From positions 1 through 64,000 of the forward strand of contig CAXBME010000001.1 of NCBI GenBank assembly GCA_963976765.1: DNA of 64,000 nt. The letters run 5' to 3'. The stretch is from an uncultured Planctomycetaceae bacterium (GTDB taxonomy: Bacteria; Planctomycetota; Planctomycetia; Planctomycetales; Planctomycetaceae). Below the pieces are notes generated by a model that saw nothing but the letters and a program-made list of their open reading frames with translations, was not told the DNA's origin and ran no database searches. Both the position numbers and the translations under genes were made by a program. Positions 1 through 64,000 of this stretch are shown here, piece after piece. Numbering within the stretch: position 1 is the first letter of the stretch; each line of letters begins with the position of its first letter.

Positions 1-54
1 CCGCTGCAAACTCAAATCCATCTACCCAAAGATTTTGCTCTGACGAAGCACTAG
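1..54. mobile_element. Putative end of an IS/MITE inserted at a CTAG site (runs off the left edge)
   Basis: Ends ...TGACGAAGCACTAG exactly where DUF1801-like similarity of the minus-strand gene stops (CCT-AG|). No transposase in the window, so the family cannot be assigned. Confidence 0.55.
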
Positions 55-208
55 GCTCCACGAAGAACGGAGTCCCCCACTTGATCGCCTCTTCAGCATC
101 CGGCGCGACGCTTTTGAGGATCGTATACAGCTGGTGCAGATGGGGCCGTCCGTCGGGCGGGGCCGCCTGAATGTACTCGGTGATCGTCGTCGGACGTTTG
201 TTGGCCAT
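53..208 (-). pseudogene. DUF1801 (YdhG-like) gene, 5' part, apparently interrupted
   Basis: ATG at 208 gives MANKRPTTITEYIQAAPPDGRPHLHQLYTILKSVAPDAEEAIKWGTPFFVEP (EYI...L..ap.aEE.IKWG.P pattern), then unrelated sequence after CTAG. Not in the ORF track. Confidence 0.65.
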
Positions 209-245
209 TTCTTGTTCTTCAGGTTCTGGTGCCGTCGTTTCGCGG

Positions 246-1700
246 CTAACCGAAAATTTCCATCACCGGTTGACCTTTGCCGTCTTCAGTGACGTAGAAC
301 GGGCGGCCTTCGATGTCGTAGGCCGTTTTCGGGCTGATGCCCATCGCGGTCATGATCGTTGCGTGAAGGTCAGTGACTGAAACGGGATTTTCGACGGCGA
401 TCAGAGGTCGCTCGTCGGCGGTTTTGCCGTAGAGGAATCCTTTCTTCACGCCGCCGCCGAACATCACCACGCTGGTTCCGCCGGTGAAGTGACGATGCAG
501 TCCGTAGTGCTTGGCCTCGGTAATCTCGTCAACTTTGAAGGTAGCCTGGTCGTTGGCGTTGGAGCCAGGCTTGCCTTCGATCAGTGCGTCGCGACTGAAT
601 TCGGAAGCGATAATTACCAGCGTTCGATCGAGCAGTCCGCTGGCTTCCAGATCGAGGACCAGTTGAGCGATCGGTCGATCCATTTCGCGGTGCATTCTGG
701 CCACCGTGTCGTGGCCGCTGTTGTGAGTATCCCAGTGCAGAAACGGGACGTATTCAGTGGTGACTTCGACAAACCGGGCGCCGGATTCGACGAGCCTCCT
801 GGCGAGCAGGCAGCCTCGACCAAAGCGACTGGTATCGTAAATTTCACGGCTCTCTTTGGGTTCGAGTTCGATGTCAAACGCTTCACGATCTTTCGAGCTG
901 AGCAGGCGGTACGCGTTTTCCAGGGAGCGGACCATCGATTCCTGCTGGTAGTCGCTGGCTCGATCTTTCAGCGGGCCGGTTTTAACGAGTTCCTTGAACA
1001 GTTTGTGCCGGTTGGAAAATCGTCCGGCAGTCATACCCTTTGGCGGCTGCACCGACTGCGATGCCTGCTCAGGGAAGGGTAGATTCATCGGTCCGAATTC
1101 GCTGCCGAAGAAGCCCGCCGTTGTGAAGGCTTTCAGTTCTTCCTTCTCGCCGACGCCTTCCAGTCGTTGTCCGATGTTGATGAACGGCGGGATGACAGGG
1201 TTCTTCGGTCCGAGAACTTTGGCCATCCACGCTCCAAGATGCGGGCAGGCGACGGTCTGAGGCGGCACATAACCGGTATGCCAGTGGTACTGGTGCCGCG
1301 AGTGCAGAATGCTGCCCAGGTCCGGCTGCACGGCTGAGCGAATCAGGGTTGCGCGGTCCATCACCTGGCCGATATTCTCAAGACCTTCGCAGATCTTGAT
1401 GTTGTCGACAGCGGTGTCGATCGCCGGAAAGGTACTCAGCATGCTGCTGACTTTGAGCCCCTTCTCAAACGGCGAATAGGTTTTTGGATCGAAGGTTTCC
1501 GGAGCCGCCATGCCTCCGCCCATCCAGATCAGGATGCACGAATCTGCGGTCGCTTCAGGCTGCTCGAAACCGTGCTCAGCAGCTGACAGCGTGCGAGGCT
1601 CACCAGCCAGCAGTGATGCGGCACCAGCGGCAGCGAGTTGTTTGACAAAGTCTCGCCGGACAATGTGTTCCGGTGTGGTAGGATCATGTTCGAGATTCAT
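246..1700 (-). CDS. DUF1501 domain protein with Tat signal
   Basis: VRRDFV Tat motif, LIWMGGG..ETFDPK, GCLLARRLVESGARFVEV, WDTH, SEFSR; downstream of a DUF1549/1553 gene. Confidence 0.92.
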   Translation of the reverse strand: MNLEHDPTTPEHIVRRDFVKQLAAAGAASLLAGEPRTLSAAEHGFEQPEATADSCILIWMGGGMAAPETFDPKTYSPFEKGLKVSSMLSTFPAIDTAVDNIKICEGLENIGQVMDRATLIRSAVQPDLGSILHSRHQYHWHTGYVPPQTVACPHLGAWMAKVLGPKNPVIPPFINIGQRLEGVGEKEELKAFTTAGFFGSEFGPMNLPFPEQASQSVQPPKGMTAGRFSNRHKLFKELVKTGPLKDRASDYQQESMVRSLENAYRLLSSKDREAFDIELEPKESREIYDTSRFGRGCLLARRLVESGARFVEVTTEYVPFLHWDTHNSGHDTVARMHREMDRPIAQLVLDLEASGLLDRTLVIIASEFSRDALIEGKPGSNANDQATFKVDEITEAKHYGLHRHFTGGTSVVMFGGGVKKGFLYGKTADERPLIAVENPVSVTDLHATIMTAMGISPKTAYDIEGRPFYVTEDGKGQPVMEIFG

Positions 1701-1746
1701 GGTTGTCTTTCAGCGATTTCGTTTATCGAATCAACAGAAATCATAC

Positions 1747-1872
1747 TTGTTCCTGCGCTCTGCGCGGGCACATTCCGTCGGACGCTCGGTGTCCTCTTGT
1801 TTTTCACCTGAAGGCTGACTTCAAGGCCGCGAAGCGTCGAAACGTCTCTTCCAACGCGGAGCATTGGAACGA
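1747..1872. repeat. Degenerate inverted REP-like pair (GTTCC..CGCTCxGCG..GGAAC type)
   Basis: ttgttcctgcgctctgcgcgggcaca ... ttccaacgcggagcattggaacga in the intergenic gap. Confidence 0.5.
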
Positions 1873-1916
1873 CGGCGATTACTCGTCTTTGTCTTTATCT
1901 TCTTTATCGAGTACTA

Positions 1917-4343
1917 CTATCGGATCAGTAGAAACTCAGGAGTCATGCACAAAGCCCAAAGCACATCTTCAATATTTTCCTGAGTGACTTTCTCACCAAA
2001 CAATTCCTGAACCATCTGAGACTCTTTCGGCAGAGGATCGCGCGTCAATGTTGCTGCGAAGAGGTACCTGACCAGCGCATCCGCGTCGGACCATTGCCTG
2101 TCGACGAGAAGCTGCCCTCCTTTTGCCAGAGCTTCCGCAACGCTCTGATTGTTGGAAAGGTCGATCGCTTCCAGAGTTGTCAGTTCGTTGGGGCGTGAGG
2201 AAACGATCTGATCACGGTTCGGGCGACCGAGGCTGCGCATCAGGAAATCACTTTTCAGCAGCGACGCTCGGACCATCAGTGCTGAGCCTCGAGATGCCTG
2301 CACAAGAAGTCTGGGCGCGACCGGATCAATGGCTTTCTTCCAGGGCTCGATGGGTGGCACAACCGTTACTGGCTGCCAGTTCAATTCCTGCAATGTCCAA
2401 CGCCGCACCGGAGCCTTTTCCGGAAACTTCGACGCGAACTGCCAGGAACTGTCTGACTTGATGGTGAGCGATTCTCCGTCTGCGAAATTGATCTTCGCTG
2501 CGAAGAACAGACCTGCGAGATTCGGTGCGTTGCCGGCGTTCTTCCCCAGAATGACGATCGTGTTTTCACCCTGTTTTAATGCAGTTGTGATTGTCGCCGC
2601 ACCGAGCTGTGTCCAGTCGTTGCCTCTAGCCAGCTCGTTCGAATTCACATGCAGGGCGAATTCGTTGTCGCAGGTAACAATCGCTCCTGCCGACTGAACA
2701 GGCTTGTCGATTTTAAACGTCGTGGAGAACGCGAGCTGCTCGCCGGCTGCCGGGACGCCTCCGTTGGAAGAGTCTCCCCAGATCCATTCTGCCGAAATTT
2801 TTGTCGCTGCGACTTCGGCAGGATCGACTTTACCTCGCGAGACTGGAGCGTCAAAGGTGGTCGGTGCCGAGTCGGTCAGTTGCCACAACGAATCGACAAA
2901 CTGCTCAGCGGTCATCCGTTTGGCCCGCGGACCGGCGAAGACGTATCCGGAAATATCGGCGTCCTGCGAGAGTGTTTCCGCTTCGGACTGATAGGTCTGA
3001 GAATTGGCGATCAGTGCAAGTACAGATTTCAAATCGTAAGCGTTGTCCTGAAGATGGGTTGCCAGGTAGTCAAGCAGGTCTTCGTTCCACGGTTCGGTCT
3101 GCATGGCATCGAGCGGGTGAACGATGCCCCGGCCCATCAACTGAGCCCACATCCGGTTCACGATCGTTCGTGTGAAGCGTCCATTTTCGGCATGCGTCAT
3201 CAAGTTGGCGAGTTGCGAAAGACGTTCCGCTGGCGGAGCAGCTGTGTCAACCTGTCCGAGTTCCGGAAACAGCCACGAGGCTTTCGCGGTCTCCCCCGTT
3301 GGCTTGTCGCAGCGAAAAATGTCGAGCGGTCGGCTGGAGTAAATGGCCGCCAGCCCGTACGCCTCGCTGAGTTTCCAGCGGTCGATAAAACTGTCGTGGC
3401 ACGAGGCGCACTTCATGTTGATACCGAGAAACGACTGAGCCACGCTTTGAGCAAACTGAATTTCAATCGTCTGTCCTGCGCTGACTTCGCCTCGCCACTT
3501 GATCCCGTCGATGTAGCCGCGACTTGCCGGCGTCGGTGGGGCAATCAACTCTCTCGCCATTTGATCGTAAGGTTTGTTATTGATCAGTGACTCGTACAGC
3601 CAGCCGCTGACCTGCTGACGTCCTCCGGTGATGAACCCGGTTCCTCCGTAGTCATTGCGGAGGAGATCGTTCCAGAAGGTGAGCCAGTGCTCGGTGTAGC
3701 GAAGCTCGTCCGCGAGCAAAGCACCGATCATCTTCGCCCGTTTGTTCGGCGCACGATCCGCGAGAAACTCGTCCAGCTCCTTCGGCGTGGGCAACAGACC
3801 GACCAGATCGAGGTGGGCTCGTCGCAGGAACGCGGCATCGCTGATGGCTGCCGGACGCGGCTGCGAGTTTTTCGCGAAGTAAGCATCGACGATTCGGTCA
3901 ACCGGGTTAGCTCGGCCTTTGACGACGGGCGGCAGCTCGGGGCGACGGGGACGCAACGGCGGCTCGTACAGATCCGCCGCGAACGTAAATCCATCGTCCC
4001 ACTTCATGCCGTCGGCGATCCAGGCTTTCAACAGGACGACCTGCTCGCCCGGAACTCGAGGTTTGCCTTTCGGAGGCATCTGAACATCAGGATCGGTCGA
4101 CGAGACCAGTTCGAGAAAGTGCGACTCGTCCGGTTTGCCCGGAACGGCCATCATGTCTTCCAGAAACAGCTCGCGAGTGTTCAGAGAAAAGCCGCCCTTG
4201 GCGTTCTCGGCACCGTGACATTCGACACAGTGCCGCTTCAGAATCGGGGCGATCTGATGCGAAAAGTCGAGCGGCTTCTGCTGAGCATGCGAGTCGGCTA
4301 CGAGCGAAAAACCGACTGCAATAATGATGATTCTCTTGATCAT
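1917..4343 (-). CDS. Planctomycete cytochrome c / DUF1549 / DUF1553 (PSD1) protein
   Basis: Signal peptide from MIKRIIII (ATG 4343), CVECH and CASCH haem motifs, NPVDRI, FLRRAHLDLVGLLPT, IVNRMWAQLMGRGIV; internal AEWIW beta-sandwich-like insert. Confidence 0.92.
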   Translation of the reverse strand: MIKRIIIIAVGFSLVADSHAQQKPLDFSHQIAPILKRHCVECHGAENAKGGFSLNTRELFLEDMMAVPGKPDESHFLELVSSTDPDVQMPPKGKPRVPGEQVVLLKAWIADGMKWDDGFTFAADLYEPPLRPRRPELPPVVKGRANPVDRIVDAYFAKNSQPRPAAISDAAFLRRAHLDLVGLLPTPKELDEFLADRAPNKRAKMIGALLADELRYTEHWLTFWNDLLRNDYGGTGFITGGRQQVSGWLYESLINNKPYDQMARELIAPPTPASRGYIDGIKWRGEVSAGQTIEIQFAQSVAQSFLGINMKCASCHDSFIDRWKLSEAYGLAAIYSSRPLDIFRCDKPTGETAKASWLFPELGQVDTAAPPAERLSQLANLMTHAENGRFTRTIVNRMWAQLMGRGIVHPLDAMQTEPWNEDLLDYLATHLQDNAYDLKSVLALIANSQTYQSEAETLSQDADISGYVFAGPRAKRMTAEQFVDSLWQLTDSAPTTFDAPVSRGKVDPAEVAATKISAEWIWGDSSNGGVPAAGEQLAFSTTFKIDKPVQSAGAIVTCDNEFALHVNSNELARGNDWTQLGAATITTALKQGENTIVILGKNAGNAPNLAGLFFAAKINFADGESLTIKSDSSWQFASKFPEKAPVRRWTLQELNWQPVTVVPPIEPWKKAIDPVAPRLLVQASRGSALMVRASLLKSDFLMRSLGRPNRDQIVSSRPNELTTLEAIDLSNNQSVAEALAKGGQLLVDRQWSDADALVRYLFAATLTRDPLPKESQMVQELFGEKVTQENIEDVLWALCMTPEFLLIR

Positions 4344-4354
4344 TCTGACGTTTG

Positions 4355-4442
4355 AACGCAGAGATCGCAGAGGATGAAAGACGCAGAGGCAAGGGAGAAC
4401 GCTCCTTTTTTCTCTGCGAGGCCTCAGTCGCTTCTGCGTTCC
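4355..4442. repeat. Intergenic inverted repeat of CGCAGAG-type short units
   Basis: aacgcagagatcgcagag...acgcagag versus ctctgcg...tctgcgtt; related to 7254-7322. Confidence 0.5.
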
Positions 4443-4641
4443 TTTCTCTTCGAAAACAAAATCAGCGGCGAACGGCCTCAGCCGGAACTTCGAACTTTTC
4501 ACCAGTATGGCGAGACCGGCCAATGCGTCAAATCGTTAATTCCCGTCGAGGAAACCGGCGGATCCGCGACCGGTTTGATGCCGAACCGCGTGACACTATC
4601 ATGCCGCGACTTCTGATCACAGTTGCCTCGGAAACGCCCCT

Positions 4642-7245
4642 ATGAAAACTGACGAACTCCGCGAAAAGTACCTCGCTTTCTTCGAATCCAAAGGCTGCGT
4701 TCGCCGCCCCAGCGACGTCCTCGTCCCGCAAGGCGATAAGACGGTGTTGTTCACACCGGCCGGGATGAACCAGTTCAAGAACGAATTCATGGGCATTGGC
4801 CCGCTGGATTTCACGCGGGCGACGACCTGCCAGAAGTGCATCCGGACAGGCGACATCGGCAACGTCGGGGTCACGGCATACCACCATACGTTCTTCGAAA
4901 TGCTCGGCAACTTTTCGTTTGGCGACTATTTCAAGAAGGAAGCTATCCACTGGGCCTGGGAATTCCTGACCGACCCGAAATGGCTGGGGCTGGCTCCCGA
5001 ACGACTTTCGATCACCGTCTACCTGGACGACGACGAAGCCTACAAAATCTGGAATGAAGAAGTCGGAGTCCCGGCCGAACGGATCACGCGAGAGGACGAG
5101 GGCGAAAACTTCTGGCCAGCGAGTGCTCCGTCGCAAGGGCCGGACGGTGTCTGCGGACCGTGTTCCGAGATTTACTACACCCCCGACGACGGCAACAAAG
5201 TCGAGATCTGGAATCTGGTATTCACGCAGTTCAACCGAGTCGGCGATCCGCCCGACAATCTGAATCCGCTACCGAACAAGAATATCGACACCGGGATGGG
5301 GCTTGAGCGAACCGCCGCCGTTCTGCAGGGAGTCGTCAGCAACTTCGAAATCGACACACTGCGTCCGCTGTGCGAAGCCGCCGGCAAAGTTGTCGGCGTC
5401 AAATACGAATTCAAAGGCAAAGAGGGGCGAGCGATTCGCCGCATTGTCGACCACGTTCGCGCCGCCGTGTTCGCCATTCACGAAGGTGTCGCACCGGGCA
5501 GCAACGGAGCGTCGTACATCATTCGTCTGTTACTCAGGCGAGCCTGCCTGGAAGGATACCTCCTTGGCAAACGCGAACCGTTTCTGAATGAGTTCGCTCC
5601 GGCCGTCATCAACGTCATGAAGGTTCCTTATCCGGACCTGGTTCACACACTGCGAAGCGTCGTCGACACGATTTATGAGGAAGAGTCTGCCTTCCTGGGG
5701 ACGATCGAGCGAGGCTTGTCGAAGTTCAACAAGCTGGTCGAAAAGGCTGGCAAAGGCGGAGTTCTGGCGGGGCATGCGGTCTTCGATCTCCACCAGACCG
5801 ACGGCTTCGTACTCGACCTGACGACGGCTCTCGCCGAGGATCGGGGCCTGACGATTGACATGGACGGATACCGTGTCGCCGAAGAAGAACACCGGCAGAA
5901 AAGCGGCACGGGTAGCTGGGGAGTCATGGCCGCCGGGCCGCTCGACGCTATCCGCCAGAAAAATGGCGACACAGAATTTCTCGCGTATGAAGCCACGAGT
6001 GCTGAAGCAACGGTCGTCGGAATCGTGGTCGAAGGTGTTGCCGTCGAGTCTGCGAAAGACGGCGAGTCGCTGATCGATGTCGTGCTGGACCGTTCGCCGT
6101 TTTATGGCGAGTCCGGCGGGCAGGTCGGCGATACCGGCTGGGTATCGGGCGGCGGAGCTGATTTTGAAGTTCTGGACGCTCAAAAGCACGCTGGCCTGGT
6201 CGTGCACCGTGGCAAACTGAACGCGGGCACGCTCAAAGTGGGGCAATCAGTCACCGCAGAAGTCACGCTTGACCGACGAGCCGGCATTCAGCGAGCACAC
6301 TCGGCCACTCACCTGCTTCATCACGCGCTGCACACCGTTCTGGGTGATCACGCCGTACAGCGAGGCTCGAAAGTTGAAGACGACATTCTCCGTTTTGACT
6401 TTTCACACGGAGCGGCTGTTACGTCTGAAGAGCTGCTGAAGATTGAAGACATCATCAACGACCGAATCTCCGAAGGAGCGGCGGTCGAGATCAACTTCAT
6501 GTCGAAAGAAGAAGCTCAAGCTGGCGGCGCGATGGCACTGTTTGGCGAGAAATATCCCGATCGGGTTCGCGTCGTCACGATGGGCGACTACAGCAAGGAA
6601 CTCTGCGGCGGCACACACCTCAAGAATACCGGACAGGTTGGTCTGTGCCGGATTGTCAGCGAGGAAAACGTCGCGGCTGGAGTCCGCAGAATTGTCGCCA
6701 CGACCGGTCGTGAAGCGCTGAAGCGAGTTCGAGAGACAGACTCGCTGGTTAAGGAAATCACCGTTTCTCTGAAGACTCAGCCGCAGGAACTTCTGCGTCG
6801 AATTCAGCAGTTGCAGGACGAAATTCGCGACGCTCGCAAAGAACTTTCGAAGCAGGCTTCGCAGTCAATCAGCGGAGCGGTCGACGATCTCGTCGCCAAT
6901 GCGGAAGTCGTCGACGGTGTGAAGATTATCACTCACCTGGCAACGGGTCTGGACCGCGACGGCCTGCGGGAGTTTGCTGACAAGCTGCGAGGCAAAGCCG
7001 GATCTGCGGCTGTGCTGCTCGGCATGGAAGTCGATGGAAAAGTAGCGTTGCTGGCTGCCGTGACCAAAGACGTCATCGCCAAAGGCGCCAGGGCTGGCGA
7101 CTGCGTCCGCGAAGCTGCCAAAGCAGTTGGCGGTGGCGGAGGTGGGCGCCCCGACCTCGCCGAAGCTGGAGGCAAGAATCCGGACAAACTTCCAGAAGCA
7201 CTGAAGGCAGGAGCCGAAGTCTTCCGGAAGGCACTCGGCGGATAA
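4642..7245 (+). CDS. alaS: Alanine--tRNA ligase
   Basis: [46 protein letters not shown] editing motif, [21 protein letters not shown]. Confidence 0.99.
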
Positions 7246-7253
7246 TTATCTTT

Positions 7254-7322
7254 GGCCGCGTATTTACGCAGATGGCCGCAGATGGTTTTGAAATCTGCGT
7301 TTATCGGTGCCGATCTGCGGCC
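7254..7322. repeat. Intergenic inverted repeat of CGCAGAT-type short units
   Basis: ggccgcgtatttacgcagatggccgcagat ... atctgcgtttatcggtgccgatctgcggcc directly after alaS. Confidence 0.55.
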
Positions 7323-7379
7323 TTATTTTTGTCGGCGTAACTGAGCAGGACGAACCCTGCAGTCGGAGTGAGGCCAGAG

Positions 7380-8159
7380 ATGACTTCAGGAAAATCGGTT
7401 GCACTCATCACTGGCGGGGCGAGAGGGATCGGGCTGGGGATTGCGAAGTCGCTGGCCGCTGACGGGTACTCGCTGGCGTTGAACGGAGTCCGCCCGGAAG
7501 ACCAGGTCGAGGATGTGCTTGCCACATTTCGCGACGCCGGAACTGAGGTCGTCTATTGCCAGGGAGACGTTGGTTCGGCTGAAGATCGCAAAGTAATCAT
7601 CGACAGGATTCGCAGCGAGTTCGGTCGACTGGACGTGCTGATCAACAATGCCGGAATCACGTCTCCCGGTCGGAAAGATCTGCTTGAAGCCGACGAAGAG
7701 AGTTTCGACCGGGTTGTCGCCGTCAACTTGAAGGGACCGTACTTCCTGACGCAGCTCGCGGCACGGTTTATGATCGAACTGCGTGAGGCCGGGGTTGAAG
7801 CCGAGCCTTGCGTTGTCAACATCTCGTCGATTTCGGCGGAGTTTGTCTCGACGAACCGCGGCGACTATTGCCTGACAAAAGCCGCGACCGGCATGGCGAC
7901 AAAGCTGTGGGCCACTCGCCTGGCTGAATTCGGCATTCGGGTTTATGAAATTCAGCCGGGCATCATCCGGTCGGACATGACGTCTGGAGTGACGGAAAAA
8001 TACGACCGCCTGCTTGAAGACGGCCTGGCTCTCGAACAACGCTGGGGCGAACCGGAAGACATCGGCCGTGCCATCGCGACGCTCGTCCGAGGCGACATTC
8101 CCTACGCGACGGGACAAGTTCTGTACCTCGACGGCGGCCTGCGAATTCCGAGGCTGTAA
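7380..8159 (+). CDS. SDR family oxidoreductase (3-ketoacyl-ACP reductase-like)
   Basis: TGGARGIG, NNAG, YCLTK catalytic motif, PGIIRSDM. Confidence 0.93.
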   Translation: MTSGKSVALITGGARGIGLGIAKSLAADGYSLALNGVRPEDQVEDVLATFRDAGTEVVYCQGDVGSAEDRKVIIDRIRSEFGRLDVLINNAGITSPGRKDLLEADEESFDRVVAVNLKGPYFLTQLAARFMIELREAGVEAEPCVVNISSISAEFVSTNRGDYCLTKAATGMATKLWATRLAEFGIRVYEIQPGIIRSDMTSGVTEKYDRLLEDGLALEQRWGEPEDIGRAIATLVRGDIPYATGQVLYLDGGLRIPRL

Positions 8160-8176
8160 TCGCTTGTTGATTTCGC

Positions 8177-8248
8177 GTGCCACTGGCTCTGCCAGTGTTT
8201 TACGAATTGGCTCAGTGGGAACTTATGCACTGGCAAAGCCAGTGGCAC
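8177..8248. repeat. Inverted REP pair GTGCCACTGGCTxTGCCAGTG
   Basis: gtgccactggctctgccagtg ... cactggcaaagccagtggcac. Confidence 0.75.
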
Positions 8249-8320
8249 ACGGCCAGACCTCAAAATGGTACGCCGGAGCAGAGCTCGACATGCTCTGCGA
8301 AAACCGAAGCGTCGGGTGCG

Positions 8321-8362
8321 AAAACAGCTTTGTGGTCGACTCGAAAGACGACCACAAAGCTG
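8321..8362 (-). terminator. Rho-independent terminator
   Basis: Perfect 14-bp stem cagctttgtggtcg/cgaccacaaagctg followed by TTTT on the minus strand, 26 nt after the stop at 8388. Confidence 0.7.
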
Positions 8363-8387
8363 ATAGTTACTGGCGGCAGCATTGAAG

Positions 8388-9506
8388 TTACGGAAGTTCG
8401 ACCGTCTTCAGGTGCATGGCTCCGTTTTCGGACTGAATCAGGACGACGGCGGTAGTGTCGTTCAGTTTGTCGAGCTGCACGACGCCTTGCAGCGACGCGA
8501 TCGTGTCGTACGTTTGTCCGGCCGTGTCGGCAACTCTTGAGCTGATGCCTTCGCGAGTGGCGATGTCCTCGGTGCTGATTTTCATGACGCCGCGAGCGCT
8601 GTTGGCCAGCAGCAGAAAATCCTTGCCGCCTTTTTCGTAGACGATCATATCGAGTGGTCGGTTGCGATTGCCGAGTTCAGCGACCGTGGTGCCGACCGTT
8701 TTCTCACCAGCCTTCAGGCTCGACAGCGGAAACTTGACGAGCGGCGTGCAGACATAACCGGCCAGCAGAGTTGGTTCGCCGTTAATGTTGAACGGGACGA
8801 ACGTACGAATCGCCGATCCATCTTCAACGCGACCGTGTGCGCCGTGAAAAATTTCGATTCGCGAGCCTTGATCCGCTTCGGCAAACGGGAAAGCGATTTC
8901 GCGAACCGTCGAACCCGTGCGGCCTTCACTTCCGGCGGTGAGTCCTGAGACGATGACCCTCCCGTCAACGTAGGCGAGGTCAGTGATGGTGTCGTCCCGC
9001 GAGTTTCTCGGCCCGCGTCGAGACGGGATCGCTTTGTCCTCGGGGGCGTTGGGCAGGTCGACTTTCGAAAACGGGACTTTGCTCAACGAGACTTCGCTGA
9101 ACGCGCCTTTGGCGTCAACTCTGACAAGCGCTGGCGTGGCGTCCGAGCCGCTGCCTTTTGTGACGGCCAGGAACGTCTGCCCTGACGATGGATTCACGGC
9201 GAGGTCGTTGACCGTTACATCTTTTGCAGAGACGTTGAGTGCCTTTGCTACCTGATCGGCAACACCTGCGACATCCAGAGTGACTCCAGCTGCCTTGCCT
9301 TTGGCGTCGCCGGTGTCGATCGCAAAGACGGCGGCTCCTTTCTGGTCCCCGACGAAAATGATTCCGTCCGGTCCGAACGCCAGCGTGCCTGCCGACTTCA
9401 GGTCAGGAGTTCCCTCTTTCAACTGCCAGAGGTTCGCGGCATTTCCAACCGACGACACGGTCAGTGCCGTCAGTAAAGCGACGGTGGTAAGCAGATGCTT
9501 CTTCAT
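8388..9506 (-). CDS. Secreted hypothetical protein, probably beta-propeller-like
   Basis: GGAG SD, Sec signal MKKHLL...NA/A, repeated LAFGPDG, LAVNP and LAYVDG blade-like motifs. Confidence 0.8.
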   Translation of the reverse strand: MKKHLLTTVALLTALTVSSVGNAANLWQLKEGTPDLKSAGTLAFGPDGIIFVGDQKGAAVFAIDTGDAKGKAAGVTLDVAGVADQVAKALNVSAKDVTVNDLAVNPSSGQTFLAVTKGSGSDATPALVRVDAKGAFSEVSLSKVPFSKVDLPNAPEDKAIPSRRGPRNSRDDTITDLAYVDGRVIVSGLTAGSEGRTGSTVREIAFPFAEADQGSRIEIFHGAHGRVEDGSAIRTFVPFNINGEPTLLAGYVCTPLVKFPLSSLKAGEKTVGTTVAELGNRNRPLDMIVYEKGGKDFLLLANSARGVMKISTEDIATREGISSRVADTAGQTYDTIASLQGVVQLDKLNDTTAVVLIQSENGAMHLKTVELP

Positions 9507-9615
9507 GCTCGTATTCTCCAAAAAGATTAGGGGCAACTCGGCAGAGTTGATCGGTAACGTCCATACAGAGTTCTGCCAAACTGGTACGATTTTCCACACA
9601 ACGCGTGTCAATTGA

Positions 9616-9773
9616 GCAGGTCAGGCTCTGCCTGACGAAAGTTATTGGCGGGAGATGCCAACCACGAAAGACACGAAATTGGCGAAAACTGATCAAAGAC
9701 ACGTTTCCTGGTGGAATGCAGGCCTCGATGCATTTCATCAATGCCTATTCGGATAATTGGTGTTTTCGCGGTT
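9616..9773. repeat. REP unit GCAGGTCAGGCTCTGCCTGAC plus ACGAAA-type inverted repeat
   Basis: 9616-9636 matches the units at 56220-56305; accacgaaagacacgaaa ... ttttcgcggtt at 9660-9773. Confidence 0.5.
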
Positions 9774-9807
9774 GCTCAATATGAGCTGCTCGGATGAAGA
9801 AACTTCG

Positions 9808-10308
9808 TCAGTTGGAACCTGACCTACGGTTTTTCAGCAGCGACTGGAGCACAGATTGCGAGACTCGTCCTCCGGCTGCAAGCGTCACGCGGCGAGTCAG
9901 CTCGCCCGTGATTTCAAAGGTGATCGTCAGCCGGTCTCTGGGGAGCACTTCTTCCATGCGGTCCGCCCATTCGATGAAGCAGACACCGTAGCCGGACATG
10001 TACTCGTCCGCTCCGAGTTCCAGGAACTCGTCGATGTCGCCCAGCCGGTAAGTGTCAAAGTGGTAGACCGGCAACCGCCCTTCATATTCGTGAATCAGGA
10101 CGAAGGTCGGGCTGTTGACGGCTTCGCGCGGAATGTCGAGCCCCTCGGCGGCGGCCTGGACGAACCGGGTTTTTCCCGCGCCAAGGTTCCCTGCCAGCGC
10201 GACGACAAGCCCCGGCAACGCGGCTTCTCCCAGTGCTCGGCCAAGCTGCTGTGTCTCGGCTTCGCTGGAAAGGTCGAAGGTGATTTCTGGTGGAATTTCA
10301 GTGGGCAT
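9808..10308 (-). CDS. tsaE: tRNA t6A biosynthesis ATPase TsaE
   Basis: GNLGAGKT, SPTFVLIHEY, HFDTYRL, IEWA. Confidence 0.96.
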   Translation of the reverse strand: MPTEIPPEITFDLSSEAETQQLGRALGEAALPGLVVALAGNLGAGKTRFVQAAAEGLDIPREAVNSPTFVLIHEYEGRLPVYHFDTYRLGDIDEFLELGADEYMSGYGVCFIEWADRMEEVLPRDRLTITFEITGELTRRVTLAAGGRVSQSVLQSLLKNRRSGSN

Positions 10309-10447
10309 GATGTGCGAAGGATATCGTTCGAGTTGACACATGCCACTTTGGACAAAGCGACCGGCAGGCTGTCGGTCGTTTTCGGTGGCAGATCACAGAG
10401 CGATCTCCCAGGATTCAGGGGACCATTTCACACCGATGGAGTCACTC

Positions 10448-11860
10448 ATGCCCAACATGCAGACAACTTTTCAGGAATCTTCGAACGCGAAGATCGACAG
10501 ACGCCGGTTCCTGAGTTCTGCCGCCGGTGCAGCAGCGTTTGCCGGCTGTGGATTTCTCGATGAGCTTCCGAAGGCTGTCGCTGCTCCAAAGCCTGCCCGG
10601 TCATTTGAGATCGCGTCGATCGATCGCGTCACGGTCAAAGTGCCGTTTCGAGAGATTCCTGACCGCGCGATGTCGCGAGAAATTCCACACTGGATGTACT
10701 CAGAGATTTGCTCGGTCAAGCTGAAGTCCGGGCACGTCGGGCACGGCGAGACGCTGCTCTACTACACGTACGGCGCGACTGAGGACGCCGACGTCGCGCG
10801 GGCGGTCGGCAAAAACGCTGTCGAGATCATGTGGGACGACGAGTTGGGTGCCGGGTTGCAGATGGCTCTGTTCGATGCCGTCGGTAAGGCGTGCGAAGTC
10901 CCCGTTCATGCGCTGTTGGGAACTCAACTGACGGACAAGACACCGCTGGCCTGGTGGAATATCGACACCTCGCCGAAAGACATGGCTGCCGAGTGTGCCG
11001 AGGCGTACCGGCAGGGCTACCGAGCTTACAAAACGAAAGGCCGACCGTGGTTCGACGTCTGGTCCATGTGCGAAGAAACAGCGAAGGTTGTCCCGGAAGA
11101 TTTTCACGTTGCCCTCGATTTTAACGACACGCTGCTCACCGCCGAGCAAGGCATTCCTATTCTCAAAGAGCTGGCCGAGTTTCCACAGATCACTATCTGG
11201 GAAACGCCGATCTTTCAGGATGACATCGCCGGCAACCAGGCAATCCGCAAAGCGACGCGAGTGCCCGTGGCCATGCACTACGGGAATCCGGATCCGATCG
11301 TTGCTCTCAAGGAAGAGGTTTGCGACGGCTTCGTGATCGGAGGTGGTGCCAGTCGAATCCGTAACCGGGGAACCGTCGCCGCAATGGCCGACAAACCATT
11401 CTGGTTGCAGATCGTCGGGACGGGAATTACCGCCACCTGGTCGAAACATTTCGGAGCCGTCCTCAGTCACGCGAATTGGCCGGCTGTCAATTGTCACCAG
11501 CTTTACCAGCATCAGCTTCTGACCGAGTCGATCAAAGTCGAAAACGGCATGTCAACAATTCCTGCCGGTCCGGGACTTGGCTGCGAAATCGACTGGGACG
11601 CAGTCGAGAAATACAAAGTCCGCAAGCCGGCCCGTCGTCCCGAGCCTCCGCGACTGATCGAGACAACCTGGCCCGATGGCCGCAGGATGTACATCGCCAA
11701 TAACGGCAAAGTGAACTTCATGTTGACGATCGGGCAACAGGGAAGGATGCCCTATTTCGAGCACGGAGTCTTCACGCAACTGCTGCCCGACAATGGCTCC
11801 GCTCGCTGGAAAGAGCTTTACGCGTCCGCTCGAAAAGGCCCGGTCCTGATTCCTGCCTGA
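10448..11860 (+). CDS. Enolase superfamily (mandelate racemase/muconate lactonizing-like) protein with Tat signal
   Basis: DRRRFL Tat motif, GHGET, ALFDAVGKACEVPVHALLG, KTK, LDFN, WETP, GPGLG. Confidence 0.88.
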   Translation: MPNMQTTFQESSNAKIDRRRFLSSAAGAAAFAGCGFLDELPKAVAAPKPARSFEIASIDRVTVKVPFREIPDRAMSREIPHWMYSEICSVKLKSGHVGHGETLLYYTYGATEDADVARAVGKNAVEIMWDDELGAGLQMALFDAVGKACEVPVHALLGTQLTDKTPLAWWNIDTSPKDMAAECAEAYRQGYRAYKTKGRPWFDVWSMCEETAKVVPEDFHVALDFNDTLLTAEQGIPILKELAEFPQITIWETPIFQDDIAGNQAIRKATRVPVAMHYGNPDPIVALKEEVCDGFVIGGGASRIRNRGTVAAMADKPFWLQIVGTGITATWSKHFGAVLSHANWPAVNCHQLYQHQLLTESIKVENGMSTIPAGPGLGCEIDWDAVEKYKVRKPARRPEPPRLIETTWPDGRRMYIANNGKVNFMLTIGQQGRMPYFEHGVFTQLLPDNGSARWKELYASARKGPVLIPA

Positions 11861-11976
11861 TGCCGCTTCCGTGAGACCAGCGGCCGAAAACTGCCCGGTG
11901 AGCAGTGCCCACTCTGCGTGATTCGTTTGCAGACATTTGCAGAATGCGTTCCGAAAACTCGTTTGGATATTACTTC

Positions 11977-12903
11977 ATGATTCGCACACTCTGTTTAACA
12001 CTCACTGTTCTTGTCGCCTCGTCGTCGGCTTTCGCACAAAAGAACAGGGATGATAAGAAACCTGCAAAGAAGCCGCCGGCGCCGTTTCGCTGGGTGAATC
12101 CGCTGCCGAAGAGCGGCCTGCCGGCAGGAGTGAAGCATGGCACGTTCAAGAGTCCGTCGATGAAAATCGACGTTGGGTACTGCATCTATCTGCCACCGAG
12201 TTATGACGCGACGGCGACGACCGGTAAGAGATTCCCCGTCGTCTACTACCTGCACGGTGGACGGCCCGGCGGCGAAACGAAAGCCGTCAAGCTGACGACA
12301 TACATCGACAAGGCCATGCAAAGCGTCGACGTCCCGGACATGATTTACGTGTTTGTGAATGGCGGAAAAGTCAGCCACTACAACACTCCACAATTTGATT
12401 CGATGGGCGAGGATGTCTTCGTCAAAGAGCTGATTCCGCACATCGACTCGACCTGGCGCACGATCGCCAAACGTGAAAGTCGCGGTCTGGAAGGGTTCTC
12501 GCAGGGTGGACGCGGCACGACTCGGATCATGTTCCGCCACCCGGATCTGTTCAGCTCGTGCGCACCGGGAGGGGCAGGGCACTCGACAGAGAAGTCCATC
12601 TCAGAAAACAACGGTCGCGAGAACGACAACCTGGTCTTCGCCGAGGGCTACAACACCTGGGATCTGGCGCGCGAGTACGCAAAGAATCCCTCGCCGCCGT
12701 TGAAGATTCTGGTTCACGTCGGAACCAAAGGCTTCAACTATCAGAACAATCTTGAATACATGGAGTTTCTCACGTCGCTGAAGATTCCGTACGAGCGACT
12801 GATCGTTGAAGACGCCCCTCACAGCGCATCGGTGATCTACGAAAAACGCGGTCTGGAGCTGATGAAATTTCACGCGGCAAATTTCGGACTTAATTCAAAG
12901 TAG
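11977..12903 (+). CDS. Secreted alpha/beta-hydrolase (putative esterase)
   Basis: Signal peptide, IYLPPSY, YYLHGG, GFSQGG nucleophile elbow, C-terminal PH. Confidence 0.9.
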   Translation: MIRTLCLTLTVLVASSSAFAQKNRDDKKPAKKPPAPFRWVNPLPKSGLPAGVKHGTFKSPSMKIDVGYCIYLPPSYDATATTGKRFPVVYYLHGGRPGGETKAVKLTTYIDKAMQSVDVPDMIYVFVNGGKVSHYNTPQFDSMGEDVFVKELIPHIDSTWRTIAKRESRGLEGFSQGGRGTTRIMFRHPDLFSSCAPGGAGHSTEKSISENNGRENDNLVFAEGYNTWDLAREYAKNPSPPLKILVHVGTKGFNYQNNLEYMEFLTSLKIPYERLIVEDAPHSASVIYEKRGLELMKFHAANFGLNSK

Positions 12904-13029
12904 ATTTTCAGAGTTTCAACGAGAGAAGGCAGAGCCAGTACGGAAGGGCGGCCTCTGTTTTCTCTGAAGTCTCCTGTTCAATCCTTTTATCGGTTCCACC
13001 AGGAAATACGAAAACGATCGGTTGATGAG

Positions 13030-13950
13030 ATGGTGAAGGGTCACGACCCCGCGACGTTTGGTACGGCTCCGAATGCAGACCAGACAGCCGCAGCTTTTGT
13101 TCGTCTGACGGAAGTCATCGCGAAGTTGAGGTCGCCGGAAGGTTGTCCGTGGGATCGGCAGCAGACTCTGGCGACGATCAAGCCGTACACCCTCGAAGAA
13201 ACGTACGAACTGCTCGAAGCGATCGACTCGGACGACAATGTCGCAATTTGCGAAGAACTCGGCGACGTGTTGTTGCAGGTTGTGCTGGATGCTCAGATCG
13301 CCAGGGACGAGCAGCGGTTTGACATCGTATCCGTGATTAATGGCATCGCGAAGAAAATGGTCGAGCGGCATCCGCATGTTTTTGGAGACGCCGTCGCGTC
13401 CTCCGCAGAGGATGTCTCGAAGCACTGGGACAAGGCTAAGCGGAAAGAAAAGAGCGAGCGAAAGTCGGTTCTTGATGGGATCCCGGTCGAACTGCCGAGT
13501 CTTGCCAAAGCGGCACGCATCACAAAGAAGGCCGCCCGTGTTGGTTATGATTTTCCTCATCGAGCGATGCTGTTCGACAAGCTGAAGGAGGAAGTCGCGG
13601 AGCTGGCATACGAGCTGTTTGACGATGGCCAGGTTCCTGACATGGCGGCCAGCGTCGACGGCCCTCGAACCGAAGATGAGCCCGTCGACGATGCAGCGCG
13701 ACAGGAGCGGATCGAGGGGGAACTGGGCGACGTTCTTTTCGTCATTGCCAATATTGCACGCCGGTGGCAGGTCAATCCTGAAGAGGCCCTCCGAAAAAGT
13801 AATGCCAAGTTCGAGCGACGGTTTCGGTACATCGAGACTCGCTTGCGCGAGCAGGGCCTGGACATCCGGAATGTGTCGATCCAGCAGATGGAACAGCTTT
13901 ACCAGGAGGGTAAACAACTGGAGCGCGGGCCGACGGACGAGGCCACCTGA
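13030..13950 (+). CDS. mazG: Nucleoside triphosphate pyrophosphohydrolase MazG
   Basis: LRSPEGCPWDRQQT, EETYE, EELGDVLLQV, RHPHVF, second EGELGDVLF domain. Confidence 0.96.
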   Translation: MVKGHDPATFGTAPNADQTAAAFVRLTEVIAKLRSPEGCPWDRQQTLATIKPYTLEETYELLEAIDSDDNVAICEELGDVLLQVVLDAQIARDEQRFDIVSVINGIAKKMVERHPHVFGDAVASSAEDVSKHWDKAKRKEKSERKSVLDGIPVELPSLAKAARITKKAARVGYDFPHRAMLFDKLKEEVAELAYELFDDGQVPDMAASVDGPRTEDEPVDDAARQERIEGELGDVLFVIANIARRWQVNPEEALRKSNAKFERRFRYIETRLREQGLDIRNVSIQQMEQLYQEGKQLERGPTDEAT

Positions 13951-14048
13951 CTCCCGCCTGAATCGCTCTTTCTCCAGATCCGGACTGGAGTTAGACTCGG
14001 CCCACTTTGCCGGCAGGTACTGCGCGTACTGGTTCGGACAAACAGCTC

Positions 14049-14106
14049 GCTCGTGGATTCGAGCGGTTAAAAATGGGCACAGCCCGTTAGTATCGAAAGG
14101 ATTCGA
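14049..14106 (+). promoter_or_regulatory. Two GGA-loop hairpins (CsrA-type), one carrying the SD
   Basis: gctcg-tggatt-cgagc and tcgaa-AGGA-ttcga just before ATG 14109. Confidence 0.45.
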
Positions 14107-14108
14107 AC

Positions 14109-15449
14109 ATGGCCTTTGAGGCTCTGCGGTTCATTCATGCAGCCGGCGTGCTGGCCGATCACCAGGTTCGAGACATCGGCCCGTGCGACGACGACGTTCG
14201 GTCAGAACTGATCGACGCGACGTTACGTTCGTTCGAGCGGATCGTCGAAGCGTGCGTCGAGAACGAGGTCGACTTCCTTCTTCTTGTTGGCGACACATTC
14301 GATGAATCGGATCGCAGTCTCCGTGCCCGCGTAGCGATCCGGGAAGGTTTCGAATGCCTTAACGAGGCAGACGTTGACGTGTTCGTCGTGCCTGGCACAA
14401 GAGATTCGCAACATGCCTGGGCGTCATTCAAGAATCTGCCCGACAATGTCAGCCTCTTTGTCCCGGAAGTCGACGAGCCGACCGCCATCATGCGAAACGG
14501 CAACGTGCTGGCAACACTGCAGGCGTGTCTTGGTCGTTCTACCAGCAACGCGACCCCGAAGGACGAATCGAATTCAATGGGGCAGTCGCGGATTGGTCCG
14601 TTCCGCATTGGGATCATCCCGCCGTTCGCTTCTTCCGGCGTCAAGCCAGATGAGTCAGTCGTCGAAACCTGGCTGGCGACTCATCGCGTCGACTATCTCG
14701 CTGTGCCCCTTCCGTTTTCGCGGACGACGGTCACTCGAATGGAACAGCTTGCTCACGGGCCCGGTCCGGCAACATCAATGAGACGTGAGGATACGGGACT
14801 GGCCGGATGTTCTCTGGTGACGGTCGAGGCACGAGCCAGCATCGCGACAGAGACGGTCGTCACGTCGCCACTCCGTCGTGAAACAATCAACATCACCATC
14901 GGTGAGACAGCGACCTGGGATCAGCTGATGTCGGCGATGCGGGGGTACGTCGAATCGTTGCCGGAACTCGATCGGGCATCCGTGCTGATCCTCAACTGGG
15001 TGCTGACCGGGAGCGGCGCACTTCACAAGTCTTTGCAGGACGCCGATGCTGAAAAAGAGTTATTCGAACTGCTCGAAGCCGACACATCGCTGGCGGATGG
15101 ACAGCACATGATTCACAACCTGACGCTGCGGGGCGAACTATCAACTGCGGACGTGGCTTCCGACAAAGCTGACGCCGCAGGTCACGACGATGAGTTCGCA
15201 GACCATGAAGACGACAATCCTTTGTTGACGAGTTTCCTGGGACGTATCGATCGGGAACATTCCATAGCGGGCAGCGTTGTTCGAAGATTGAAGGCAGCCA
15301 GCGACGATTCGTCATCGTCATGGTTGAACCGGCTGGAAACACTGGCAGGGCGAGTCTCTCAGAACGCAGTCGCCGAGCGAAGTCGAGCCTGCGGAATCGA
15401 GTGGTTCGCCCCGGCTGCGGAAAGAGACACGAACTCCGACGAACTTTAG
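14109..15449 (+). CDS. YhaO/SbcD (Mre11)-like metallophosphoesterase-fold protein with degenerate active site
   Basis: LRFIHAA.., VDFLLLVGDTFD, VFVVPG, VDYLA, G.G.SLV topology; directly upstream of a YhaN-like ATPase. Confidence 0.85.
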   Translation: MAFEALRFIHAAGVLADHQVRDIGPCDDDVRSELIDATLRSFERIVEACVENEVDFLLLVGDTFDESDRSLRARVAIREGFECLNEADVDVFVVPGTRDSQHAWASFKNLPDNVSLFVPEVDEPTAIMRNGNVLATLQACLGRSTSNATPKDESNSMGQSRIGPFRIGIIPPFASSGVKPDESVVETWLATHRVDYLAVPLPFSRTTVTRMEQLAHGPGPATSMRREDTGLAGCSLVTVEARASIATETVVTSPLRRETINITIGETATWDQLMSAMRGYVESLPELDRASVLILNWVLTGSGALHKSLQDADAEKELFELLEADTSLADGQHMIHNLTLRGELSTADVASDKADAAGHDDEFADHEDDNPLLTSFLGRIDREHSIAGSVVRRLKAASDDSSSSWLNRLETLAGRVSQNAVAERSRACGIEWFAPAAERDTNSDEL

Positions 15450-15469
15450 CACAGTCTTTCATAAGACGG

Positions 15470-15528
15470 GCAGGCCGGGGCGCGACCCGGCAATTTAACA
15501 CCTCAAGCTGGGGCAAGACCCAGCCTGC
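15470..15528. repeat. Inverted REP pair (GTAG/GCAG-GCTGGG..CCCAGC type)
   Basis: gcaggccggggcgcgacccggc ... gctggggcaagacccagcctgc; same type at 31157-31212. Confidence 0.6.
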
Positions 15529-15654
15529 TTGACTGATGTATTTATTTGTGCCGGGTTCGCCCGGTCGGATTGGAAACGCCGGCTGCTGACTCACGAATGA
15601 GGAATTCCTGAGCACAATCAGAATTGGCGGTACCGGGTTTCAGGAGGAAACCGG

Positions 15655-18600
15655 ATGAAACTTGAACGGATTCATATTGAACGATTCGGTGCATGGCAAA
15701 ATCTGGATTTGCCAGTCGACTCCGAAGGGATCAGCGTTTACTACGGCCCGAACGAAGCCGGCAAGTCAACGCTCATGCGATTTGTCCGCGGCGTGCTGTA
15801 CGGTTTCCGACGAGGTGAGTCTGTTCGTCCGGCAAATGACGACGGTACTCGACCGTGGGGCGGAACGTTGCAGGTTCGTCATGATCACGAGTCATGGATG
15901 ATTCGTCGTGCCGGGCAGGGAAACTCGCGGGGCCTTGTTACCTCATGGCCGGTCGAATCCGACGGGAGTTCCCGTTCGGACGAGCCTTCGCACGATGGAT
16001 CAGAACTCGTCGAGAATCTGGTGTCCGGCGTCAGCGAGTCTGTCTACGAAAACATTTTTGCCATCGGCCTGTACGAACTGCAGGAACTGGCAACGCTTGA
16101 GTCGAAAGAAGTCGCCGAGCATATCTATTCCCTGTCGCTTGGGCTGGATGGTCAACAACTGCTGCAGCTGATCGAGGATGTCCGACAGGAATGCCACGAG
16201 CTGCTCAACGTCGAAACCGGCAAAGGAAAACTCGCAGAACTGCACGAACGAGTCGAGAAGATCGAGGTGCAGCTTGAGCAAATGACTGGACAGCGGCGAA
16301 AGCACGCTCAGCTTTGCGAAGAGCAGGAACGCTGGGAAGAGTCGATTGTCGAGTTCAAACAGCGGCAGCAGGGGCTGGAACACCAACTGCACGGTCATGA
16401 GTACATGGAGCAGGTCCATGAACCGTGGAAGAAGGTCCGAGTGCTCCAGAAGAAGCTGGATCAACTGCCGAATCTGCCGGACTTTCCTGCCAACGGGCTG
16501 ACCGATCTGCAGAACATCGAGCAGGAACTGGCTTCCGTACGCGGTCGACGCAACGCGCTGCTGACAGAAGCCCGGCAACTGGTCGAGCAGAGAAATGAAA
16601 TTTCGATCGACCCATTGTTTCATCGTTACGGGCCGGCGTTGCAGGCGTTTGTCGATCAGCGGGACTGGATTGCCGAAGTCCAGGAGTTTGTCGACGAGAC
16701 CGACGAAAAGAGCGACCAGCTTCGCGATAAGTTGACCGAACGTCTGGAAGAAATCGGACCTGACTGGACCGAAGAACGGCTGCGAGCAGTCGATACCTCA
16801 CACCTGACAGGCAACTGCCTGACGACTCGCGCGAAAGAGTTTCGTGAACTGAGCGGTCGCAGTCAGCAGTTGCGCGATCGTTATCGAAAGCTGTCGAAGA
16901 AGTTTCATCGGAGGCAGGAGAAACTGACGGAAGCTCGCGAAAGTTTCCCCGGCGTCACGATCGCCCAGGTGATCCAGCAGACAAAGATTGAACTGACGCG
17001 ACTGGAAGATCTCAGCCGTCTGAGAATTCGCGAGTCTGAGTTGACGCAAAGGCGGATCGGACTGGCAAATCAACGGAACCGTCTGCAACTTCATTCGGCA
17101 TTGCCGCAGTGGGTCAATGCCGTGTTTATTGCATTGGGAGTTGCAGGGTTGGCTCTGGGCCTGATTGGAATTCTGACCGGCATCATGTCGAACGGATTTG
17201 CGGGGCTGACTTATGCGCTGCTCGGTGCGTTCTGTGTGGGGACACCTTTCGCGCTGAAGCGTCATTTCGAAGGCGAGTTCGAACGAAAGAAACTCCTGCT
17301 CGAAGACGAAATTCGCGAGCAGGAACTTCGTATCAGAGAAACACGAGAAGCAATTTCGTGCATCGCTCCGTCGGTTGCAAAACTGCGGCGGCCTGCCCAA
17401 ACCAACGCGGAGTTGGCAGGAAATTCCAGACAGTCTCATCCGCATTCTCTTGCTCAGACACAGGCTGCCGGTCTGGTCGCGTCGAAGCGGCCTGCAGACG
17501 AAACGGCATCTGACCAGACTGAATGGCAGGAAGATGAAGACCAGTTTGTTACGGTCCCCGCAGGAACCGAGAGCATCGCCGATATGATGGCTCGTGTTTC
17601 GGCCGCCAATCTGGCGAACAGTAGCGACTCGCCGGTGCCCGTTTCGTCGACCCCGGTGAGCCGGGTTTCGCCCGTGTCTGATGAGCCTGCGATCAAAGAT
17701 TCGGCAGCGGTCGAGGATGAAGCACGACCGTCGTGGTTGTCTGAAGCTGACTTGCTGCGACAGTGTCTGGAACGTCTGCGGGAACTTGAATTGCTGGAGC
17801 GGATCGAAGAATGGGTCGCAAAGACTCGACCGGAACTTGTCGAAATGCGGCATCGGCTACGGGATGTTCAGCGAGACTATGGCACTGCTCGACAGGATTG
17901 GTGCACCCATCTGATCGAGCAGGGGCTCGAAGAAACCGTCGACATTGACAGCGCGATCTGGCAGCGGGATCAGGTGGGGCGAGCGGCAATGATCCTTCAA
18001 CGAGCCGACGCTCTGGATGAAGACACGCAGTTGTCTCGCCGGATGCTGGAGCGATTCCGCAAACGCGTCGAAGAGTTCGGGCACCGTCTGCAGCAGTGGA
18101 AAGTCGACTATTCTGATCCTGTTCCCGTGCTCGACCATTGGGCTCAGATTCTGACGCGGGTTGCGGAACTGAATCAGCAGCGTCGTCAGTGCAAGCGAGA
18201 AGCTCGGCAGCGACGGCTTGAGGCTTCGAAGTTCCGCGACCGGATTCGTCGGCTGGAGTCGCAGCGGGACGCGATTCTTGTCCGAGGTGGAGCCGTTTCG
18301 CGGGAAGAGTTTCAGGACCGAGCTTCACTGCTGGAGCGACGTTTCGAACTGGAAGAACTGCTTGATCGAGCACAGCAGGAATTGACAACCGTAGCGTCCG
18401 GTGAGTCAACGATGGCCATCGTTGAAAGCGATCTCGAAAACTACGACCCCGAGCACAACGCCAGGTGCATCGAGACAATTCGAAGTGAACTCGATGACCT
18501 GGAAATTGACATCGAAGACGCATTCGAGAATCTTGGACGCTTCAAACGCGAAATCGAACTGATCGAAAACGACCAGACCGGAGCTGAACTTCGATTCGAA

Positions 18601-19140
18601 CGCGAGCAACTGCTTTCAGAACTCACCTCACAGGCTGAAGAGTGGTTCGCTCTTGCCTGGTCAGTGAACTCGCTCGAAGAATTGCGAGTCGAATTTGAAC
18701 AGAGCCATCAGCCGCCAATTCTCGCGCGGGCCAAGGAGTATCTCAGTCGGCTTAGCGGAGAACGCTACGACAATATCTGGACTCCAATGGGCGAGCGAAC
18801 GTTGTGCGTCGACGATGCGGACGGTAACACGCTCAGAATCGAGCACCTCAGTGGCGGAACTCGGGAACAGCTCTTCCTGGCAATTCGGTTTGCCATGATC
18901 GAACACTTCTCCAATGAGGGCGTCGAACTGCCCATCGTGCTGGACGATATTCTGGTCAACTTTGACGAGCAGCGAACTCGCGCAGCAATCGAAGAACTGC
19001 TTCGGCAGACCAGCGACAACCAGCAGATTCTGTTCTTCACGTGTCATCAGCATCTGGCGGAAATGTTCCGTCAGCGAGGTGTCAGCACCGTCATGCTTCC
19101 CGACCGTCGGGCACTCAGCGACGAGTTGAAGGCCGGGTAA
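15655..19140 (+). CDS. YhaN/SbcE-like SMC/Rad50-type ATPase with central membrane hairpin
   Basis: MKLERIHIERFG, Walker A GPNEAGKST, long coiled coils, LSGGTREQ signature, VLDDILVNFD Walker B/D-loop, FTCH; two hydrophobic helices mid-protein. Confidence 0.92.
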   Translation: MKLERIHIERFGAWQNLDLPVDSEGISVYYGPNEAGKSTLMRFVRGVLYGFRRGESVRPANDDGTRPWGGTLQVRHDHESWMIRRAGQGNSRGLVTSWPVESDGSSRSDEPSHDGSELVENLVSGVSESVYENIFAIGLYELQELATLESKEVAEHIYSLSLGLDGQQLLQLIEDVRQECHELLNVETGKGKLAELHERVEKIEVQLEQMTGQRRKHAQLCEEQERWEESIVEFKQRQQGLEHQLHGHEYMEQVHEPWKKVRVLQKKLDQLPNLPDFPANGLTDLQNIEQELASVRGRRNALLTEARQLVEQRNEISIDPLFHRYGPALQAFVDQRDWIAEVQEFVDETDEKSDQLRDKLTERLEEIGPDWTEERLRAVDTSHLTGNCLTTRAKEFRELSGRSQQLRDRYRKLSKKFHRRQEKLTEARESFPGVTIAQVIQQTKIELTRLEDLSRLRIRESELTQRRIGLANQRNRLQLHSALPQWVNAVFIALGVAGLALGLIGILTGIMSNGFAGLTYALLGAFCVGTPFALKRHFEGEFERKKLLLEDEIREQELRIRETREAISCIAPSVAKLRRPAQTNAELAGNSRQSHPHSLAQTQAAGLVASKRPADETASDQTEWQEDEDQFVTVPAGTESIADMMARVSAANLANSSDSPVPVSSTPVSRVSPVSDEPAIKDSAAVEDEARPSWLSEADLLRQCLERLRELELLERIEEWVAKTRPELVEMRHRLRDVQRDYGTARQDWCTHLIEQGLEETVDIDSAIWQRDQVGRAAMILQRADALDEDTQLSRRMLERFRKRVEEFGHRLQQWKVDYSDPVPVLDHWAQILTRVAELNQQRRQCKREARQRRLEASKFRDRIRRLESQRDAILVRGGAVSREEFQDRASLLERRFELEELLDRAQQELTTVASGESTMAIVESDLENYDPEHNARCIETIRSELDDLEIDIEDAFENLGRFKREIELIENDQTGAELRFEREQLLSELTSQAEEWFALAWSVNSLEELRVEFEQSHQPPILARAKEYLSRLSGERYDNIWTPMGERTLCVDDADGNTLRIEHLSGGTREQLFLAIRFAMIEHFSNEGVELPIVLDDILVNFDEQRTRAAIEELLRQTSDNQQILFFTCHQHLAEMFRQRGVSTVMLPDRRALSDELKAG

Positions 19141-19148
19141 GAAGCTTC

Positions 19149-19979
19149 ATGACGACGACAGAAACAGCCTCTGACGATGCTCGCAACAATGACGCGACCG
19201 GGCAGCGTCAGGAACTTGTCCTGCTGGGAACGGGGACGAGCAGCGGCGTTCCAATGATTGGTTGCGACTGCGATGTCTGTCGATCTGCGAACCCTCGCAA
19301 CAAGCGAATGCGGACGGGAGTCGCGGTGCATACTCCCGGCGGGACGATTCTCATTGATACGTCGCCCGAGTTACGGCTGCAGCTCATCCGCGAGCAGATT
19401 CCGGTTGCCCATGCCGTGATCTTTACTCACGGGCACGTCGACCATCTTTTCGGTCTGGACGACACTCGGCTGTTCCCGCATCGGCTGGGGTATCCGCTAC
19501 CGATTTATATGGAAGAGGCGACGGAAATCACGATGCGAAGCGCGTTCGGCTACGCATTTAAAAAGCGACCACCAGAAGCAAAGGGCTGGTCGATCCCTCA
19601 GTTCGATGTACATCGAATCGGCGAAGAATCCTTCGAGCTGCTCGGCCAGACGATTCAGCCAGTGCGCCTTCTGCATGGCCGCATGCCAGTGCTCGGCTTC
19701 CGGCTTAACAATGTCGCGTTCTGCACGGACGTTAGCACGATTCCCGAGGACAGCTGGGCGAAACTGGCAGGTCTCGACGATTTGATTCTTGACGCCTTGC
19801 GGGATAAACCGCACCCAACGCATTTTTCCATCGACCAGGCTCTGGAAGTTGTCGATCGATTGAAGCCGAAGCGAACCTGGCTGACTCACATCTCGCACTC
19901 GCTTGAGCATGAAGCAACCAACGCACGACTGCCCGCCAGCGTGCAGCTGGCTTACGATGGGCTTCGCATTCCGTTCTGA
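19149..19979 (+). CDS. MBL-fold metallo-hydrolase (PhnP-like phosphodiesterase)
   Basis: LGTGTSSGVP, CDCDVC, THGHVDH, HGRMPVLG, THF, THISH, AYDG. Confidence 0.93.
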   Translation: MTTTETASDDARNNDATGQRQELVLLGTGTSSGVPMIGCDCDVCRSANPRNKRMRTGVAVHTPGGTILIDTSPELRLQLIREQIPVAHAVIFTHGHVDHLFGLDDTRLFPHRLGYPLPIYMEEATEITMRSAFGYAFKKRPPEAKGWSIPQFDVHRIGEESFELLGQTIQPVRLLHGRMPVLGFRLNNVAFCTDVSTIPEDSWAKLAGLDDLILDALRDKPHPTHFSIDQALEVVDRLKPKRTWLTHISHSLEHEATNARLPASVQLAYDGLRIPF

Positions 19980-19992
19980 TGCCTGACGAAAC

Positions 19993-20037
19993 CAGACAGG
20001 GCGACTCGCACCTCTGCGCGTCGCCCTGTTTGATTTT
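19993..20037. terminator. Hairpin terminator between convergent genes
   Basis: cagacagggcgac...gtcgccctgtttg followed by atttt. Confidence 0.6.
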
Positions 20038-20073
20038 GTCGGTCCGATGTGCGAAGCGAGAGTTCGCCTCCCG

Positions 20074-21495
20074 TTAGTAGTAAACAAGATCGACGATGCG
20101 GCCTGGAATCAGGCGGACTCGCTGAGTCCCCAAGCTTCCGAGATTCTCCTCGACCGTCTTTTCGAACACACGCCCGTATCGCTTTTCGAAGACAGTTTGC
20201 TCACGAACGAGTTCAAACTTGACGTCGTAGACGTTTGGCACGGTCGTCAGGAGCGGATCGGATTCAAAGTGCCAGACGTTGTCATCGCCTCGGAACCCTT
20301 CCAGAGGTTTGAAGTAGTTGTACATATCTCGAGCGGTGACTTTGATTTTGACATCCGAAGCCAGACCGGCTCGAAGTGTGTCGATTACCTCGACGTCGAG
20401 CATGCCGATGCGAGGATGCTTGTCCCAGTCGATCATCCGTGTCGGACGCATGTAGGTTCTGCCCAGCGTTCCCGGCGGCCGCGCTCCAGTGTCTGTGTAG
20501 CCGTAAACAGTCGAAATCTGAGACGGCGGATTAATCGGCCCGGCCGGGACCGGTTGCGGTGGCGCCGGGACGTAGGGGGGGACTCCTTGAGGAACCTGCT
20601 GAATCGGCAGGGCAGGTCCAGCATAAGCCGGCATTGGCTGTGCAGGTCCGTACTGAGGAGCCGCGTATTGCGGAGCCATCTGCGGTCCTGCTGTCTGCGG
20701 AGCAAACCCTGGCTGCATGCCGGCTTGCGGTGCCGCCTGAAACGGTTGCTGACCTGGATTCAGTGGAACGATCTGCTGAGGAGCATTTACTCCAGCTCCC
20801 ACCTGGCCATTAAAGACGCCAGGGTCAGCCGGAACTGCTGGCTGGCTTGGATCGGTCGCCTGGGCCACCTGATACTGTTGTAACTGGATCCCGTTTGGAT
20901 AGCCGACCTGGCCAGGTGCGGCCTGCATGGGCAACGCCTGAGCCGGTGCTGTCTGGTAAGGAACGGTCTGCATGGCCGCGGCGCTGTGCGTTGATGAGAG
21001 AGCACTCGGGTGAACCCAACGCGGTGCCGGAGCGGCGATAGCGATAACCGGAACGGTGCCAGGCGGACGAGCCCACTTTGGAACCGGGTCAGGTGGTCCT
21101 GCCGGAGCGGCTGGTACCGCAGCCTGTGTAGAAACTGGAACAAAGCCCTGTACTGGCGCGACGGGTGCTCCGTACGCGGCCCAGTATCCAGCGGGCGCCC
21201 GGTGAGCGAATCCACCAGATGATCCACCAGATGAACCGCCGCTGGAACCTCTTGAGAAACCCCCGGACGAGCCGCCCGAGGAACCACCCGAACTGCCGGA
21301 ATGACTAAGGCCGATCGCGAAGCCACCGGACGAGCCACCGCTGGAGCCTCCGGATGAACCTCCACTGGAGCCCCCGCTTGATCCACCCAGGACACCGAAC
21401 AGGTCGAGCGCGTGGCTCGGCGTGGCGTCGAACCCGACAATCGCAGCGGCTACTGTCGCAGCTGCGGCGAGTTTTCTTCTGTTGAACAAGGCCAT
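20074..21495 (-). CDS. Secreted hypothetical protein: SSGG repeats, P/Q/A-rich region, C-terminal globular domain
   Basis: GGGGAG SD, signal peptide ending SHA, 11 SSGG units, low-complexity middle, about 110-aa normal-composition C-terminus. Confidence 0.8.
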   Translation of the reverse strand: MALFNRRKLAAAATVAAAIVGFDATPSHALDLFGVLGGSSGGSSGGSSGGSSGGSSGGFAIGLSHSGSSGGSSGGSSGGFSRGSSGGSSGGSSGGFAHRAPAGYWAAYGAPVAPVQGFVPVSTQAAVPAAPAGPPDPVPKWARPPGTVPVIAIAAPAPRWVHPSALSSTHSAAAMQTVPYQTAPAQALPMQAAPGQVGYPNGIQLQQYQVAQATDPSQPAVPADPGVFNGQVGAGVNAPQQIVPLNPGQQPFQAAPQAGMQPGFAPQTAGPQMAPQYAAPQYGPAQPMPAYAGPALPIQQVPQGVPPYVPAPPQPVPAGPINPPSQISTVYGYTDTGARPPGTLGRTYMRPTRMIDWDKHPRIGMLDVEVIDTLRAGLASDVKIKVTARDMYNYFKPLEGFRGDDNVWHFESDPLLTTVPNVYDVKFELVREQTVFEKRYGRVFEKTVEENLGSLGTQRVRLIPGRIVDLVYY

Positions 21496-21885
21496 TCTGA
21501 CGATACTCCCCTGAGACTATTCCGCTGAATCGATAAACAGTCCGCTGACAGGCACCTGCAATTTCAGCCCGCGCAAGTCGAAACTGTGTGAATCTCTGAT
21601 CGAACCTAGCATGAGCCCTGACGATCGAGACCGGATGCCTTTCCGCTGTTTCAGTTTTCTCACAGACAAAACGCCACAGGATGCGATTCTCAGAAGATCA
21701 GGTCTCTCATGACACGCCCGCACGAACCATCTAAACCGAACGAGCGATACCGGTACTCTTGCGGCAGACACGTTCTGATTTGAGGCGTCGCGTCGCTGTT
21801 GTTCAAGAAGCGGCTACGTTGCCATACTCTGCTGCAAATGTCGCTGGTAATGTTGCCAGTCTTCTTCAGAATGCGTGGAGAAAGC

Positions 21886-23004
21886 ATGGTTTTCCTGATC
21901 GCCACGTGTTTTGGCTCTGCACTGCTTGTATCAATCGTGGCGACACGGATCGTCCAGCAACTGGCACCAAAGCTGGGGCTGATTGATCAGCCGGCTGCCC
22001 GAAAGGTACACGTGACGCCAACTCCGCTTGGAGGTGGAATCGGGATCTGGCTGGGCGTTGTTCTACCTCTGGCTGCAGCTCATTTGACGGTCTGGCTGAT
22101 TGCTCGACAGGATCTGCCACCCAAATGGTTGCCTGAAGAATTCTGGCCGTATCTTGACGGAATGCTCAATCAGGCCGGACAGCTTTGGAGCATCGTGGCT
22201 GGCGGAACAGTTTTATCAGTCATGGGGCTGATCGACGATCGGAAGAATCTTCCGTGGCAACCTCGCCTGGTGATTCAGATTCTGGTGGCCTGTGCACTCG
22301 CAGCAAGCGGTGTCCGCGCAACCGTTTTTGCTCCCTGGCCCTGGCTGGGATTTATGATCGCGGTTGGCTGGATGCTGGTCCTGATTAACTCGATCAACTT
22401 CCTGGACAACATGGACGGACTCACCGGCGGAATTGGGCTGATCGCGTCGTTGATGTTTGCAGTCATTATGTTGACTGCGTTGAGCGAGCCGCGATGGTTT
22501 GTCGCCGCGGTGTTGCTGATTCTGGCAGGCTCGTTAACTGGATTTCTCTGGTGGAACTGGTCGCCCGCCAGCATCTTCATGGGCGACACGGGGAGCTACT
22601 TCGTCGGCCTGATGCTTGCGTCGATGACGATTGTCGGCACATTTTACGAAGAGTCACCAGCAATCGGACGCCACGTAATGCTGGCTCCTCTGTGCGTGCT
22701 GGCCGTGCCGCTTTACGACTTCACCAGCGTGATGCTGATCCGACTGCGCGAAGGAAGAAGCCCATTCAGCCCGGACAAGAGCCACTTCTCACACCGACTG
22801 GTCGAACTGGGGCTTCAGCCGAGAAACGCGGTACTCACCGTTCACCTGGCAACGCTGACGACGGGCCTGGGAGGCATCCTGCTCTACAAGGTGCCGGACT
22901 GGTCGTCGTCGGCGATCGTTCTGGGGTTGATCGCGTGTGTGCTGTTTATCGTGGCGATTCTGGAAACCGCCGGGCGAGCCAAACGAGAAGAAGAAACGAA
23001 ATGA
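21886..23004 (+). CDS. MraY/WecA family polyprenyl-phosphate HexNAc-1-P transferase
   Basis: [48 protein letters not shown], multiple TM helices. Confidence 0.93.
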
Positions 23005-23060
23005 GCATCCTCAGTGACGAGGATGCTCACGAGCGGTACTCGGCACTTTCGTCGTAGTCC

Positions 23061-23126
23061 GCAGGGTGCGACAAGATGCACCATTTTGGGCGATAGCCAT
23101 TCTGGGGCGTCAGGACGCACCCCTAC
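23061..23126. repeat. Inverted REP pair (GTAGGGTGCGTC..GACGCACC type)
   Basis: gcagggtgcgacaagatgcacc ... ggggcgtcaggacgcacccctac; same family at 33085 and 45608. Confidence 0.7.
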
Positions 23127-23142
23127 GGCAACTGAAACAGAT

Positions 23143-23580
23143 TTAGACGGCGACCGTGTCGGCCACGGCAGGCTCAGTTTTTGCCTCGCGGGCATGAGTC
23201 AGCAGGAAATCGTTGATTCGAACTTCTCCGTCAACTGGCTCAAGGAACGATTCGAAGAGCTGAACGATAACGCCCTGAAAGCGGTCTCGACAGACGGAAT
23301 AGAAGTTGTGCTTACCGTCGCGGCGAACTGTCAGAATTCCGGCTTGCTTGAGCAGCGCCAGATGATGGCTGACGGCCGGCTGGCTCTGATCCAGACGCTG
23401 ACAGAATTCCGTAACGTTGAGTTCAGCTTCATTCAGCAGGTAGAAAATGATTCGCAGACGGTTGGCGTCCGAAAGCATTTTGCAGAGATGAGCCAACTCG
23501 GCACGAAACTCGGTGGTGGATTCCAGTTCAAAATTGGCGGATTCTGGTGTCGTATCAGCATGATCGAGCGTAGCAATCAT
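23143..23580 (-). CDS. ArsR/SmtB family transcriptional regulator
   Basis: KMLSDANRLRII, SQPAVSHHLALLK, RRDGKHNFYS. Confidence 0.92.
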   Translation of the reverse strand: MIATLDHADTTPESANFELESTTEFRAELAHLCKMLSDANRLRIIFYLLNEAELNVTEFCQRLDQSQPAVSHHLALLKQAGILTVRRDGKHNFYSVCRDRFQGVIVQLFESFLEPVDGEVRINDFLLTHAREAKTEPAVADTVAV

Positions 23581-23855
23581 AACTCGCTCCAATTTGGCAC
23601 GTGTTGAAGAGATGCTCCCGCAGGTTCTGAACGAACGTTGCAGCCTCGGCAGCGATGGGACGGAAGGTATCCGTCGCATCAAAATACAGACAGGCGTTTT
23701 GTCGTTAATCTTTCCGGTTTTTGCGTCGCCAGTGAGGGCGAGGTCACATAAATCTCGCACATTTTCAATGGTTCGCGGTTCGTGAGGCCAGAAGATGATT
23801 CGTTACAGTGACGGAGCGGCTGATATTTACAGCAGCGTTCAGAGATTTGAGCGAC

Positions 23856-24581
23856 CTACTCGTGCAGATCGTCCACGGTGATCGAACCATTGTGCAGCGC
23901 TGACGCGACAAGGACGCCATTGACTCCAGCGGAGCGGAGTGTTGAGAGATCGTTTGATGACCGGATCCCCCCACCGGTGATCAGCTTCAGCTTCGGGGCG
24001 AAGTCTCTCAGCGACTGACAGAGCTCTAAAGTCGCTGGCCCCGAACTAACGCCGACTGCGGCCAGATCGAGGACAATCAACTCGCGGATTCCGCACTCAA
24101 TCGCGGCGCATCCAATCTCAACGGGATCGTCGCTGACCATATCGTCGAACCTGCGAATTGGACGTCCGGATTTCAGGTCAAGGCTGAAGATCACTCGGTC
24201 CCTGCCGACCTTCTGAAGCATCATCTCAAGGGAAGCCAGCAGCGGCCAGGTCTCGAGACCCACGACGGCTTTCGAAGCTCCGGCCATCAGCATCACGTCG
24301 ACGTCAAGGACATTCCGCATCCCAGCGTCGATCAATAGCTCGAAGCCGTCGGCCTTCAGCTCTTCGTAGATTTCGACATTGGGCTCGGTATTCAGGATGG
24401 CATCCAGGTCGGCGACATAAAGAGTCGACAGCCCAAACGTATTCCGAAAGGCGTTCGCGACAGCCAGCGGCTCGAAAGAATCAGTGAGGCAACTTTCAAC
24501 CGGACGGTACTGATCGCGCTGTCCGGCCACACCGCGCACGACCTTCGCATCTCGAATATCGAGGACGGGAATAATTCGCAT
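23856..24581 (-). CDS. HisA/HisF-related TIM-barrel protein (C1-cofactor-linked hisAF-like family)
   Basis: MRIIPVLDI..VVRG..G.R..YRP, YVADLDAI, FSLDLK, LIVLDLAAVG..SG, GGGIR, VASALH. Confidence 0.85.
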   Translation of the reverse strand: MRIIPVLDIRDAKVVRGVAGQRDQYRPVESCLTDSFEPLAVANAFRNTFGLSTLYVADLDAILNTEPNVEIYEELKADGFELLIDAGMRNVLDVDVMLMAGASKAVVGLETWPLLASLEMMLQKVGRDRVIFSLDLKSGRPIRRFDDMVSDDPVEIGCAAIECGIRELIVLDLAAVGVSSGPATLELCQSLRDFAPKLKLITGGGIRSSNDLSTLRSAGVNGVLVASALHNGSITVDDLHE

Positions 24582-24775
24582 GGACTACTTCCATGATCTG
24601 ATGTGAGTCGTCATTTGTCGCTCAGCTTTTCACAAGATTCCATGAAGCTGAGTGCTGAGCGGTTCTGGCGGATTGTGAGCATCGATTTCAGAGAGGTAGC
24701 GAGTCAAAATTGCCCGAGCTTCATCAGGACATCTCATTCGTAAATAGCTCATGTTGATCACGCTTTGGTCGGCGC

Positions 24776-24820
24776 AAAAGAAACGACCACCGATCGCTTG
24801 TAATCAGCGACAGATGGTCG
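24776..24820 (-). terminator. Rho-independent terminator after the HU-lipoprotein genes
   Basis: Minus strand: cgaccatctgtcgct...agcgatcggtggtcg then tttctttt. Confidence 0.55.
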
Positions 24821-24926
24821 GATTTGATTGATCGCAGGTTCGTCCGACGAGTACGGAACTCCACAGCGACGAATCCATGTCAGAACGTGACAGGTTCGAT
24901 CGAAAAGTCACCCGCGACAGTCGAAC

Positions 24927-25145
24927 TCAGATGACGCCGCCGTGCGTTCGGTATGGCGTTGCCAGGTCTGGTAGTTCCAGGCCCCAGACGCGTTCCCAGA
25001 TGCCATTGATATGACGATAGCCTTCCGACACGTAGATAAGCTGTCGGGTCCGGGTGTCCGCAGATGACGAGTAAATTGGAACAACACAGCCAATCTGTAC
25101 GGCACAGAGCGCTGTCAGGATGGTCGTAAGGACGATCTTCCGCAT
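24927..25145 (-). CDS. Small hypothetical lipoprotein (72 aa)
   Basis: GGAGG SD, signal ending QIG-C, C-terminus TPYRTHGGVI. Confidence 0.8.
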   Translation of the reverse strand: MRKIVLTTILTALCAVQIGCVVPIYSSSADTRTRQLIYVSEGYRHINGIWERVWGLELPDLATPYRTHGGVI

Positions 25146-25150
25146 GGAAA

Positions 25151-25198
25151 ACTCCTCCATGAGTCGGCGGCTGCATCCGGCAGTTGCGAATCCTTCAC
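25151..25198 (-). promoter_or_regulatory. Three tandem GGA-loop hairpins (CsrA-type)
   Basis: gugaa-GGA-uucgc, ugc-cGGAu-gca, acuc-auGGAg-gagu; the last overlaps the SD. Confidence 0.55.
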
Positions 25199-25211
25199 AA
25201 CTGTTTTCAGC

Positions 25212-25703
25212 TTACATTCCTGGTGTTGACGGCGGGTTGCTGTCGAACGGTGGCGGTGTGGCTGATCCAGACGAGTTTGGTTGGATTGACTGAGATGAAC
25301 TGTGTTGGTCGGGGAACTTTTCCGACGAAGTCGGTGGCGAAGAAAACGGCGGTGAGGTGGTCGATGGATTTGCAGCGTTCTGATCGGCGGCAGCCTCTGA
25401 TGCTCGCTTTTCAGCTTCCCGCCGTTCCAGAAGACGGACCTTCTCCTCCATCTCTTTGCCAGGTTTAAACGTCACGACATATTTTTCAGCAACATCGACC
25501 CGTTCGCCAGTTCTCGGATTGCGGGCTTTGCGAGCCGCTCGCTTCTTCACCTCGAACACGCCGAAGTTCCGAAGCTCAATCCGATGCTCGCGCACAAGTG
25601 TGTCGATAATTGCATCGAAGGTTTGTTGGACAATTTCTTTCGTCTTCAGTTGGGTCATCCCAATCTGTTCCGAAATTGCCTTCACAATATCTTTTTTCGT
25701 CAC
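25212..25703 (-). CDS. HU/IHF family DNA-binding protein with Pro/Ser-rich C-terminal tail
   Basis: GTG start (M)[30 protein letters not shown]. Confidence 0.94.
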
Positions 25704-25729
25704 AACTGAGTCTCCGCCCAGCGGTGCCG

Positions 25730-25854
25730 CAGGACATCCCATCCGAGATCGGATACGAGCCGGAACTGTAAACCCGAATTGAACTTAGTGTCAACCGGCG
25801 GGCTGTTGAAACAGCTCCGGCTGACCGTAAATTCGAGCCTTCCAGGATGTCCTG
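25730..25854 (-). ncRNA. Candidate structured 5' leader RNA of the HU gene
   Basis: 10-bp closing stem caggacaucc/ggauguccug enclosing nested stems with G-U pairs that form only on the minus strand. Confidence 0.45.
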
Positions 25855-25860
25855 AAGTCA

Positions 25861-25868
25861 CTATCGGC
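25861..25868 (-). promoter_or_regulatory. sigma28-like -10 element GCCGATAG
   Basis: 7/8 match to GCCGATAA, about 6 nt before the structured leader; no clear -35. Confidence 0.4.
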
Positions 25869-26273
25869 ATTAACACGACTATGAAATCAGAAGAATCGTC
25901 AAAATCCGCAAAGTTTACCCGAAGTTCGGTTTCAGCGGCGTCTGAACCACGAATAGTCACAAATTGACACGAGCAAGTAAACGTTTCTACGGGACTCGGC
26001 GTGTCAATTTGTGTTCATTCGGGGTTCTGTCTGGCAAACCGTCAGGTCTGCCTTACTCGTAGGGGATATCCACAGAAGTTCCAGAACTCAGCAGGCAGCT
26101 CGGTCAAGTAAACCACCGTCACCACAAAATACGGAAGTTGTTTACAGGAAACGACTACTGACTGTCGACTCTTCCAGCAGGATTCGCCGAAGTTTTCTCC
26201 AGCCTCACTATCCCGGCCGGTTAATGGCGGCCAGGTTGTCTCAACCTGCTGCTTTGATTGATTCAACAAACAG

Positions 26274-26927
26274 TTATGTCGCGTCCGTCATGTCGTCGCC
26301 GTTGTAGTGTTCGTAGAAGAGACGTCCGATCTCTTCACTGATCCTTGCCAGATATTGAAGCTGGAATTGTGCCCGGCTGATGTCACTGGCGTCTCGTGGA
26401 GCGGCCAGCGGGTATCGCGAGATCAGTTCCTTGCTGTAGGTCTGCTCGCCGTCGCCGAATTCGTCGAGTTCGTAAACGCTGACGACACCTTCCGAGCGCC
26501 CTCGGTAAAGTTCGTGACTGTTTTCTTCGTAGAGCGTGAAGCTCGTCAGGTCGATGTAAACGACGTGGGTTGCTCCGACCGCCTTGCCGATTTCGTCCGG
26601 CTCATCCCAGTCGGGGTGTTCGTCGATCCATTCCTGCACGAGGTCTGGTGTGATGACTTTGATCTTGTGATTGTGGAGTCGTCGCGCGACGGCCACAGCG
26701 ATGTCTCGATCGACGTGGGCAAAACTGTAAAGCACTTCTTTTGGAGCGAAGCAGGCCACCGCGACAACAATACCAGGATTTGTCAGCGATTCGCTGGTCA
26801 TGGCGTCGTAGTCGGGCTCGATCGACGGCGGGCCACCGATGAGATAACCCAGCAGAACGATGTAGTTGCACCCGCTCGTCGCACTAATCAGAGCAACCAG
26901 TAAGCAGGTAGTCAGTAGCCGTTTCAT
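26274..26927 (-). CDS. Hypothetical lipoprotein (paralog of the upstream gene)
   Basis: Lipobox TSG-C, AGGTGA SD. Confidence 0.85.
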   Translation of the reverse strand: MKRLLTTCLLVALISATSGCNYIVLLGYLIGGPPSIEPDYDAMTSESLTNPGIVVAVACFAPKEVLYSFAHVDRDIAVAVARRLHNHKIKVITPDLVQEWIDEHPDWDEPDEIGKAVGATHVVYIDLTSFTLYEENSHELYRGRSEGVVSVYELDEFGDGEQTYSKELISRYPLAAPRDASDISRAQFQLQYLARISEEIGRLFYEHYNGDDMTDAT

Positions 26928-27147
26928 AGGTCACCTTTGTCGAACCTTGTTTGAAGAGTCGGTTTGCTCGGAGTCATCACCGGGCAGGTACGAATTAACA
27001 AGGTCGCAGACGTGTGTATTCAGTATTTAGAGACGTTTGCTTTTTGTCGCATTTTCATGGTTTTTGTGCAGGAGCTGGAGTGCCGAAAGGCATTTGTTTC
27101 CGTGGTGCCGATCCTGCAGGGCACTGAAGACTGATTCCGAAAGTGTT

Positions 27148-27834
27148 CTAGAATTCGTCGGTTGTCTGGTAGTCGTGGAACTGTCGAGCAATCTGGCGAG
27201 TCAGTGTGTCGATAAACTGCCGCTGGAATGCGTGTGGTGACATCTCGTGAATAGAGACCGGACGGAACCGCGGGTGGTCCATCGAGAACCCGCTGCGGAA
27301 AGCTTCGTACGCGGTCCGTTTGCCGCCGATCATCGTTGTTTCGTGAACGCGGATTGTGCCTTGGGCGTGCCCCTTCAGCATGTCTTTGCTGTTTTCTTCG
27401 AAGAATCGAACAGTCTGAACGTCGACTACCGCGATGAAGTCCGCATCGAAGTCGCGAGCCAGTTCTTTGACGTCGTCAAACTCACCGCCGTTATCGTCAA
27501 GCCACCGCGACACCTTATCCGGAGAAACGACGTTGACGCCTTTCTGCTTCAGCCGTCGCAGCAGACCATCGGTCAGGTCGTATTCAAAAGTCGGAGCTTC
27601 GTTGAGAATCAAATGCGGGCTTCGGCAGACGACCAGCAGCGACTTTTCACCTTCGGTCAGGTCGACTCCGGTCTGTGTTTTGAATGAGGCATCAACCTTC
27701 GGATTACCAAACAGCATCTTCCCACCCATGACGAGCAACGAGCAGCCGCCGACGCTGAACGGAATTAAAACCGCAGCAGTCAGGAGCAGCGCACAGCGCA
27801 GCCGCGAGGCGAATTTGAACGGCGAAGCGTTCAT
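27148..27834 (-). CDS. Hypothetical lipoprotein
   Basis: Lipobox-like VGG-C; visibly alignable with 26274-26927; start uncertain (TTG 27849 possible). Confidence 0.82.
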   Translation of the reverse strand: MNASPFKFASRLRCALLLTAAVLIPFSVGGCSLLVMGGKMLFGNPKVDASFKTQTGVDLTEGEKSLLVVCRSPHLILNEAPTFEYDLTDGLLRRLKQKGVNVVSPDKVSRWLDDNGGEFDDVKELARDFDADFIAVVDVQTVRFFEENSKDMLKGHAQGTIRVHETTMIGGKRTAYEAFRSGFSMDHPRFRPVSIHEMSPHAFQRQFIDTLTRQIARQFHDYQTTDEF

Positions 27835-28135
27835 AAACAGGTTGCTCAATTGTGGGGATGAATAAGGAGCCAGCGAATGGTTGAGCCGGAAATTGACCGG
27901 AGATTCGCCAGAGTGTTGTACCGATGTGAAGTCGATTCAGAAGGGCTGGACTGGGTGACCAGTCCGGAAGGGGCGAGTGTGATATCCGCATCGAAGAATC
28001 GCCGCAAGATGAGTTGCCATCGGTGATTTCGACGACTTGTTTCGGTCGCGCCGGCGGCAGTCAGGAGGCAGGGACGAGCCCCGGCTTACAGATATTGCTG
28101 GGACTCGTCCCAGCCTGCGGATCGCCGGAACTATT

Positions 28136-29968
28136 TCAGGAAGGATCGTCGCCGACGTTCAGGCCGATCATTCGCATCAGTTCCAGAGCGTTGCTTTTCT
28201 CGACGACGCCGGGTCGCATTCGATAGTCGAAGTACATCGTTCCGTTGATGAGGTGGTCTTCGAAATGAACGTTGATGGCGTGGCCTTCGAATGAGTCCAC
28301 GATTTCGGTCAACGCCAGATCGTGAGTTGTCACGATGCCAACCGCCTTATCCTCAACCAATTGGCGGATAATTCCTTCCGCTCCGACGCGGCGGTCGTGC
28401 GAGTTTGTTCCCTGCAGAATTTCGTCCAGCAGAAAGAGCAGCGGTGGTGACTTCCCCGCCCGCTCGACTACCGACTTGATTCGTGAAATCACCGAGTAAA
28501 ACAGTGACGCTCCCTGCTGGAGGGAATCGTTGGCTCGCATTGCCGAACCGACGACGAATGGTGAAATTCGCAGTCGCTTTGCTCGAACCGGAGCGCCGCA
28601 CAGTGCCAGCACCGCATTGATGCCAACTGTCCGAAGCAGCGTACTTTTTCCGGACATATTCGAACCGCTGATCATCAGCAACCGCTGTTGAGAGTCGATG
28701 CGAATGTCATTTCGGATGCACTTTTCGGCTTCGATTAATGGATGTCCGAGCTCTTCTGCATCGTAAATCGGGCCTTCGGATTCGTCGACGACTTCGGGAA
28801 ACGGATCCTTCGGATGCTCGAACGTGTATCGGGCCAGCGAGCTGAGCGCTTCAATCTCGCCGACGGCGTCGAGCCATTCGGGGATGTGTGGACCGATGTG
28901 TTTCCGCCAGGTCTCGACTCGATGCACGACATGGATCGGCACTCCCAGCAGGAAGGCGATCGGTCCGAAGAACTGATTCTGAAGGCAGTTATTCAGCGAC
29001 TGAATGACATTGCGAAGTTTCAGAATCTGCCACGACGGAGGGTGCCCTTCTGTTTGCAGACTGCTCAGCAGACCATTCAGCGTCGGCGTTGAGAATTCCT
29101 GTTTTTCGATCAGCTCGAGAACCTGACTGAGGATGGCAAGTCCCGACCCGGCCTCATCCGCTTCGCCAATGATCTGGCGAATTTCACGGATCATCGTCGC
29201 GAAGAACAGAATCTCCAGCAGCACGATGATCAGAAACGGGGCGAGGCCGTATCCGGCTGACCAGGCAATGACTGCCGCAACGGCCAGCACGCCCAGAACA
29301 CAGGCCATGATTCGTCGCCAGCGAGGCACCGGCCTGGCCTCGGCTGCAACCCATTCACGCAGCTGGTTCTGATCAAGATCGTCGTGAACTTCGGCGTCGA
29401 GCAGGGCCAGTGATTCGTGAAAATCAATCTTCGCAGAGAGTTCCACGATCGCCTGCTGCCGCTTCTTGACGGTCTTCGCGTCAGCTCCGTTGGTCAGCCA
29501 GTTGGCCAGTGTGTCTTCGCCGAGCCTGGTGCGGGCTCCGCAAATAAGTTCAAACAGTGAACTCTCGCCGAACAGATCGAGGTCCGACGAACATGAATGA
29601 TCGGCGTCGCGATAACGCAGGCCAGTCATTCCTTCGCCCTGCCAGCGATCGTCGAGGCGGTTCAAACTTCGTTCGTAGTAGGCGACGGCTCGCTTCGTCT
29701 GGTGGAGCCGCTTGACCGCTCGGCTGTGAAAGACAATCAGAGCAACAAAAACGCCGACTGGAACCAGCAGCCAGATTGGGTGCAACGAGCCATCGAACAG
29801 CGAAAACCAGCCCAGCACCAGAGCGACCACAAACACCAGGCCGCGAGTTGTCGCGAAACGCGCATCGGTGGCTTCCAGCTCCTTCTGGTCCGCGAGGTGT
29901 CCGTCGCGACGGTCCTCGTAGACCTTCTTCGGGTCGGTATGGCCAGATTTAGCAGTTTCCGTTTTCAT
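28136..29968 (-). CDS. MutS domain V ATPase with transmembrane segments (non-canonical MutS)
   Basis: GHPLI, SGSNMSGKSTLLR, SLFY, LLDEILQGTNSHDR, TTHD; two hydrophobic hairpins; no mismatch-binding domain. Confidence 0.9.
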   Translation of the reverse strand: MKTETAKSGHTDPKKVYEDRRDGHLADQKELEATDARFATTRGLVFVVALVLGWFSLFDGSLHPIWLLVPVGVFVALIVFHSRAVKRLHQTKRAVAYYERSLNRLDDRWQGEGMTGLRYRDADHSCSSDLDLFGESSLFELICGARTRLGEDTLANWLTNGADAKTVKKRQQAIVELSAKIDFHESLALLDAEVHDDLDQNQLREWVAAEARPVPRWRRIMACVLGVLAVAAVIAWSAGYGLAPFLIIVLLEILFFATMIREIRQIIGEADEAGSGLAILSQVLELIEKQEFSTPTLNGLLSSLQTEGHPPSWQILKLRNVIQSLNNCLQNQFFGPIAFLLGVPIHVVHRVETWRKHIGPHIPEWLDAVGEIEALSSLARYTFEHPKDPFPEVVDESEGPIYDAEELGHPLIEAEKCIRNDIRIDSQQRLLMISGSNMSGKSTLLRTVGINAVLALCGAPVRAKRLRISPFVVGSAMRANDSLQQGASLFYSVISRIKSVVERAGKSPPLLFLLDEILQGTNSHDRRVGAEGIIRQLVEDKAVGIVTTHDLALTEIVDSFEGHAINVHFEDHLINGTMYFDYRMRPGVVEKSNALELMRMIGLNVGDDPS

Positions 29969-30196
29969 ATCGCGAGCCGGTCCTGAGATGCGGGTCGGAA
30001 CTGTATCGGTGCCCGAATGCTCTGGCAAAGCAGAGCAGAATAGCCACATTGCGTAGCTCGGACCCTTTCGATTCTACTACCGAGGCATAAGTCCCCGGAA
30101 TTTTAAGGGACTTTGCCTGTCGGGCTTCGGGTTACTTTCGAACAGCCATTCAAAATCATTCTTCATTACAGACAAATCAATCGACTGTTCAGAATC

Positions 30197-31144
30197 ATGC
30201 AGACCATACTTGTCACCGGCGGTGCTGGTTTTCTCGGTAGTCATCTTTGCGAGCGGTTGCTTGACCGAGGCGACGAGGTCATTTGCGTCGACAACTTTTT
30301 CACCGGAAGCAAGCGAAACGTCGCTCACCTGATCGCCCATCCGCGGTTCGAGCTGATCCGCCACGACATCGTTCATCCGCTGACGGTCGAGGTCTCGCAG
30401 ATTTACAACCTGGCGTGTCCGGCTTCGCCTGTCGCCTATCAGTACAACCCGATCAAGACGATCAAGACGTCGAGTGTTGGCGTGGTCAACATGCTGGGGC
30501 TGGCTAAACGCTGCCGAGCCCGTTTTCTTCAGGCATCAACGTCCGAAGTTTACGGCGATCCGCAGGTTCATCCTCAGACCGAAGATTACTGGGGACACGT
30601 CAACCCGCTTGGTCCGAGAAGCTGCTACGACGAAGGCAAGCGAATCGCAGAATCGCTTTGTATGAACTACACGCTCGCGCACGGTGTCGAAACGCGGCTG
30701 ATTCGAATTTTCAATACATATGGTCCGAGGATGGACCCGAACGATGGCCGCGTGATTTCAAACTTCATCACTCAGGCACTACGAGGCGATCCGCTGACAG
30801 TCTACGGCGACGGTTCCCAGACTCGATCCTTCTGCTACCGAGATGACCTGATCGAGGGAATGATTCGGTTGATGAATCATCCAGACAACGAACTGGGCCC
30901 GGTCAATATCGGCAACCCTAACGAAAAAACCATGCTGGAACTGGCCGAGGCCGTTCTCGCGGCAACAGGCTCTTCGTCAAAAGTCGAACATCGAGAACTG
31001 CCGAAAGACGATCCGACTCGTCGCTGCCCGAACATTGATAAGGCGAAAGAAAATCTCGACTGGCAACCAAAGATCGATCTCGCGACAGGACTTGAGCGAA
31101 CGGTCGAGTATTACCGAAACTTGCTTGCCGAACAGGCTGGGTAA
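30197..31144 (+). CDS. uxs: UDP-glucuronate decarboxylase (UDP-xylose synthase family)
   Basis: [49 protein letters not shown]. Confidence 0.93.
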
Positions 31145-31156
31145 CAGGTTAACTGG

Positions 31157-31212
31157 GTAGGTGGGGCGAGACCCGGCGTGAGAGGCCATTGCTGGGACGC
31201 GTCCCAGTCTAC
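31157..31212. repeat. Inverted GTAG-type REP pair
   Basis: gtaggtggggcgagacccggc ... gctgggacgcgtcccagtctac. Confidence 0.6.
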
Positions 31213-31271
31213 GGTACTGAAAAGACAATCTAATTGATCGGTCAAACGGTCGACTCAGACGGAGCTGGGTG

Positions 31272-32282
31272 ATGAGTAAGATTCTGGTAACCGGAGCCGC
31301 GGGCTTCATCGGGTTTCACCTGACGCAACGACTGCTGGCTCGTGGTGACGAAGTCGTCGGCCTCGACAACCTCAACGATTATTACCGGGTTCAGTTGAAG
31401 CATGATCGCCTGTCACAACTTGTCGGGCAGGAAAAGTTTCGGTTCATTGAAATGGACATCGCCGACCGCGAACGGATGCCGGGCGTTTTCAAGTCTGAGC
31501 GGTTCGACGTTGTGATTAATCTCGCCGCGCAGGCAGGGGTTCGGTATTCGCTCGAAAATCCGCACGCGTACATTGATGCCAACGTTGTCGGGTTCACGAA
31601 CGTGCTGGAAGGATGCCGCCATAACGGAGTGAAGCATCTCGTCTACGCGTCGTCGAGTTCCGTCTACGGTGGAAATACTTCGATGCCGTTTTCGATTCAC
31701 CACAACGTCGACCATCCAATCAGCCTTTACGCAGCGACGAAAAAAGCCAACGAACTGATGGCTCATACCTACAGCCATCTCTACGGCCTGCCGACAACCG
31801 GGCTGAGATTCTTCACCGTCTACGGACCGTGGGGGCGTCCCGATATGGCGCTGTTTCTGTTTACGGAAGCGATCGTCTCAGGTAAGCCGATCAACGTTTT
31901 CAACAACGGAAAAATGCGGCGAGACTTCACCTACGTCGCCGACATCGTCGAAGGCATCATGCGGGTTGCGGATAATACGGCTGCCGGAAATCCCGACTGG
32001 TCATCGTCGATGCCGGACCCGGCAACGAGCGCTTCGCCGTACCGTGTTTATAACATCGGCAACAATCAGCCCGTCGAGTTGATGCACCTGATCGAGGTGC
32101 TCGAAGACTGCCTGGGCAGGAAGGCCGAAAAGAACTTCATGGGAATGCAGCCTGGCGACGTGCCGGCAACGTTTGCCGACGTCGATGACCTGATTCGTGA
32201 TGTCGACTTCAAACCCGCGACCTCAATCGAAACGGGCGTCGCCAGTTTCGTAGAGTGGTACCGTGAATATCACAACGTATGA
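31272..32282 (+). CDS. NAD-dependent epimerase (UDP-glucuronate 4-epimerase-like)
   Basis: [47 protein letters not shown]. Confidence 0.94.
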
Positions 32283-32318
32283 TGCGGCCTTCGTTGCCAG
32301 TACTCAGAAAGAGACAAC

Positions 32319-33044
32319 ATGACCGCTTCATATTCCGACTACTCGAAGATGATCGACCATTCGCTGCTTCCTCCGATGCTGACGGAAGCGGAACTGGAAG
32401 CTGGCTGCCAGCTCGCCGTTGCGTACGACGTCGCCAGCGTGTGCATCCTTCCGTACTTCATGAAACGCTGCACCGAATTGCTCAGCGGAAGCACGGTTAA
32501 ACCGAGTACGACGATCGGCTTCCCTCACGGAGCGATCCAAACGAAGTTCAAAGTTGCCGAGTCCGAGCAAGCCATCGCCGATGGCTGCGAAGAACTCGAC
32601 ATGGTCGTCAACATCAGCCAGGTGAAGTCGGGCAACTGGAGCTACGTTTCTGACGACATCAAAGCGGTCGTCGATGTCGCTCACGCGGCTGGTCAGAAGG
32701 TCAAAGTGATCTTCGAAAACTGCTACCTGAACGACGACGAGAAAATCCAGCTCTGCAGAATCTGCACAGACGTGGGAGCCGACTGGGTCAAAACTTCGAC
32801 CGGCTTCGGCACTGGTGGCGCGACGATGGAAGACCTGAAACTGATGGTCGAAAACACGCCGGACCATGTCCAGGTGAAAGCGGCTGGCGGAGTGCGGGAC
32901 TTCGAGAAACTGAAACTCGTCCGCGATCTGGGCGTCACTCGCTGTGGAGCGAGCGCGACGAAAGTCATGCTCGACGAATGCCGCAAGCAGCTTGGTCTGC
33001 CGCCGATCGAAGTGTCCGGCGGCACGCTGAGCAGCGGCTACTGA
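32319..33044 (+). CDS. deoC: Deoxyribose-phosphate aldolase
   Basis: IDHSLL, IGFPHG, ELDMV, KVIFEN, VKTSTGF, VKAAGGVR. Confidence 0.95.
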   Translation: MTASYSDYSKMIDHSLLPPMLTEAELEAGCQLAVAYDVASVCILPYFMKRCTELLSGSTVKPSTTIGFPHGAIQTKFKVAESEQAIADGCEELDMVVNISQVKSGNWSYVSDDIKAVVDVAHAAGQKVKVIFENCYLNDDEKIQLCRICTDVGADWVKTSTGFGTGGATMEDLKLMVENTPDHVQVKAAGGVRDFEKLKLVRDLGVTRCGASATKVMLDECRKQLGLPPIEVSGGTLSSGY

Positions 33045-33084
33045 GCGAATCACTTGAGCCCATTGAGCCCTTTTTCTGCCCGCC

Positions 33085-33199
33085 GTAGGGTGCGTCGAGA
33101 CACACCCTGCTGACCTGGTGCGTCAAGAATTCGTGCGGTGGACGCCGCCCGCAACTGCTTGAAGGTTGGCATGCATCTGGTGGGCCGTGTCCACCCTGC
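33085..33199. repeat. Composite REP cluster (two families) between convergent genes
   Basis: gtagggtgcgtcgagacacacc..ggtgcgtcaaga, then gtgcggtggacgccgcccgc..ggtgggccgtgtccaccctgc (also at 60380-60447). Confidence 0.65.
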
Positions 33200-33214
33200 C
33201 AAACGATTCTGCGA

Positions 33215-34801
33215 CTACGATAGAACCGAGAAGTAGCACGCCACGGCGAAGTCCATCGTCTCGCAGGTCAGCTTCAGCTCGATGTCTTCATACAGGCAGT
33301 AATTGCGAACCTGAAGCAGCAGGTCGCGAGGGTGGCATGCTCTAAGTTCTCGACCTGCTTTTGTGTAGTGATTTTTGATCAAGTGGTCGACGGCCTTCTG
33401 CTCATACGCGATGTCCACCTTTCGACACATGATCCGGAACAGTTCGTGAAACTGCACCGGCGTCGGGTTGGGAACCTGGACCTTGTACGGAATTCGTCGA
33501 AGGAACGCGTCGTCAACAAGGTCTTTCGGTTCGAGGTTTGTCGAAAAAATCACGAGTTGATCAAACGGGACTCGCACTTTCTTGCCGCTTGGAAGGTTCA
33601 GCAGGTCATAGCGTTTTTCAAGCGGGACGATCCAGCGGTTGAGCAACTCGTCAACGGGCATTCGTTGCCGACCAAAGTCGTCGATCAGCAGAACTCCGCC
33701 GTTGCTTTTCAGTTGGAGCGGCGCCTCGCAGATGTGAGTGTTCGGGTCTTCGCAGACCTCCAGCTCAGACATGGTCAACTCACCGCCGGCGATAACTGTC
33801 GGGCGATAGATCTTCACCCAGCGATGGTCGACTTCAGTCGAACTTTCCGGTTCCCCGACGGTAGCACTCGGTGGAGCTACTTCGTGAATCGCCGGGTCGT
33901 AGATACGAATGATCTGCCCGTCGATTCCCAGCGCGCGAGGAATCCACATCGTTGTTCCGAAGGATTTCGCGATTCTCTCAGCAATGCTCGTCTTGCCGTT
34001 GCCCGGTTCACCGAAGAGGAACAGACCTCGACCGGAGTTGATCGCCGGCCCCAACATCTTCAGCAGATCGTCTTCAAGCAGAAGATCAGAAAATGCGTGC
34101 TTCAAATCTGCCGCTCGAATGACCTGATCGGCGACACTCTGCTGTTCCATCGCGGCCAGATACTGAGGAAGTGTCACCGGAGCGGACCCAAAGTAGGTGC
34201 ACTCGCGAGACAGATCTTTCGCCAGTGCCATTCCTTTCTGGGTGATGATGTAGGTGTAGTCGGCAGCGATGGCATCGCCCTTCAAGGCGATCAGCTGTTC
34301 CTTTCGAAGCGTGTTCAGAACCCCCTCAACCATTGGGAATCCGAGACGAATATGCGCCGCAATATTCCTCCCGGTTACCGCACCACGAGCGGCGAGAAGT
34401 TTCAGAATCAGGCGACCGGTCATGTCAACGGAGATGCCGGCTTCCTTCAGTGATCCTGGTGTCTTTGGGTAGAACAGCCGCTGCTGTTTTGGCCGGCTTG
34501 TCGGAACAGCGTGTCGAATCGGAGCCGGTGTGAAAAATTGGACGGCCTCTGGTACTGATGATTCGACCGGCTGGACCAGTCGGGAATCAGTGACCGGTTG
34601 ACGATCTGGTGTCGGTTGATGTTGAGCTGCTTGACGGGTGGGCTGCTGAGGCTGTGGTTCGTTCTCGACAGGAGCGACATGCCGAGGAGGCTGTACAGGA
34701 GCGGCATCCACCGCAGCTGCCTGGTGGCGCGCGGGCGAGTTATCCAGGCTGGACCAAAGGTCGTCCAGAAATTCGCTCATGGATTGCGTTGATGAGGGCA
34801 T
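33215..34801 (-). CDS. AAA+ family ATPase with P/Q-rich N-terminal extension
   Basis: GPAINSG, Walker [52 protein letters not shown]. Confidence 0.9.
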
Positions 34802-35307
34802 CGCCTTTTCCAGTACCAGCCAGAAATTGCTCCCAGAAATTGACGCCCGTTGTTCGCTGTAAACTTGAAGATTCGACGGTGCGATTCAAGCAGGGAGTCC
34901 CGCTTCTCAGCTTCATTCTGGAGACTAGGCCAGAAAATGTGCCGGAACGACGTGTCTCTTACCAAATGCGAATCTCGCAGCAGATGTCGCACGCGACAAT
35001 TCTGCACGTCCGGGATGTAACGATTACGCATTTGCCAGTGGTGATTGCAGCTGGAGAAAGTTCTGACTCGACGCCACTTATCACCATCAACGTCGTGGGA
35101 CGGACTCAGTCCGGATCCCAAACGGACTTCCCTCGCAATCGTTAACCGCCGACTCACACGACGATCACTTACTTCGGTTCGGGCGGCTCGTCTGTGCAAT
35201 TGCACAGAAAGGTCGCCCGCCGTTGAAAGCGATTTTTCGCGAACTGCCCAGTGTCCATCGGTCCTGGACTTTGCCGATTGAAATCGGGAAAGCGTTTCGG
35301 AAACGGC

Positions 35308-35991
35308 TTAGGATGCTTCCATCCACTCGTCGAATTCCTCCATGAATCGCGGGGCCAGAGTCAGGCCCGTTCCGTTCTTTTCGAGGAAGACGACTCCGTC
35401 GACGTCGGCGAGCGGCTGGACGATTTTCGACAGTTCCGCGTCTGGAAATTCGTCCGCGATCTTTTCAATGGGGACTCGCCCCTGAGCTCGCATCAGCAAG
35501 CCGATGACTCGCGAGCAGGCCTGGACGTCCATCTGTTTGAGACGGTCCGCCTTGCGGTGCAGCATCAGAGCCAGGCCGAGCATTCTGGGCGCGGTCAGGT
35601 AGAGCAGGGCGATCACTTTAACGAAGCCGTGGGCGACTCCCGGATCGAACAACAGTACCCATCCGTTACCGGTTGCTCGGGAAAAGTTCAGGGTGACCGT
35701 ACCCGCCTCGCTTTCGCCAGCGAATCGGTACTCCTCTTCGAACTCAGAGCCCCGCAGAAACTGCCACGCGAAAATGACAGCCAGAAAGAAGCAGGACCAG
35801 TATCCAACCGCGTCGTTCGACAGGTCAAACAGCGGGCGAAAGCCGACCCACAGCGTTACCCAGATGATCCAGTAGGTCAGCCAGGCCACGATCAGCGACA
35901 CCGGCACAAGCACGACCGATCCGATCCGGCAGTACCGGATCGACCGTTTGATGTACTCAGCGAACCAGCGACCGAGCTTTTTCTTTGCCAC
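35308..35991 (-). CDS. Hypothetical membrane protein
   Basis: GTG start, two to three TM segments, soluble C-terminal domain. Confidence 0.75.
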   Translation of the reverse strand: MAKKKLGRWFAEYIKRSIRYCRIGSVVLVPVSLIVAWLTYWIIWVTLWVGFRPLFDLSNDAVGYWSCFFLAVIFAWQFLRGSEFEEEYRFAGESEAGTVTLNFSRATGNGWVLLFDPGVAHGFVKVIALLYLTAPRMLGLALMLHRKADRLKQMDVQACSRVIGLLMRAQGRVPIEKIADEFPDAELSKIVQPLADVDGVVFLEKNGTGLTLAPRFMEEFDEWMEAS

Positions 35992-36387
35992 AGAACGATT
36001 CCAGAATCAATGGACAGTCAAATCAATGGGCAGTCAGGTGTCGACGAGCTGGTCGACGCTCGTTGGCGATTGTCCCTGAACGAGCGATGTCAGGCCATGC
36101 GAGTCTGGTAGGCTGAGAATTTGCGGGAAAATTCCGGAAAGCCGTAAGGTGGGCTCAAGTCTCGTTTCACCAGTTGACCAGTCGCAGCATCACTCCGGAA
36201 GCAATCCATTCGTAGACTACCGGTTTTGACGTGTTTGGGAGCGTTTTTCAGGCTGGCTGCTCAGCGACGTACTCCGACTACTCGTTCTATTCCGGAAAAT
36301 CGGCATATTTTCACAAGTTGGCAGGGCTGGATGTTCGATAGTTGTCAAAGCTGGCGGTTCCCATCTGGTTTGCCGCTTTGTGACCAA

Positions 36388-36424
36388 CGTCAAGGATGAC
36401 GACACCGGACTCAGTCCAGGATGG
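36388..36424 (+). promoter_or_regulatory. GGA-loop hairpins in leader (CsrA-type)
   Basis: cgtca-AGGA-tgacg and cca-GGA-tgg (SD position) before ATG 36430. Confidence 0.45.
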
Positions 36425-36429
36425 TATCG

Positions 36430-36999
<570 letters not shown>

Positions 37000-37036
37000 C
37001 AACTGCTACTGCGGCAGGACGAAGAACGATCAATTC

Positions 37037-37078
37037 AAACAGACCTGGCTCAGGAGAGTCAGGTCTGTTTTCGTTTTT
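37037..37078 (+). terminator. Rho-independent terminator
   Basis: aaacagacctggctc-agga-gagtcaggtctgttt followed by tcgttttt. Confidence 0.75.
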
Positions 37079-37210
37079 CGATCGTCTTTCCACCGGCAGA
37101 CAGCCATCGTTCAGGACTGTTCGACAACGGAATTCAGATAAGGCCGCCAGCGGCTCTCCTGGACACCGTCGTTTTAAGATTGATCAACGTATTGCTGCGT
37201 GATGCCTGTC

Positions 37211-39328
37211 TTACTGATTGTTCGTCGCTGGTTTCAGTTTGAAGTTGCGGTACCAGACTTCGGCTCCGTGATCGGTCAGCATTATCCGTCCAAAGCGATT
37301 CCGGCTGAACCCTTCGGCGTCGGAGAACTTGCTGCCGGCAACGCGTTGATCCCACTCGTCGTCGCCGACCTTTGCGGACGCGATCAGCTCGCCGTTCAAC
37401 CAGTGCTCGATGTAGTTTCCGTGAACGACGATGCGGCTGGAGTTGAATTCACCCATCGGCTTCAACGTTTTCTTTTCGTTCGGTTCGTACAACGCGTAGA
37501 TCGAGCCGGTACTGCCTTTGCTTGACGGCGTGCCGTTTTTGAATTTCGGGTCGTCGAGAATCTGGTACTCAAGGCCGAGCGTCTTTTTGCCGTACTGGCG
37601 AACTCGATACTTCAGCCCGCTGTTGCCTCGTTCGGCAATTTTCCACTCAAATGACAGGTCGAAATCTCCGTACTCGTCGCGTGTGACAATGTGGCCAGAA
37701 CGTTTCTTTGCACGATCAAGGTGAATCATTCCGTCGACGACTTCCCAGCCGCTGGTGATCTGCTTTCCGTCCTGCGTCATCCAGTTGTCGAGCGATTTTC
37801 CGTCAAACAACGGCGGTAATTCGTCCGGATTCTGTTTCACTCGATGTCGCGCAAACGATTCCTGCAACCACGCGTTGACCGGTGAAGTGTCCGTCGCGGA
37901 ATGGTACGGCTCGTCGTGTGCTGGCAGTTCGGATCGATGCCGGCGAATGATCTCCTGGTGATCTTTTGAATCCGCGAGGTTTGTGAAGCCATACGGGTCT
38001 GTCTGGAGATCGTAGAGTTCTTCCGAGCCGTCTTCGTACCGCATGAATCGGAAACGCTTGGAACGGATTGAATGATTTGCCCACCCGTAGGTCGTACCGG
38101 TCGAGTACCGCCAGTCAGCGTCTGGATCGTCCAGCAACGGAACCAGGCTGTTGCCTTCGTTGGCATCGCGGGCGGGCAAATCACAGAGATCGAGCAGCGT
38201 CGGGTAAAGATCGATCAGGCCAACTGGTTGTTTACATTCGACGGGTTCGCCGTTCTCCACTGACTTCCGGCCAGGCCGGACGACGATCATCGGAACTCGC
38301 GTGGATTCTTCCCAGAGACTGTGCTTGGACACTCGGTGCTTCTCACCGAGGTGATAACCATGATCGCTGAACAGGACGATGATCGTGTTTTCAGCCGCCG
38401 CACTCTTTTCGAGGGTCGTCAGAACCCGCCCGACCTGATGATCGACAAACGCGATGCACGCCAGGTAAGCCTGCACGCATTTTCGTAGTTGCTCGTTCTT
38501 GTTTTTGCGCAGCCAGTCGAGCTGAGGGTACCGCGGCAGCTCGTGCAGCAGACGCGAGATTTCTGGAACGTCGTCCAGGTCGTCGGTGCGAACTTCCGGT
38601 AGTACAATTTCGTCGATGGGGAAAAGGTCGAACCATTTTTGCGGGACATAGAACGGAACGTGTGGACGAACAAAGCCGACCGCCAGGAAAAACGGATCGT
38701 TGTGCTTTTGCTGGAGTACCTCTTCTGCCCACGATGCGACCATGTGGTCGGGCATTTTGGTGTCGACATCAGGAAACGGCGCCCAGTCGGTCTGTGTCCC
38801 GGTGAATGGAATCGTCAGGTCTGGTGAATAGTTAAACCGGACCGTACTGTCGCCCGGCTTCGGACCTGCGCCACCAAAGCTGCCGCCATAGTTCTGAAAT
38901 GCATCCTTCATCGGGTAGCCGTGTGTGATCTTGCCGACGCCGAATGTTCGATAGCCGTGCTGCGAGAAATATTCGGGAAGCAGGTGTCCTTTGAAATTCT
39001 TCAAGTCGCTCTGCAAACCTGGTTTTGCAGGCTGCTGATAGACACCCGTTGAATGCGGATACCTGCCCGACAGCAACGACGCTCGCGACGGGCCGCAGAT
39101 CGGAGCCTGACAATGAGCGTTCGTAAACAGTGTGCCGCGTAGAGCCAGGGCATCGATGTTCGGAGTCTTCGCATTCGGGTGCGTCTTCAAACAGCCGACC
39201 CAATCGTTGAGATCGTCAATTGCGATGAACAACACATTCGGTCGTTCTGCTGAGAGAGACAGGCGTGGCGGGACGCCAGCAACCAGTGCAATCACAAACA
39301 GGCAAACGTTTCTCGTTGTACTCCGCAT
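37211..39328 (-). CDS. Sulfatase (choline/iduronate-2-sulfatase-like) fused to DUF1080
   Basis: RPNVLFIAIDDLND, CGPSRASLLSG, GKITH, RPH, SDHGYHLGEK; C-terminal LFDGKSL..W, NSG, EYQILD, LTDHG. Confidence 0.93.
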   Translation of the reverse strand: MRSTTRNVCLFVIALVAGVPPRLSLSAERPNVLFIAIDDLNDWVGCLKTHPNAKTPNIDALALRGTLFTNAHCQAPICGPSRASLLSGRYPHSTGVYQQPAKPGLQSDLKNFKGHLLPEYFSQHGYRTFGVGKITHGYPMKDAFQNYGGSFGGAGPKPGDSTVRFNYSPDLTIPFTGTQTDWAPFPDVDTKMPDHMVASWAEEVLQQKHNDPFFLAVGFVRPHVPFYVPQKWFDLFPIDEIVLPEVRTDDLDDVPEISRLLHELPRYPQLDWLRKNKNEQLRKCVQAYLACIAFVDHQVGRVLTTLEKSAAAENTIIVLFSDHGYHLGEKHRVSKHSLWEESTRVPMIVVRPGRKSVENGEPVECKQPVGLIDLYPTLLDLCDLPARDANEGNSLVPLLDDPDADWRYSTGTTYGWANHSIRSKRFRFMRYEDGSEELYDLQTDPYGFTNLADSKDHQEIIRRHRSELPAHDEPYHSATDTSPVNAWLQESFARHRVKQNPDELPPLFDGKSLDNWMTQDGKQITSGWEVVDGMIHLDRAKKRSGHIVTRDEYGDFDLSFEWKIAERGNSGLKYRVRQYGKKTLGLEYQILDDPKFKNGTPSSKGSTGSIYALYEPNEKKTLKPMGEFNSSRIVVHGNYIEHWLNGELIASAKVGDDEWDQRVAGSKFSDAEGFSRNRFGRIMLTDHGAEVWYRNFKLKPATNNQ

Positions 39329-39614
39329 GTTCTCTCCTGAAGAATGGGCAACCAGCGACCATTTAATAGAGGAATGAGTCTATCGGCAGTTGCCTGTTCG
39401 GGCACCTTGTCCAGCGTGAATCAGCGATACTCAGCACTCTGATGATGACGACGTTTGAGCTTATTTCTGGAGCTTGGAATGCTGCTCGATTGCCAGGTCA
39501 CTCGCTCTCCCACAATGATGCTGCCTTCCTGAGATATTGGCAGGAGCCTTTGACGCGTCCTACAACCATGATTTCACTACAGCCGCGAAGACGGAGCGTG
39601 ATCGGTGGCAACTG

Positions 39615-41054
39615 ATGACTGACAATCTGGCCTCAGTAGAACCCTGCAATTCTTTCAGCACACTGGAGCGTCAGCACGTAGAGACTCGTCCTGACCGTCC
39701 GACCGTTTTCGCTTCCATTCTGCTGGGTGGAGCCAGGACCGGTGCGTTGATCCACGAACTGCGTCGCATTAATGAGCTGGCCAATCGCGGCTACCGGTGT
39801 CATATCTTCTGGGCCTTCGAACGCAGTTACGACGTTAAAATTGACCCACGCATCAAGCAGCACTGGTTGTTCCATTGCGGACGATTTGCCGGGCCAATGC
39901 ACTATTTTGGCAACGTGATCGGTCGCACGATTGAAAACCGCTCGGGCAAGCTGATGTCCTGCATCGGTCGCTCCAGGGCGCAGGAAATGGTCCGACGATA
40001 CGCACCCGGACTCGTTCGTTACGAACTGAGTCGCACGGTTGCGGGAATCAGCCGAGGGCTTTCCCGAGACAAACCGTTGATCAGTGAGTTCACCCGGAAA
40101 CTGCAGCGTGCTGGCGTCACGCACGTGCTGCCAATGCTGGGGATTCTTGCGCCGTTCGCAAAAGCTGCACGGGACAACGGAGCCGACATCAAGTACGCCG
40201 TTACGCTGCAAGGGTACGAGCTGTACGTGAATCTCGGCGACGATGCCTACCGCCAGGCGGCTTTGAAGTGCATCCGGGACGCTATCCTTTCTTCTGATTA
40301 CGCTCCCGTCACTTTCACACGCTGGTACGCCGAGCGAATTGAACGTGAAGTTGGAATTCCCGCTGACGACTTTTCGCTGATCCATGCCGGAGTCCACACC
40401 GAGGGACCGATGGCCGCCGACAAAGCCTGGCAGCTCGTTCAAACAGAACTGTCGATTGACGCCGACATCCCGATCATCACGTATCTGGGGAGACAGGATT
40501 CGGAGAAAGGGATCGACCTTCTGCTTTATGCCGCTCGACTGTTGCGTCAACGCGGGCTCAAATTTCAGCTGGTGATCTGCGGCCCCGAGACATTCGGTAA
40601 TTACCGCAAGACGTGCGAGGACATTGCGGGGCACCTCGAAATTTCTGCCCTGTTTACGGGATTCGTCTCGTCGGAAGTCAGGCAGGCTGTCATGCAGTGC
40701 AGCCGTTGCGTGGTCTATCCATCGATCCACGGCGAACCGTTCGGCATGGTTCCCGTCGAAGCGATGGCGGTTGGGACTCCGGCTGTCGTCCCCGACGATG
40801 GCGGCGTCGCGGAACTCGTCCATCGAGGGGCACTGCAGGGCGGACTGAACTTCCGGTGCTGGGACTCGGGTGACCTTGCCACTCAGCTGGAAAAACTGTT
40901 GACCGACGAAGTACTCCACTCAGAGCTGGCAGGCAATGCCCGGGAAGTCGCGTCGCACTATTCAATCAGCAAGGAAGTCGACCGCACCCTTAATCACCTC
41001 GGCCTCCAGCCATCTGCGCCGCGTCCCGAATTGCAACCGCAGGGGGCGGCTTAA
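39615..41054 (+). CDS. Glycosyltransferase family 4 (GT-B)
   Basis: YLGRQDSEKGIDLL, PSIHGEPFGMVPVEAMAVGTP, GGVAE; start uncertain. Confidence 0.9.
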   Translation: MTDNLASVEPCNSFSTLERQHVETRPDRPTVFASILLGGARTGALIHELRRINELANRGYRCHIFWAFERSYDVKIDPRIKQHWLFHCGRFAGPMHYFGNVIGRTIENRSGKLMSCIGRSRAQEMVRRYAPGLVRYELSRTVAGISRGLSRDKPLISEFTRKLQRAGVTHVLPMLGILAPFAKAARDNGADIKYAVTLQGYELYVNLGDDAYRQAALKCIRDAILSSDYAPVTFTRWYAERIEREVGIPADDFSLIHAGVHTEGPMAADKAWQLVQTELSIDADIPIITYLGRQDSEKGIDLLLYAARLLRQRGLKFQLVICGPETFGNYRKTCEDIAGHLEISALFTGFVSSEVRQAVMQCSRCVVYPSIHGEPFGMVPVEAMAVGTPAVVPDDGGVAELVHRGALQGGLNFRCWDSGDLATQLEKLLTDEVLHSELAGNAREVASHYSISKEVDRTLNHLGLQPSAPRPELQPQGAA

Positions 41055-41102
41055 CAGATCATGAATCCGGGGCGAGCGAGCCAGGCCGTTTGCTTTGGCA
41101 AA

Positions 41103-41519
41103 TCAATTGGCCAGGAGTTTTCCCATACTGACCCGCTCTTCCGTCTGGTAACCGAGCGATTCGTAAAACGCCACGACGGCTGCATTGTCAGCACGTACCT
41201 GAAGGTTTAGCTTTGGACAGCCTCGTTGCGCAAGCACGTGCTCTGCATGACGGACCAGCTTCGTGCCAATGCCGCAACGTTGACGGTCCGATGAAACGGC
41301 CAACGAGTACAGCCACCCTCGATGTCCGTCGTACCCGGCGAGCACTGTCCCGACGATTGTGTCTCCATCCGCATCGACAAAGAACAGTCCATCTTTTGAA
41401 GCGACCTTACGATCAATCGACTCGCTCGGATCGTTGTGCCCGGTTGACCCCGGAAATATTTCATTCCAAAGCGCCACAACCTGGCCACGATCGGCCGACT
41501 CATAGTTGCGAATGGTCAT
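41103..41519 (-). CDS. GNAT acetyltransferase (YpeA-like)
   Basis: GYDGHRGWLYSLAV, QRCGIG, GCPKLNLQVRADN, FYESLGY. Confidence 0.93.
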   Translation of the reverse strand: MTIRNYESADRGQVVALWNEIFPGSTGHNDPSESIDRKVASKDGLFFVDADGDTIVGTVLAGYDGHRGWLYSLAVSSDRQRCGIGTKLVRHAEHVLAQRGCPKLNLQVRADNAAVVAFYESLGYQTEERVSMGKLLAN

Positions 41520-41575
41520 CCAGCCCTCAGCCCGTCTCAGGTATTCTGTAAAACGGCCACCATCAGTTAAGACAC

Positions 41576-41932
41576 TTACTTCCATTCATCCAGAGTCATG
41601 TACTCGATCTTTGACCATGGAATAACTTTGACGTAATTCCCGGTCCACGTGGGTTGCTTTGTCTTGTCGACGTACACGACAACGAATGACTCGAAGCACT
41701 CGACCTGGCAACCTCCAAATTTCTGGTGCGAAACGCGGGTTGGACTTTCCCGGACGTGCACGTCTCCAGAAACCGTGCCGACATGCAGAGGCTGATTCGA
41801 ACGCTCGTCCATCGAAATCATCGCGTGTAAGACTGCCGCGACGACGATGAATGTTCCGAGGAGACATACCGTGCGGACATCCCACGGTGGTCGTGAATCA
41901 GTTGTCGGTGTTGCCTCCGGTATCTCAGCCAC
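41576..41932 (-). CDS. Small hypothetical protein, one TM helix
   Basis: Fills the gap co-directionally with the GNAT gene; hydrophobic segment then beta-rich domain ending IPWSKIEY. Confidence 0.6.
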   Translation of the reverse strand: MAEIPEATPTTDSRPPWDVRTVCLLGTFIVVAAVLHAMISMDERSNQPLHVGTVSGDVHVRESPTRVSHQKFGGCQVECFESFVVVYVDKTKQPTWTGNYVKVIPWSKIEYMTLDEWK

Positions 41933-42270
41933 GATTCTACTCCCATCATGCGAAACCGGTTTCCTGACAAGAACCCGTCAACTCCGCAGGTTCATAGCAA
42001 GACAGTCTGATCCAGAGAAAATGCGCGTCAAGCCGTACTGCAATTCGAGCGGCAGTGGTGCCAGTTCAAGTTGCTCCCGCGCGGAAATTGATCTTTCTCT
42101 GAAACCGGCATCGGGCTAGAACCCCGCTGCTCGATGTTCTGTTGGGCACTCGAAACGGTCACTTCTCCATGAAAACGACAGTCCTCACCTGATTCACACC
42201 TTGCTGATCACACCTCTCGGCGTTCGATTCCCTTCTTTTCCAAACCCAAACACTTCAATCAGGTATCCGC

Positions 42271-43155
42271 TTGTCTGCGTCGGTGCACGTTCCCGTCATG
42301 TTGCGCGAGGTTTTGCAGGAGCTTGACCTCAAACCGGGGCTGACCGTCGTTGATGGAACCGTCGGAGCGGGCGGGCACAGTCAGAAGATTTCGGAGCAGA
42401 TTGGTGAAACGGGAATTCTGATCGGGCTGGATCGTGATTCGATGATGCTGAACTTTGCGGCGGAGCGAGTCTCTGGAGCGGGTCGGCACCTCATACAAAG
42501 CAGCTATTCGGAAATCAAAAACGTACTCAACGAACTGAGCATCGACACTGTCGATCGTATCCTGCTGGACCTGGGCCTTTCGTCCGACCAGTTGGCGGAT
42601 CGGCAGCGAGGATTTGGATACTCCGTCGACGCTCCACTTGATATGCGGTTTGACAATCGATCAGGAAAGTCCGTTGCGGAATACCTCGACAACGTCGACC
42701 AGACAGAGCTGACAGAGATACTCACAACGTACGGCGAAGAAAAATTCAGCGAAGCCATTGCTCAGAAAATTGTTGAGCGGCGGCGCAAACAACCTATTCG
42801 AACAACCAGAGATTTGACTGAAACTGTGGAGGAAGCCATCCCTGCCAGATTCCGGCAGCAGTCTCGGAAAGACCCGTCAACTCGAGTCTTTCAGGCATTG
42901 CGGATCGCTGTCAATCAGGAGTTGGCACTTCTCGAACAGGCTCTGCAGACGGAGCTTTACGAGGCGCTGGCTCCAGGTGGCAGGTTATCGGTCATTACGT
43001 TTCACTCGTTGGAAGACAGGCTCGTCAAGAACGCGTTTCGTGATGACAACCGGTGGAAAGTGCTGGCGAAAAAGCCGACGGCACCGACTCCGGCTGAGGT
43101 TCGCATGAACCCCAGATCGCGCAGCGCCAAACTTCGAACGGCGGCAAAGCTATGA
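42271..43155 (+). CDS. rsmH: 16S rRNA m4C1402 methyltransferase RsmH (MraW)
   Basis: HVPVMLREV, DGTVGAGGHS, DLGLSSDQL, PLDMR, FQALRIAVN, FHSLEDR, NPRSRSAKLR. Confidence 0.98.
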   Translation: MSASVHVPVMLREVLQELDLKPGLTVVDGTVGAGGHSQKISEQIGETGILIGLDRDSMMLNFAAERVSGAGRHLIQSSYSEIKNVLNELSIDTVDRILLDLGLSSDQLADRQRGFGYSVDAPLDMRFDNRSGKSVAEYLDNVDQTELTEILTTYGEEKFSEAIAQKIVERRRKQPIRTTRDLTETVEEAIPARFRQQSRKDPSTRVFQALRIAVNQELALLEQALQTELYEALAPGGRLSVITFHSLEDRLVKNAFRDDNRWKVLAKKPTAPTPAEVRMNPRSRSAKLRTAAKL

Positions 43156-45542
43156 CAGACAAATACGAAAACGAAGACGAAGAATACGACGACGAAGAAG
43201 CAACTTCGGAATCGGAAGAGGAATACGAGGACGAAGCCGAGGATGCAGAAGCCTCGGACGAGTCTGAGGAAGTCTCTGAAGGCGAAGAGTCCGTCGAGTC
43301 GTGGGGCTATGAAGAGAAGAAGTCTCGCTTCAGCAAAGAAATGCTGGCTGGCTTCGCCGCGATCGGTGTGCTCGTCGCAATCTTCGGCATCGTCGTCTAC
43401 AAAAAGATGCCGGGTTCTGGTGACTCGAATGAAGTCGCTGTAGCTCCGGATGCCAGTCTGGGTAACCCGGAATCAAGCCTCGGAACACCGGAAGATTCAG
43501 GGACTTCGCCCGAAGATGATCTGAACGATCCGTTTCGCGCCGGTGCTGAAAACGGGATCGCGGCAAGTAACCCTGGCTCGCAGTTTGAACCCGGCGGCGC
43601 TGAAGCGTCGAATACTGCACCGGGGGGCGGCGAGTTCGTCGCTTTGAGTCCGGCCAACGATGGCTCGACAACATTCGAGCCAGGTGGCATGTTGTCGTCG
43701 ACTGTAGCTCGGTCTCCGAGTGAAGGCTCCAGTGGACAGGGCATCTCATCCGACCCATTCGGCAGTGGAGGGACGCTCGGCAATGACGAACCATTCGCCA
43801 GTAACGCTGCAACGACCGATCTGTTTTCCGGGCAGTCGGAACCCGGACTCGGCTCGAACGAAGAACCACCATTTGGCGGCTCGACGGTTGGCACGTCGAC
43901 GGCCACTGACGCATTCGGTCAACCTCTGGCGAGCAACGAATTCAGCTCAGGCCAGCCCGACTCGACGAAGGTTTTTCCTGGCAGTGGACGAAACGATTTT
44001 GCGGACTCAACGCGTCGCGACCCGTTTGGCGGGCCGGACCTGGCGGGCAGTCCATCAACTGATTCAGGCTCAACAGTGTTTGGCACAAACGAAGGAAACG
44101 GCAGCGGTCCATTCTCGCAGGATAAACAGGTCGCGAAGAACGAGCCGAACATCGATCGTTCTCTCAATAGTAGTTTGTCTGGAAATTCTGGCTCAGCGTT
44201 TCCGTCGGAAACTTCGGGCAACGCAAGTGAGTTCAGTTCGTCGACCGGCAGCGAGCCGTTCGGCACGACAGTCGACAACTCTGGTTCCTTGACGAACGAC
44301 TCTTTGACGACCGCCCCATTTGGCTCCAGCGTCGAAAGCGTAAGTTCACAACCGACTGGACTGTTTGATCGAGGGCCGGAAACGTCGCTCAGCGGCGGCG
44401 GCTTGAACGAGCCATCGCCGACAGATTTGTCGGCCAGTTCAGGTTTTGGCAATGACACGCTGCCCGACAATGAACTTGGTACCCCTCAGCCATCGACGGC
44501 GGAGAGCGAGTTCGGCTCACTGAACAGTGGCTCCGCAATAGATTCATCGGCCCCGTTCGGTAGTGGTGAGCCTTTTGGAACTTCCAGCAACGAGTTGGCC
44601 GAGAGTCCTCTCGGAAACTCAGGTACGACTTCGCCGTCGATGAGCAATGACCCATTTGGAAGCCCAGCCAGCACGGCGTCGAATGATCTCTTCCCTGATT
44701 CAACCAGTCGTCCTTCATCGGGCCTTCCTTCAACAGGCTTCGATTCTGGAAATGAGTTGGAATCCGAATCGAGCGAGCCGGTGGACCTCTTTCCGGATAC
44801 GAATTCGCTGCCGCTCGATACAGCTTCCAGCGACCCGTTTCAGCCACCGTTGACGTCGTCGCCCGCCAGCAGTTCTCCGGGGGCATCGTCCTCGATTTCG
44901 AGTGATCCTTCTGGTAACCAGCCGCTACGTTCGGGAAGCTCAACCCGCAATCAAACATTCGCCAGCGAGCCAGCCAACTCGGGCACTTATACCGTGCAGG
45001 AAGGTGACTCTTACTGGAACATCTCGAAGAAGGTCTACGGGACGGCGAAGTACTTCCAGGTGCTCGCCGACCATAACCGAAAGACCATTGCCGACCCGGA
45101 GAAGATGAAAACGGGAGCTGTCATTCAGACTCCTGACGCTGCGGTTCTGCAGGCACGCCTGAAGACGGTGCCGCGTCCGTCACCGACCGCGTTGTCTGGT
45201 CGCATCGAGACTTCCGGTCGAGCAGACCGTTCTGGTTCTGCGGGATCGGCAAGCTCGGCCAGCGAGTCTGTCGTCGTCAGCCGTCGCGAAACAAAGTCGA
45301 GCGAGCCGTCGGGCATCCTGTTTAACGAGCAGGGTTACCCAATGTTCAAAATCGGAGAAACCGACACTCTGACGTCGATCGCGTCAGATCATTTGGGGCG
45401 AGCGTCGCGCTGGCAGCAGATTTACAACATGAACCGAGATCAGTTGCAAAGCCCGGACAAGCTGCAAATCGGCATGCTCCTCAAACTTCCTGCCGACGCC
45501 AGCCGCGTCCCACTGATCGACCGGACATCGTCGCTCCGATAA
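43152..45542 (+). CDS. Bitopic protein: acidic N-tail, TM helix, about 520-aa Phe-punctuated S/G/P/D region, two LysM domains
   Basis: ATGA overlap with rsmH; YTVQEGDSYWNISKKVYG and FKIGETDTLTSIA..LG...W..IY..N...L.IG..LKLP LysM patterns. Confidence 0.9.
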   Translation: MTDKYENEDEEYDDEEATSESEEEYEDEAEDAEASDESEEVSEGEESVESWGYEEKKSRFSKEMLAGFAAIGVLVAIFGIVVYKKMPGSGDSNEVAVAPDASLGNPESSLGTPEDSGTSPEDDLNDPFRAGAENGIAASNPGSQFEPGGAEASNTAPGGGEFVALSPANDGSTTFEPGGMLSSTVARSPSEGSSGQGISSDPFGSGGTLGNDEPFASNAATTDLFSGQSEPGLGSNEEPPFGGSTVGTSTATDAFGQPLASNEFSSGQPDSTKVFPGSGRNDFADSTRRDPFGGPDLAGSPSTDSGSTVFGTNEGNGSGPFSQDKQVAKNEPNIDRSLNSSLSGNSGSAFPSETSGNASEFSSSTGSEPFGTTVDNSGSLTNDSLTTAPFGSSVESVSSQPTGLFDRGPETSLSGGGLNEPSPTDLSASSGFGNDTLPDNELGTPQPSTAESEFGSLNSGSAIDSSAPFGSGEPFGTSSNELAESPLGNSGTTSPSMSNDPFGSPASTASNDLFPDSTSRPSSGLPSTGFDSGNELESESSEPVDLFPDTNSLPLDTASSDPFQPPLTSSPASSSPGASSSISSDPSGNQPLRSGSSTRNQTFASEPANSGTYTVQEGDSYWNISKKVYGTAKYFQVLADHNRKTIADPEKMKTGAVIQTPDAAVLQARLKTVPRPSPTALSGRIETSGRADRSGSAGSASSASESVVVSRRETKSSEPSGILFNEQGYPMFKIGETDTLTSIASDHLGRASRWQQIYNMNRDQLQSPDKLQIGMLLKLPADASRVPLIDRTSSLR

Positions 45543-45607
45543 CAGAAACACTGTCCCATTCTTCGCTTAGAACGAGTCCTGCGAAAACACTCGCAAAGTT
45601 CGTACTC

Positions 45608-45678
45608 GTACGATGCGTCTTGACGACGCACCGCCAGAGGAAATAGCAAAGAACCTGGTGCGTCGAGACGCACCCTAT
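45608..45678. repeat. Inverted REP pair (GGTGCGTC..GACGCACC)
   Basis: gtacgatgcgtcttgacgacgcacc ... ggtgcgtcgagacgcaccctat. Confidence 0.7.
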
Positions 45679-45780
45679 GGGAAAAGTCAGTGTTTCACCG
45701 TCGCTCGATCGAGCCGTTTGGCAAAAAAACTAATGCCCGCGCCAACGCCTGATCGCAACGACAAAGTTTCGGCCTGAGTC

Positions 45781-46260
45781 ATGTTCTTCCGATTCGGAAG
45801 TGCGCTCATTCTTGTCGTGGTGACGTCGCTGCTTGGCATCTTTGTCGAGAAGCAGAATCTGACGCTGCGCCGCGAGATCAGCCGTCAGCATTACCGCATG
45901 GATGTTCTGCAGGAAGAACATGCTCGTCTGCGGCTGCGTTCTCAACAGCTGGCCGCCGTCGAACGATTGTTCGCCACGATCGAAGATGAAGAGTCCGGGC
46001 TCATTCCCGCATTGCCGGGCTCGAACACTTTTCTGCCCGATTCGGAAGCTGCATCGGAAACGGCATCACATGCCGAGTCCTCAAGTGAGGAGCGTTTCTC
46101 GAACGGCGCGTTTAACGATGGTTCCAGCGACCAGCTTGACCCGACTTCCGACCACCGTCCTGTCAAGTCCGACGCGTCTGACCTGACGACACGCCGAGTC
46201 CCGCTGCTCTTCTGGCAGAAGCCGGTCGGTGACCCGCGGCTCCAACGAGGTTCGAAATGA
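45781..46260 (+). CDS. FtsL-like bitopic coiled-coil protein
   Basis: N-terminal TM, heptad coil, EEHARLRLRSQQLAAVERL; ATGA overlap with ftsI. Confidence 0.65.
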   Translation: MFFRFGSALILVVVTSLLGIFVEKQNLTLRREISRQHYRMDVLQEEHARLRLRSQQLAAVERLFATIEDEESGLIPALPGSNTFLPDSEAASETASHAESSSEERFSNGAFNDGSSDQLDPTSDHRPVKSDASDLTTRRVPLLFWQKPVGDPRLQRGSK

Positions 46261-48029
46261 CCTCACGATCCGGCACAACAAGCAACCGCGGTCGAGTTCG
46301 ATTCGTGTCGACCTTGATGATCGGTCTGTGGGTAATCGTGGTCGGGCGGCTGTTCATCGTGCAGTGGGAGCAGGCCGACGAACTTGCAAACTACGCCACC
46401 AGACAACAGCTTACTGAAGTATCGGTCTCCGCTCGACCGGCCGATATTGTCGATCGCAGCGGACGACTACTCGCCACGACGATCGTTTCGCAAAGCCTGT
46501 TCGTCAATCCGCAACGCCTTGACGTCAGTGATGAATTCATTGCCGACCTGGCGAATTCGCTTTCGATCAACTCAGCGAGTCTCGGGGATCGGATTAAAGA
46601 ACATGCTGACAAACAGTTTCTCTGGGTGAAGCGGAGAGTCAGTGACGACGAAGTGGCTGCCGTTCAGCAGTTGGAATGGCCGGACAGTGCGTACGGATTC
46701 CGAGACGAATTTCTTCGACAGTATCCTCAGGGGCACGTCGCTTCGCACGTGCTCGGCTATCGAAACATCGACGGAGCCGGGCAGGGGGGCGTCGAGCAGA
46801 GCCTTAACTACCTGATCGAAGGCATCCCCGGAAAACGCAGGCTGGTTCGCGACGCGCTGGGACGTATCGTCGAAGTTTCCTTCGACCCTGACAGCGAACC
46901 GAAACGCTTCGACGCTGTGCAACTGACGCTCGATCTGACCGTCCAGATGTTCGCGGAAAAAGCACTCGACGAGATCGTCGACGAATGGAAGCCGACCGGT
47001 GCCTGCGCGATCGTCATGGAACCGAAAAGCGGCGACGTGCTGGCAATGGCTTCCCGACCAACGTACTCGTTGAGTGATATGTCGCACGTGCCGAGCAACG
47101 CCTGGCGCAACCAGGCCATCAGCATCGTTTACGAACCGGGCTCCACCTTCAAGCCGTTCATCGTCGCCGAAGCCTTGCAGAAAAACGTGATCAAACGAGA
47201 CGAGATGTTTGATTGCGAAAACGGCGAATACAGGATGGGACCGCGCTTGCTGCACGACCACCATCGCTACGGCAAACTGTCTGTCACCGACGTGCTGGTT
47301 AAGTCGAGCAACATCGGCATGGCGAAGATTGGCGAACGTCTGAGGAATCGAGGTCTTTACGACGCGACGATCAAATTCGGTTTCGGCCGTCCGACCGGGA
47401 TTGATTTGCCGGGCGAGTTGTCCGGCATCCTGCGGCCGCTGAAAGAATGGAATGGTTATTCGACAGGCTCAATTCCGATGGGACACGAACTGGCCGTCAC
47501 GCCGCTGCAACTGATCACCGCCCAGGCAGCACTCGCCAACGGCGGACGACTGATCACTCCGCGAATTCTCAAAGGCGTGCAGGGCGAACGCTCAGACTCC
47601 GCACGAGCGTTTCAGGTTTCGCTCGAAGACCCATCACTGGCGGAACCGGCCACGATTATTCGTCCGACTGTTTCGAGTGAGGTCGCTCGATGGGTCATCG
47701 AAGAACCAATGACCCAGGTTGTCTCGCGCGGCACGGGATCGCGAGCGAAGATTCCGGGCTATTCGGTTTTTGGGAAAACCGGGACGGCCCAAAAGATGGA
47801 CCCGAAAACCGGCAGCTACTCTGAAACCCTTCACTGCAGCTCTTTCATCTGTGGAGCACCGGCACACAACCCGCGAGTTATCGTGCTGGTCGTCGTCGAC
47901 GAGCCTCAGTCTGGCTCGACGCACTACGGAGGCACCATCGCCGCTCCCGCTGCCGCAAAGATCCTGAGCCGATCGCTGATGTACCTGCGAGTGCCGCCGG
48001 ATCAGGAAACCCGCACGGCCGCTCGGTAA
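46257..48029 (+). CDS. ftsI: Class B penicillin-binding protein (FtsI/PBP3-like)
   Basis: R..IVDRSG, RQYPQG, GVE, EPGSTFK (SxxK), SSN, GKTGTAQK. Confidence 0.92.
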   Translation: MTSRSGTTSNRGRVRFVSTLMIGLWVIVVGRLFIVQWEQADELANYATRQQLTEVSVSARPADIVDRSGRLLATTIVSQSLFVNPQRLDVSDEFIADLANSLSINSASLGDRIKEHADKQFLWVKRRVSDDEVAAVQQLEWPDSAYGFRDEFLRQYPQGHVASHVLGYRNIDGAGQGGVEQSLNYLIEGIPGKRRLVRDALGRIVEVSFDPDSEPKRFDAVQLTLDLTVQMFAEKALDEIVDEWKPTGACAIVMEPKSGDVLAMASRPTYSLSDMSHVPSNAWRNQAISIVYEPGSTFKPFIVAEALQKNVIKRDEMFDCENGEYRMGPRLLHDHHRYGKLSVTDVLVKSSNIGMAKIGERLRNRGLYDATIKFGFGRPTGIDLPGELSGILRPLKEWNGYSTGSIPMGHELAVTPLQLITAQAALANGGRLITPRILKGVQGERSDSARAFQVSLEDPSLAEPATIIRPTVSSEVARWVIEEPMTQVVSRGTGSRAKIPGYSVFGKTGTAQKMDPKTGSYSETLHCSSFICGAPAHNPRVIVLVVVDEPQSGSTHYGGTIAAPAAAKILSRSLMYLRVPPDQETRTAAR

Positions 48030-48242
48030 ATGGCTGCTGGTTCGGCACGACCGGACTGCTGTCGCCGGTAACGTTGCCTCAACGCAACAGGTCCCTCGGC
48101 ACGTTGCCGTCCGGCATCATGATTTCTGATATTGCTGGCAGAGCCTCAGGTCGATGAAAACATTTCGTCGCGATTGTAACTGACGCTGGCTCAACAGGTT
48201 ACAGTCAGGGTTTCCTGCGCACCTTCGACGAACCGTAAAGTT

Positions 48243-48258
48243 TGGCATTCAGTCTGCT
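48243..48258 (+). promoter_or_regulatory. sigma54-type -24/-12 promoter
   Basis: TGGCATTCAGTCTGCT with exact GG-N10-GC spacing, about 68 nt before ATG 48326. Confidence 0.55.
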
Positions 48259-48325
48259 TTACGGTCTGCTGTCTCGATCACCGAGACCGGAGCTACCAGC
48301 TCTGCAAACCATCGAAGGAAACGCC

Positions 48326-48598
48326 ATGTTGATTCTCGCCACGAAACTTCTGAATGATGAAGCCGGCTTTCTGCTTTCCGCCGAGCTGATTCTGATTTCG
48401 ACGGTGCTGGTTCTGGGCATGGTGGTGGGGCTTTCAGAAGTTTCGCATGCCATCAACAACGAACTGTTCGACGTGGCGACCGCCTTCGACAACGTCAACC
48501 AGAGCTACCGCTACGACGGCATGTTTGACGATCACGGCAGCTCACATGGCAGCCGTTACGGCGACTACAGCTACGACATCAGTTGCCGTGGGTATTAA
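48326..48598 (+). CDS. Flp/type IVb pilin-like protein
   Basis: AAGGA SD; short leader ending DEAG, then FLLSAE, hydrophobic helix, INNELFDVA. Confidence 0.75.
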   Translation: MLILATKLLNDEAGFLLSAELILISTVLVLGMVVGLSEVSHAINNELFDVATAFDNVNQSYRYDGMFDDHGSSHGSRYGDYSYDISCRGY

Positions 48599-48700
48599 AC
48601 GCCAGGTGGACTGATCAACAATCGGAAACGCTGCCACCGTCTCAAGTGAGATCGGTCGTTGCGTGCTCAGCGGGCCATTTTCTGTTTCTGGAGCATCGGC

Positions 48701-49042
48701 ATGATGCGGAGTCTCTTTTCACTACTCTGGACGGACCAGGTCGGTTCGACGCTGTCAGCCGAAATGGCACTGGTGACTTCGGTCACGGTTGGTGCCCTGT
48801 TCATGGGCATGGCCGACTTCAGTGCGACGGTGAATCGCGAGTTCCAGAGCTCAGCTCGTGAAGTCGGCCTGGCCGGAATCGAAGCTTCCGCTCAGGAAGA
48901 GGAACGAGAAGACGACGTTGTCAGCAGGAAGAAATCAGAAGTTGAAAAGACCGAAGAAGAAAAAGCAGAAGACGAGATGAAACGGAATCAGTGGCGGTTC
49001 CGCCGAGCTGAAGACCGCGAAACACCGGGAAATCGTGACTGA
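48701..49042 (+). CDS. Second Flp-like pilin paralog with charged tail
   Basis: GGAG SD; LWTDQVG-STLSAE, hydrophobic helix, VNREF. Confidence 0.65.
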   Translation: MMRSLFSLLWTDQVGSTLSAEMALVTSVTVGALFMGMADFSATVNREFQSSAREVGLAGIEASAQEEEREDDVVSRKKSEVEKTEEEKAEDEMKRNQWRFRRAEDRETPGNRD

Positions 49043-49212
49043 AAACGGCATCGAAGAAACTCGCCGGAAGTTTGTTTCCCACTCTGACGCTGCCTGTTGG
49101 ACATTCGCCGCTCCGCCCACAATACTTCGCCGCTCACACGCCGACGGACACACTTTTGTGACGTCGGCGTTGTCGTTTCCCACACCTGTTCTGGCGAAGC
49201 TGCGATCGCGAT

Positions 49213-51153
49213 ATGGACCGTCTTGCTCACCTCAACCCCGCCCAGCGCGACGCGGCGAGCACTCTTTCGGGACCGCTGCTGGTTCTCGCGGGCGCTGGCA
49301 CCGGTAAGACTCGCGTTATCACACACCGCATGGTCGAGTTGATCAAAAGCGGCATCGCCCCCGAACGAATTCTCTCGGTCACGTTCACGAATAAAGCCGC
49401 GAAGGAGATGGCCGAACGAACTCAGGAACTGCTCGGCAAACGCCAGAAGCAGAAACCAATGATATCGACGTTCCATTCTTACTGCGTGAAGGTTCTGCGT
49501 CAGGAAATCGAGGCGCTCGGCTATCCTAAAACGTTCACCATCTACGACCGCGGTGACCAGGAATCAGCGGCCCGCAAAGCGTTGCGAGACGTTCGTATTC
49601 CCGATTCCAGCATGAAGCCCGGCGACCTGCTGAACGTCATCAGTCGCTGGAAGATGCACAGCATCGCTCCCGACGACGCGGCTGACCACACCGAGAACGA
49701 TCTCGAATTCCTCGCCGCTGTCGCGTACCGGAAGTATCAGAACAATCTTCAGGCGTGCGGAGCTGTCGACTTTGACGACCTGCTGTTGCTGACCAATCGG
49801 TTGTTCGAAGAACACCCGGCAGTACTGGATCGACAGCAGCAACGTTTCGACCACGTGCAGATCGACGAGTACCAGGACACCAATGGTTCGCAGTTTGACC
49901 TGATCGAGGCGCTCGTCCGCAAGCACAACAACATCTGCGTTGTCGGCGACGATGATCAATCCATTTATGGCTGGCGAGGCGCCGAAGTCACTCACATTCT
50001 GAACTTCAACCAGTATTTTAAAGGCGCGAAGGTCGTCCGGCTCGAAGAGAACTATCGTTGCACGGACCGTATTCTGGATCTCGCCAACCGGCTGGTTAAG
50101 CACAACAAAGGCCGGCACGATAAAGAACTTCGAGCCAACAAAAAGTCGGTCTCTGATGTTCGCTTCCGGGAGTTCGACGACGAGCAGGTTGAAGCCGAAT
50201 ACATCGCTCGCGAAATTCAGTTCATGATCAATAAGAAGGATGTCCCGCCTCAGGACATCTGCATTCTCTTCCGTACGAACGAGCAGCCTCGCGTCTTTGA
50301 GTCAGAACTCCGCCGCCACGAAATCCGTTACGTGATGATGGGCAGCCAGTCCTTCTTCGATAAACGCGAAATCCGAGACATCCTGGCGTATCTCAAGGTG
50401 CTCGAAAATCCGCGCGACGAGAACTCGCTGCTGAGAATCATCAACGTTCCCGCCCGGGGCATTGGCGATTCAACCATTGAGAAAGTTCTGAAGCGAGCGG
50501 TCCGCGAAGGGGTTCCCATCTGGGACGCCGCCCCCGCAGCACACGCGGACGGCGAGATCACTGACAAGGCGGTCAAAGCCATGAACCGCTTTTCTTTGCT
50601 GCTCGACACTTATCGAAAGAAGTTGCAGGCTTCGCCGAAAGACCTGCCCACGATCCTCGAAAACCTGCTCCACGAAATCGACTACGACAGCGAAATTCGG
50701 AAGCAGTACAAGAACGAGGACATGCAGGTGGCGAAGACGGAAATCGTCGACCAGATGGTCGATTCGCTACGGGAATACGTTGCCCGATCTGACCAGCCAT
50801 CGCTGCAGGGATATCTCGAAGAAACGCTGCTGAACGGCCCGGATATGAGCGACGACAAAGAAAAAATGATGAATGAGCAGGCCGTCAAACTGATGACCCT
50901 GCACAGTGCCAAAGGACTGGAATTTCCTCGTGTCTACATGGTCGGTATGGAAGAAGGGTTGCTGCCTCACAAGCGGGCCGTTGAAGAAGAAGGTTCGGCC
51001 ATTGATGAAGAGCGTCGGCTTTGTTACGTCGGGATCACTCGAGCCAAGGACCATCTCACCCTGACTCGAGCCGCCGCTCGCAAGAAGTGGGGTAAAAAAC
51101 GCCTGTCGATCCCCTCGCGATTCATCCGCGAGATGCGCGGTAAAGACGAGTAA
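49213..51153 (+). CDS. uvrD: UvrD/PcrA/Rep family helicase
   Basis: LNPAQ, AGAGTGKT, DEYQDTN, VGDDDQSIYGWRGA, LEENYR, TLHSAKGLEF, EERRLCYVGITRA. Confidence 0.93.
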   Translation: MDRLAHLNPAQRDAASTLSGPLLVLAGAGTGKTRVITHRMVELIKSGIAPERILSVTFTNKAAKEMAERTQELLGKRQKQKPMISTFHSYCVKVLRQEIEALGYPKTFTIYDRGDQESAARKALRDVRIPDSSMKPGDLLNVISRWKMHSIAPDDAADHTENDLEFLAAVAYRKYQNNLQACGAVDFDDLLLLTNRLFEEHPAVLDRQQQRFDHVQIDEYQDTNGSQFDLIEALVRKHNNICVVGDDDQSIYGWRGAEVTHILNFNQYFKGAKVVRLEENYRCTDRILDLANRLVKHNKGRHDKELRANKKSVSDVRFREFDDEQVEAEYIAREIQFMINKKDVPPQDICILFRTNEQPRVFESELRRHEIRYVMMGSQSFFDKREIRDILAYLKVLENPRDENSLLRIINVPARGIGDSTIEKVLKRAVREGVPIWDAAPAAHADGEITDKAVKAMNRFSLLLDTYRKKLQASPKDLPTILENLLHEIDYDSEIRKQYKNEDMQVAKTEIVDQMVDSLREYVARSDQPSLQGYLEETLLNGPDMSDDKEKMMNEQAVKLMTLHSAKGLEFPRVYMVGMEEGLLPHKRAVEEEGSAIDEERRLCYVGITRAKDHLTLTRAAARKKWGKKRLSIPSRFIREMRGKDE

Positions 51154-51328
51154 CGCGTCCCTGCTCCGGCCAGCGAATTGTGGTCCGGCCAGCAAATTCG
51201 GCAAGGCCCGGCAAATTCACCTCTCCCCCTTTTGAGGGAGAGGGAATTCGATTGCCGTTGCGTGTCGCGGGATCACCACTTCATGCAGAGGTTTGTGCGT
51301 TAAAGTTCTTAACAGGCTGATACGCCGC

Positions 51329-53872
51329 TCAGAACGCTCCGATTCGCTCTCCGCCGCCGATGGTGATCAGCGCTTTAAAGACTTCAGGGTCTATGTTCTC
51401 TGAAATAAATCGGACTGACCCGTCGGCGAGTCCAGCATTCATACCGCCGGGGAATGGACTTCCGATTCCGTCCGGGCCGTTGATATAGGGCTCTTCGGTA
51501 AGACTGCGAAGTGTCGATCGTCCGCCTTGAGCCCACGGTCCGAAATCGTCGGAGGCTTCCGTGATCGCGATGGTGTTTGACGTTCCGTCTGTGATGTCCG
51601 CAAGGCGAGTCTTCCGGTTGTAGCCAAAAACTCCGGCACCAGGATCGTTGACCTTCAGGTTGGCGGCGTCTTTACCGATTCCGGCCATACCGACGTAGTG
51701 AGTGGCTCCTTCGCGAGCGTTGGCTTCAGCCGGGTTTGTCAGCACCTGAAGATTGAAGCCTGTCCAGTCGGCGTTGGCTTCGCTCTTCCAGCCGCTCTTC
51801 TGGTCGATCTGCTGGTAGAGGGCGGCCTGTTCGATGAATGGGAGAACCGAAACGAGCCAGCTCAATCGGTCGTTAACTTCTTCTGCCGACTCCACAACGG
51901 TGCCTGTCGGGAATTGCCGATACACATCGTGATGATTGTGCATGGCCAGGAGCAGTTGCTTCAGGTTGTTTTTCGATTGAGTTCGACGCGCGGCCATGCG
52001 TGCCTGCTGAACGGCGGGCAGCAGCAACGCGACCATCACTCCGACTGACCCAACGCTGCCGATTCCACCGACATCGCCCCCAAACGGAAGCGACGGTAAG
52101 GAACCTCGTGAAGTCCAGCGGAATCCCTTTTCCGTCGACTCGCTGACCAGCACGTTGGGGAAGAGCGGACGAACAACGAGCTCTGACGGAGGGACATCGG
52201 CCAGCCCGACGGGCAATTCCAGATCCGGCGGAAACATTCCTGAGTTTCGCAGGCCGGCCTGAGCACCTGAGAAGAGCAGCGGGGCATAGCCCATCAACGC
52301 CCGATAGATTCGCCTTGGATTGCTGACCGTGACTGAGGTGAACTCTTTCGGCATGGCATCCAGTGCGACCTGAAGTTCTGCTGACGGCACGAAGCGATCG
52401 AGCTTTCCGTCAATGCGAAGCAGCGCAGCTTCGACTGTTTGAGGCATCAGCCCGACGATCACCCAGTTTTTGTCGACGACCAGTCCGCCGAACTCAACGC
52501 CTTCGACTTCGAAAGAAATAATCTGCCGACCAGACTTTTCGCTGCGAACGACGGAGAACTCACCGTCAGCGGCCGCTTCAGCCATCAGTAGTACGTGGTC
52601 GAGCGTGCGCTTCATTTTTTCTGCATCTTTGACTTCAGTGACGATGGCAACACCGCCGAAGCCGAAGAAGTCCTGACTGCTGTCCATGTAAAATGTTGTG
52701 ACATTTCCCAGAGTGTCGAACAGATCTGTCTTTGGATCGAAACCGATAATCTGAGGAGCGGCCTGGATGCCCTGCTCGATCTGCTGGGCTATCTCCGGTG
52801 GTCCCAGTTTTGCCGCGTCGCGAACCATCGTCAGCAGGTCATCGTAAAACTTCGACAGGCTGAAGCTGCCAGCCGCGAAGGTGGTTGTGTCCGCGGGCAG
52901 TGGTGGAAGACGGTCGAAGGTGATTGTTTCATGATCGCCCAGCGCCAGTAGCCCTCGTTTGGGGCCGTCAACCTGCAGGACGGTTTCGCTCCAAAGAGCT
53001 TTGCCTTTGTACCCACTTTGTGAAACAGCGGCTCCGACGTTGTCGAGGCCGACGACTTTCGCAATATCGTTAACGGTAAAAGGCTGGCCATCTGGACGTT
53101 GCATCGGAACCGGGACGGGCATCGGTCCGAAGGTGTCTCGAAGTTTTCCGAGGTCAAACCACGACAGACCTGTCATCTCGAAGTTGACAGACTCTGGTCC
53201 GAACTCTTTCCACAGAGGATTCGCGGTGATGTTCGCGGACTCGCCACTGGCCACAGCGACGGCAAGCGGCAAAGAGTTCATCCCGGCGGTAACCACCAGA
53301 TGCTCGCCTTCAACCCACCAGCCGACTTCGATGCCGGGCGAATCTGGAATGATGAACGTGCTGATCTGTCGCCCGTCGATCTCCTGAGAATCGACTTTGA
53401 TGTGTCCGTTTCGCTGTAGTAATTGGCCGAGCGGTTCTGCAAACTGACCAGCCTGTGGGAAGACGGCAACCGAATACGGCATTGGCATCGGTGGACCATT
53501 CGGGCCGGGGGCAGCCAGAGCAACGGACAACCGGACTCCGTGATCCTTCACATGCTTGAATGCCTGGCCGGCAGGGCCGTCAAGAATTCCGCCAGCAGGG
53601 CCGGCCTGGCTGGCGAGTCCGCTAAAAGCCTTTTCGAGCATCGGGACCAGGCCGGATTCGTACAGGGCTTCGTGAGCGGCGGTCTCAGAAAACGCCTGAG
53701 CATGAGCCTTCGTCCCATCCCACCGAACAAACAGCAGCGAGTCTTTCGGAATGAGTTGATCGGGAGATTGAGTAACCCGGTTCTGCGCCCGACTGGGGGA
53801 CAACGCAAACGCTGCAAACAGGCAACTCCCCAGGAGAGTACCCCACATCAGCCGTGACATCTTTGGCGACAT
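51329..53872 (-). CDS. DUF1559 protein with large N-terminal exported domain
   Basis: ALLLPAVQQARMAARR.QSKNNLKQ..LAMHNHHD, SWLVSVLPFIEQ, ITDGTSNT, ADGSVRFISENID. Confidence 0.9.
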   Translation of the reverse strand: MSPKMSRLMWGTLLGSCLFAAFALSPSRAQNRVTQSPDQLIPKDSLLFVRWDGTKAHAQAFSETAAHEALYESGLVPMLEKAFSGLASQAGPAGGILDGPAGQAFKHVKDHGVRLSVALAAPGPNGPPMPMPYSVAVFPQAGQFAEPLGQLLQRNGHIKVDSQEIDGRQISTFIIPDSPGIEVGWWVEGEHLVVTAGMNSLPLAVAVASGESANITANPLWKEFGPESVNFEMTGLSWFDLGKLRDTFGPMPVPVPMQRPDGQPFTVNDIAKVVGLDNVGAAVSQSGYKGKALWSETVLQVDGPKRGLLALGDHETITFDRLPPLPADTTTFAAGSFSLSKFYDDLLTMVRDAAKLGPPEIAQQIEQGIQAAPQIIGFDPKTDLFDTLGNVTTFYMDSSQDFFGFGGVAIVTEVKDAEKMKRTLDHVLLMAEAAADGEFSVVRSEKSGRQIISFEVEGVEFGGLVVDKNWVIVGLMPQTVEAALLRIDGKLDRFVPSAELQVALDAMPKEFTSVTVSNPRRIYRALMGYAPLLFSGAQAGLRNSGMFPPDLELPVGLADVPPSELVVRPLFPNVLVSESTEKGFRWTSRGSLPSLPFGGDVGGIGSVGSVGVMVALLLPAVQQARMAARRTQSKNNLKQLLLAMHNHHDVYRQFPTGTVVESAEEVNDRLSWLVSVLPFIEQAALYQQIDQKSGWKSEANADWTGFNLQVLTNPAEANAREGATHYVGMAGIGKDAANLKVNDPGAGVFGYNRKTRLADITDGTSNTIAITEASDDFGPWAQGGRSTLRSLTEEPYINGPDGIGSPFPGGMNAGLADGSVRFISENIDPEVFKALITIGGGERIGAF

Positions 53873-54151
53873 TGTTAGCTCCATAGTTTCAGAATGTTCG
53901 AAGTTCATCTGAACGCCGACTGCGGAAGTATGTCACAGCCGCGATGATTCGCAATCCCCGGCGGCGGGTCGCTGGTCGATTTATTTCATGAAGCTTCGCG
54001 AAACGGTGGAAACGGACTTGAGCTGAAGTCCGTGGTTTCAATTCCTCAAACGATCTGTATTGTGACAGCGAGATCCCGGATGCAGACTGTCCATTCACAC
54101 GGTTGACCACACGGTTGAAATTCTTCGAAGCCTGGAATTGGAGACCGCCCC

Positions 54152-54661
54152 ATGCACAGTCACCAGCTGACCGAAGTTTATGCCGCGCGAGACGAAATCG
54201 ACGCGGCGCTGGTCCAGTCGATGCTCGCGGAATCCAACATTGGAGCGCGCGTGGTCGGTGGCCAGATTATGGGAGCTATTGGCGAAGTCCCGGCCGGTCT
54301 GCCATCGGCGCCTCGGATCTGGGTTTCGGATCAGGACGCCAACGCCGCCGTTGCCCTCATTCGAGAGATGGAAGAAAAACGCCGCGAGTCATGGCTTCGG
54401 AGCAAGCCGTCCGAAGATTCGAATGAACAACCGGGGGAAACGTCATCTGGAAAACTGATTGCGACGGCAGTCGCGTCTGGTGCGTTTCCTGGTGCGATGG
54501 TCGAGAAGAACTCAGACGAACCGGTGGAAGACACCGGTGAAGTCTGGGAATGCTCAAACTGCCAGGAAGAAGTGACGGTTGATTTCGAAATCTGCTGGAA
54601 CTGCCAACTGCCACGTTTCAGCGACGGATCGAACATTGAAGACCCGAAACGCGTCGACTGA
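54152..54661 (+). CDS. DUF2007 domain protein with C-terminal zinc ribbon
   Basis: EVYAARDEIDAALVQSML..SNI, PRIWV; WECSNCQE...FEICWNC. Confidence 0.85.
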   Translation: MHSHQLTEVYAARDEIDAALVQSMLAESNIGARVVGGQIMGAIGEVPAGLPSAPRIWVSDQDANAAVALIREMEEKRRESWLRSKPSEDSNEQPGETSSGKLIATAVASGAFPGAMVEKNSDEPVEDTGEVWECSNCQEEVTVDFEICWNCQLPRFSDGSNIEDPKRVD

Positions 54662-56095
54662 TCAGTCAAGCGGTTGAGGCGTGGCTTTGTGAAAGTCCGT
54701 CACTTCCTGATAACGATTGGCGATTTCGATCAGCCGGTTTTCGTTGAACGCTCGACCAGCCAGTTGCATCCCGGTCGGCAGGCCACCTTCGCCCAGGCCG
54801 TTTGGTATCGACAGAGCGGGAATTCCGGTCGCCGCGCCGGCGCCTCCGAGATCGGTAATCTGAGACGAATAAAATCCGCGGCGATGTTCGCTCCACGGAC
54901 GATCGTTTGGGTATGCCGTTGTGGCAAGCGTCGGCGTGACGACTGCGTCGAACGGTTTCAGGAAATTGTCAATCGCTCGCTGCATCTTTGATCGAATTCT
55001 CATCGCATTGATGTAATCTTTCGCCGGGATGACCATTGACGAGTGAATGCCCCAGTGGTCTTCCTCAGCGGTCATTTCCCAGATGTCGCCGGTCGTGATC
55101 AACCCTTCGAACGCGGCGGCCGATTCGCAGTTGATCAGCGTCGACGCGACAGCCACCCACGGACAGCCCGGCAACGCGACTTCTTCAATATCGCAGAAGT
55201 TTCGCAGCACGTTCAGCGAGGCTTCGTAGTTCGACCGAACTTCCGGTTGCACATTTCTCGCAGCATCTTTCAGCGTTGCGAGCTTGTAACGCGTCGAAGA
55301 TTGCAGCTTGTCTGAATTTTTCCCGGACGAGTATTCATAAGGGCGATCGACGCATGATTCGTCGGTTGGATCCGGGCCGGCGATCGCGTTCAGGACGATC
55401 CCGCAGTCGTCGGCGGTTCGGCACATCGGGCCGAGTTTGTCGACCGTCCAGGCTAGAGCCATTGCCCCGTGCCGGCTGACTCGGCCGTACGTCGGACGCA
55501 GTCCGCTGATCCCGCAGAACGCGGCGGGAGTCATGATTGAACCCCAGGTTTCCGAGCCAATGGCAAACGGAACAAGTCCGCCACCAGCCGCTGCCCCAGG
55601 GCCCGACGACGATCCACCTGCCCAGCGAGACGTGTCCCAGGGATTCAGTCCCGGCCCGGTGAACGACGCGTTCGCCTGGCGATAGCCCAACCCGCCGGCG
55701 ATTTCGACCATCGCCAGCTTACCGATCAGCACAGCACCGGCCTTTCGTAGTCCTGCAACGACTGTCGAATCGGCATCGATCATCCGATCACGAAACGGAG
55801 CGGCCCCCCAGGACGTTGGAATTCCCTTTGTCGCCAGCAGATCTTTTACACCGTACGGGATGCCGTGGAGCAGTCCTCGATCACGGCTCGACTTCAATTC
55901 ATGGTCGGCCTGCGTCGCCTGTTGAATCGCCAGTTCCTCGGTCACTGTTACGACGGCATTCAGCTTTGCTCCGACCGTCTTGAGTCGCTCCAGAAAAAAA
56001 ACGGCCAGTTCCACGCAGGAGAAATCTCCAGCGCGAAGATGCTTCGCCAGTTCTCGCACGGAAGCAAAAGCAGCGGTTTGGGGAATTTCGGGCAC
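54662..56095 (-). CDS. Amidase (amidase-signature family)
   Basis: LHGIPYGVKD, GGSSSG, GSETWGSIMTPA, GLRPTYGRVSR, GLPTGMQL. Confidence 0.94.
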   Translation of the reverse strand: MPEIPQTAAFASVRELAKHLRAGDFSCVELAVFFLERLKTVGAKLNAVVTVTEELAIQQATQADHELKSSRDRGLLHGIPYGVKDLLATKGIPTSWGAAPFRDRMIDADSTVVAGLRKAGAVLIGKLAMVEIAGGLGYRQANASFTGPGLNPWDTSRWAGGSSSGPGAAAGGGLVPFAIGSETWGSIMTPAAFCGISGLRPTYGRVSRHGAMALAWTVDKLGPMCRTADDCGIVLNAIAGPDPTDESCVDRPYEYSSGKNSDKLQSSTRYKLATLKDAARNVQPEVRSNYEASLNVLRNFCDIEEVALPGCPWVAVASTLINCESAAAFEGLITTGDIWEMTAEEDHWGIHSSMVIPAKDYINAMRIRSKMQRAIDNFLKPFDAVVTPTLATTAYPNDRPWSEHRRGFYSSQITDLGGAGAATGIPALSIPNGLGEGGLPTGMQLAGRAFNENRLIEIANRYQEVTDFHKATPQPLD

Positions 56096-56219
56096 AGTTT
56101 TAACTCACTGGTTTACAGACACGTCGACGATCGTTCGACCCTGAATCTGACAGAGCATCGGCGAAGATGGCAAGCGAAACGCCGGCATACCATCAGCAGA
56201 TTACTTACCGCGATGTCGA

Positions 56220-56305
56220 GCAGATCAGGCTTTGCCTGACGAAGATTTTGTGCCAGACACTGCCGACGACGAATTCCAGATTCCGTCAGGCCGAGCCTGA
56301 CGTAC
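56220..56305. repeat. Inverted REP pair (GTCAGGC...GCCTGAC)
   Basis: gcagatcaggctttgcctgac ... gtcaggccgagcctgacgtac. Confidence 0.65.
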
Positions 56306-56471
56306 GGAAACCTGTCGCTGTTCCGTAGTTCCATCAACGTGATTCCATCAAGCTGTCTCAGTTGTTCTGCGCTGTCTTCTCTGCAATCTTCTGGTCTGGA
56401 TGTTGTGCCGTCGGATGGTCGCATCAGGCACAAAGAAAACTCTCAGTTTTGAATCGAACGAGGCGTCCACC

Positions 56472-59183
56472 ATGCGTTGCTGCATCCTGTTGATCGTCGT
56501 CCTGACTGTTGCCGCAAATCCAGCAGCGACCTGCACAGCCGCCGACGAAGTTCAGACCGACCTGTTGATCGTCGGGGGGACCGAGTCTGGTTGGGCGGCG
56601 GCTTTGCGAGCGGCTCGGCTGGGCGTGCGGTCGGTCACGATCGTCCACGATGGTGAGTGGCTGGGCGGTCAGTTTACCGAGCAGGCACTGGCTTGTGTCG
56701 ACGAGAACAAAGGTGTCGGCCAGGTCGGCTGGGGAGTGGATTGGCACCCGATGAAGCGGTCGTTTCATCGGAGCGGGCTGTTCAAAGAACTGATGGACCG
56801 CATCGAAGCCTTCAACGAGCAGAAGTATGGCTCATCAATGCCGGGCCGCCCGTATCATGGGCCGTCGACGTTTCGACCGGCCGAAGCGGAAGCCATCTTT
56901 CGAGCAATGCTGCAACCGCACCTCGACTCCGGGCAGGTCAGGTTTATCAGCAATCGATATCCGGTGCGGGCCGACGTCGTGGGGGCGAACATCGCCGGGG
57001 AGTTTCCAACGCTCAAGGGGTTGTGGTTTGCAGCCGTCGGCGAGAAAGAAGCCGATCTGCATATTCGCGCGAAGCTGACGATCGACGCTTCCGACTGGGG
57101 CGAGGCGATTCAGGTTTCCGGGGCCGCGTTCGAGTGCGGCGCGGATCCAAAGTCCCGCTACAACGAGCCGAGCGCGTCTGACGACCCGGCGGCCAATCCG
57201 CTCAACGAAATGAATCCGATTACCTGGGCCATGATCGTTGAAGAATCCGACGGCGAAACTCCGATCGCAAAGCCAGCCCGGTATGATGATCGAAACTTCG
57301 TTCGGACGTCTCGGCTCAGTCTGGCAGCGATGCAGGGGCTTGTGTGGGATCGCCCGGTTCGACTCGGCAGCATTCCGCACTGGCCGGATGACGGGAAAGC
57401 TTCTCCGCGGCAGTTGTCGGTTTATACGGTTCGCAGAATCGTTGACGGTTACACGAGCAACGATCGAAAGACGAGCATCCTGCTGAACTACATGCTGGGG
57501 CAGGATTACCCACTGGAGCGATTGCCGAAGCACGTGGTGGCCGATTTGGAGGCCACCGGGAAAGGAGCGTCGGAAAAAAACATCGTGCTGATGACTCGCG
57601 AGCAACGCCAGATTATCTACGACGATGCGAAGCGGCATTCGCTCAGCGTGCTGTACCATCTGCAGAATTTTGTCGATGAACGAGCGAGCCAGCACGCAAA
57701 CAGCTTTCGTCGATTTCACCTCAGCGACGAATTCGGAACTACCGACAAGCTGCCGCCCAAACCGTACATCCGCGAAGGACTTCGGCTCAAAGCGATGTAC
57801 ATGATGCGCGAGCAGGACGGACGCAATCGAGACGGTGCGACGAAGACGGCAGCTCGCGAAAGAATGTCCCGAGTGATGTATCCGGACGGCGTGGCGTGCT
57901 GGCAGTTTCATTACGACTTTCACCGAACCGGTCGCGCATACTTGAAAGGCGAAGGGAACGCCGGTCCGTGGATCGACTTCGAAAAGCCCGGTCGGCACAC
58001 GCATCACGTCAGCGATCGATCGGTGTTTCCGCTTCGCAGCCTGATTCCGGAACAGATGGATGGCCTGCTGGGTGCTCAGAAAAACGTCGGGTACAGCAGT
58101 ATCGTCTGCGCAGCGATCCGGCTGCATGATCAGTGCATCGCGATCGGAGAAGCAGCCGGCGTGGCTGCCGCCGTCGCTCTTCGTCACGATATCCAGCCTC
58201 GCGTGATTCCGTATGAACGAAGTCGGTTGGAAGAAGTACGGCACGGTCTGTGTGGTGAAACTGAGGATTCAACGCCGCTTCAGCTTTGGCCATTCCGCGA
58301 TCTGCCAGCCGATCATGCGGCGTTTGTCTCAATCAACCGACTGGCTGCGCGTGGAATGCTTCCTCAGGAGCCGACCGATGTCGACTTCCGACCGGACTCC
58401 CCGGCCACTGCCGAATGGCGGGCTGAAGTCCTCACGGCCAGCCGAGCAAACATCGCCGTCGACCAGCTTCCTGTTTTATCGGCAAGCGAGATGACTCGTG
58501 GTGAGTTCTGCATCGCCTGGTGGAACGCGGTCAAGGATTTGCCGCTGATTCCGTACGAGCGGTTAAGTCACGACGATGCTGACAACGATGGAATCCTTGA
58601 TCGTGATGACCCCACACCATTTACTCCCGCGGGGCCCGTCGTCTGGCAAGTCGAGCCACGAGCAGTCGTTCCACCGAGTGTCGATCAGGACGGACTTCCG
58701 GACGAACTTGCCGATGCAAACGTCGCCAACGAAAACGCGATACGTCGTTTCAACTTTACGGGCAAAGGATCGAAGGCTGTGCCGGGTTTCCAGAACGACA
58801 ACGGGTTGTCGTTTGATTCGAAACGCGGCTTCGGCTGGACTGCTGACATCAGCCAGAACTACCGCCGCCGTTCGGTCTACGCGGAAGCAATTCGAGACTC
58901 GTTCCTGTTTACTCGCGACTTTGCCAGGTGGGAGTGTCGGGTGCCTAACGGAAAATTTCTGGTCACCGTCTGCAACGGCGATTCCGGCCACGAACAAACA
59001 GGGCACCAGGTTTCGCTCGAAGGCAAGGCCGCCGTGAAGAATGTCCCGACCGTTGCCGGACACTTTGTGGAGACGACTGTCACTGTCGAAGTCTCCGACG
59101 GGCGACTGACGATGGAGCTGGGGCCGCAACTGGCAGGCTCCAACACGTGCGTGAACTGGCTGAGGATTGTCCCGCTTGACTGA
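56472..59183 (+). CDS. Secreted FAD-dependent oxidoreductase with C-terminal accessory domains
   Basis: Signal peptide, DLLIVGGTESG..AA..AARLG, LGGQFT, IDASDWGE, PYIREGLRL, GEAAGVAA. Confidence 0.88.
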   Translation: MRCCILLIVVLTVAANPAATCTAADEVQTDLLIVGGTESGWAAALRAARLGVRSVTIVHDGEWLGGQFTEQALACVDENKGVGQVGWGVDWHPMKRSFHRSGLFKELMDRIEAFNEQKYGSSMPGRPYHGPSTFRPAEAEAIFRAMLQPHLDSGQVRFISNRYPVRADVVGANIAGEFPTLKGLWFAAVGEKEADLHIRAKLTIDASDWGEAIQVSGAAFECGADPKSRYNEPSASDDPAANPLNEMNPITWAMIVEESDGETPIAKPARYDDRNFVRTSRLSLAAMQGLVWDRPVRLGSIPHWPDDGKASPRQLSVYTVRRIVDGYTSNDRKTSILLNYMLGQDYPLERLPKHVVADLEATGKGASEKNIVLMTREQRQIIYDDAKRHSLSVLYHLQNFVDERASQHANSFRRFHLSDEFGTTDKLPPKPYIREGLRLKAMYMMREQDGRNRDGATKTAARERMSRVMYPDGVACWQFHYDFHRTGRAYLKGEGNAGPWIDFEKPGRHTHHVSDRSVFPLRSLIPEQMDGLLGAQKNVGYSSIVCAAIRLHDQCIAIGEAAGVAAAVALRHDIQPRVIPYERSRLEEVRHGLCGETEDSTPLQLWPFRDLPADHAAFVSINRLAARGMLPQEPTDVDFRPDSPATAEWRAEVLTASRANIAVDQLPVLSASEMTRGEFCIAWWNAVKDLPLIPYERLSHDDADNDGILDRDDPTPFTPAGPVVWQVEPRAVVPPSVDQDGLPDELADANVANENAIRRFNFTGKGSKAVPGFQNDNGLSFDSKRGFGWTADISQNYRRRSVYAEAIRDSFLFTRDFARWECRVPNGKFLVTVCNGDSGHEQTGHQVSLEGKAAVKNVPTVAGHFVETTVTVEVSDGRLTMELGPQLAGSNTCVNWLRIVPLD

Positions 59184-59296
59184 ACCGCCGTCTCACGATG
59201 AGTGGCAATCGAGAATCGGTGAGATGTGTTTAAAGTGCCGGGCTTCTCGACCGTATCCCAGCTTCAGCTTTCAGGAACGTCAAATAAACCAGCAGG

Positions 59297-60358
59297 ATGG
59301 AGAACGCTATGGCGGGGGGAGTAACCCGAAACTGCTATGACCTGACGCAGACTTACCGTTGGAATTACGACAATGCTCCGGAACCGGTCGAAACTGAAGT
59401 GCCACCGTTTGGCGGAGACTGGACCTTCTGCGGTTTGAAGGTGGCTTCGCCTCTGGGGATTCCGGCCGGGCCGCTGCTGAACGGCAAATGGGTGCTTTAC
59501 TACGCATCGCTGGGCTTCGACGTGCTGACTTATAAAACGGTCAGGAGTTCGCAGCGGGACTGCTACCCGCTGCCGAACCTCGTTCCAGTCGAGACTGGTC
59601 AACTGACGGGTAGCGAGAAGCGACTTGCCGAGTCCCGCTCACCGAGCGGAAGCTGGGCTGTCAGCTTCGGGATGCCGTCCGCTGATCCGGAAATCTGGAG
59701 GCAGGATGTCGAAGAAACCCGCAGACGCCTGCCGCCTGAGAAACTGTTGTCCGTCTCTGTCGTCGGGACTGTTCAGCCTGGTTGGACGATCGACGACCTG
59801 GCTGCTGATTACGCCACTTGTGCGAAGTGGGCGGTCGATGCCGGAGCGGACACGATCGAGACAAACTTTTCCTGTCCGAACGTCGAAACCTGCGACGGTC
59901 AGCTTTATCAGAATCCAGCCGAGGCAGCGAAGGTCGCCGATGCCGTGCGGCAGGCAATCGGTAATCGACCGTTGATTCTGAAAATCGGACACATGACAAC
60001 GTCCGCCGATGCCGAAGAACTTCTTAAGGCCGTCGGGCCATTTGCAACGGCCATCGCCATGACGAATAGCGTGGCCACAACCGTCGAAAGCAAAGACGGA
60101 ACCTTGCTGTTTGATGGTCAGCAGCGAGGCATCTGCGGCGAGGCCACGTTCGATGCGTCGTTGCAGCAGACGCAGTTGTTTTCCGATCTGATCAGCAAAC
60201 GTCGCGACGACGTGCGTATCATCAGTGTCGGTGGAGTTTCATCGGTCGAGCATGTCCGAAGTTGTCTTGAGGCTGGGGCTGAAGGCGTTCACATTGCAAC
60301 TGCTGTGATGCTTGACCCAACAGTGGCTCTGAAGATTCGCAGAGGCTGGGAATTCTGA
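59297..60358 (+). CDS. Dihydroorotate dehydrogenase-like FMN protein
   Basis: SPLGIPAGPLLN, LTYKTV, ETNFSCPN, LKI, TNSV, VGGV; start uncertain. Confidence 0.85.
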   Translation: MENAMAGGVTRNCYDLTQTYRWNYDNAPEPVETEVPPFGGDWTFCGLKVASPLGIPAGPLLNGKWVLYYASLGFDVLTYKTVRSSQRDCYPLPNLVPVETGQLTGSEKRLAESRSPSGSWAVSFGMPSADPEIWRQDVEETRRRLPPEKLLSVSVVGTVQPGWTIDDLAADYATCAKWAVDAGADTIETNFSCPNVETCDGQLYQNPAEAAKVADAVRQAIGNRPLILKIGHMTTSADAEELLKAVGPFATAIAMTNSVATTVESKDGTLLFDGQQRGICGEATFDASLQQTQLFSDLISKRRDDVRIISVGGVSSVEHVRSCLEAGAEGVHIATAVMLDPTVALKIRRGWEF

Positions 60359-60379
60359 GCGAACACGGATTTCGAAACT

Positions 60380-60447
60380 GCCGGGTCGGCACTGTCCACC
60401 GATCACTCGTAGCGGGCTGGTTGACTGGTGGGCGGTGTCCACCCTGC
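60380..60447. repeat. Inverted REP pair (GGTGGGCxGTGTCCACCCT type)
   Basis: gccgggtcggcactgtccacc ... ggtgggcggtgtccaccctgc. Confidence 0.55.
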
Positions 60448-60476
60448 TTATGAGGTTGGTGATGTGGCACTCTGAA

Positions 60477-61718
60477 ATGAGCAACACTTGTCTGAGTCGT
60501 CGGCAGTGGATGCGGAGAAGTTCGCGTTCACTTCTGGCTGCCTCAACAGTGACTGCTGTGTCCTGGGCCGGGGGGGCAGCGTGCTTTGGTCAGGACGTTG
60601 AGGACTCGTCGTCGTCGGATCAGTCCGAGTCGTCAAAGCGGTCAGTGTTCAGGTTCCGTGACGAAGCTGGGAACGAGACATCTATCAACGGTCGCGTGCT
60701 GGTTCGCGCGAGCGACGGTTTGCTGGTCGAAGATCCAGCTCGGCGACTATGGACCATTACCTCGACGCAGCTTGATGAGGAAACGGTTACCGACCAGCCA
60801 TTTGCGTTTTTCGATTTCGAACAACTGGGGAGTCGTCTTGTCGAAGAAGGTCGAGCGGCTGGAATCGAGGCAGACTTTCACGTTCACACGACTGACAATT
60901 ACGTGATCGCTGCTTCAACGCCCGAGGCTTATTCCGAATGGACCAGTCAGCTTTTAGAGCGGATGCAGATTGCGTTTCAGAGTTACTGGAAGAACCGCCG
61001 GTTTGAACTGACTCCACTGGATTCGCCTCTGCCGGTGCTCATTCTTTCGAACCAGTCACAGTTTGCGAAGATGGCCGAATTCGATCGGACGCCAGCTTCG
61101 GCGAACGGGCAGGGGTATTACCTCGTCACTGCGAACCGGATCGTCCTGTTCGATCTGACGGCTCAGGATGGAGATTCACCAGCGACGACGATTGCCGAAG
61201 TACAACGACGAACGCAGCAAATTCCAGCCAGTGTGGCGACAGTCGTTCACGAAGCGACGCACCAGATCGCGTTCAATCGGGGAATGCATCGTCGCTACGC
61301 GGACAACCCGGTGTGGCTGACCGAGGGCATGGCGATGTACTTCGAAGCTCCCGACCTCAACAGCCGTCGAGGCTGGAGCGGTATCGGCAAAGTAAACGCG
61401 GCGCGGCTGTTTCGCTTTCGAGAGTTTCTCAAAACGAAACGCGAACCCGACTCGATCGAAACTCTGGTCAGCGACAACAGTCGATTTGCAGATGCAGATT
61501 CCGCGATCGATGCGTACGCCGAGGCGTGGGCGTTGACTTACTTTCTGATCCGAACACGCATCCGCGACTACTCGCAGTACCTTCGACAGATCTCTCAAAA
61601 GCAGCCTCTTCGCTGGAGCAAACCCGATGAACGCCTCGCGGAGTTTGAATCAGCCTTCGGCAGCGACCTCGCGTCACTGAACCGCGAGTTCCTCAGCTTC
61701 ATGAGTCGTCTGCGGTAG
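60477..61718 (+). CDS. DUF1570 zincin-like protein with Tat-like signal
   Basis: SRRQWM, TVVHEATHQIAFN, PVWLTEGMAMYFE, YAEAWALTYFL. Confidence 0.9.
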   Translation: MSNTCLSRRQWMRRSSRSLLAASTVTAVSWAGGAACFGQDVEDSSSSDQSESSKRSVFRFRDEAGNETSINGRVLVRASDGLLVEDPARRLWTITSTQLDEETVTDQPFAFFDFEQLGSRLVEEGRAAGIEADFHVHTTDNYVIAASTPEAYSEWTSQLLERMQIAFQSYWKNRRFELTPLDSPLPVLILSNQSQFAKMAEFDRTPASANGQGYYLVTANRIVLFDLTAQDGDSPATTIAEVQRRTQQIPASVATVVHEATHQIAFNRGMHRRYADNPVWLTEGMAMYFEAPDLNSRRGWSGIGKVNAARLFRFREFLKTKREPDSIETLVSDNSRFADADSAIDAYAEAWALTYFLIRTRIRDYSQYLRQISQKQPLRWSKPDERLAEFESAFGSDLASLNREFLSFMSRLR

Positions 61719-61891
61719 CCGTGTTCGAGGATCGCTTTGACAGCAAAGCGACAACCTGGCAACACCGGCTCCAGACACTGACGCGTTGAAAAGTACCCCA
61801 CGGAGCTGCGCAAATTCTGGCCAGCTCATTTTCATGCAAATTGAAAAGGTCACAACTTCTACGAAAGCTGCAACTTCGGGCGCCGACGGCC

Positions 61892-63310
61892 TCACGAGAG
61901 TATCTCAAGGACCGGCTGGCCAGTGACTAACTGGTGAGGCCGTTCGGTCTGGTCGTGCAGGACTGTGTCGGGCGGGATGCCCAACAGGTGGTACAGCGTG
62001 GCGGCGAAATCGGCCTGAGTGCGAGGTGACTCGGCGGGATAGGCGGCGGAGTTGTCGGAAGCCCCGTAGATTGTTCCGGGGCGGATACCGGCTCCTGCCA
62101 ACGCGAGGGAGTACACCCAGGGCCAATGGTCTCGACCGGCGTTCTTATTGATCGTTGGGGTGCGACCGAACTCGGCGTTTACGACGACCAGGGTTTCGTC
62201 GAGCAGGCCTCGCTCTTTCAGGTCGGTAAACAGACCATGAAGTGCTGCATCCAGCGTCGGGGCCAGTGACTCTTTCATCTTCTTGAAGTTGCCGCTGTGT
62301 GTGTCCCAGGATCCGCTGGGAGTGTGGCAATAGCTGACGTTGACCATCGGGACACCTGCTTCGATGAGCCGCCGAGCCAGCACGCAACGTTGGCCAAACT
62401 CTGTCCAGCCGTAAGTGTCCCGAAGCGATCGTGGTTCGTCGGCCAGGTCAAACGCCCGTCTCGTTGCCGGAGAACTGAGCAGCGAAAACGCTCGTTGATA
62501 GAACGTGTCGAGGTTCGCTGCCGATGCTGAGTTGTCGATGGATTGGCGCTGGCCATCGATTTCACGCAGCAGCGACTGACGGGAACCGACTCGGCTGGCC
62601 GTGAGTTCTGTTGATGGTTCGATCGCCTCGATTCGGACATCTTCTTTCAGCAGTTTCTGGTCAACAGCGAAGTGACCATGCCTCGCGCCGAGAAAGCCCG
62701 GCAACTGACCGTGCAGAGTTGTTCCATTGCTTCTTCGCATTAACGGTCCGAGCCGCACCCACGACGGTAGACTGCCCGTTGCAGGTCGCAGGTGATCAAG
62801 AACGGCTCCAAAGGCAGGGAAGTCGCTCGCGGCTGGCGGAAAGTCTGTTTGTGGAGTGCCGGGCGGATGTTTGTGTCCGGTGCCGGCGGGGAGACTTGCT
62901 GTCACGTGATTTGGATTATCGTGCGACATCGACCGGATGATGGCCATCTGCTCGGCGATCGTCGCCGAACGAGGTAGCAGTTCTGAAAACTGAACGCCGG
63001 GCAGACTGGTGGAGATCGCTCCGAACTCACCCTTCACAGCGGACGGTCCGTTTGGTTTTGGGTCAAACGTCTCCTGCTGCGGATGACCACCGTGCAGATA
63101 GAGCATGATCACGCCGCGAACTCTGCCAAAGCTCCCGCCAGCCGTGGCAGCATTTGCCCGACGACGCAATAGCTCGGGAAGCGTCAGTCCGATGCCGAAT
63201 GCGCTTCCCGCCCGCAGGGCCGAACGCCTCGTGATTGCAGAAATACTTTGGAAACCTGAGCAGCCGTCTGCCGTTGGAACGCTGGTTGCCGAGTTGTCTG
63301 GAAACGTCAT
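61892..63310 (-). CDS. DUF1501 domain protein with Tat signal
   Basis: TRRSAL, LYLHGG..QETFDPKP, LARRLIEAGV, WDTH, EFGRTP, GRDHW. Confidence 0.93.
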   Translation of the reverse strand: MTFPDNSATSVPTADGCSGFQSISAITRRSALRAGSAFGIGLTLPELLRRRANAATAGGSFGRVRGVIMLYLHGGHPQQETFDPKPNGPSAVKGEFGAISTSLPGVQFSELLPRSATIAEQMAIIRSMSHDNPNHVTASLPAGTGHKHPPGTPQTDFPPAASDFPAFGAVLDHLRPATGSLPSWVRLGPLMRRSNGTTLHGQLPGFLGARHGHFAVDQKLLKEDVRIEAIEPSTELTASRVGSRQSLLREIDGQRQSIDNSASAANLDTFYQRAFSLLSSPATRRAFDLADEPRSLRDTYGWTEFGQRCVLARRLIEAGVPMVNVSYCHTPSGSWDTHSGNFKKMKESLAPTLDAALHGLFTDLKERGLLDETLVVVNAEFGRTPTINKNAGRDHWPWVYSLALAGAGIRPGTIYGASDNSAAYPAESPRTQADFAATLYHLLGIPPDTVLHDQTERPHQLVTGQPVLEILS

Positions 63311-63394
63311 CCGAATCCCCATTTTTAACGAGAGATCAGAAGCGTCAGTCTGCCAGCAATTGCGACATGAGTAAAGGTGACCGAGTGACGGCGA

Positions 63395-64000
63395 TCAGTT
63401 CAGGCCGACACTGACGACTCGGTCGAGCCCGATCGAAACGCCCTGGACAAACAGTCTGTCCTGCGCTCCGTCTGCCGCGACGATTGCTCTCCCGCTGAGA
63501 ACCTGGCCGTCTCTTGTCACCGCCTGCACGTTCTTGCCTTCGACATCTTTCAGCGACAGGACGTTTTTGACCTTACTGGCGTCAATTTCGGAGGACTGAA
63601 CGTCTCCCGAATTATCGACGGTTTCAAAGATCAGAAACTCTTTGCCGTCACGGTTCACGACGCCTCGAACGGTGCCGAGTTCCGTTGCTCCGCTACCAAT
63701 GTCGGCGGCAACCAGCTCACCGACATACGACTGAGAACTGTTCACAGAAACGACACGACTGATCGGCACGTCCACGCCGTTGATACCGACAAACGTCTCA
63801 CCGCCAGCCAGGAACGCTCGGTCCACGACGCCGACTGTCGAATCATCAAGTGTCACCGTCTGCCCGATGTAAGATGCACCGACCGAAAGCTTCTGCCCGA
63901 AATCAGTCTCACTTTTCTCCAGCGACGTCGCGACTTTTTTGAGTGTGTCGCTCAGCTCGATGTTCGACGTCAGGCCCTGCATTGTGGCGAGCTGGTTCAG
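63395..64000 (-). CDS. flgD: Flagellar hook-capping protein FlgD-like (5' end outside the window)
   Basis: Open from the edge: LNQLATMQGL...L...L, then GASYIGQTV, as in the FlgD N-terminal region. Confidence 0.75.
   Translation of the reverse strand: MNQLATMQGLTSNIELSDTLKKVATSLEKSETDFGQKLSVGASYIGQTVTLDDSTVGVVDRAFLAGGETFVGINGVDVPISRVVSVNSSQSYVGELVAADIGSGATELGTVRGVVNRDGKEFLIFETVDNSGDVQSSEIDASKVKNVLSLKDVEGKNVQAVTRDGQVLSGRAIVAADGAQDRLFVQGVSIGLDRVVSVGLN

Follow-up and report, generated by a model that had tools for sequence, protein, structure and literature searches.

What is a long, acidic, phenylalanine-bearing and predicted-disordered chain doing between a transmembrane (TM) helix and two LysM domains in a planctomycete? 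The question is raised by a gene in the window, i.e., the whole stretch of 64,000 nucleotides analysed here (positions 1 to 64,000 of contig CAXBME010000001.1, GenBank assembly GCA_963976765.1, from an uncultured Planctomycetaceae bacterium). The initial annotation had likened the chain to FG nucleoporins and proposed a convergent periplasmic gel, a diffusion barrier or a multivalent docking scaffold. What it missed is the decisive context, namely that the LysM gene is a member of a division and cell-wall gene cluster. Here we present the organization and conservation of the locus, together with an interpretation of the linker.

Organization of the locus

The remnant of the cluster in the window begins with rsmH and continues with the LysM gene, an FtsL-like gene and a class B PBP gene. 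ATGA overlaps occur at two junctions, where the stop of rsmH meets the start of the LysM gene and where the stop of the FtsL-like gene meets the start of the PBP gene. The features are as follows.

42271..43155, + strand: rsmH (mraW) (PF01795, E 9e-94; TIGR00006 over cut-off)
43152..45542, + strand: LysM gene, encoding a 796-aa single-pass membrane protein with acidic tail, TM helix, long linker and two LysM domains
43152..43316, + strand: acidic N-terminal tail, predicted cytoplasmic (30 D/E in 55 aa)
43302..43397, + strand: juxtamembrane motif (WG[FY]..., with E directly before the helix) and TM helix (residues 64-82), conserved
43410..44984, + strand: Phe-bearing acidic S/G/P/T/D/E/N linker of 525 aa (residues 87-611 of 796), predicted disordered
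44985..45167, + strand: LysM domain 1 (long YgaU/Kbp type) and following helix (profile; model pLDDT >90)
45312..45506, + strand: LysM domain 2, whose additional N-terminal strand is conserved across the family (profile; model pLDDT >90)
45781..46260, + strand: FtsL-like protein of 159 aa, TM helix and coiled coil (position between rsmH and ftsI, TIGR02209, alignment)
46257..48029, + strand: class B PBP, FtsI-like, with the catalytic SxxK, SxN and KTG intact (profile matches, motifs)

The helix, the two LysM domains and the acidic tail are all present as initially described. The juxtamembrane and TM sequence is conserved beyond the hydrophobicity of the helix (KD 2.7), while the tail is conserved in the genus and, in many of the other orthologues, short or missing; many of them begin just ahead of the helix. 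PF01476 (LysM) matches the protein with 38.8 bits (cut-off 20.9), and the model of the LysM pair, based on a 41-row alignment, has pLDDT >90 in both domains and the beta-alpha-alpha-beta fold. A structure search with this pair placed LysM structures on top, the closest being of the Kbp/YgaU type and LysMs of injection systems, and the ESM Atlas matches to the protein were planctomycete LysM clusters only. The disorder prediction that had been proposed as a check agrees with a flexible linker: AlphaFold on the full-length protein gave the linker pLDDT <50 and no secondary structure, in a model that is informative on disorder alone (pTM 0.19). The LysM domains, together with a weak positive-inside bias (more K/R on the N-side in 21 of 34 orthologues), suggest an N-in/C-out topology, which would put the linker on the periplasmic side. 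A promoter and terminator scan at the locus yielded nothing exceeding chance.

Gene neighbourhood across planctomycetes

Regarding 35 genomes of the host family that were examined, the best LysM match lies directly after rsmH in 30, the others being four loci cut by contig ends and one paralogue; the full order rsmH, LysM gene, ftsL-like gene, PBP gene is found in 25 of the 35. Among 24 genomes from other families of the class, the LysM gene directly follows rsmH in 16, is partial in one, was not found in five and is cut off in two, and it stays beside rsmH also in families without the PBP gene behind it. Of 66 other-class genomes with an rsmH match, at least 21 have a LysM match no more than 12 kb downstream of it, a figure that is a lower bound, taken among the matches listed. 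Twenty other-class loci, selected for a LysM match near rsmH, were examined, and each of them carries, on the same strand, a TM-linker-LysM gene, which follows rsmH in four cases, follows the ftsL-like gene in two and lies further down in 14. Six of these far loci were annotated, and there the LysM gene lies among ftsW, murG, murC and murB. Since the gene shifts its position yet stays in the cluster, it is probably tied to the cluster functionally.

A profile of the family's juxtamembrane and TM sequence was run on 39 distant proteins; 18 of them scored within the top 5% of 946 TM-like genome proteins, the strongest being those encoded after rsmH. These scores support common descent for the proteins after rsmH, and the remainder are regarded as positional homologues.

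Three orthologues from other families (L042 in G049, L077 in G060 and L081 in G044) have open frames of 1,100-1,780 codons in which very long low-complexity sequence flanks the TM helix on both sides. Two other-class loci (L092 and L094) contain a second short TM-LysM gene a few kb down the cluster, one of them beside an OmpA-domain gene.

Division genes of the genome

The FtsL-like gene is without a meaningful Pfam match. Among its 31 orthologues, 14 have TIGR02209 as their top family (best E 3.6e-7), and the protein in the window reaches 20.8 bits, below the curated cut-off of 42.45. It fits a small TM and coiled-coil protein between rsmH and ftsI, and the gene is conserved in the family and in three other families. 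To our knowledge, planctomycetes are usually scored as being without ftsL. This gene is normally identified by just such a position, as described in PMC8871954, and the published gene table for Planctopirus limnophila lists no ftsB and is without a row for ftsL. An FtsB/DivIC-like gene (G000:C15:122965-123561, - strand, locus L122; Pfam over cut-off) lies directly behind the enolase gene (eno), and the genome also carries FtsW/RodA and Mur ligases; a search of the genome with SPOR, FtsZ and FtsQ profiles yielded no match. To judge from these assignments, the ftsB-like, ftsL-like and ftsI-like genes and ftsW suggest a hidden FtsBL-WI set.

Composition of the linker

The hand counts of the initial annotation are confirmed: the 525 aa contain 30 Phe, no Trp, no Tyr, 12 FG, 12 PF, 5 DPF and 3 DLF. 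Its FG and PF counts exceed those expected from composition (4.1 and 3.2, respectively, as means of 5,000 shuffles), and shuffles likewise gave an expectation of 0.21 for DPF, 0.12 for DLF, 0.42 for PFG (observed 8) and 6.4 for SF (observed 0). Most Phe residues stand within [DEN]PF, LF and FG contexts. The gaps between them measure 6-40 residues and have a coefficient of variation (CV) of 0.46, compared with 0.92 in 10,000 shuffles, none of which was that low. The periodicity assumed at the outset was not recovered, as the dispersal is even but has no period (Fourier maximum p 0.7-0.8).

Repeat scans detected only short dispersed matches in the linker DNA, in agreement with the first reading, and the only two tandem arrays, both short, lie within the acidic tail. 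An origin of the linker from DNA tandem repeats is rejected for lack of such an array. The linker has a net charge of -56, with Asp+Glu at 13.1%, S+T at 29%, FILVM at 15% and 2.3 FG per 100 residues. Its contour length is about 190 nm, and scaling laws give a coil radius of about 7-8 nm.

Conservation and selection of the phenylalanine motifs

Across 23 genus-level sequences, Phe identity is 0.76 and Ser identity 0.48, the former being an upper estimate, since the figure is inflated by aligners that anchor on rare residues such as Phe; the sequences are also related and non-independent. Retained Phe residues have switched their codon in 57 of 122 cases, in each of six pairs within the genus the motifs have a lower pN than the spacers, and several motifs do not vary in any of the 23 sequences. 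By these comparisons, the motifs are under protein-level selection in the genus. Motifs are gained and lost as entire motif-plus-spacer units; the commonest replacement of Phe is Leu (52 of 135 non-gap substitutions), and Trp occurs in some genera.

The pattern [DEN]-P-[FW] occurs 53 times (4.2 expected) in six members of the genus and 86 times (12.6 expected) in 27 further genera of the family, taken here as Planctomycetaceae. Excluded from the counts are G036, in which the TM helix was not located and a frameshift is likely, the fragment G045, and two loci, of which one is a paralogue and the other off-target. Among family orthologues, D is enriched 3.7-4.0x at position -2 of Phe. Enrichment in the individual protein is seen in only 15 of 27 family members outside the genus, and even Phe spacing in 13 of 26. 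FG is found in the family at 2.4-2.6x expectation, with a density of 0-2.9 per 100 residues in 33 orthologues, 11 of which have at most one FG. Judged by these counts, the motif shared family-wide is [D/N/E]-P-F, not FG, and FG is a by-product.

In other families of the class (16 proteins), the linker measures 233-1088 aa, its median Phe content is 1.0%, and the motif occurs 4 times (2.1 expected); in other classes (20 proteins), it measures 56-189 aa, with 1.1% Phe and no motif. From this lineage pattern, length and disorder of the linker are old, and the Phe motifs are a late gain of the family only. As for the proposed check on whether orthologues keep their Phe spacing, the spacing is even in half of the family members outside the genus, and the other families have roughly 1% Phe.

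The same motif in other exported proteins

In the whole proteome, DPF occurs at 0.86 of expectation, which rules out a proteome-wide DPF bias as an explanation; the linker tops the 176 low-complexity segments of the genome. Exported low-complexity segments contain the motif 23 times (9.1 expected), 10 of these in a DUF11 protein, and cytoplasm-like segments 8 times (8.4 expected). (Note that counts of the motif as a DNA pattern are swamped by off-frame matches.) Two exported proteins unrelated to the LysM protein and to each other, the DUF11 protein and a secretin, carry the motif in their linkers as well. Homologues of the former have 39 motifs (6.5 expected) at 12 family loci and 4 (2.6 expected) at 17 loci of other families; included in these counts are L136, a row in the wrong frame, as well as paralogues and four linkers limited to 500 aa. 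Homologues of the secretin have 16 (1.6 expected) in 10 family genomes and 2 (0.9 expected) in 10 genomes of other families. As kin are not independent, the motif in three genes is treated as one lineage event.

The DUF11 protein (G000:C4:331543-334062, + strand, locus L121) has an N-terminal linker with ten [DEN]PF motifs; its gene lies 1.3 kb from ftsW with an unrelated gene between, a proximity judged incidental. The secretin (G000:C18:13790-19726, - strand, locus L123) has 1,978 aa with NPF motifs in N-terminal low-complexity stretches. By eye, the DUF11 protein and the N-terminus of the secretin share a small helical unit, a candidate reader domain. In a DUF11 homologue of another family (L143 in G053, family f3), the dispersed aromatic residue is Tyr (14) instead of Phe, which suggests that the linkers of other families follow a grammar of their own.

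Proposed function

We explain the gene position, the architecture, the lineage pattern of length and motifs and the selection on the Phe motifs by a membrane protein from the division/cell-wall cluster whose predicted-disordered linker is part of a tether from the inner membrane to the peptidoglycan and bears [D/N/E]-P-F docking motifs, a reading that we hold to be somewhat better than even. The TM helix would anchor the protein in the inner membrane and the LysM pair would grip glycan strands, which the long linker would let it reach across the periplasm widened in the host class; for planctomycetes, PMC5394234 describes an enlarged periplasm through membrane invagination. The conserved TM helix and juxtamembrane motif may bring the protein next to the FtsL/FtsI(/FtsB/FtsW) synthase. 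As a later, family-specific addition, the [D/N/E]-P-F motifs would offer repeated short docking sites of low affinity to a putative periplasmic partner, which may also recognize them in other exported proteins, and the chain would stay expanded, not gelled, owing to its acidic spacers. A point against the tether is that its LysM type is nearest to those of Kbp/YgaU and the injection systems, not all of which bind peptidoglycan. The place of the gene beside rsmH in families with no PBP gene behind it also counts against this reading, as do, for the motifs, the enrichment of only 15 of 27 individual proteins outside the genus and the share of the DUF11 protein in the excess among exported segments.

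An essential role in division is disfavoured, because ftsI, ftsW and both mraW genes are described as dispensable in P. limnophila (PMC6952346, PMC10632474, PMC12283558). The insertion index reported there for mraW (Plim_2101) is 0.0625, and those of the flanking genes are 0.123 and 0.131, above the low cut-offs of that paper; if one of these flanks is the LysM gene, it is therefore non-essential, unlike FtsN. A more far-reaching version of the tether, which we consider speculative and rather unlikely, is a periplasmic [D/N]-P-F code convergent on endocytic NPF/DPF, in which a putative reader binds the LysM protein, the secretin and the DUF11 protein, and the network pins the invaginated membrane to the wall and positions the hidden FtsB-FtsL-FtsW-FtsI synthase in FtsZ-free budding.

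The tether might also hold with Phe motifs that have no specific partner and act as biophysical handles typical of the family's long exported linkers (weak stickers for self- or membrane contact, chaperone or protease-resistance signals). The turnover of whole motif-plus-spacer units, the replacement of Phe mostly by Leu or in some genera by Trp, and the occurrence of the motifs in three unrelated proteins fit such handles, as does the search of the genome for EH and adaptin-ear domains, which yielded no match, weakly so with the controls equally silent. Both the fixed D/N-P-F order and the total avoidance of SF exceed what generic stickers need, however, and several motifs are invariant throughout the genus-level sequences, so that we rate handles as improbable. 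An envelope sensor or division brake, in which linker and LysM domains sense the condition of the wall and send a signal via the TM helix to the tail (as in RsgI) or inhibit division (as in YneA), appears quite unlikely. It could draw on the conserved TM helix and juxtamembrane motif, on a weak YneA match (E 4e-4, far below cut-off) and on extracytoplasmic disordered regions that are described as sensing wall gaps in Bacillus (PMC9732909), but the acidic tail that would receive the signal is not conserved past close relatives, and the annotated loci show no sigma factor or regulator linked to the LysM gene.

The periplasmic structure envisaged at first, a diffusion barrier or cohesive gel of the FG-nucleoporin kind, is the least likely of these readings. 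In its length, its G/S/T/A/N/Q/P spacers, its hydrophobic fraction and its dispersed Phe the linker does resemble the Nup98-type FG domains (disordered chains of about 550 aa) described in PMC4283134, and the even Phe spacing and the enrichment of FG in the family also speak for this reading. The ten phase-separating Nup98 domains reported there have, however, 6.3-10.3 FG per 100 residues and 0-0.5% Asp+Glu, so that the linker has one third of their FG density and is at least 25-fold more acidic, and a charged Nsp1 FG region is described as not phase-separating (PMC4283134). None of the 33 family orthologues reaches 6.3 FG per 100 and all have 10-24% Asp+Glu, the 16 long linkers of other families manage without Phe enrichment, and a Pfam search gave no nucleoporin match. 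With FG density this low, acidic content this high and a shared motif other than FG, the gel is unsupported, and a selective barrier formed by the linker is unlikely; weak condensation under acid or divalent cations may occur, given the match to Nup98 in length, spacers and hydrophobic fraction. What stands of the initial interpretation is multivalent docking, which motif excess and selection make a plausible and the likeliest use of the Phe residues. The dominant motif of the linker is DPF/EPF/NPF, and homology to Nup98 is not implied. DPF and NPF motifs are known from the endocytic adaptors Eps15 and epsin and from EH ligands. Endocytic ligands repeat the same tripeptides in an acidic disordered chain, a resemblance only; the chain here is predicted to be periplasmic.

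Comparison with known proteins

FtsN of E. coli is described as a cytoplasmic tail, a TM helix, a long disordered linker and a C-terminal glycan-binding domain (10.1101/2024.05.13.594014), an arrangement matched by the topology predicted here. Aromatic linker residues near the membrane and a link to FtsL/FtsI are likewise common to both by this comparison. The present protein differs in having a LysM pair instead of SPOR, a domain absent from both protein and genome, and a linker of about 190 nm rather than the roughly 70 nm given for FtsN; its gene lies inside the cluster, in a host without FtsZ, and is probably not essential. An essential segment of FtsN binds FtsL/FtsI and activates FtsWI.

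Chlamydial NlpD (CPn0902 and Waddlia NlpD) is described as a septal, peptidoglycan-binding protein of an FtsZ-less PVC bacterium, with a TM helix, two C-terminal LysM domains and no LytM, encoded in a wall and division cluster (PMC4083446, PMC4083426). The likeness is one of architecture and gene context, and the 525-aa acidic, motif-bearing linker sets the present protein apart; carboxypeptidase activity is reported for chlamydial NlpD. According to one review, NlpD does not occur in Planctomycetes (PMC5147048). RsgI, PBP1 and streptococcal membrane proteins, as described in PMC9732909 and PMC12041528, share a long Ser/Thr-rich extracytoplasmic region in a wall-related membrane protein; the host here is a diderm, and the linker has aromatic motifs and a terminal LysM pair.

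The LysM protein would be a phylum-wide tether of the division cluster with an extreme, motif-decorated linker. A full-text literature search yielded no paper on this protein or its motifs (a 2008 survey of PVC division clusters may mention the gene), and a term search found no mention of LysM in the available text of PMC10632474, PMC12283558, PMC5147048 and PMC8871954. The protein bears on two questions in planctomycetes that lack FtsZ, their mode of division and the attachment of the invaginated inner membrane to the wall (PMC12673574, PMC5394234). It offers a phylum-wide candidate that standard gene lists omit, bound to the cluster yet mobile within it, with a linker that grows several-fold in the host class alongside the enlarged periplasm. 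The overlooked ftsL-like gene beside it and the ftsB-like gene behind eno add to the gene set, and [DN]PF, which recurs in the linkers of three unrelated exported proteins, points to an interaction through short motifs in the periplasm.

Additional genes

A paralogue of the LysM gene (G000:C4:363789-364730, - strand, locus L124) encodes a protein with a comparable TM motif and only one LysM domain, whose short linker contains EPF once. Elsewhere in the window, a small ORF at 36421-36999 (+ strand) without Pfam match resembles a conserved exported protein, and the ORFs at 48242-48598 and 48659-49042 (both + strand), also without Pfam match, look like paired pilin-like planctomycete proteins.
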